From Amoebidium appalachense (Eukaryota > Protista > Ichthyosporea): DNA of 64,000 bases. Every line of letters starts with the position of its first letter. Positions within the stretch are counted from its first letter, which is position 1. The notes beneath the pieces were generated by a model. The model was not told the origin of the DNA. It did not search any database and saw nothing but the letters and a program-made list of their open reading frames with translations. The position numbers and the translations under genes are program-made. The stretch spans positions 5,142,472-5,206,471 of the forward strand of contig CAVNZM010000003.1 of assembly GCA_963693365.1 (NCBI GenBank), given 5' to 3'. Positions 1 through 64,000 of the stretch are shown here, in pieces.

Positions 1-72
1 TCCGAATGTGTGGTGGTACCCTGTAACACTGCTGCAGCCATCCTAATCCACCTCTTCTTTCACTCAATACAG

Positions 73-562
73 GTGAGAAGAAACCCGAAGCCGCCGCCGG
101 CACCAAGAGCCCTACCCCCACGGATGCGCCTGCAGCAGCCAGCCAGGAGAAGCAAGGGACGGAACAGAAGGCCAGCGCTGAGCCGGCAAAGGGGCCTAAA
201 GGGGGCAACCTGGCCGACATAGTCAAGCAGAACCCTGGAAACCCTGACACCCCCAGAATACCATCTACACTGAGGAAGTATGTTTGCAATCTGGGATGCA
301 CACCTCTCTGCCGGTCTCCCCCTCGTCTTTCTTTTTTCTTGTTCTCTGGCTCCCCCCCCCCCTCCCCCCCCCCCCCCCCCCCCCCCCTCGTATATACGCG
401 GGCTAAGGGGTCGAAACTCAGACGCAATTGATGACTTGGGCCCTCCCTGAGGATGGACTCTGCTTATGACTCATACTGCGCGCGTGGCTATGTTGCACAC
501 TTGAATGTTTGCCTTTGCATGTGTACTTCGTGTATGCGTACTTCGTACCGTGTTCCGCATTC

Positions 563-613
<51 letters not shown>

Positions 614-683
614 TCTCTCTCTCTCTCCCCCCCCCCCCCCCCCCCCCCTCTCGGTCCCTGTTTGTATCGGCCTCTTGTCTCCG

Positions 684-718
<35 letters not shown>

Positions 719-875
719 CTCCCCCTCCCCCCCCCCCCCCCCCCCCCCCCCCCATCTTTCTGTCTCCCCTCCTATCTTTCTGTCTCCCCCTCTTGCTCGC
801 TCTCTCTCTCCCACCCTCGCTCCTTCTCTTGATTCAACTTTGCCCCGTTTTCCTGTTACCACGTTCACTGACCCT

Positions 876-931
<56 letters not shown>

Positions 932-1117
932 AGCAAACCGGCCAAGGAGGCGAAAAAACCCGCGGCCAAGCAGCAACAAACCCAGCAGCATTCCACATCG
1001 TCGGCTCCGTATGTGTCCCACGCATGTCGTTTACGTTGACTGTTTGGTTTGCGGACGTGGTTGCTTGTGTGGCTTGGTGGTTGTTTTTTTTTTTTTTTGT
1101 TTTTTTGTGGTGGTGGT

Positions 1118-1154
<37 letters not shown>

Positions 1155-2682
1155 TGGTGGTGGGGGGGGGGGGGGGGGGGGGGGGGGCAATGGCTCTTGG
1201 GTAGTGAACGGGAAGGGGTGCTTCTCGATGAGAGAGCGGAGAGGGGAAAGGAGGGGGGGGGGGGGGCTCAATTAAAGTTTGTTTTTTTTGGTGGGGGGGG
1301 GGGGGGGGGGGAAGGGGAGATAGTCGGGCCAGCCCAATAGCTAACAACGTTTGTGTTCCCATCAGCCGTGGTGGGTCTGGTCGGAGTGGGCAGGGAGAGA
1401 GGCACGAGGGTGGGCGTGGGCACGGGCACAGGCGGGGACGGCAGGGGGAGGAGGGTGAGTGGGCTGAGGGGGGAGCACAAACCCCACCACCGGCAACGCG
1501 GTGAGCGTGGACACCACCACGGAGGCAAGAACCAACCTGCCAACACGAACACGAACACAAACACGAACACGAGCGGAAACACAAACACTTCCGCGGCAAA
1601 CACCACCACCACCACCAACACGGGTGCTGTTGCTAGCACTGGTGGGGGCGCATCGGCTGGGCAAGTGCAGGATAAGGCGGTTGGGTCTGGCAGTGGGACT
1701 ATCAGCTGGGCTGCTATGTTGCGGCAGAACAACAGCCCTGCCCCTACACCATCACCACGGACTGACAAGAAGGAGGTGTGTGTTCCTTGCCCCTGAGGAT
1801 AGGCTCTGCTTATGACGCATACTGTGCGCATGGCTGATGTTGCAAACTTGAGTGTTTGCCTTTGCATGCGTCCTGCACCATGCTTCTCATCGTGTATGAG
1901 TACTTCGTACCGTATTCCGCATTCAAACCCCCCCCCCCCCCTCCCCCCCTCCCCCCCCCCCCCCCCCCCCCCCCCTTCTCTCCACTCATAGTGCATACTG
2001 TGTGCTTCCGGTTTTCGTAACTTGAACATGTACTTTCTGCTGTGTACGGTCTATCCCGCCCCCGTCTCTCTCGACCCGGTTTCTGCTGTCTCCCACCCTG
2101 CTTCCACTATAAGAATTCATCTTGGTGCTGCAACAAATGCACCTCCTCAAGTCAGTTGATGCTGGTCAAGAACTTGCAACCGTGCAGGTACAACCATCAC
2201 ACACGTCGAAATCTGCAGAGACAAACTTTGTTGCAAATATAATCCTCTCGCCATTCATAGTTCATTGACGGTCATAACCCCATATACAAGATCTCTCTGC
2301 ATTTTTATGATTCTATGCCGACCGTGCGAAGAACCGTATACCAACACTGTTCTTCTTTTTTTTCCCGCATCTCTTTCAGGCAAGTGGTGGTTCTGCATCC
2401 GCCTCTGGTGCTGAAAGCAACAAGGAGAAGAAGGAAGGGGGCGGCCAGGGCAGGGGGCACGGGCGGGGACACGGGGGCTCGCACCAGCACGGAGAGAGGG
2501 GACACGGAGACAACAGGCACGGACACAGAGGGCGCCGCCACGACAGTCACGGTGAACGCGGGGAGCACAAGGGGGAGAAGGAGAAGAGGGAGGAGAAAAA
2601 GGACACCCCAGCTGCCACCCCCACCCCTGCCCCCGCTGCCCCAGCTGCAACACCTGCTTCTGAGACTTCCAGCAAGGAATAG
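73..2682 (+). CDS. 3' portion (4 exons: 73-277, 934-1008, 1366-1775, 2380-2682) of a low-complexity Gly/Arg/His/Lys-rich protein, possibly RNA-binding; 5' end lies upstream of the window
   Basis: AG/GT-bounded, phase-compatible exons read GEKKPEAAAG...NLADIVKQNPG / KPAKEAKKP / RGGSGRSGQGERHEGGRGHG...SWAAMLRQNN / ...RGHGRGHGG...SSKE* (TAG 2680-2682). One extra G in the G6 run near 1470 must be removed to keep frame. Confidence 0.7.
388..564 (+). mobile_element. Poly(C)-anchored interspersed element, subfamily 1, 5'-truncated copy
   Basis: Near-identical to 14628-14807 and 15066-15243; C-runs on both sides; ends ...CCGCATTCAA then C-run. Confidence 0.85.
1790..1927 (+). mobile_element. Poly(C)-anchored element, subfamily 1, shorter copy about 14 nt downstream of a splice donor
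   Basis: Starts CCCCTGAGGATAGGCTCTGCTTATGACGC, ends CCGCATTCAAA then C-run. Confidence 0.85.
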
Positions 2683-4418
2683 CTAACGCAAGTATCTGTT
2701 CTAGCCGCCTGTATGTGCGCTTTTTTTGGTGTTTCTGTTCATGGTTTTCTGTTTTAGTCCGGACAAATAGGTGCACTTCATCTTCCTTTTGTTGTGTTTT
2801 CCGTTATGGAAAGTCATATAAAAAAAAATATGTTGTAGCTTTTTGAGTCTTTGGCGGTGTTATCTGTTTGCCGCGCGCTCGACCAAGGGAATGACACTAG
2901 GATTACTTATCGGGGCCGGATAGTGTGTACAGTGCTTGTATGTTGGGTATTGGAGTGCTGTTATTCGATGTCTCTCCCCTCCCGTATGAACAGAGAAAGA
3001 GTGATTTCTTCTTCTTTTTTCTTTACTTTTAAAGAAAGTGTTGAGTGATATGTTTTTCTTGCACAAGGAAGTAGACTAGAATCCAGGGCTTGTGATGGTT
3101 GTAGCATTAGTCTGAGCTCCCAAACTCTTCTCGTGTTGCCTGCTTTGCAAATGCCCGGGGGAGGGAATGGGAGTATGGGTTTATCCTAACCAAGTGAAAC
3201 GGGAAAGTGTGTAGGGGATGATTGCATGTTTGCATGTGAATCCATACATGTGTCTTCAGGGTCTATCTTTGAAAAATAGCTCGAAAAAAGACAAGAAAAA
3301 AAAGATTATATAGGGTTGGGTTAGTACGGTTAAATGCATTATACAACATGTATGTTCACTCAAGTTGTGGTACTATTTCTTGGCCTGTGATTTTGATTTC
3401 TTCCAAGCGACCCTTTTTAATCCGCACGTTTATTTTTCCAATACATCGTGATCACAGGCAGGCCGACTGCTCCGGACATGTTGAATGTCCTCGTTCTGAA
3501 CATTCCCACCTCCCACCTCCCCCGCGTCTTCCCTTCGCGCTTCCAGCCTTTCCAGAAGCCACTCTATTGCCCTCTGGTTCCACATGAAGATGCGACGTTC
3601 ACACGCGAAACTGTATGCTAACGATTCACACGTACCTGTAGATGCATGCGTGGGTGTGCAAGATTGTCACAGCCCAATTGCACCCCCCGCCCCCTCCCCC
3701 ATAACACACACACACACACACTGGCACGTGCATGCACACATGCACACACCTGATTCTGATCAGCTGTTTATCCCTGGCGCCATGGCGTTTGATTCTGATG
3801 TGTCCATTGGTTGTTCTATGTAGTTATATTTTGGTTTTTATCAATGCATCATGACGGCTTTATATATCTGCGTGCCCTATGCCTGGAGCTAGGCTACACT
3901 GTCGATCTAGGCCATTCACATGGCCATGGCATCATTCAGTACGGAATACCGTCGTGCTTATATCGCGTCCCCATGCGACGTCGCAGGCAAGTGGGTTGAC
4001 TTCGAATAATTGTGGGCATCTGTGCTCGGTTACATACTCAAATTCCGATGGCTGAGCATTATAATGACGTGTAATGAATACAAGCCATCTAATATATGTG
4101 ACGGACTTCTTGGACTTCTTCCCGTCGTCATCTGGGGGACAACGTTACTGTCTGTGTAGACTTACGTAAGTCTAACATTTGTTGATTGGTCAATCCTAAT
4201 TACTCGAGTTATTGTCGAGCTTTGGCCGCGGACTTTTTTCGTTCGTGAAGCCAGTCACGCGCAAGCAAGGCTCGTTCCAGTTCGCGCTTGTAAACCGCGC
4301 ACCTGCATGTACTGATGTTTTATGAGCATCCATCATAGCATGGCATAGCATCGCATAGTTAACACGCTGAGCCCCACGCTAGCACACACATACGCACGCA
4401 CACACACACCAACTAAAC

Positions 4419-23992
<19,574 letters not shown>

Positions 23993-24212
23993 ATAAAAAG
24001 TCTTGTGCTTCGGAGATCGCCAAATATGGAAGTTACTATATATGGAGGGCCGTGTGATTTAAGGGGTTCTAAGGTTTTAAGAAGGTGCTTATGTATGTAT
24101 CAGGCAAAATACACTTTCGTAGATGTTTTTGTCACGCAGCGCATGCACTCGAGCACACACCCATGCACACGTACGCACACGTGTAGAGGCACAGACACAC
24201 GCGCACACGCGC

Positions 24213-24288
<76 letters not shown>

Positions 24289-24525
24289 TACATACGCGCG
24301 TGCGCACTCACACATGCACACGCACTCACACATGCTCCACACATCCCCACACACACATGCACGCCCATTTGGGAAGACTCGGAGCCGTTTACCTAGTCTT
24401 GCACAGTCTTATCCCTAGTCTCAGTTTATCCCCAAAGTATGCATTATTTACTTTGCCCCGTACCCATGTATCCTTGTTTGTTTTTGATTTGTTAGTTAGC
24501 CTGTGTGTGCTGCGCCGCGGAGGAA

Positions 24526-24560
<35 letters not shown>

Positions 24561-24894
24561 TGTACATAAGAGTGAAGCTGAAGGGGAAAGTATACTTTCT
24601 TTAAAGGAATTACTTTAAAGGATTGAAGAACAATGAGGAACTTATTTGAAAATTCGACCGAGTGGCACCTGCAGGCAGGGGCTGTATGTATGATATTGGA
24701 ATGTAGGCTGGAATGAGCCAGTTACCATATATGGCTAGACAAGCTGTCTGGTGATTGGTCCTGGTTGGCCCTATGTACCACGGTCGACTAAAGTGTCCGT
24801 CCGCGCAGATGATTTTACGTTGTGGGAATGAGGATGCAATTTTTGTGAGTTGGACCTATCTTTGGTGGTGGGAAAACCGGGGGGGGGGAGGGGG

Positions 24895-25065
24895 GCTGCT
24901 GACAGCGATCAAATTGGTGGTGTCGAAAGCTTGCTAAGTAAAGTTTGTTTTGTTATTTTCCTTTGATTATTATTTTATTTTATTTTTATCTAATAGAATT
25001 AATTGGGGGGGGGGGGGGGGGGGGAAGACCCAATATCGGGTTGATTGCAATTGCAGAGAAGAAAA

Positions 25066-25099
<34 letters not shown>

Positions 25100-25165
25100 C
25101 TGCTGACAGCGATCAAATTGGTGGTGTCGAAAGCTTGCTAAGTAAAGTTTGTTTTGTTATTTTAC
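24895..25165. repeat. Local direct duplication of about 65 bp (24895-24960 and 25099-25163), each copy preceded by a G-run
   Basis: CTGCTGACAGCGATCAAATTGGTGGTGTCGAAAGCTTGCTAAGTAAAGTTTGTTTTGTTATTTT occurs twice. Confidence 0.85.
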
Positions 25166-25209
25166 TTTCATTATTATTTTAATTTATTTTTATCTCATAG
25201 TATTTATTT

Positions 25210-25245
<36 letters not shown>

Positions 25246-25357
25246 GGTGCACACGAGGGAGCTCGAGAATGAGAGAGAGAGAGAAGAGATACTGAGGGAG
25301 GGAGAGACAGACACACAAACAGAGAAAGGGGGGGGAGAGAGGGGGAGGAATCCCAGC

Positions 25358-25394
<37 letters not shown>

Positions 25395-25419
25395 TGTGTG
25401 TGTGTGTGTGTGTGTGCAC

Positions 25420-25455
<36 letters not shown>

Positions 25456-25765
25456 AAGCGACAGAGCGGAGGCAGAGACTCTGGCTTAGTAGAGAGAGCG
25501 AGGGGGAGGGGGGGGGGAGGGGGGGGGGGGAGACCCAGACTCGGAGAGAGAGAAAGTGAGAGAGCGAAGAGAGAGAGATGATTTACAAGAGAGAGTGAGA
25601 GAGACAGAGAGAGGAGGGGGGGGGGGGGGGGGGGGGGGGGGAGGAAGGGGGAGACTCAGAGAGAGAGAGAAAGTGAGAGAGCGAAGAAAGAGAGAGGGAT
25701 AATTTACAAGAGAGATCTAGAGAGAGAGAGAGGGGGGGGGGGGGGGGGGGGGGGGGGGAAGAGAG

Positions 25766-25864
<99 letters not shown>

Positions 25865-26369
25865 CTGGTTCTGTGAAGACTCTCCCACCACACCATCATT
25901 TCAAAAAAATTCGAGGCTGCAGTGCACGTGCACTTGGGTGCACCTTAGCACCGCTCGTACCGCGGCCGTAGGCTCAGCTGAAACTGCAGCCCGCCCAAGC
26001 TTGCAACAACAGTTTTGTAAAAACCACTCGATAAAAACTGAATAGTAGGCATACTACTACTCTCCGGATATCTATGATCGTGAATATTCAGCTGACACAC
26101 TGCATCATGCATATGCTGCGTGCACAATATATCCATTCATCCAAGAAGTTTGCAGCTGCGTGATTCACGGCATCCACAAGATGGCACCAGTCACCCGTGT
26201 CACCTTTGAGTCATGCACTTGTATCATTGTGAACTTCCTTCTAATTGGAACATTTTTTACTTTCACGCGTGGCCGGGGCCCATGTTACCAAAGTTCTCCG
26301 CCGGACGTACAGTACAATCCAGTTTAGGCCCTTGCAAAAATATCCCGAATATCTTTTGATATTCATGTG

Positions 26370-26496
26370 GTATGGCAAAGGCATATAGCCTTGGTGTTTC
26401 TCCCTGAAGGAGAACTAGCCTTTTTGGCCCAGATGGTCAAGCCATCGGCCTATTGTAAGGACACCAAGTGCTCGGGTTCAAATCCCGATGCCATAC
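26370..26496 (+). ncRNA. tRNA-related structured element (tRNA-derived SINE head, pseudo-tRNA or Pol III ncRNA)
   Basis: Box A-like TGGCCCAGATGG (26425-26436), T arm TCGGG-TTCAAAT-CCCGA (26472-26488), closing stems GTATGGCA/TGCCATAC and CTTGGTGT/ACACCAAG. No canonical anticodon arm. Confidence 0.5.
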
Positions 26497-27710
26497 TTCA
26501 ATTCAGGGGCCGATTCGATATATGATATGTCTCGGGATATTCAGGGACTAGGCAGGATATATTAAATGATATTCAGGGGATGGACCAAAAAATTCCCGGA
26601 TTTTGCCCAAATGCGACTAAAACCGCCTGAGCCCCCTGAACCCCGGCCCTGATTTGTGCGTGCGCGCAATGATTGATCTATTTTGGCCGCGCTGGCGTAA
26701 CCGCGCTGGAATTCGATTGGAATGCACGTGGCTCTATAAGGCAAATATGGTACACATAGAACGTGGATTTGTTCAGGCAAAAATTGATTAGCCTAAGAGA
26801 AAATAGGTAAAACTCTATGTGCTGTAGCACTCTTGCAACGTATGTAAACTCAGAGAACAGCAGAATGCGCATTCAAAGCTGATATTTGTGCTCGCGTCCT
26901 TTATTTCCTAGAACATACGTCACTATAGCTGTGTGCTTGAGACCACACATTCCACGAATAAGGACAACCAATCAGATAGCGAGATCGATGTCACTTGAGA
27001 TATACACGCCGACAGTAAGAAATCTAAAAAAATCTATTTAAATCCAAAAAAGACCTAAACCAAAATCACCTGATTATCTACAGGCTCTCATTATATTATT
27101 GCATTATTTAGCCCATTTATCACATTTCCCATAGAAATCAGCCCATCATCACACTGAATACAGTAACAAGACTATGATAAAAAAAGAGGCAAGGTATTTA
27201 GATAGGCATTTACCCCCTTCTGTTTTCACAGCCTGAATGCATTCCAATCTTCATTGATAGCCGTTAGCCGGGGTCACCTTCTTTTTCACTTCCGTTAGCC
27301 GTGCTGTGAGAGAAGTTGCCTGGGAAACTTTAGTATATCGAGTTTTTTTTTTTTTTACAGGTTAAAATTTTGAACGTACAACACAGTTGTTCAGTAGCTT
27401 AGCTGTTGTAACTGAATACTGTTCTCTCTTGTAGTCTTATAGGTGTTTCCTTCCTTTACCTCGTTTCCGTTCTGTGCTACAACGGAGAGCCCTATTCAAA
27501 CACAAACAGATTCCACTCACACGGACCTAAAACGCCCATCACTTCTGTGCTTACCTTTGTCCCAAAGACACCATACTGAGTCTACAAGTTAGTGCACATC
27601 TCACAATCCACCAGTTATCGTTTGTGGCAAAGGGAGTTTTGGTTGCAACGCTCACAAAAACATCACCTGCACTGCCTAAATCGTCAGTTTTACTCGAAAA
27701 TCACTCCAAA

Positions 27711-28680
27711 ATGTTTCGTCCCTGGGAAGATAGGCCGTCACAGGGATACAGGCCACCCTCGTCCGTTATCGAGGACGAAGATAGTTATTCTGAGACAAGC
27801 GACTATAATCCTTACGCAAGCATTGTCCACCCGAGCAGCAATACAAATTGCCCTCAGGTGGTATTGGAAGAGGACATGTTCGAGGTAACATGTGTCGATA
27901 ATGCTGCAAGTTACGACGCAGATGCGGCCGAATCTCAAGATGAAATGTATGGAACCCCTCAATATATGATGGGGAGGTCTTCCCACCGAAACCAATTCAC
28001 AGCCATGCGTACCGGAGTCCCTATACGTCACGAGCTGAACAACTCATATGAGGGTTTTCACTCGAGTGAATCGTTTTTCCAGGAAACCACGGGGTCCCCT
28101 TATCCCCCCAGAAGAAGGACCCACTCTCAATATAGCACCCTCGGCGCGCATAATGAACACAATGGCCGTGAAATGGCTCGTTCAGTCTCCCCCAAGAGCA
28201 ATTTCAGTGGAAATTTCGATAGCCCTGCGGCGGGGGGTCCTATGCGTCGCCACCACACCCGGCCCATTAGAAGCTCCTCCCTAGACGGGGGCTTTCCAGC
28301 CTATAACCGTGTAAGTGCAATGATGGAGGAAAAAGTGGAATCGGGTCGAGAGGAATATGAAGATGGTGGGTATATCAAGACGGGGGGTACCCCCTCTGAG
28401 GCTGGAAGCGAATGGCAAAGACCCGCTCCCCACAGGCCTCTACAGTCCGGTTCGTTTGACTCTGTCTTCAGCGATATTTCGCACCAGAGCTCAATGAGGT
28501 ATGTAACATCAGCTAAAACTTAACATTATTCTTTGGTTGGAAGGTGCATGGGCTCGTGTGCGCTGCATATACTGATGTTTTGCGAGTTGTGTTGCTTGGA
28601 AGAGGGCACGCTTCAGATGTCTCCGCATATCCGCTTCTTCCCCCCCCCCCACACACCCCCCCCCCCCTCCCCCCCCCCCC

Positions 28681-28712
<32 letters not shown>

Positions 28713-29365
28713 TGGGGTGGCTAGCGGCATCCAGCAAGTTTATACGTCAACAGATGCTTCGCTATACCCAACCTCTAAATACTGCGAAGTAATATTCTAG
28801 AACTGGTTGTGAACTATGGGGTGGTCAGAGATGTATGTCCATGCTTCGACATTAGGAAGGACCATAAGCCACTTTAGCCGATTGGTTGATGCTTTTCATG
28901 GTGCTGCATTGGCCAATCAAAATACCCTGGCGCAGCATTGCGCGTGCGGCGAGATTCTTTTCGTAAGGCGAATCGTGTATTATTATTATTAGGATCGTGA
29001 TCTTGGCAAACGCTGTGTTTGCCTGAATGATGGGCTTCAATATCCTCCTTGTTTTCGCTTTGTCTGAACAGCTAGCCAAGTTTTCTTCGAGAACTCGGCG
29101 CCCTCCACAATGTCCTTGAGCTTTGTGTCGCCATGGTCAACATCATATGTTGAACTTGGCTCACGGCGGCCACTGATTCCAACCAATCGGGTAAAAGTGG
29201 CTGATGGTCCTTCCTGATGTCGCAGCATGGACATACGTCTCTGACCACCCCATAACGCCGGAAGAGGTAGAATGTCCGCAATAGGGCTCCCTCTTTCGAT
29301 TTTTGTGTACCTCATATATATCTGTTCAAAATATGCTGACGTCCTATCCCTCCCATCCCCATTCG

Positions 29366-29411
<46 letters not shown>

Positions 29412-30111
29412 ACACACACACAGTGCGGAGCAGCTTCCCCGCTATCGCTCTACAGGCTCCGGTGCGTACGACTTCCAAGAATTTCTTCAATCTCTCGGAC
29501 CAGTTTCGCGGCAGCAAGTCCAAGAGAGAAAAGAACGGGAAATGTGTCGTAAGATTACAAAACGTCACGGGCTTTTCGGGCGGCCGAGCAACCGGAGCAA
29601 GAAGCCGGAAACACGGCGCCAGTTTATCGATTACGTGAAGGCCAATCGTATTGTTGATGAAGAGAGCTCTGGTCCCACCACTGCGTACAAACTCGCACCT
29701 CCTCTGAGAAGCGTGCAGGTTGGTCTCTCTCTCTCCCCCCTTCCTCCCCTCCTCCTCCTCCTCCTGTTACACCCACCCACCCACCCCTGCGCCCAACCCC
29801 CCAACCACCACCACCACAAGCACCTCCTCCTTCTCCTCCTCCTCCTCCTCCGAGGCTCTCCCCAAAGCACACATGCAGTCACCTTCCAGCACACATGCAC
29901 ACATCTGCGCGCGCACACACACTCACCAGCGCACTATATTGACATAAGTAAACATGTCCATCTACACATAAAATATGGACAGGCACGAAGATGCTAGTGG
30001 CACGCTATACGCAAACTGCACACCCAAGGCAACGCAGATTTAGGGCACACACATTCATGAGGTGTAGCATAGACTTCAGTTACATGCAGTCACATGCTGA
30101 CACACGGAACA

Positions 30112-30175
<64 letters not shown>

Positions 30176-30825
30176 ACATGTGGATATAACGTATGCACGC
30201 GTTCACACACAGTAACATGCATACCAGGACTTACTTCAAGACTTCTCAAGATTTGAACAACTAAACATACTGCAAATATATCAAACACGTGCATTTCATA
30301 CAGATACAGCAGCACTCAAACATGGCCGTCCGCAGAGCAGAAGGCTCAAAAAGATGAATAAAATTCTACAAGTGTAACTTGTAAAACACGTGTTCAAAAA
30401 TCATTCTGCTATCACGGTGTCTAACGAGTTTTTTCCCCCCACCACAGGGCAACGGCAGCGACTCTCTTCGCGTAGCCTTTAACCTGCACCAGGCAAAACT
30501 ATCCACCCCCGAAAATCCCCGCGAGCAAATTAGCAGTGCGACAGCGCAGGTGTGGTTCCGTGCCCATTTCCCGGATACCTTTACCGCAATCACAAAGGAA
30601 AAGGCTACACGTTCACTCCCGGGATCCCGGCGAAATTCGGCCGACGGGACGGTATCTGAGGGGGAGGGATATGCGCAGTTGTCTAGGGGGATGCCTGCAT
30701 TGCGCAGGCAGGCGTGGGAGAATCTGATGGAAGGGAGGGGCCCGGCCCCCCGTTCCCCCCAGAGTGCTCATATGGCTCATCAGCAAAGTACACCCCCTGT
30801 TCAATTTGCAAGCTACGCCTGGTAA
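27711..30825 (+). CDS. Hypothetical protein, about 486 aa, 3 exons (27711-28498, 29424-29718, 30448-30825); Ser/Pro-rich N-terminus and a basic, probably folded central segment
   Basis: Long non-repetitive ORFs joined by GT-AG introns with matching phases (2, 0). No family recognised. Confidence 0.75.
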
Positions 30826-30868
30826 TCTAACTAACATGAAAATTTGAGATAAATTAAGAGGTGTGTGT

Positions 30869-30900
<32 letters not shown>

Positions 30901-31135
30901 TATTGAGGGGTTGCAGTGTGGAGATAGTCTAGTGGTGTTCAAATGATAAGATGACACTAAAAGGGAGATGAAAGTCTGCTCATATAATGGGGATATTTGA
31001 TGTATATTTACTCTCTTTTGAATAATTATGATAGTCTGGAATCGAGAGAATGTTTGTGTGTGTCGAGAATGTTTGTGTGTGTCTTGGATGTATGTAGGTT
31101 CTCACAGATCTAGAAATGTAGCTATAGAACGAAGC

Positions 31136-31183
<48 letters not shown>

Positions 31184-32792
31184 CTCTAACACACGAACGT
31201 ATGCATGCGTGTTTGCCATCGTCAGCCTTGGAATTGCCCCGTTTTTTGAAATGTAATACTAGCTAGTAAAGGGGTTTTTTTTATAATTCTTTTTAGTAGC
31301 TCGGCGACCCATGTACACTCTTTTCCTGAGATCCCGCATATATGAAAAGCCTGTCTGTCGGACACCCTTCTTTTTCATCTCTGGTTACTTCCACACAAAA
31401 AAAATGACTCCTGGGGAGCGGAAGAGTGCTTTGTGAGATGATAGTCAAATATACAACTTCTGCGAAAGAGGATATACTGTGCATCTGTTGCACATGTCTC
31501 GTAAACGAACACACGTGCCCGTGCCACGGAGCCGGTGCCTGTGGGTGTGTGTGTGTACGTGTGCGCGCGCTCATGTACTGTGTGTCTGTAACGCAATTGC
31601 GCATACACACACACACTCCACATGCTGTGTGTGGGTGCACGTATGCATGATGGTGTGTGTGCCACACGATACAGTGGTGTGCACGTGCCATGATGTGTAT
31701 GTGGGTGGTCATCGCGTGTAGTATTTTGTGTGCAATTTATGACAGGCCACATGGCGAAAGTTTGGTTTACCACTAATAGTTAGCGTATATAAATCGTTTT
31801 TACACATACGTGGCCACATGTGCAGTGCACACGGCGTTGCTCCGGACCACCAGTGTACACGTGTGTGCTGTGGGCATCATGTAAGTGGTTGTGTGGAAAT
31901 GTGCGAGCATGTGTGTACACGTATGTGTATATGTGTGCGAGCATGTGTATACACGTGTGTGTGTGTGTGCGTGCATGTGTGTACACGTGTGTGTTTGTGC
32001 GTGCATGTGTGTGTATGTACGGACATATACCCCACAGCTTGTGTGAGTGTTTCTGAATTATTAATGTTGTGTGGGCATACTCGTGTGGGAGTGCTGGCTG
32101 CACTGCGCAGCATTGCATTAACGCGTGATAAAACGTTGTGTGTACATGTGCTTTCGTGCACGGGCGTAGCTGGGCTTAGGGGCGTACGTGTGTACGTGAG
32201 CTGTTCCACACAGTCAGGCTCCTGAATATATCGAATAGAGTGTGTAAGTGTTTGCCTGTGCACGCTATATAGATTCCCCGAAAGGAGGAGCCCACAACCA
32301 CGTGATACGGCGCCTACTACTGGCCAGGCCAGCTTTACACGGTCTACGAATCTTCTCTCTGGAAAAACAATTGGTGGATCAGTGACACCCGGGAGTGCAA
32401 AGCTCCAAGGGACAATATAACAAAACCACGAAGGTTTGATCAACACGGAGTGACAACCACGCTACACTTTCTGACCAGGTTCAGAATAGGAACAGTTTAT
32501 TTCGACGTTTTTCACCCTCTGGCAAGGCAGCTCCTCGGTCATTCACAAGCATACGCAAGCACAAAACAACACCCAACATTCATGCATAAAACAAGAACAC
32601 CTACATGCAACACACAAGACCAGAACCACCCCCTTACCCCAGCCCACAGCAATTTCCGTCGTGTTGCAACGTTTGAATTAGGGACCAGCCCATCAAACCA
32701 TGCAGCAAACACCGGGCCATGCATCGTGGGCGGGCGGAAGAGGGGGTCCTCGAACGTGCACATAAGGCAACGTCTCGCCCCAATGTGGCTCT

Positions 32793-33856
32793 TTATTTGT
32801 TGGTCTTGAAGTACTCAAGCAGCACATCGACAGCGGGCGAGTGCACACCATAGTCCTTGACAACCACGCAGCTGCAGTTGCGCACCTTGCGAGGGTTGCC
32901 CTCCTTGTCAATCTTGCACAGACCGACCCACTCACCGAGCTTCTTGCCATCATCAACCTGCATGTTCAATGAAGAAAGAGGGGAAAGAAGAAAAGGAGTG
33001 AAGATAGGGGAAAGACGAAAAGGAAAGGGGGGTTGGGGGGGGGGGAGAGGGAAAGGTTAGCAGTTGTAAAGCGGCTGGAGTAGCAAAGAACAGGTGTAGG
33101 TGTAGTGCTCAGTGGTATTATTTGATTCCGGAATGCGCATTTCCTCAGGATTCAGAAGAGGGAGCGCACATTCATCAAAGCACAAAACCAAAACAAATGC
33201 ACAAAACCAAAACAAATGGAAGAGTCCAACTGATCAACCCAAGGTTTTGAACGTCGTGCCATCGCGCGCAGCCAGCAATAAACATGGCATATTTCAAAGA
33301 CAATGACCGAGAGAAGGGGGAAAAACGTACCTGGATGAGGTTGATCTTGTGCTCAGCGCAGAGGGCCTCCACCAGCTGAACGTAGGCGGGCTCGTCGCAG
33401 CTGGACGACAGAACGCAGAGGTGGGCCTGCGCAGAGAACATAGGTAAATAACAGACCCAGGATAGACGGAACAAAGGATACCATAAGATTGTACAGGTCA
33501 TTCTTACTTTTTGGCTGTTGAGTACGGTTCTCAGCATGGATATGCTAAGACTGGGGCGACTCCATTAATCTTTCCCGTACATGTATTCAAAGGCATGCCC
33601 TAACGGGCAAACAAACCAACAAAACTCGTGAGAGGATGTGCTTTTAAGAATGTGGAAAGATGGAATGCTGAGTCATCATTACCTGGCGGCGATCCAGAGC
33701 CTTGGCACCCTCATGGAGACCACGGGCAAGACCGTCGTGGGCGAGGGCGTTCTTGAGGACCACCTGGAGGGCGGTCATGACGTCCATCTTCTCCGTCTCA
33801 ACCACCACGGGGGCGGGGGCGGGAGCCGCGGCAACTTCTTCACCTTCGCCAGACAT
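32793..33856 (-). CDS. RPS12: 40S ribosomal protein S12 (eS12), 144 aa; coding exons 33856-33683, 33426-33331, 32957-32793
   Basis: [41 protein letters not shown]...[40 protein letters not shown]...[10 protein letters not shown]; phase-0 GT-AG introns. Confidence 0.97.
33105..33183 (-). ncRNA. Box C/D snoRNA, SNORD100-like, in the last RPS12 intron
   Basis: Minus strand: GTGC terminal stem, box C TGATGA, guide GCTCCCTCTT + box D' CTGA, box C' TGAGGA, box D CTGA, GCAC. The guide is antisense to the conserved 18S stretch GGAGAGGGAGC. Confidence 0.85.
33522..33580 (-). ncRNA. Possible degenerate C/D snoRNA (SNORD31/snR67-like guide) in an RPS12 intron
   Basis: Minus strand: terminal stem GTACGG/CCGTAC; guide GTCGCCCCAGT antisense to LSU rRNA ACTGGGGCGG, followed by D'-like CTTA; box D CTGA. 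Box C is degenerate (AAGATTA). Confidence 0.4.
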
Positions 33857-34131
33857 TTTCTGCAAACGCAAAGAAAAAACTTTGTTAATTCTGGACCGAT
33901 TTAACAAAGGAGAGTTGAAATAAGAGGCAGACAAACCAGCGGGTAAGAGTAGTCGATGAGTCGTGTAACCAAGTGTTTAAGGGACTAGGTTGGAAGAAAC
34001 GCGCTAAAGCAACGAAAGGTGTATCGGTGGAGATAGATGAAAGACGGATGCCGGCGGATGGAGTAGAAAAACATCAGGATTGAGATTGTCTCCAGGGGCG
34101 TGGTAGTCCGAAATGTAGAGAAAACACACAC

Positions 34132-34200
34132 CTATAGCCTGTCGCTCAAAGCTGCTGGGGAAAAGGAAGTCAGAAGGCACCAAATGCCTTTTTTATACTT
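34132..34200 (-). promoter_or_regulatory. RPS12 non-coding first exon with 5'TOP-like start and upstream TATA
   Basis: Minus strand TATAAAA near 34197-34191, then CTTCCTTTTCCCC from about 34169, and donor TAG|GTGTGT at 34132/34131; acceptor CAG|AAAATG at 33859. Confidence 0.7.
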
Positions 34201-35379
34201 TTTGTTAGCACGTGCGCAGATCGGTTTTACCCATTTTGGCCAATAAGAAATAAGCAGCTCATGTTTTTGTTGCGTTCCGATCCAATGAAAAATCTATCTA
34301 AACACCGATTGGATAAATCTTTGAATGGCAGGGCCCCCCAAGACTCCTTTTATGGGGCGTGATCACATTTGCGCCTTCATGTAATCGCTATTGTTGATTG
34401 TTGAATATTCTCGACAAAGCCTTCAGAAACTTTATACCGTGTAATATATCAAGCTCCCTAAGCATTTTCAATTTTAAGAGTAAATTTTGTACACTTTTTG
34501 AATTAATTTCGTTGATTAATACCGCTTAAATGTTACGAGTTTTTCTAAGTTTTTATGTAAATCTTGGGACCCTGGATCGACAGTCACACGAACAGGTTGT
34601 GGGAGGCCAGGCCCTGCGTTAGGAAAAACACGATAAACAGAAACCCTGTATGTATGGTACATATAGGCGCACTATATGGCGGTGCATACGTATAAATGTA
34701 TATTATTGTTGTTGCACGTAAACACATACATATGGCTGGCTGCAAATACAAAATGTATTCGAGGACCTCGGGATTTCTCCGGAGGGCGCATGCACGTGTA
34801 CATGCTTGCCGTGCACGTGCATCATGCATTTAAATGGTGGAAGGCACAATATTAATGGTGGTGTTACACGCTTTAGTGTGTGCCATTTCCTGGAGCAGGC
34901 CATGCATATGCAAATATGTGCACATATCATTATGTACGTAAACCACACGTGCACGTAAACATTAAACATGCATATTGCGTATACGCATGAGCTGCAACTG
35001 GAATATATTGTAAGCCTACGCGTTGTGCACACACAAGATCTAGAGAGAGTGGCTGAATCACTGATCATGGCTCCTGCGCGCCTGCACATATTGCACGCGC
35101 TGCACACCACGCACACACGGGACACAGCTGCGTGACCCCCACGCATCATCATTCTTAGGCACAGTGGCATGCAATGAGCCGTTGATGGGTCTCAAGTTGT
35201 TTTTATGGTGCTTGAATCACTACCTGTTTCGAATCCTGTTCAGGATCCTATTGGTGGCATGTTGAACAATTAGAACCAGCACTTGCAACAAGCCAAGGCT
35301 AGCTTCGCCCTACTTTTGGGGAAGTTCTCAGGCAAAAATGGTTGGTTATAAGGTTGGCACCGTTCTGCTCACACCATTT

Positions 35380-35420
35380 TGATTGGTAGCTGACGTGACG
35401 TGAAAAGCTATATAAATACC
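35380..35420 (+). promoter_or_regulatory. Probable promoter of the RGS-PAS gene, divergent from RPS12
   Basis: ATTGG (inverted CCAAT), TGACGTGACGTG and TATATAAA cluster upstream of candidate exon 35977-36072. Confidence 0.5.
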
Positions 35421-36793
35421 TCCTTGCGGGTTCCTTGCAGACAATAACACGTTTTTTCGTCCTACTTAGCATTCCTTTGCAGTTGACCAACCCTTCCATC
35501 CTTTTCTGACAGTTTTCTACGGGTGATAACAATTCGAAAGAACATACATGCCAGAATGTGAACCGTGGACGGAGCTAGGCAATGTGTCATCTGTGAGCCT
35601 TCTGTGGCTTCTAGCATGACACGCGCACATTCTTTTCAGAAAATCAAGTTGAAGGGAACCGTGACTCGATTGTACAAAACCCCTCACAGATCTTAAAAGC
35701 GTGTGTCAAACAGCTGTTCCTTTGTTCAGAGTAAGACGAACGAATATTGGGATACAGTAGTAAAGTATTGTAATAGTTTTTTGATCAACTTGGCAAAGTA
35801 CCTTGTGCATTACTCTGCCCTTACACCTTAACCCTTTTTTAATTGAAAGCCACATTATAATTTTTCCACGTTGCACTTCTTTTCAACTTCTACCAAAGAC
35901 AAAACTCGACAACATTGCCATGTGTGTTAAGTAAAACTTTGAAAACGAATGTCACTTCTTTTTTTCCTTTCTTCAGGACCTGCACATGTTCGTCTACACA
36001 CGACGACACTCTTCAACCGGGGTGGTCTCTTCATCAGCAACGAAAGAAAGCAACTGCTAATGACATATACAAGGTAGCAGCCCTGTCTTCTCCTTTTCTC
36101 CTTCCTCTTTTTCGTTTTGTCTACTTCCGCAAAAGTTTTCAAAATTTAGTGCGAAAAAGATGAGGGGTTGGGGTGGGTGCCAATAACTTTTTTCTGTTGA
36201 ACTTGCTTCTGAGATTTTCAGCATATGCTGTATTTTTCTTGCTCTACGTGCTCTCTCCTCTAGACTTCATTGCCCTTCCATCTATATCATACATACTTGT
36301 ACTTTTTTTTTTGCCCCACATCACGCACATGAACCGTTTTGCGCAAAATCGAAAAACCCACGAGCCTTTTTTTTTTTCTTTTTTTTTTTTTTTTTTCCCG
36401 AAACAAAAGAATCACCAGCTTGTATGTAACCTGTGTGAAGGGTTGTTTGTTTTTGTTTGGCAGTTTTGCTTGGCGAGCAGAAGCGGTAACGAAAAGGAAA
36501 AGTGTAAATCTCAGATGATACCGGAAATTTAATGGGTACAAAAGCAAGCCCTTTTATCTCCTCTGTCTGACTCCCTGATTTGCACAAGGATTTTGTGTGT
36601 TGTTACTCATGATATTCTATGACCGATGTATGCACGCATCAACGTGCCCGTGTGTGCACGCACACACACACTCTCTCGTTCTCATACACATAAAGCACAC
36701 TCGCAAACGCAAGTACCACGTGCTCACACACACACAGGCACACCGCACACACACACACACACAGACAAACTGACAAACACACACGCGCACACG

Positions 36794-36846
<53 letters not shown>

Positions 36847-36948
36847 ACACACACAAGGAGACAGAGGTATTGCGTGTGTGTTTCAACGGTCTGTGCGCCT
36901 GTATAACAGAGGGGGGGGGGGGGGAAGAGGGGGGGGGGGGGGGAGGGC

Positions 36949-37018
<70 letters not shown>

Positions 37019-37395
37019 GGGAGGGAGGGAGGGAGGGAGGGAGGGTGCGCTGGGGAGAGCTAGAGAGATAGAGGGAGAAAGGGAGAGAGGGAAAGAGGGG
37101 GAGCGGAAGGAAGAGCAGGGGACTCCGAGGAGGGAGGAAGGGAGGGTATGTGTGTGTGTGTGTGGGTGTGTAGGTGTATGGGGGGGAGGGGGGAGGAGGG
37201 AGAAGAGAAGGAGAATTAAAGGGGGGGAGGGGAAGGGGGGGGGGGGGGGGGGGGGAAGGGAGGGAGAATTTGTGTGTTTGTGTGTGCGTGCGCGTGTATG
37301 TGCGATACACCTACCCATTTTCATTCACTGACAATGTCCCCTCCCCCCCCCCCCCCCCCTTCCCCCCTCTACCCTCTTTCCCCCTGTTTCTACAG

Positions 37396-38790
37396 GGCGC
37401 ATACGTGAATTTTTTACAAATCGTCATGTTGTTCTTCAGATGCCCATTGTGGTCTTCGGGCCCCGGGCCCATCGGGCGAATCCCTGGCAAGCACCAAAAT
37501 CGGATTATCCCAACAAATATACCGGAATCTGCTACATCTCCACTGCAGAACACCTCGAGTTTCTCAACAAGTATACCGGCATTTAAGTCCCTATGCACGT
37601 TGAAAAGCAAAAGCAACACGTCAAATCAGGTAAAAAAGCGACGCTCCCGATTGGGCCATCCACCCACCCGCCCAGGGATGGCGCAAATTCAAAATTTCGT
37701 ATCGGAGGCGACAGTATTGTACCGTACAGAATCCCTTCTCCTGATACTAGATCAAGACGAGGGCCGGGAGGAATATTACCGTTTTTTGCGCCGGGAATAC
37801 AACGAAGAGATTTTCCTTTTCTGGCAGTCGGTCGACACCATGCACCAGGCGCACTCCCCTAACCAGCTCATCCGATTGGCTCGCTTGTGTTTTGAACGTT
37901 TTCTTCGCCCGGGCGCCGAGATGGAATTAAACCCAGCCCTCGTGGTTCACCATCTCCAACATATACGACAACTCCCAATACTCGCGCCGGAAAACGCACG
38001 GACGGACGATTCCGATTGGTCTGCGGAGGAGGTGGAAGAGATGAAAACAGCCTTGTTTGGTGCACAGAGCGACGTGCTCGATATCATGTCAGTCGACATT
38101 CTCCCCCGCTTTGTCCGCTCGTCGTGTTTTGCCACGTTCGTCCGACGGGTTTCCGGTTCCGGTTCGTGGTGTTCCGCCTTGGGACACCACAGCTTCTCGG
38201 AATTCACCAATCAGAATTCATCGGCGACGTCTTCGGATTCAACGATTGGTAGTTGGATGCGAAGCAGCAAAAGCAGCCCCGCATTCCCCGGCCTCCCCTC
38301 CCACCGCCTTCCCCCCTGCGCGTGGTTGCAACTTCTCGTGGGGGTGAGCGATGTGTTCCCATTTCCTTTTTTGGTTATTGAGAACACCACGGATCGTCCA
38401 ATCGAAGCGCGCGAACAGTCATGCAGCCAATCGTTTTGCGACACCGATTTCCCCATCATTTTCAGCAACGAGGCGTTTTCCGAATGGCAAAAATCCGGTG
38501 ATTTCCAACCCTGGCAGTCGGTTCTGTCGTTATGGGGTGTTGGCGAGTCGCAGACGAGGAAGCGGGTGTCGAGTTGTCTGCAAGCAGGGTGTGAAACTAC
38601 GGAAATTGTGTCGAAACCTCGGGAAAATGGAAATTCCGGTGAATATGCCATGATTCTCAGGCCGGTGTTTGTTGGGAAAGCGTGTCCGTTTTACGTGGGT
38701 TTTGTGTTCGAAACGAAGGGAAGACACGCTGTGTACCTGGCCGGCCTGGAGACACTTATGGGGCATCTACCAATGGCGTTGCTTGTTTAA
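37396..38790 (+). CDS. RGS-domain protein with a C-terminal PAS/LOV-like domain (main exon; start uncertain, exon 35977-36072 splices in frame)
   Basis: RGS signature ILDQDEGREEYYRFLRREYNEEIFLFW...CFERFLRPGAEMELN...AQSDVLDIMSVDILPRFVRS; PAS-like DFPIIFSNEAF...RENG...MILRPVF...FYVGF; acceptor CTACAG at 37395. Confidence 0.8.
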   Translation, partial: GAYVNFLQIVMLFFRCPLWSSGPGPIGRIPGKHQNRIIPTNIPESATSPLQNTSSFSTSIPAFKSLCTLKSKSNTSNQVKKRRSRLGHPPTRPGMAQIQNFVSEATVLYRTESLLLILDQDEGREEYYRFLRREYNEEIFLFWQSVDTMHQAHSPNQLIRLARLCFERFLRPGAEMELNPALVVHHLQHIRQLPILAPENARTDDSDWSAEEVEEMKTALFGAQSDVLDIMSVDILPRFVRSSCFATFVRRVSGSGSWCSALGHHSFSEFTNQNSSATSSDSTIGSWMRSSKSSPAFPGLPSHRLPPCAWLQLLVGVSDVFPFPFLVIENTTDRPIEAREQSCSQSFCDTDFPIIFSNEAFSEWQKSGDFQPWQSVLSLWGVGESQTRKRVSSCLQAGCETTEIVSKPRENGNSGEYAMILRPVFVGKACPFYVGFVFETKGRHAVYLAGLETLMGHLPMALLV

Positions 38791-39802
38791 ACTTTTAACG
38801 TAAGTTTTAATATGCTTTTTAAGTGCTGTACCTGTAAATATAGAACAACTATATATGGTTCAGTAACACACACATATGGTGTTAATCCCATACATTATGT
38901 GTGACTGAACACTTTTTGCGACAGTTTTTCTCCTCAGAAACGCAGCACGTGTTTTTGTGTTTCATTCCGTAATTTCTGTAAATATTTCCGGTTACACGTG
39001 TCTGTATGTTACGCGCGCCAGTCTGTGAATACTGGTTTTTTTCCCGATGAGACTGACGTGGTTTTTATCATTTGTGCAAAAAAATCACACATAACCCAAC
39101 ATTTTCTCAAAACATAGTGATTGAAACCCGTTTCCACTCGTGTTTGTCTGGGGATGTCCTTTGATGAATTGACTGCTTGTGTTAATCACCATTCATTTTT
39201 CATTACAAGGTATTTTCCCGGCAGAATTAATATATATATGCGCGAAAGTTACTATGAATTTTTGCTATGGAAGAAAGAAAGCAATACACAATTTCTTGAT
39301 GTGGCGTTTATGCCTTAAACTTCTGGCTCTTAGCAAAGTTTCCGGTAAATTGTCCAATGATTATGCCCATATTATCTGTAGGCCAATCGAGCCGATCTCT
39401 ATTCAATCTATTCAGTACAACATGATTAATAGAAGAAAACCATGAAAACCTGAGCCTTCATCCACTACAAACCATCAATGCCCCTCCCTCCCTCCCTCCC
39501 CTCCCTCCCCCCCCCCCCCCTTCTTTATATATTCATATCCCCCCCCCTCCCCCCCCCCCAATCACCACCACCACCCACTCCCTAGTCCCACCCCTTTCTC
39601 CTTTCTGTCCTTCCCCTCCTGCACCGCCCACTTTCCGGATCCCTTCACACTTCTTTTTGCTACCCCGTAAACCCCCCTCAACTCTCTTACCCCATATCAT
39701 ATCATGATGCCCCTCTTATCTTTCTCTCGTTCTCCCCTCTCACCTTCCCCCCTCCCCCCCCCTTCTCTTTCCCTCTCTGTGTCTCTTTCTCTCTGTCTCT
39801 TC

Positions 39803-39840
<38 letters not shown>

Positions 39841-40429
39841 ATCCTCCCCATTTTTTTCTGAGGCCTACCCAAGTCCCCACCTTCCCGAACACTTTCCCGA
39901 TCTCTCTTACTCACCACCTATCCCATTCCCCCAAACCCCAACCCGGGCCAGTTATGTGATCACACCCGTCCCTATTTAGCCCCAAGAATCATACTTAGTC
40001 AGTATTCATTGTCTCCTGGACCACTCCAGCCCCACACCGTTTGTCCCATGATTCGGATCCAGCCCTCCTTCCCCACCTTTCCCCCCCTTCCTGCCCTGCC
40101 CCCCCCCCCCCCCCCCCTCCCCCTCTCCCCCCTCCCCCCCCCCCCCCCCCCCCCTCCCCCCCCCCCCCGGGAATCCCGTCGCCGCTGCCGCCACTGCCCT
40201 TCTTCGCCGTTCCCTCCCGTCCAATCCCCTCTCTGTTTCTTCAGTCGTTCCCCTGCATATCCAATTTTGGTCATCTCACCCCCGCATGTCACCTAGCCTC
40301 CTTCAACTCACCCCCCCCCCCCTCCCCCCCCCCCCCCCTCTCTCCCCACCCTCTCTCTTCCCTCCCCCCCCCCCCCCCCTCCCCCTTTGCCGATTTGACT
40401 TTAAATTTGCTGTTGTTCTCAAATCTGCT

Positions 40430-40710
40430 AGCCTCAAAAGGAATTAATGGGGGATCAATTTCGATTCTGGTTTTTGCTCAAGCGATCACAGCAACCTGTG
40501 CAATCCAGATGTATTTGTATAAGATGTATCTGGTTGTAAAAGGCACAGAAAGAATGTAAGTTATGAGATATGTGTGGCTTATTCCACACACACACACCAC
40601 AAGCACGCGCTCACACGTACACACACACATACACGTACACACAAACGTGCACGTCACACACACACACACCGTCACACACACACACACACACCGTCACACA
40701 CACACGCACA

Positions 40711-40784
<74 letters not shown>

Positions 40785-41082
40785 CTCGCATGGAAACATG
40801 CTTATATCATCATGTCACTGAGTATAAGAACACACGTACATACACACATGCACATGCATAACACGCAGGCACACCATGGGCCACATGTGTGCCGACACAT
40901 ACACACAAAAAAATACGCTCACAGTAACACACAAATGATACAGGACTGCTGAAAACTGCATACATTTACACACGCACCGTCGAAGTGCACTCTCTGTCTT
41001 TTTTTGCTGCCCACTCCCAGTTACTATGCCCCTAGACCCTAAGGCCCCTATCTAAAGACGCCTGTATGGAATATACCCCCCC

Positions 41083-41115
<33 letters not shown>

Positions 41116-43450
41116 TTATTTCTCCCATCCCTCACCCACTTTCCCCCCGATTCTCAACCATCCTTTTTTTCTGTTCTACACCCCCGCCCCACCACCACCA
41201 CCGCCGCCGCCACCAACACCACCTTTCTACACACTCTCTCCTTTTCTCCATCTCTCCCTCTTCTGCCCTTTCTCTTTCTCTCTCTCGGGTCCCCCCCCCT
41301 CCCCCCCTCTCTCCAGCCCCAACCCCCCCCCCCGTCCCCAATCCTTCTATTAATCCCCAAATATGTTTAAATATTTTCCCCTCTTCCTCTCCCACAACCA
41401 TCCCACCCCTCCCGGTAACCGACACCCATTAGCACCCCCTCCCCCTCTTCCCCCCTCCCCCCCCCTCCCCCCTCCCCCCCCTTTTCCTTTCCTCCCCCCC
41501 CTCCCCCCCCCCCCCTTCTCCCCCCGGCCACCCGCTAAGTCATCCTTTTTTTTTCCATGCAGCCCATATGATTCCCTCCCATGCCATCCCACTCCCCAAC
41601 CATCTTTTTCTCACAACCGCCTTTTCTCCCTTTTATATTAATATTTTTATCACCCATTTGAGACCCAAAGATATCGCCAGGCTATCATGTCTTCCATTTG
41701 AATCTGCCAACACCCTTAGGCAGGTTGATAAACCTATATCAGAGTCTCAATATAACTATACATTCTTACTAACGGTAAGTATAAGTTTTCTCCCAGCCTA
41801 TGAGGACCCAACCACATCGGCAGAGTCAACTTGCAAAAGGCAGGATTGTTCTGCAAAAGCAGAATCACTCTGCTTTTAGCAGAATTATTCTGCTTTAAGC
41901 AAAATTATTTATTCCGCAAAAAGCAGACTGCTTTCAACAACAGAATAATTCTGCTTTTAGCAGAGAATGGTTCTGCTTTTTGCAGATTGATTCTGATTTT
42001 AGCAGATTGATCCTGCTTTTGCAGAATAATTTTCCTTTTAGCAGAATGATTCTGCTTTTTGCAGAAAACTTATGCTTTTGCAGAATAATTCTACGCTCTA
42101 CAGAATAATTCTGCTTTTTGCAGAATAATTCTTCTCGGAGCAAGTTGACTCAGCCGATGTGGTTGGGCCCTCCTATGGTCCTCAGCTCTCCGAGTCCTTC
42201 CCTTGAACTCTCCCTCCACCTCCCTCCCGCCAACCCCCTTTTACCCCTATGCTCTCCCCCCCTCCCCCGAAACACACACACACGCACACACACACACACA
42301 CACACACACCCCTACACACACACAATCACATCCACACTTACACACACACACACTTTCTTGTGCAACACAAATGCCTCCTCCTCCTATTAGCCCCCCCCCC
42401 CCCCCCCCCCCCCCCCCCTTGCCTACCTTCCCCTTCCTTCCCTTTCAGAGTCCACCCACCCCTTCCACCTTCACCGTCATCCCCTTCACCATGGCCACCC
42501 TCCTTTCCTTTGTATTCTAAAAAAATCAACTTTTTTCCTCCTCTATCCAGGCAGTCATTTTCCGCACTCCTATCAACTCACCCCCCCGACCACACAACAA
42601 ATCCATCCCCCCTCCCCTCCCCCCCCCCCCTTTTCTCCCTCTCCGCCCCTGCACCTCCCCACACACAACACCTCCTCCCCACCCTCAACCCCCCTCCCCC
42701 CCCCCCCTCCCCCCCTCCCCCCCCCCCTCCCCTCCTCCCCCCCCCTCCCTCCCCCCCCCCTCCTCCCCAATACTTTCATCAAAAATAAATCCAACAACAA
42801 CACCCACAACCACAATAATAGCGAGTCATTATTAATATCACAATGTCATTATGATACTGCAAATGATGAGTACTATGTGATAATACTATATGTTGTTTCT
42901 CAAATATTAAAGGGCGCATCTTTAAGGGAAATGGGGGGACGGGCCAGACCCGAAAGCGTTTCACGGTATGTGATTGACGTGATGTGCATCAAACAGTATT
43001 CTGACCCTGACCCGAAAGGGCATATAAATCGGCCTTAAAGATGCATTATTTACGAACAACCGCAATGAAACATAGTACTACTACAAGTAATAACTCCAAT
43101 GCCATAAAAAGAGTAATACCAAGATTAACATTACTAAACAATGCAGGCCTCAAGCACCTATTCTGGCTGTAGCAGCATGGCTGGTTACTACACGCAAGCT
43201 ATGTGGGCAAAAACAATGCGTGTGGGGTGTGGTTACAACGCAAAACCAAAAATCCACTGTGTGCAACTACTATTCCACCGGAAATATCCAGGCCTAGGGA
43301 AATTGATATGTGGCAAATTACGGACCCCTCCTGTCGCGATTGTGCAAGTTTCTGGGGGGATGCAACAACTTGCACTGACGATGGGCTCTGCTTCGATGGA
43401 TCCGTAGCTGATGGTGAAAAATCCCCCCTCCCCCCCCCGCCCCCTCTACA
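40430..43450 (+). pseudogene. CAP/SCP/PR-1 family gene fragments (copy 1), frameshifted
   Basis: 43147-43400 reads GYYTQAMWAKTMRVGCGY, then in other frames STVCNYYSTGN and CRDC...TTCTDDGLCF. Weaker upstream CAP-like pieces lie near 40460 (FAQAITATC) and 41750 (ESQYNY). Confidence 0.6.
41802..42172. mobile_element. Non-autonomous DNA transposon (MITE), Sola2-like, filled with a palindromic minisatellite
   Basis: 33-bp TIRs GAGGACCCAACCACATCGGCAGAGTCAACTTGC / GCAAGTTGACTCAGCCGATGTGGTTGGGCCCTC (2 mismatches); 4-bp TSD CTAT (41798-41801, 42173-42176); GAG...CTC termini; internal about 20-bp units GCAGAATAATTCTGCTTTT. Confidence 0.85.
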
Positions 43451-43754
43451 ACCTCCGGCCCCTCCCCTTTCCCCCCAGTTTCAAGCTATTCGATATTGGA
43501 AATGTAATAATTATGATCTTTACTAAACACGGCTCACCAGCATTTCTGTTATTGCTAACGTTACTGTCATGGTCACGGTTTCATCATGAATCTAAGTTAC
43601 CAAATGAAAGGTTTTAATAATTTTAAATCTGCATATTGGCACCATGTGTCGTATTTGATGGGGGTTTGCAGTGGTGTTTTCTCTTTTCCTCCAACTACCC
43701 CCCCTCCCTCCCTCCCTCCCCCTTCCCCCTCCCCTCCCCCCCTCCCCCCGGCCC

Positions 43755-43861
43755 CCCCTTGACGATGGGCTCTGCTTCGCATGCATGCCTTTTTTGTGTG
43801 GTTTGCAGTCTGCACTGTGTTGTCTTGAATGTGTACTCCATACACTGCAGCACATGCTGAT
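43755..43861 (+). mobile_element. Diverged copy of the poly(C)-anchored element
   Basis: GATGGGCTCTGCTT...ATGCATGCCTTTTTGTGTGGTTTGCAGTCTGCACTGTGTTGTC aligns with 18102-18163; C-runs on both sides. Confidence 0.7.
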
Positions 43862-44589
43862 CCCCCCCCCCCCCCCCCCTCTCCCCCCCCTCCTCCCCCC
43901 CCCACCCCCCCCCCCCCCCTCCTCCCCCCCCCCCCCCCCCCCCCCCCCCCCACCCTCGTCCCAACCACCCTCCCCCCCATCCCCTTCCCTTTTATGGAAG
44001 GTACGAAAAAAAGGGAGACGCCATAAAGATAAAACTTGATTTTAAATTCCTCAGAGATCAAATGCCAAACGGGGAAAGACCTATCCACCACTTTTAAATT
44101 CATCCGGCTCGCTTATGGTTGGTACCTCATAACCATTGGGAGCCCATTTACCCTTCTCCTTTACCGCAAGGCAAAACACGACCCTCCCTCGATCTTCCCC
44201 CCTGCTCCCATCGTTCTCACTCCCCTCCCCCCCCCCCTCCCCACCCCTTCCTACCCCCCCCCCCCCCCCCCCCCCCCCGCAAACCCCCAACCCGCCAACG
44301 GTTGTTGCATATCCTGTGTGTACGGTTTGGAATGTACCCCCCCCCCCCCCCCCTCCCTCCCACCCCAATCCCCCCCCCCCCCTCCCTCCACCCCAATCCC
44401 CCCCCCCCCCCTCCCCTCCACCCCAATCCCCCCCCCCCCCCCCCCCCAAAAAAAAAAAAAAAAAAAAAGTGACGGGGGTATGGAATATGGGGGGGGGTGG
44501 GGGTGGGGTGGGGGGGGGGGGAGGGGGGTTGCTGAAAAATTAATTATCAAGATCAGCAACTCCACCACACTGTCCAACAATCCGCACCC

Positions 44590-45364
44590 CCGTGCTCATA
44601 CCATCTATCCTAAATTCCTACAAGAATCAGCAATTTTCGCCGCCAATCTCTCCTCGATTTCCACAACGAAGAACGCCGTAGGGTCTACGGAGCAAAAACG
44701 ATGAAACTGGGGTGGGATGAGGGGTTGGAATGCCAGGCTCTGAAGGGGGTTTATGCAGCAGTCAGTTGTATGGACCCCCCTCCCCCCATTCCCCTCCCCC
44801 CTCCCCCCTCCCCCCCTTGACCACTCAGGGAAAGTTTCCCCCCCTCCTCCCTCCCACCCCCCCACCCCTCCAAAAAAAAATTACCTTTGTGCATTGTTAT
44901 TGTGTAAAATTGTGTGACATTACCACCCTTGGTGCATGCATTGCAAGATTTGCTTTGTGTTGTCTGTCGTGAATCGTTTACGTCATTATCATTAGTGTAA
45001 AAGCATTCTGACCACTCCCCCCCCCCCCCCCTCCCCCCCCCCCCCCCCTCCCCCCCCCCCCCCCCCGCCCGGCTTGAACGGGCAGGTGAAATGGAGCCCT
45101 CGGAAAAAAGAATGTGCTCTGCTTACTTTGCATAATATGTGGTGTTTTCGGTTTTTTCTTTTATCATGTTTGCTGTCCTGTTGTGTGCCGTGCCGATCAG
45201 GGTGTGTGGAATTGTAGAACGATCTCTACCCTCCACCCTCCCCATTCCCCGGGGCGCAGACACCCACCCACCCATACTAGAAGGCCGTGTGTGCTTGCAA
45301 AATGTGTTGTATGAGTATAATGAAAATGTATATCCCCCTCCCTCCCCCCCCCCCCCCCCCTCCC

Positions 45365-45399
<35 letters not shown>

Positions 45400-47120
45400 G
45401 CCCCCAGTGTACACCTCTTCCTCCCTGTCCTTGCTGCCCCCCCCCCCTCCCCCTCCCCCTCCCACCCCTATACAAACCCCCCCCCCCCCCCCCCCCTGTC
45501 CCCTCCCCCCCCCCCCCCCCCCCCCCCTCCCCTCTTCATGTGTGCATTGAAATCTGCATTGTGTTGTCCCTCGTGAGTGTTTACACTTCGTACTTTGTAA
45601 CAAAATTCTAACCCTCCCTCCCCCTCCCAACCCCTTCCCTCCCACCCCCACCCCTTCGTCACCCCTTCTCCCATTCCCTTCCCATCCCCCCCTTCTCCTC
45701 CTCCTTTCCCCCCCCCCCCTTCCCCCCCCCCTCCCCCCCTCCCCCCCCCCCCCCCCCCCCCCCCCCTTTCTTTCTTTTCCTTCGGTTTACCAAACAGTGA
45801 ATACTTCCATAGACTGCAAGACCTTTCTAGAACCCTTCGAGCTGCCCCCTCCACTATGGGTCTATGCCGAGGGATATGTCTATGGGGCATCGGACTATAA
45901 ATTGCAGGTATGTGTCATACTCTCTTTCCCCCCCCCCCCCCCCCCCCCCCCGTTTCCCCCTTTTCCTACCCCCCTCCCTCCATCCTCCGCCCCTTCCCAG
46001 GAATGTGTGTGTGTGTGTAGGTTGGGAGCGGGGGGGGGGGGGGGGGTAGTCTTCCATGATATGTGCATTGCTGCAGGGTTACTGTGCAAACACAAGTTAT
46101 CTCCAAAAACTAATTCTAGTCTCGTACGGGTATAATTTAAATTCCTAACACTAACCCACACAATCGCCAAGTCGAGTCGCATCCTACATTCCTAACACGG
46201 CCCAGACCCGCAGTCATTTACTGGTGTATCCTAAAAACCTAACTCTGCACCCACACCCAGGCCCCAAAGTACAACGGATGCTCTCAAAAGAAGTGTTCAT
46301 GACTAAAAACGGCACAGGATTAAGTAACTCCCCCCCCCCCCCCCCCCCCCACCTTCCCTCCCCCCCCCCCCCCCCCTCAATCCCCCACCTTTACCACCAT
46401 CACCACATACAACACAAAAAGAGGCAAATTCCACCCCCTTCCACCGGTTTCTAGATCTGGGCCCACGTCATTCAAAACCAAAGTTTAAGACAATACATAT
46501 GAGCATATCTACACAGATAGGGGCGAATCATTGATACAGATAGGCGCATATCTACACGGATAGATGCGGGGATATCTGCACAGCTAGATATAGGCATAAT
46601 CATACAGGTAAACGGCATATACATGGTACCTGATATGCACACGTGCAACTAGCTCAATCCAGTGATTACTATGGAGCTAAATCCATGATATGGTACGAAT
46701 ACTTGCAGGTTTGTTGACAAACCACCTCCTTCTCTACTCCAAGCACGGATACATTACATGCACACATATCAACTCACACATACCGGCACACACACGGGCG
46801 CACCCACGCATACCTATTCGTACGATATAAGTGCGGTGTCCTAAACTAACCCTTCATCCACCTACTCATTTTTTGTGGCTATCCCTCTCCCCCCATCTCC
46901 CCCCCTCCCCCCCCCCCCTCCCCACAACTCCACCCCCCACCCCCCGAACCCCCGAAACCCCCTTCCCCTTCCCTCCGCCTCCCGCCCCTTCCTCCCTCTC
47001 CCCTCATTCCACAAACCCCTTCCTTCAACTTTCCGAAGTGCCAACACACATACATACTTTCAGAAACACAACCACACTAGCACACAGTGTATTACACACA
47101 CACACACACACCCACACACA

Positions 47121-47154
<34 letters not shown>

Positions 47155-48309
47155 AACACACACACACACAAACACACACACACGCAAACACACACACACA
47201 CGTGTGCAATTACACACACACACACACACACATACCCTCCCTCCCCCCCCCCCCTCCCCCCCTCCCTCCCTCTCTCTATTCTTTTGCACACACACACGCA
47301 CACACTCCCGCCCACACACACCCCACACCCATACACATACGCACACCCACACCCACTCACCCCCCTCCCCCCCCTCCCCACACACACACACACACCATAT
47401 CAGGCACTTGCCTTTCCGAGACACTTCGACCCCTGACCCACTATCGCTCAATCATCAACTCCGGAACGAAACTCATCGGTTGCTCTCCGGAGGGTTTTGA
47501 AGCAAATGACGGAAGCAGAATCACAGCCACAGCGTGTGCATACTCCCCCCCACCTTCCAAAATTGGAAGTATCTCAGATCCAAATTTCCTAGCCATTACC
47601 GAATATGGAAAGCCTTGCAGCAAGTGTCCGGCTGGAACAACGTGTGATCCCTCCCCGTGTGTACATCGTGAATGGGTCGAAGCCCGCGTACTGTGGATGA
47701 TTTGGGCATGCCCCTAACAACGTGTTCTATTTCTGATGCATATTCTGGCAAGATTTTGCAGATGATCTGATTTATGTTGTTCATCGTGAATGTGTAACCC
47801 CGTATTCTGTAACACATTCTAACCCTCCCAGCCCCCCCTCTCCCCCCTCTGTACCCCCCCCCCCCCTCCCCCCCGCCCTCCCCCCACCCCCCCCCCCCCC
47901 CCCCCCCCCCCCTTTCCCCCCCGTCTCCTCCCCTCCCCCTCCCCCTCCTCCTCCCACTCCAGCCTTATCTTCAAGGCAGGCTGCCTATGGGTAGACAGGG
48001 TTGTAGAAATTGATTACGTCATCTCTCACCAATTGGCCAATCAGAACCTCTCGTTAAAGTGTAATACCGACTTTGCCAATCGCCACACCTCAACCAAATT
48101 AAACTAGGCATTGGTTTATGTTGAACTTGTATGAAAAAATTACGGTAATGGCACGCCTTGTTTTGTCCTACACCATAAATGTTAAGAGACACCTAGATTT
48201 GAGCACACACACTGGAGCAACACATACTAGACCACACACTAACATGTTACACATCACTTGGTACCTGCATTCAATCATCAAACAAACATATCCCCCCCCC
48301 CCCCCCCCC

Positions 48310-48345
<36 letters not shown>

Positions 48346-48604
48346 CCCCTCCTTCCAACCATCCCCTCCCCCCCCCCCCCCCCTCCACCCTCCCTCCTAA
48401 TAACCAAACCCCCTTCCCCCCCCCCCCCCTCCCCCCCCCCTCCTCCCCCCTATTCCCCCCCCCCCCTTTCTTCCTTCCCCCCTCCCCCCCCCCCCTCCCC
48501 CCCATCTCCTAGGTCTGTCCACTTGCGTTTCTTTCATCTTTGAATCTATGCCAGCCCCTTCCCTGTATCCCCCCCCCCCCCCCCCCCCCCCCCCATTTCC
48601 CCCC

Positions 48605-48640
<36 letters not shown>

Positions 48641-49293
48641 ACACACACACACCACCACCACCACCACACACACACACCTCCGGGCCACTCCTGCTACAGT
48701 ACGGTACATACATTTTTTGCTCTGCAAACTGAATTTCTTGTTTTGTCCGTCGTGAACGTGTATTTCCTACTCTGTAACACATTCTAAACTCCCCCCCCCC
48801 CCCCCCCTCCCCTCCCCCCTCCCACCCTCCCCTCCCCCTCCCCCCCTCCCCCCCCTCCCCGCCCCTCCCCCCCCCCCCCCCCCCCCCCCCGTTTCTCCAC
48901 AAGCTCTCTCGAGGACTGGCCTGCATATGCGGCTGTTCTATTTTCCTTCTTCTTCTTTGCTTTTTCCCTCCTTTTTCGGCATCTTTCCATAACCTGCCTG
49001 TGTTTCAAGGCTTAGTCTTATCTTTTTCCCTCGTATCGTCTATATATAAATCGGTCCCAATACCTCCCCCTCTCCCCCCCCCCCCCCCCCCCCCCCCTTA
49101 ACTCACCCTTACCATATACAGCAATCATGCATAGGACTATCCCGGGAGTAGACAACTCAGCCCACCCTTCCCCGTCACCTCCACCACCCACCACAATTAC
49201 GGCCCCAATTTCCACCACAACAAAAATTTCCTTCACAACCCCAAATCCGACCACCACCACAACCCAAATTTCAACCCAAACCCCGCCGGGCTA
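44590..49293 (+). pseudogene. CAP/SCP family gene (copy 2), multi-exon, with a stop and a frameshift; possible Thr/Pro-rich terminal exon at about 49135-49293
   Basis: RRQSLLDFHNEERRRVYGAKTMKL (about 44637-44709); exon 45798-45907; DALKRSVHD* (46277-46306); THYRSIINSGTKLIGC...TACAYSPP...GKPCSKCPAGTTCD (47404-47655). Confidence 0.6.
47666..47823 (+). mobile_element. Diverged copy of the poly(C)-anchored element just after a probable CAP exon donor; related ends at about 44930-45015, 45085-45130, 45540-45612 and 48715-48788
   Basis: GTGAATGGGTCGAAGCCCGCGTACTGTGGATGA matches 18052-18085; ends ACATTCTAA then C-run. Most of the other pieces share TCGTGA...ATTCT(A/G)A then a C-run; 45085-45130 matches the GGGCTCTGCTT region. 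Confidence 0.7.
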
Positions 49294-50883
49294 AAACATC
49301 AACTTCTTCAGCTCTCTCATCTCAGCAGGCAGTTAAAACCCCCCTTGAAATTTCATCGTCATCGGTGCCACTTACGAGCACACAGGTGGTCACTGTGGTA
49401 GAGATAACACCAACAAGCACACAGATCAAGACGGAAGGTATTCACCAGTATACAGCTTGAGCCGGCATTTCTAATATGGTAGGCCCGGTAGCAAGCGGCA
49501 ACATGGGCACATTTAGGTGATGCGCTCACGCCCAATCGCTTTACTCAAATCTGTCCACTAAAAGCTTAGAAGCTGCTTTTAACACATTTGATTGGCTTCA
49601 AACCGTTTTACCCCCTTTGAAGACAAGCAATCAAGGCCAAAAACAGTAGACTGTCCAACTTCAACTTAGTAAACGCCGACACCAGACTCGTGATTTAGGG
49701 TTTACAAGGTGATCTCTATGACAAACCTTTTCTCTCAATTTCGGGACGCTGTGCAACTCCTTTTCCATAGCACAAACAATCAAAGATTAGTTATAGTATT
49801 GAAGTTTTCCGAAAATAAAGAGTTTATGCGCTATCGAAGTTTTTTGTAAGCTGAAAAATTATAAACCTGATTCAAAGCTAGTTCTGTTGACTTACACTAC
49901 TCCGCATAAGTTCATGCAACATGCGTGATAATCTACGAATAACAAATCGCCATGTCTCGTGAGAACCAGCATGCTTAACGGTTTGTTATCTTTTTTTATA
50001 TAGAACCGTTAGAAACTTCGCCTGCTGACAAATGGATATTTCAAATCAACTTATAACGCGCTTTTTGTTAGCTGCTCTCTATTTCATTTCTCGTTTGTCA
50101 GTAATTTTTTCCCCAAAGAACGTGCTTGGCATGCTGCTAAATTTTAGCACTGGATATCAGAGTCATGGAGCCAATCACAAGCGGGTCTGCCACGAGATAC
50201 TTTCGGCAGCCGGCATATCGGCGTGGCTCAGGAATGCAATTCCTAGATTGAGTTTAATCCAATCACTCGAATTCACAACTTACCATATTAGAACTGCCTT
50301 AGCCTCCTGATATACCCCCCCTCCTCCCCCCTCCCCCCTCTCTCTCTCCTTCGTCTCACTCCCCTATCTCTCCTCTCCCCCCCCACCCCCCCCCCCCCCC
50401 ACCCTCCCACTATGTATCTCTTTCTCTGTTCTATCTTTCTCTCTCTGTTCTGTCTTTCTCTCGGGAACTCTCCCCCCTCCCTCCCCTCCCTATCTGTCTC
50501 TTTCTCCAGTCACTCTCACACATTCTCTCTTTCTCTTTTTCTGCTTGCGTGTGTGGTTGTGTCGTTGACGGTGCGTGGATAATGTGTATTAGTATGGGAA
50601 ATTCAACATCGTGGGGCAGATAAGCATATATGTGCCAGCAAGGAGGACCGTTAACAAACAGCAAGAGCACAACTTATGATCTCTAACCAATCACTGTGAC
50701 CGTACAGGCAACAATGGCCAATCGGAATCCTCCGATGCAGCCAATAGGAACCCAGGATCTTCTGCCGCGTCCGTGCCATGTTCCTTATTTCGAGCGGTAG
50801 TGTGCGCGGTTTGTGTATTGTTTTATCTGCTTTGTTCGTAGTGCCTGTGGCAAAAGACCTGGTGATAGAATCTGATGTGTGTA

Positions 50884-50980
<97 letters not shown>

Positions 50981-51293
50981 AGTAGGTCCGTTTTGATATT
51001 TCGTCGGCAGTGGTTTCGATATTTGGTGAGTTAGAGCGTGCCACTGGACTAAACCATTTTTACAAAAATTAACCGACAAATAGAATACTATAAATAAATT
51101 AGGATTGGTCCCGGAAGGACTTTTGCAGTTTGATTTTGGAGACGTGAAGGCCCTCCGAAGAGAGGTGGGGTGGGGGTGGGGTGGGGTGGAGTGGTGGTGG
51201 TGGTGGGGGGGGCGGGGGGGCGGGGGAAGGGGTTTGGAGTTGGGTTTCTTTCTTGCAGTTTTTGTTTACGTTGTTTTTAAAGCCTTCCCCCCT

Positions 51294-51326
<33 letters not shown>

Positions 51327-51638
51327 TCCCCCCCCCCCCTTCCCCCCCCCTGCGGGGCCGGTGAAGAGGCCGAGATCCCAGCGTCGTGTTGCTGGTTAAT
51401 TTGGTGGCGGGGCTGCTCCTGGCAGCATCAACTTGAAGAATTCAACCGCCTAGGACTATCAAGCACCTTCATCAACTGAGGCAGAAGCCAACAATGAGAT
51501 ACATTTAAAGTTTTAAACATTCTAAGCGATTTGTTAGCCTTTGTGGGCTCCCAGGATAGGGACAGGCAGACAAGAGGGAGAGAGAGCTGGGAGGGGACGG
51601 GGAGAGAGAGAGAGAGAGTTCTCTGTGAGTAAGTGAGT

Positions 51639-52107
<469 letters not shown>

Positions 52108-53539
52108 ATCAGAGAGACTGATGGAGGAGGGGCGGGGGAAAGACAGAGAGAGAGGCTCAGAGGGAGTGAGAGAGACGATTTGAAGGGATGGGGGTAGGGA
52201 GGGGGGAGGGGGGAGGGGGGCATAAAGGAAGAGGGGGAGGGGGGGGGGGGGGGGGGGGGGGGAGGTCGTAGTAAGCATCTGTTCACGAAGTCACACAGTC
52301 ATGACCGCCTGGGCCAGCTTCCCGTGCACGCGTACAGGATGCATGGTTACAATTGGCCCCGGCATGACTCCTCACTACTGAGTCCTGAGGGGCGGGCCGA
52401 CGGTACATCATGGCATCGTGATTCGTTTCGAACATTCCAATACAACACGCGCACGTTGTGACTCGCTGGGAACTCGGGATCCTATTTGTCCACACATCAT
52501 TTTATCTGTACTGTTAGGTTTACGAAAGAGGCTTTGAAGTCCAATGCATAACCAAAAAACGCCACGGCACACTTCCAAGGCCACCTTTAAATTTGAAAGT
52601 TCGAACTGAGTTCAAAGTAAGAGTGATAAGAGTCAGTGAGCTCGTTTCTTTGTGGAATGCACTTTACAGTTCTCCACCAATCATATGACGTCTTGGGAGG
52701 ACGGAGTCCAATAAATGGTTCGCAGTATTGCCCAGCCAATATTTGCATACCTGAGGATAAAAGGGATGCTCTCTGGCCCAATCGTATTTACTTGGCTATG
52801 TGATATCCCATTCTCCTATACCCTTGGGGCCCTTTACCCCTGCTTGTCAAACGAGTCCCTAAGATACAATTGCAAAAGAATGATAGGAACTCAGTGATTG
52901 CCCGTCATTATACTAGCGGCTTTAAACTCGAGTAATTAAAACAGTAAATAAAAACTAATAATAAATATATAGGGTGACCAGCTGTCAAATTGATTACTTT
53001 GGAAAATTCAAACGGGACTGCATATGCCTTCGGTGCACGTGCAATTCAAAATTCTCAGATAATTAATTTACAACAGGTAAAAGTCTCAGAATTATGCAGA
53101 CATTGCATACTTTTGAGCACCAGATGACATCGGGAAGGCCCAAGTATTTTAATTTATAAATAAAACGCTACTTATTATGAATACATAATAAGTAAAGAAT
53201 GAATTAAACTTTGATGCTATTGATCCTGCTCTTGGTAGATGGCCTATGTAAAATCTTATTGCCTCCGAATCTTGAAACCCCAATGCGATAATTGGATGCA
53301 TAGGGGGAACATCGGAATGCAGGTGAGGCTGGCTCAAATTGGAAACCCGGTGTTCTTACCACGCAGTTGAAACGTCCGTGAAGTTTGTTTGTTGTAGTCA
53401 TTATTCTCCTACTGTGTGTCAGCAGAACGCGTAGTCACTCACTCACACAGAGAGAGACACAGAAAATACAAACATAGACACGAAACACACACAAACGGAC
53501 AGAACTAGGGTAGTTGATTCCCTCCCTCACATCGCCACC

Positions 53540-55540
53540 ATGCACGCAAACACTCTCTTCCTCTTTATTGCGGCGGCTCTCTCCGCCATCGACGCCTCCC
53601 CCATTATTATGCCCAAGCGCATGACCCTCCCCGTATTCTATTATCCCGCCGCTCAAGGCGGCACAGGGATAGTTACCCCGCAGGGCGCCCCCGTACCAGC
53701 TGTTGACCCCATTCCATCCCCCATACCAGCTGTTGACCCCATTCCATCTGTCGCCGTCGACCCTATTCCTTCCCTTGCCGAGAACCCCACGGCCGTGCCT
53801 GAACCCGTCCTCACCTCTTTTGCTATTCCAGATGTTGGCCCTGTTCAGGCTTTGGAACTGCCAGCCATTGCCCTGACCCCAGTTAGCCCCGCGGGTCCTG
53901 GCGTGCAGGCGCGTATTTTGGCACGGCCTCTACTTCCCGGTCTTAAGCCGCCATCGGTCGCTGCTGTACCCACACAGGGAGTGGCGGCTGCTGCCCCAAG
54001 TGCTGTGCCTTCATTAATTCAGCAGATTAGGGCCATGACCCTGCCTACTTCTAACCAGCCTCTGCCTAGCGATCAGGTTATGTCGGTCACTGGTGTTCAG
54101 CCCAGGACTGGTGCAATCGGACCAGGGCTCCCTCCCACGCCGATGACTGGCACAAACGGCCAGGGTCTTCCTCCCATCACGCCAATGACCGGTACAAATG
54201 GCCAAGGTCTACCCCCCAGCACCTCCGCCAACGGTGTTCGTCCCCCCATGCTCGTCACTCCCATGACTGGCACCAACGGCCAGGGTCTTCCTCCCGCCTC
54301 AGCGGCTCCCAATGCCCCGGCTATTGCACAGAGCCTCTCCCCCGTTTCCGCACCCGTTCTGAGTGTTTCTGCTGTGAAGGAAAACGCTGCTGCCTTAGCA
54401 GCTGCGGAAGCTGCGGTGGCCGCGGCAGCACAAAAAGCGGCGGCTGACCAGCTGGCGGCACAAAAAGCGGCGGCGGCCGCGGCAGCAGCACAGAAAGCGG
54501 CGGCTGACCAGCTGGCGGCACAAAAAGCGGCGGCAGCCGCGGCAGCAGCACAAAAAGCGGCGGCTGACCAGCTGGCGGCGCAAAAAGCGGCGGCGACCGC
54601 GGCAGCAGCACAAAAAGCGGCGGCTGACCAGCTGGCGGCACAAAAAGCGGCGGCGGCGGCAGCAGCAGCACAGAAATTGGCAGCTGACCAGCTGGCAGCA
54701 CAAAAAGCGGCGGCAGCTAACATTGCGGCAATGGCGAAACCGGCGGGGTTGGGAACTTCGAGTGTTGCTGGTGAGTTTAATGTGATGCGGTGTGTGTGTG
54801 TGTGTGTGTGTTTTGTGTGTGTGTTTGTGTGTGTGTGTTGGTGAAAAAGTCTTCGTTGTTGGGCTATTTGCATCAACGGCGTGGTTTTGCATATGATAAA
54901 ACAAAATATTGGAACATCAGTATTCACTTTTTTTGGAACGGAAAAGATTCGTTGTTGGGCTATTTGCATCAACGGCGTGGTTTTGCATATGATAAAACAA
55001 AATATTGGAACATCAGTATTCACTTTTTTTGGAACGGAAAGATTCTCGCCTTATACATTTTGTTCCCCACCCTCCGGTGACCCACCCAAGAGCGTGTGAA
55101 GTGGTTGGATACTACCCATGCCCCCTTTCCCCTCCCTCCCTTCCAACCCCCCCCCCCCCCCCCCCCTTCGCTCTCCCGCTCCCCAACCCCACCACTTCAT
55201 ACTTCTCTCCGAACCCCCCCCCTCCCCCCCCCCCCCCCCTTTTTGTATTGAATACGCCCACTCACCCTCCACATTCCCCACAGGAGCCAAATACACCATC
55301 ATCAGACAGAATGAGCTTTGTGAGGGTGTCACCTCCCGCCTAGCCAACAGTGGCACATACACGCAGGGGATGCAAGCGAGTGTTGCGAAGTGTGGGGATA
55401 TGTGCTTCCGCTACAAGGGAGGGGTATGCACTCACTTCGTGGTGATAGGCACTGGTACCACTGCTCGGTGCCACCTCCACAAATCGTGCGCTACCATTGG
55501 AAGGTCAGCTACTGCATCGGCAGTGTACAAGATGGGTTAA
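53540..55540 (+). CDS. Secreted protein, about 495 aa (exons 53540-54770, 55284-55540): signal peptide, Pro-rich repeats, Ala-rich 20-aa repeats, C-terminal PAN/apple-like domain
   Basis: MHANTLFLFIAAALSAIDA; repeats PAVDPIPS and TPMTGTNGQGLPP; about 5 copies of AAAQKAAADQLAAQKAAAAA; C-terminal C...CGDMC...CTHFVV...CHLHKSC; phase-1 GT-AG intron. Confidence 0.85.
54853..55043. repeat. Near-perfect tandem duplication of about 95 bp in an intron
   Basis: TTCGTTGTTGGGCTATTTGCATCAACGGCG...GGAACGGAAA(A)GATTC occurs twice in a row. Confidence 0.9.
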
Positions 55541-55959
55541 GATTTTCAAAATTAGGTGGTTAAAAAGTTAAACTAGGCAGTTTGTTTCAGAGACGTGTCT
55601 ACTTTTTTGCATCCTTTTCCAGATTTTTGTTTCAGAAGTATATCTCCGTTTAATTCTTCGTCAGTCTGAACGATCACTATGTTAGTTTCCTTGATCCCAA
55701 ACAAGGAACACCGTAATACCTCTATGATTGTTACAGACGTGTACGCAATTTAACTATGATGATAATAAAGGGGTTGCGAGACCGCCTTGTTAACCTTCCA
55801 AATACCCGTACCCTTCTTCATCTACATGGACACACGTACACCCTTTTTGATATTCTTAAGTTTAGGCACTTTCCTGCCACTGGTAGTGGGGATCGCAGTA
55901 TTGCTTTCTGAGATTACATATCTAAGCTTGTACTCGAGTTCTGTTAATTCTGTTTTAAC

Positions 55960-56180
55960 CTGCGACAGAAAGAAACTCCTCACTGATTATAAGTCTGCTT
56001 TTTTGCTTGGCTTTTTACCGTATCCCGCTTGCAAATAAAAAATAAACGAGTTTCGGCACTTGTGGTGAATGGACACCTGTCTGCAACAGGTAATTCTTGG
56101 AGCTGACAGTGCTAAATGTATCTACGTGGGAGAGAGCGAAACCACAACTCACAAGCGGCTGCTGGAAGAATATCACATTC
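55960..56180 (+). mobile_element. Degenerate Penelope-like retroelement coding remnant (RT thumb and GIY-YIG fragment)
   Basis: One frame with two stops: DRKKLLTDYK...FLPYPACK*KINEFRHLW*MDTCLQQVI...KCIYVGESETTTHKRLLEE. This resembles the PLE thumb (R..LL...; HLL..D..L..V) and GIY-YIG (YVGE......R..E) patterns. Confidence 0.5.
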
Positions 56181-56327
56181 ATTCATACACCTTCCGGTTT
56201 GGTTTCCACACACATGTACAACACATTCCCAGTTATTTCTCATGCCGGTTCCGGTTTCGTATTTCATACATGACTGCATCAAAGTGTTCTGCCCCCCCCC
56301 CCCCCCCCCCCCCCCCCGCCGCAAATA

Positions 56328-56379
<52 letters not shown>

Positions 56380-56414
56380 AACCAGGCCATCCCCACCACG
56401 GGTGGTACCATTAT

Positions 56415-56556
56415 CGATGGGCTCCGTTTATGATACATACTCTCTTTGTATGAGTTTTTTAGTTATAATCTGCATTTTTTTGGTCGGTTTTGTCCGTAGT
56501 AATGAGCACGAACTCGTACTTGCACTCTGCAGGATGTGTGTGCATCACATTCTAAC
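56415..56556 (+). mobile_element. Diverged copy of the poly(C)-anchored element 3' end
   Basis: GATGGGCTCCGTTTATGATACATACTCTCTTTGTATG aligns with 18102-18138; ends CACATTCTAACCCCC. Confidence 0.6.
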
Positions 56557-56848
56557 CCCCACGCCTAAAAATGAGTAACTTTAAACAACACTCAACTTTG
56601 CGGCGCTTAGCATTTTTTGCACCGGCGCGCAAGGGCCCTAATCAATTAGTAGAAAAGTTACCTTTCATAGTTGAGAACACGCTCATAATTTTTATGGCGG
56701 GTTTATGTCTGTTTTTTATATGTTTACTATAAGCGCTCGCGCGCGAAGGGGTAGCGAGGTGAATCAACGTTACTCATCTGGCGAACAAAGTTACTCATCA
56801 ATTAGTGATTTTGGGCGGCCGGCGGCAGCATTGATTGATTGTCAATTG

Positions 56849-56973
56849 CTGCGGCTCAGCTGCTGCTGGCGTGACCGCAGACGGAGGGCGATCATGCACG
56901 GCCCTCTGAAAAAAAGAGGGCCGTGCATGATCGCCCTCCGTCTGCGGTCACGCCAGCAGCAGCTGAGCCGCAG
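56849..56973. repeat. Perfect inverted repeat with 59-bp arms and a 7-nt loop
   Basis: 56849-56907 is the exact reverse complement of 56915-56973. Confidence 0.95.
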
Positions 56974-57475
56974 TTTTTTTCAGAGGGCCGTGGATCATGC
57001 GTCGCAGAGCAATATATTGCTAAGAAACACTACATATATAATTTTTGCTGCTGGATTAGATGCATGTATTGTCTACTAGTCTAAAAATTTCAGCTCTCTT
57101 CGACTATTTTGAGGGTACAAAAAATGTGCTCTTTGGCAAGCGATGATGAGGAATTTTTTACGTCACTCATTCTAATTGAGTGATTTTCCAAAAATTCCCG
57201 GGATAAGGGATGGGTACACTCATCCGGCATTGGGGCTAATCAAATCAATACCCCCCCCCTCTTCCCCTCCGTGCGGCCCCACCTATCCTTTCCCTATACC
57301 TGTGTGTCTCTCAGAAGAATCATGGCTCTGTCTTCTCTCTCTCTATCTATCACTCCATCCCTCCCTCTCTCTCTCCCTCCCTCCCTCCCTCCCTCTCTTC
57401 ATGCCTCTCTCCCGGGCCCTTCCTCTCGAGGCTCTCTCTCCCCCTCCCTCACTCCCTGTCTTTCCTCCCCGGGAG

Positions 57476-57513
<38 letters not shown>

Positions 57514-57916
57514 CCCAACCTCTACCCCTCTCTCCCTTCCCCCCTCCCCCCCCCCCCCCCCCCCCGGCTCTCGCTCTCTCTCTTTTATCTCCATCTCTCA
57601 ATCTATCTCTCTCTCGCCCCCCTCCCCCTCCCCCCGAGCTCCCCGGGCCCTCCCCCCCTTACCCTCTCTCTCTCTCTCTCTCTTTTCCGCCCGCCCCCCT
57701 CTCCCCCTGGTCTCACTCTAATATAGAGTTATTTCTCTTTCTTATTATTGATTATTAAATGTGGTTACTCCGAGGGTATCACCTTCTCTCTCTCGCTCTT
57801 TCTCTCCCTCACTCTCTTTCTTTCTCGCTCACCCTCTCTCTTTCTCTCCATCTCCCTCTTCCTCTCTTCTTCTCCTCCCCTTCCTCCCCCTCTCTCTCTC
57901 GCTTTCTTACTCTTTC

Positions 57917-57953
<37 letters not shown>

Positions 57954-58104
57954 TTATGCTCTTGCAGGCCCAAACCGGGAGTCCGGGACACCGAGTGACC
58001 GGGACTGGGAGTCCAAAAATATTTCGCCTGGAAGCAATAATTGGTCAATCATTAATGTGACCTGAAAACAAGAAACACCAAATATGGTACTATCTAATCA
58101 CACA

Positions 58105-58202
58105 TGATTGGTGCTATGGGGGAAAGCCAATCATTTGCGCCCGGTAAAGGAAACATGCTGACCAGCTACGAATCGGATCTCCCTATCGTTAGTATATAAA
58201 TA
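58105..58202 (+). promoter_or_regulatory. Probable promoter of the G3PDH gene
   Basis: ATTGG (about 58107), CCAAT (about 58127) and TATATAAA (about 58193), roughly 210 bp before the ATG. Confidence 0.55.
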
Positions 58203-58404
58203 GGCAACTCTTCTTTTTTTATGCCAGTTTCAACTGTTGTTGTTTCGCTTCCAGGCTCATCTGACCCTATGCCAACAAACTCAAAAGAAACAACCAGAGA
58301 CTCGCTTGTTTTTCCCCAAACCGCACACACATAACCACTAACACTAATAGTATTCTGTTCACACTCTCACTCCCGCACCCCGCCTACTAGCAAAAAAACA
58401 TACA

Positions 58405-59442
58405 ATGGAGGAAACACAAAACACACCGACTGTTAGAAAGCCCAAGCGGGCAGCAGTCTTGGGAGGGGGTGCTTTCGGCACAGCCATTGCACAACTGCTT
58501 GCACGGCAAGGTGCAAAAGTGCTTATGTACATGAGAGAGGAACAGGCCTGCAAACGCATGAATGAGACGCATGAAAACTCGACTTACCTTCCCGACGTGA
58601 AGCTCAGCGAAAACATAATCGCAACCACCGATGTTCAGGCTGCATTGACTGGGTGTGATATCATTATGGGCGTAATTCCGACCCCATTCTTCCGGAAATT
58701 CGTCGTCGACAACTACAAGCACTTCCCTGTGAATGTCCCCATTATCGTTTGCTCGAAGGGGATTGAGAAGGGGACACACGACACCCCGTACGAAATGCTT
58801 CGTGATGAGCTTCCAGGAAAGTACTCAAACTATCTAGGCTGCCTTTCGGGGCCGTCCTTTGCCAAGGAGCTTGCTCTCGGTCTTCCCACAAGCGTAACAG
58901 TAGCCTCACCGAACAAGGCAGTGGCAGCTCTCACACAGGAATACCTGAGTGACAAAACTTTCCGAGTCTACACAAGCACAGATGTTATCGGGTGTGAGTA
59001 CGCGGGTGCACTGAAAAACGTGCTTGCTATCGCTTGCGGTGCAAGTGAAGGGGCGGGGTTGGGGTATGGTTCGCGCGCTGCGCTCATCACGCGTGGCCTG
59101 GCGGAAATGGGACGGTTTTTGGAGAAGAAGGGAGGCGACTTGAGAACTTTGACATCGTTGGCCGGTGTAGGAGACCTGACGCTCACATGCACGGCAACCA
59201 TGTCGCGAAATTACACGGTGGGGGTCCGACTTGCAAAAGGGGAGACTATGGAGCAGATCAAAGCATCGACAAATTCAGTCGCCGAGGGGGTTTTTACAGC
59301 GCTGAGCATCCATGAGATGAGGCAGAAAACCGGGATAGATATGCCCTTGTGTGAGGCCGTGTATAAGATCATCTACGAGGGGGTGTCCTTTGACCAAGCT
59401 CTCCGTGACCTTCAGGCCCGGCCTCTTACGAGGGAATGGTAG
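58405..59442 (+). CDS. gpsA: NAD(P)H-dependent glycerol-3-phosphate dehydrogenase, bacterial GpsA-type, intronless, 345 aa
   Basis: VLGGGAFGTA (Rossmann fold), CSKGIE, LSGPSFAKE, GALKNVLAIACG, LAGVGDLTLTC, SRNYTVG, VAEGV. Confidence 0.93.
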   Translation: MEETQNTPTVRKPKRAAVLGGGAFGTAIAQLLARQGAKVLMYMREEQACKRMNETHENSTYLPDVKLSENIIATTDVQAALTGCDIIMGVIPTPFFRKFVVDNYKHFPVNVPIIVCSKGIEKGTHDTPYEMLRDELPGKYSNYLGCLSGPSFAKELALGLPTSVTVASPNKAVAALTQEYLSDKTFRVYTSTDVIGCEYAGALKNVLAIACGASEGAGLGYGSRAALITRGLAEMGRFLEKKGGDLRTLTSLAGVGDLTLTCTATMSRNYTVGVRLAKGETMEQIKASTNSVAEGVFTALSIHEMRQKTGIDMPLCEAVYKIIYEGVSFDQALRDLQARPLTREW

Positions 59443-60177
59443 GCGCGGGGGGGTGGGAGGGGGGGATAATGGATAGCTGTTGCCCACCCAAGAGGAAGCA
59501 TATTTTTTTCACGTAGTACTGCTAGTTTCTTGTTGCTGTGTTCTCTTTTGTTTTTTGATGGTACTCTTGTTCTCCGTTCCCTTTTTCGAGCCCACTTTTT
59601 TTTTTTTTTTAAGGAAGGGGGGGGGGGGGAGGAGGGATGTAGGCATTTTTTTTTTTTTTAAAAAAGGACAGAAGCCCTCCTTTTTTCTTCTTTTTCTTTT
59701 CTTTCCTTTTCTTTTTCTTTCTTTCTTTCTTTCTTTTTTTTTCTTCTTTTTTTTTTCTTTATCTTGAAAATCTTGGTCTTATGGTAGTTGAAACTCAGTG
59801 GAGAATTTGACAAGACTGATAAAAGACCCGTTAAAGCAACAAGTTGAGGGCCCATGTAAGGGTTCAAGTTTCTTTTATAAACTGTTGTAGTGTTTAACCC
59901 GAAAGGGAAACGTTAGGTGGTACAAGAACAGTAAACACAAAAAGGTTTGGGAGGCATGTTAGGGTTAATATTTTCTTTTAATTTCTTTAACTTTTTAGTT
60001 CGATCAATACCTTCATAACCCGGAAGAAAAAGGATGGTTGGTGGTGTATCAGTTTAGTTAGGATTTTCGTCAATGTTAGTGAGCAATAAAACCTGAAGCT
60101 GACTAAGGATAATTCGAGGACCTCAAATTATATCATTGACAATGTTCGCAGTCTTTCTTATTCTTCCCCTCCTTCCT

Positions 60178-60210
<33 letters not shown>

Positions 60211-60386
60211 GTACACCCCCCCACCCCCCATATCACCCCCCCCCCCCCCCCCCCTCACCCCCTTCACAACCACACAGCACCACCACCACACACACACACA
60301 CACATGTTCCCCCCCTCTCACCCCCATCCCCACCTCCTCTCCTCTCCAAACTCTGGATTACCATGCACACGAACCCCCCCTCCCCC

Positions 60387-60482
<96 letters not shown>

Positions 60483-60684
60483 GCTCCGAGACATTCCTTC
60501 TCCTGAGTGTAGCAGGCAACCCCCCACCTCCCCCCCCACCTCCCCCCCCCCCCCCCCCCCCCCCCCCCAAACACACACACACAAACACGCACACAACCCA
60601 TCCTTTTCCCGGGCCCTCCGTGCAGCTATTAGCTTCATGCATTTGGATCAAACGTTCACAGCACCATACACACATGTGCAACAC

Positions 60685-60716
<32 letters not shown>

Positions 60717-60898
60717 TTCCCTTTCTTCCCCCCAAACACAGGCACTCACACCTACACTTACATCATCTCTGGGCGAAACGGAAGTCGAACGCGAAAATGA
60801 ATTTGCAATCGGCAAAGAGAGTTCACAAACCCTTCCCCCCCCTTCCCCCCCCCCCCCCCCCCCCTCCCCCCCCCCCCTCCCCCCCCCCCCCCCCCCCC

Positions 60899-60934
<36 letters not shown>

Positions 60935-61115
60935 CGCTTACATTTCTCTGGGCACACACAAACCTACATTTACATCTTCCCTGTGCAAATTTATCTGAAG
61001 TCGAATACGAAAATGAATTTTCAATCATGCGGCAAAGTGAGCTACACCTTTGCCCCCTTGGTACCGGTGGGCGCGGGTGAAGAGAGAAGGGCCCGGGGGA
61101 GAGGGGGGAGGGGGA

Positions 61116-61147
<32 letters not shown>

Positions 61148-61396
61148 TCTTGACCCGTCCCTGCGCAGGCATTCAATGATGATCGATAACGATTAAGAGT
61201 GATCAGATCTGATTCTGAATCGGTGCGGCCTCTACAATATCCCCTAATTAGTTAATTGGTTGATTAGAACGTTATATATTAACCCTATTCCATCTGGTTC
61301 GAAACCTTTCCTCTCGATTCCTGGTTCTTGGTAATTATATGTATAACCCTAATTAGAAACTTCACAGTGATTCACCTTCGCGGGCACATGGCCAAT

Positions 61397-61430
<34 letters not shown>

Positions 61431-62972
61431 CCAGCTTTTTCCCGGCCTGGGCCTCTCTCGTGTAATGCTCAGAGAACATAGCCATATATGGTCAAAGCCC
61501 AGTCATGGAATCCCCAACCCCGGATCCATGGAACCCCCCCTCCTCCCCCTCCTCCCCCCCCCCCCCCCCCCCCGGCAACAACCCCCAACACACACACACA
61601 CACACACACACGTTGCAATATACCCGCACGTGCACGCCGTCTGCGGACCCCCAAGTGGCCATCACCACCAGAGTTTGCTGCACAGAGATTGGGGACCGTC
61701 TGCAGGGGCCGCTTGGCCTTTCCCCCCTCCCCCCCCGCTTCTGATGTATTAGTTCAGAGGACGAAAGCCCTATAAGCAAAGGGAGATCGCATCACATATA
61801 AATCGCTAGCTAGAAGACGAAGCATTTAATATTATTTCACCAATATTGTTTCACCAAAACTAACATAAACCCAATAACCATAAACTATGTGTGTCTGGGC
61901 CTTAAATGGGTGGTCTGCCGCCCTCCCAACCCCCCACTAGAGGAGCCTAACGGCCCCTGGATAGAATCGCTCTCCCCTGATTATACGTCATCGTTACGTC
62001 ATCAAATCGTGATTCATCCAATCACAGGTGAGGGGACTATCGTCTGCAGAGCATCTAGCTGTGCCCCCTTCCCCCGGGGGTGTGTTGAGGTCTAATAGTA
62101 GATCAGTACGTATACACGTTTGTGCAGCCGCTGTACGTGTACGCAGGTGGAAGGGTGGGTTGAGCGTGTAGGGGCGGCTGTTGCCAGGCTATGCGAGGAA
62201 CACCGGAGGGTGTCAAGAGTCTCACAGCAAGACCAGTGTGCACCCATCATGATGTACGTGTGTGTGTGTTTGTGTGTCTCTACTCACATTGGCGTGTGCC
62301 TAATGTGTCTACTCATGTTGAATTGTGTGTGTGTGTGTGCGCGCGCGCCCGCACGTTGTGTGTTTTTTTGTGTCTGCGTAAGAGCGTGTGCGTGCGTGTG
62401 TGAGTGTGTACATGTGTGAGTGAGTGTGTGTGTGTGCCATGGTGTGTGCATGTGTATGTTGTGTTTGTGCGTGTTCGATAAATATACACACATGCATGCG
62501 CCTGGGGGAAGGGGCGGTCACATGTACTTTCATGTACATTGCTTCAGGGAAGCTTTCACTTTATTTCCGCAAGCACACAACACATCCATGGAACAACTTC
62601 CATATGATGCAAGTAATCTGGTCGGATCTGGATATCCCCAAACTCGGGGACAACATGCAGACCGCAAATCAAGCTATTATCCAATCAAATTACGAGCAAG
62701 GTAAGCTAATAAGGGACCAAACCACAGAATACACCACCCACAAGCCATTATGAAAAATATAAAAACAAGAATTTAAGGGGATCCGATTAGCCTAATCGTA
62801 CTTTGAAATTAATCACCAGTGATTTGCCACCCATTACACCCAAATAAACAAAACACCACCAACGTAATCGTTCACCAACACACCCGGCCTATATTAAAAG
62901 TTCAAAACAACCTTACCGAACCACGAAACCCGCACCGCCAAACAAAAACGGATGAAACCGTTACACATCCGA

Positions 62973-63359
62973 TTAGTACCGATCGTACCGATCCAACCGA
63001 TCACGCGATGCACCGAGCCTAAGCCTCTCCACCCTATCATACTCCCTTTCCCTCTCCATCAATCTGTCCCTATCAGCCAGCCCATACCTATCGCGAATAT
63101 CACGAAAATCACGGATCCCCCAAATGTCTCTCCCTCCATACCCACCCAGATCCCCCCCACGCGAATAAGTAGATGCAGGGAGATAGCGATCACCTGCTCT
63201 CCCCCGATCATCCCTTAGAACCCCACGATCTCTGTCGGCTCCGAATCGGGGAAGATAATCGCGATCGTACAGACTCCCCCCGATTGAGGAATAGCGATCG
63301 CGATCACGGTCACTGCGCAGGGAGGCGGGTGGAAGGGATGGCTGGCCGGCAAATTTGTC
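62973..63359 (-). CDS. Last exon of a gene encoding an Arg/Asp/Gly/Tyr-rich low-complexity C-terminus; upstream exons lie beyond the window
   Basis: Acceptor CTGCAG at 63365-63360, then 128 codons DKFAGQPSLPP...DRDRDRY...RDRLDRYDRY*. Confidence 0.65.
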   Translation of the reverse strand, partial: DKFAGQPSLPPASLRSDRDRDRYSSIGGSLYDRDYLPRFGADRDRGVLRDDRGRAGDRYLPASTYSRGGDLGGYGGRDIWGIRDFRDIRDRYGLADRDRLMEREREYDRVERLRLGASRDRLDRYDRY

Positions 63360-63672
63360 CTGCAGAGCACATGAGAACATTAGAGCTTTTTTCAAGACAT
63401 GAACAATAGGAACATGACAGGAAAAAAACATTGTTTGGAAGGGAGTTTGACTTTTCCCCTTCCTTCCCTCCTTTCTTTTTTTTTATTTATAATTTGGAAG
63501 GAAGGGAGTTTGACTTTTCTTCTTCCTCCCTTCTATTCTTTTCTTTTTCCTTCTCTCTCTCTCTCTCTCTCCCCCCCCCCCCCCCCCCCCCCCCCCCTCT
63601 CTCTCTCTCTCTCCCTCCCTCTCTCTCTGTGTGTGTGTTTCGTTCTTGTTTGGGGGTGAGGGGGGAGGGTGT

Positions 63673-63703
<31 letters not shown>

Positions 63704-63734
63704 GAGGGGGGAGGGGGGGGGGGGGGGGGGGGGG

Positions 63735-64000
63735 TTTTGAATGCGTCAAAAAGTACGAAGTACACAAGAACAAACGGATAACACGATGCAGAATGCAAGC
63801 CATACATAAAGAGTATGCATAATAAGCAGAGCCCATCCTCAGGGGGGGCCCACGTCATCCACAGTACCCGAGTTTCGACCTATTCCCCTCGTTAACGAAA
63901 CCCAACTCAGATACTGTTTCACTTGAACATGAGTAGGTCACCCGTCTTGATCAGAGACGAGCAGGGTTGCTTATGCAGGCAAGGGCAGTGGGAAAGGCCG
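63735..64000 (-). mobile_element. Poly(C)-anchored element, subfamily 2, long copy running off the window edge, in the intron of the minus-strand gene
   Basis: Reverse complement matches 18036-18203 and, further 5', 14975-15060; G-run at 63690-63734 is the poly(C) on the element strand. Confidence 0.85.

Follow-up and report, generated by a model that had tools for sequence, protein, structure and literature searches.

Sense-oriented intronic copies of a probable Chlamys-type element in Amoebidium appalachense and a possible role of transcription in their insertion

Why do the intronic copies of a short repeat in the ichthyosporean Amoebidium appalachense all lie in the sense of their host transcripts? 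We have followed this question in a window of 64,000 nucleotides (positions 5,142,472 to 5,206,471 of contig CAVNZM010000003.1, assembly GCA_963693365.1), which is intron-rich and full of C-runs, G-runs and microsatellites. All orientation counts given here come from this 64-kb window alone, with four host genes. Intronic retroelements are usually neutral in orientation or, through selection, antisense-biased, and a near-complete sense rule, if true, would suggest that the strand is chosen when the element inserts. We consider that the sense bias was set at insertion by transcription and that the repeat is a non-autonomous Penelope-like element of the Chlamys type, a combined reading to which we give a probability of about 45%.

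Profile searches revealed 15 copies of the element in the window, 14 on the plus strand and 1 on the minus strand. With a profile made from eight copies, nhmmer recovered 14 copies with E<0.01, 13 of them on the plus strand and 1 on the minus strand, and the best match in the reversed window, which served as a control, had an E of 0.89; a wider profile added one short plus-strand match, at 43373. An anchored scan took in 149 plus-strand and 88 minus-strand C-runs, and among the 88 an element 3' end was found at 63734 only. The copies have a common 3' end that is followed by a C-run (13 of the 16 listed copies), their left flanks are mostly C-rich and their 5' ends vary. Pairwise identity ranges from 52 to 99%, so that most copies represent separate insertion events. 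Two young subfamilies, A (copies starting at 388, 1789, 14613 and 14815) and B (18037 and 63735), can be told apart from several old ones.

The host exon boundaries were modelled by hand. On the plus strand, the first gene contains two truncated copies of subfamily A, one at 388-564 with C-runs on both sides (intron 278-933, whose junction reads in frame) and one at 1789-1928, in intron 1776-2379, which splices in frame. The BRE1-like RING gene (4419-23991, plus strand, 23 modelled exons, of which the final ones encode the RING finger) holds plus-strand copies in four introns: an old internal fragment without a C-run at its end (8544-8607, intron 7509-8850); an old diverged copy followed by a C-run (13351-13560) and a short weak fragment (13713-13742, E 0.005-0.006), both in intron 13198-13883; a truncated copy (14613-14808) just upstream of a full-length unit of about 430 nt (14815-15243), both of subfamily A and in intron 14002-15334; and a truncated copy of subfamily B (18037-18204, intron 17847-18397). 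The first gene and BRE1 have 25 introns between them, of which 24 begin with GT and 1 with GC, and every one ends with AG; 18 of the 22 BRE1 junctions are in frame, including those of all four introns with copies; the other four reflect either hand-set boundaries or sequence errors. The GC-AG intron of BRE1 (8970-10092, plus strand) splices in frame. Inside BRE1 introns there are also exon ends duplicated together with their splice sites (7690-8000, 10690-10975 and 18620-18780, plus strand), possibly decoy or alternative splice sites, and an intron-containing tRNA-Tyr(GTA) in sense orientation (20653-20737, plus strand), which is called Leu if introns are disallowed.

The CAP-like gene was modelled by eye, and no transcript-derived protein was found for it, which is weak evidence. 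Its region carries old plus-strand copies: one between two CAP-like coding regions (43750-43860), a 3' fragment in a putative intron of the second CAP-like gene (45535-45611), a copy abutting a CAP-like exon (47656-47823), which lies either at an intron start or where an exon end reads into the copy, and a 3' fragment downstream of a CAP-like exon (48700-48788). Weaker candidate copies occur at 44890-45015 and 45080-45228 in the second CAP-like gene. Another old plus-strand copy (56416-56555) lies between two plus-strand genes, outside modelled introns; the copies not in modelled introns number two, both plus. A stretch of CAP-like coding sequence at 43373-43400 (plus strand) has an exact run of 20 nt in common with the element copy at 43760; the run includes an intact CTGANGA, encodes the domain end 'DDGLC', and may stem from exonisation of an element fragment or from local conversion, or be due to chance. 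Elsewhere in the window, there are an intronless glycerol-3-phosphate dehydrogenase (58405-59442; best named match Sphaeroforma arctica, 57%), a perfect inverted repeat between two plus-strand genes (56849-56973, arms of 59 bp, loop of 7 nt), and a candidate C/D snoRNA (33105-33188, minus strand; Rfam snoR30, E 0.005, under the gathering score) in sense orientation within an intron of a ribosomal protein gene on the minus strand, and we take this gene to be S12-like.

The sole minus-strand copy (63735-64000, subfamily B) is cut by the window end, and its C-run extends downwards from 63734. The last coding exon of an RRM gene is found beside it on the same strand (62973-63359): positions 62976-63359 encode residues 291-418 of a transcript-derived RRM protein of 418 residues (P0124) with 100% identity, followed by a stop, and residues 1-290 were not found within the window. 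Accordingly, this copy lies in the last intron of the gene, in sense. The original prediction that every intronic copy is sense to its host transcript, on the minus strand as well as on the plus strand, was thus borne out.

As for the nature of the element, contigs of four sequencing runs were aligned to 14822-15240. Three DNA runs gave 3676, 4122 and 4595 contigs, and a run guessed to be RNA, which may be DNA, gave 209. The summed depth on the element was mostly 0.1-1.8 million and that on long single contigs 10-110, which would correspond to an abundance in the order of 10^4 copies, although depth is no true copy number. In 4 of the 12 junctions listed with letters, the 3' end runs through C-rich letters back to 14822 or 14835, equivalent to the start at 14815; other listed junctions restart inside the unit, at 14905, 15092, 15113 and 15185. 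This recurrent head-to-tail return, together with the internal restarts, indicates a unit of about 430 nt that is frequently truncated. The copy at 14613-14808 stands directly before the full unit in the manner of a pseudo-LTR, 5'-truncated and 99% identical to it, and the two probably arose in a single insertion event. Among the 15 joints listed, of 20, all keep the strand, many of them via C-rich letters, and no inverted truncated copy, of the kind often present at the 5' end of Chlamys and Naiad elements, occurs there or in the window.

On the one hand, these features agree with those of Chlamys and Naiad elements: frequent 5' truncation with a common 3' end, partial tandems in which a truncated copy precedes a full one, units joined head to tail, a (C)n or (CA)n target (the C-run here may be target or tail), and no canonical hammerhead of types I-III, for which Rfam Hammerhead_1 gave only a partial match (E 1.6). 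On the other hand, no partner with an N-terminal GIY-YIG nuclease and a Penelope-like reverse transcriptase was found, and the X-read frame of the 5' part matched 0 of 1.84 billion proteins. Pfam gave no match above its cut-off in the element frames, and neither Rfam nor ARAGORN gave a match on the element that would represent a SINE head derived from tRNA, 5S or 7SL RNA. Since a coding partner and a Pol III-type head were both not found, Chlamys membership is likely but short of proven, and we regard the element as probably a non-autonomous Penelope-like element of the Chlamys type. Several other identities were considered and set aside. A LINE whose 5' part is the end of an open reading frame with a zinc knuckle was dropped for the stops in the frames and the empty Pfam and protein searches. 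The head derived from a Pol III RNA that a SINE should carry was not seen in Rfam or ARAGORN. The known C/D and H/ACA families of snoRNAs, or retroposons of them, were unmatched (best E 3.7-6.3, far under the gathering scores), and the element ends are not the splice sites of a host intron, as they would be in an Introner. Searches of viral contigs and metagenome contigs with element patterns gave 0 matches.

A family of host intronic non-coding RNAs, such as snoRNA-like or splicing elements, would be held in sense by its function, and the copies are indeed sense, intronic and structured, with compensatory changes. We find this scarcely credible, given the thousands of contigs, the nested truncations, the C-run ends, the tandem junctions and the lack of any Rfam family near its gathering score.

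The orientation pattern was picked after inspection, and the single flip in the minus-strand gene alone separates 'sense' from 'plus'. The odds of about 1 in 2000 that were attached to it proved too strong. Corrected for the local shares of C-runs and G-runs, P comes to 9e-4 if each of the 14 intronic copies is counted, 0.002 if the tandem pair is taken as one, 0.006 at one copy per intron and 0.13 at one per gene. The BRE1 copies at 14613 and 14815 would be one insertion, and those of the CAP region are forced by their targets. In terms of sense-strand clusters of at least 10, the ratio of C to G is 6:3 in the first gene, 29:41 in BRE1, 20:1 in the CAP region and 1:1 in the RRM intron. The remark that both kinds of run are common on the sense strand is accordingly right for BRE1 and wrong for the CAP region, whose copies are explained by targets alone and say little. 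The plus-strand skew of C over G is strong at 38000-50000, around the frameshifted CAP-like pieces and unlike BRE1, with 41 C against 2 G clusters at 40-52 kb.

The direction of a copy is that of its C-run, and in these genes sense C-runs alone are occupied. Over all regions, 9 of 81 sense targets hold a copy against 0 of 60 antisense targets (p 0.006), and leaving out the CAP region gives 7/56 against 0/59 (Fisher p 0.005). In BRE1 alone the figures are 4/47 and 0/55 (p 0.04, runs of at least 6), and the p value weakens to 0.06-0.07 with runs of at least 8 or at least 10. A link to donor sites, which had been read from two copies starting within about 15 nt of one, is unsupported. The copy at 1789 does begin 13 nt past a strong donor (score 11.5). 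However, the copy given as starting at 47666 reaches back to 47656-47659, so that the putative donor GT at 47657 lies at the element's own edge, and the score of this donor is 5.4, where the median is 8.5. One of 13 copies starts within 15 nt of a donor, where one is expected (chance P about 0.24); distances to the next acceptor are 91-1297 nt, and no copy starts at a donor or ends at an acceptor. Taken together, the orientation is real in this window, and its significance was overstated.

Transcription-linked insertion is likely the best reading of the bias. A separate partner would supply the nuclease and the reverse transcriptase. The nuclease would nick the G-run strand, where the C-ending element RNA would pair and prime copying, and through this pairing the direction of the copy would follow that of the C-run. 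For a sense copy, the nicked G-strand would be the template strand of the host gene, and transcription would favour targets of this kind. We consider the weakest step to be that non-template G-runs in transcribed introns would be tied up and make poor targets, which would leave the sense C-runs. A G-run on the non-template strand takes part in R-loops and quadruplexes while its gene is being transcribed.

The excess can also be read without transcription, as the outcome of C-run direction, nested landing in old tails, loss of inverted neighbours or a regional preference such as one linked to replication; in a window rich in plus-strand genes, such effects would mimic a sense rule. The C-run surplus of the CAP region, the P of 0.13 at one copy per gene with a single minus-strand gene that has a copy, the two plus-strand copies outside introns and the strand-keeping, often C-rich joints all fit this account. 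In BRE1, however, antisense targets outnumber sense ones and none is occupied, and its copies belong to subfamilies that are 54-70% alike, which makes them poor substrates for inverted-repeat loss. Also, the flip occurred in the minus-strand gene even though C clusters outnumber G clusters by 8 to 2 on the plus strand at 60-64 kb. We hold that C-run direction, neighbourhood and a regional strand preference by themselves are unlikely to account for the pattern. Transcription-coupled insertion, which had been put forward originally, gains from the occupancy without the CAP region and from this flip, and it is weakened by the small basis of four genes; with these and a single flip only, local co-orientation stays the main rival.

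A different explanation is that insertion is blind to transcription and that antisense copies were purged later, their A-rich strand and leading G-run harming splicing or elongation. The sense strand of the element is T-rich (T 0.30-0.40, A 0.14-0.23), host introns lean likewise (T 0.257, A 0.186), and selection does make an orientation bias in mouse introns, although there it is antisense and milder, with 32.6-41.7% of insertions in sense in the data consulted from that study (PMC3446317). However, AATAAA and ATTAAA are absent from both strands of 10 copies, donor and acceptor scores are not consistently higher on the antisense strand, long microsatellites and G-runs are tolerated in host introns, and the sense orientation is as complete in young copies (98-99% alike) as in old ones. 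With no strand asymmetry of splice or poly(A) signals, and with the mouse biases being partial and antisense, selection becomes less likely, and we think it improbable as the main cause. The present data do not separate insertion bias from later selection.

The original prediction had also offered the release of element RNA from host pre-mRNA, and this idea gains some structural support from a hammerhead-like motif on the sense strand. A descriptor that covered all six hammerhead block orders, relaxed after the sequence had been viewed, assembled in the SGC order alone, in each of the three intact copies that cover this stretch (0-1 of 1000 shuffles reached it); antisense strands gave no assembly with the same descriptor, nor did the diverged copy at 13351, which spans the region. 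The core letters are intact in subfamilies A and B. In the full-length unit, the putative core occupies 15050-15134 on the plus strand (S 15050-15063, G 15089-15102, C 15121-15134) with a predicted cut at 15059/15060, and in the minus-strand copy 63833-63908, with a predicted cut between 63904 and 63903. The motif has CUGANGA, GAAA and UH in S-G-C order, a stem I of 3-4 bp, a stem III of 9-10 bp with two-sided changes between the subfamilies, and an extra U after A9. Stem II has only 2 bp, is not a stable, covarying helix as in type-SGC hammerheads, and both of its strands have better partners elsewhere; we therefore class the motif as hammerhead-like.

The named helices are paired in 86.7% of 158 cells and 6 pairs changed on both sides, values that 15 of 500 shuffles reached. 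The covariation score was not beyond shuffles (67/500), with most helices covered by 2-4 sequences, and in folding, the element as a whole did not surpass shuffled sequences (z -0.88 and 0.07). Of the 12 truncated copies, three start near the predicted cut, at -1 (18037), +6 (388) and +7 (47656) (P 0.001-0.017), nine start away from it, and the summed contig depth shows no step there. We regard cleavage of its own RNA by this predicted motif as possible but somewhat less likely than not. An HDV-like ribozyme was considered by eye and set aside, with the required partner of its first helix sitting downstream. Likewise, 33 metagenome loci with a gapped hammerhead pattern were attributed to chance: none matches the element profile at E<=1, none has both stems, stem III reaches at most 7 (4 of them forced by the pattern), and stem I is at least 3 in 2 of 33. 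Both subfamilies have palindromic hairpin loops at 15000-15076 (plus strand; TGATCA, and TATATA in one against GTTAAC in the other), as dimerisation loops do.

If release from pre-mRNA were the cause of the bias, only sense copies would persist or re-insert locally. The sense-strand motif, the three starts near its predicted cut and the 209 contigs of the putative RNA run speak for this idea. However, most of the truncated copies start elsewhere, most lack the core, and mobility of their own cannot be what preserves decayed copies; nor would release explain the sense lie of truncated copies only 55-70% alike. The nearest relatives, 18037 and 63735 (98% identical), lie in different genes 45 kb apart, which indicates that spread is not local. 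As a cause, release is therefore very unlikely; it may be a source of element RNA, but dead copies cannot owe their orientation to it. In combination with transcription-linked insertion, a rewired hammerhead, as predicted for the sense copies, would excise element RNA from host pre-mRNA, and this would be a promoter-free RNA source, a consequence of the bias rather than its cause. A complete promoter-free cycle, with insertion almost solely into the template strand of transcribed introns and excision by an SGC-order hammerhead, seems to us a rather unlikely extension. If true, host transcription would both aim the insertion and supply the RNA, in a close relative of animals.

A near-complete sense rule would also provide a countable handle on a poorly understood step of Penelope transposition, with some 10^4 copies, symmetric C-runs and G-runs as a built-in control, and several strains in public runs. 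If genome-wide orientation tracks C-run availability, the element will be an ordinary abundant repeat. If our reading is true, Chlamys-like elements extend to a lineage related to animals, and it can be tested whether rewired hammerheads occur in elements that are described as having none.

Among known systems, Introners are repeats that have been found sense to host transcripts, and each makes up an entire intron, splice sites included. In contrast, the copies described here lie within introns, and none of their ends serves as a splice site. Literature searches at the level of listings and abstract beginnings showed no sense bias for Penelope-like elements or others of a similar kind, and the parts covered of an ichthyosporean genome paper (PMC11244446) do not describe the repeat. 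In the mouse study, as far as consulted (PMC3446317), the orientation of intronic retroelements to the host gene is likewise non-random; that bias is antisense, partial (33-42% sense) and put down to selection, while ours is sense and complete in a small sample. Natural type-SGC hammerheads cleave, according to the portions consulted of PMC10085705, and the element has their block order of site, GAAA and CUGANGA, with stems I and III formed. Unlike them, its motif has a stem II of 2 bp, the extra U, competing pairings for both strands and a linker between stem I and stem II of about 25 nt instead of 3, and it is predicted only, within a genomic repeat. The hammerheads of Penelope pseudo-LTRs have the same extra nucleotide, but in the sections seen of PMC4209133 they are of type I (C-G-S) with a helix II of 6-8 bp in metazoans, and the order in the element is non-circular.

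The closest likeness is to the Chlamys elements, from which ours differs in its ichthyosporean host and in that no autonomous partner was found for it. The main text of the paper that describes them (Craig et al., PMC8557442) does not contain the word 'Ichthyosporea', and the orientation of these elements to host genes is undiscussed there and in the main text of PMC9977147, which mentions orientation for other elements only. In the parts of PMC8557442 consulted, Chlamys elements have (C)n targets, 5' truncation and partial tandems, and their non-autonomous forms occur head-to-tail; in those of PMC9977147, de novo insertions in Chlamydomonas were all intronic, with a median of 128 bp, on (C)n. 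The element resembles the non-autonomous forms, MRC1 and Chlamys-N4_cRei as presented there, in its (C)n target, its short, 5'-truncated intronic insertions, its truncated copy before a full one, its head-to-tail copies and its non-coding sequence without a canonical hammerhead. We conclude that it likely works like a non-autonomous Chlamys element.
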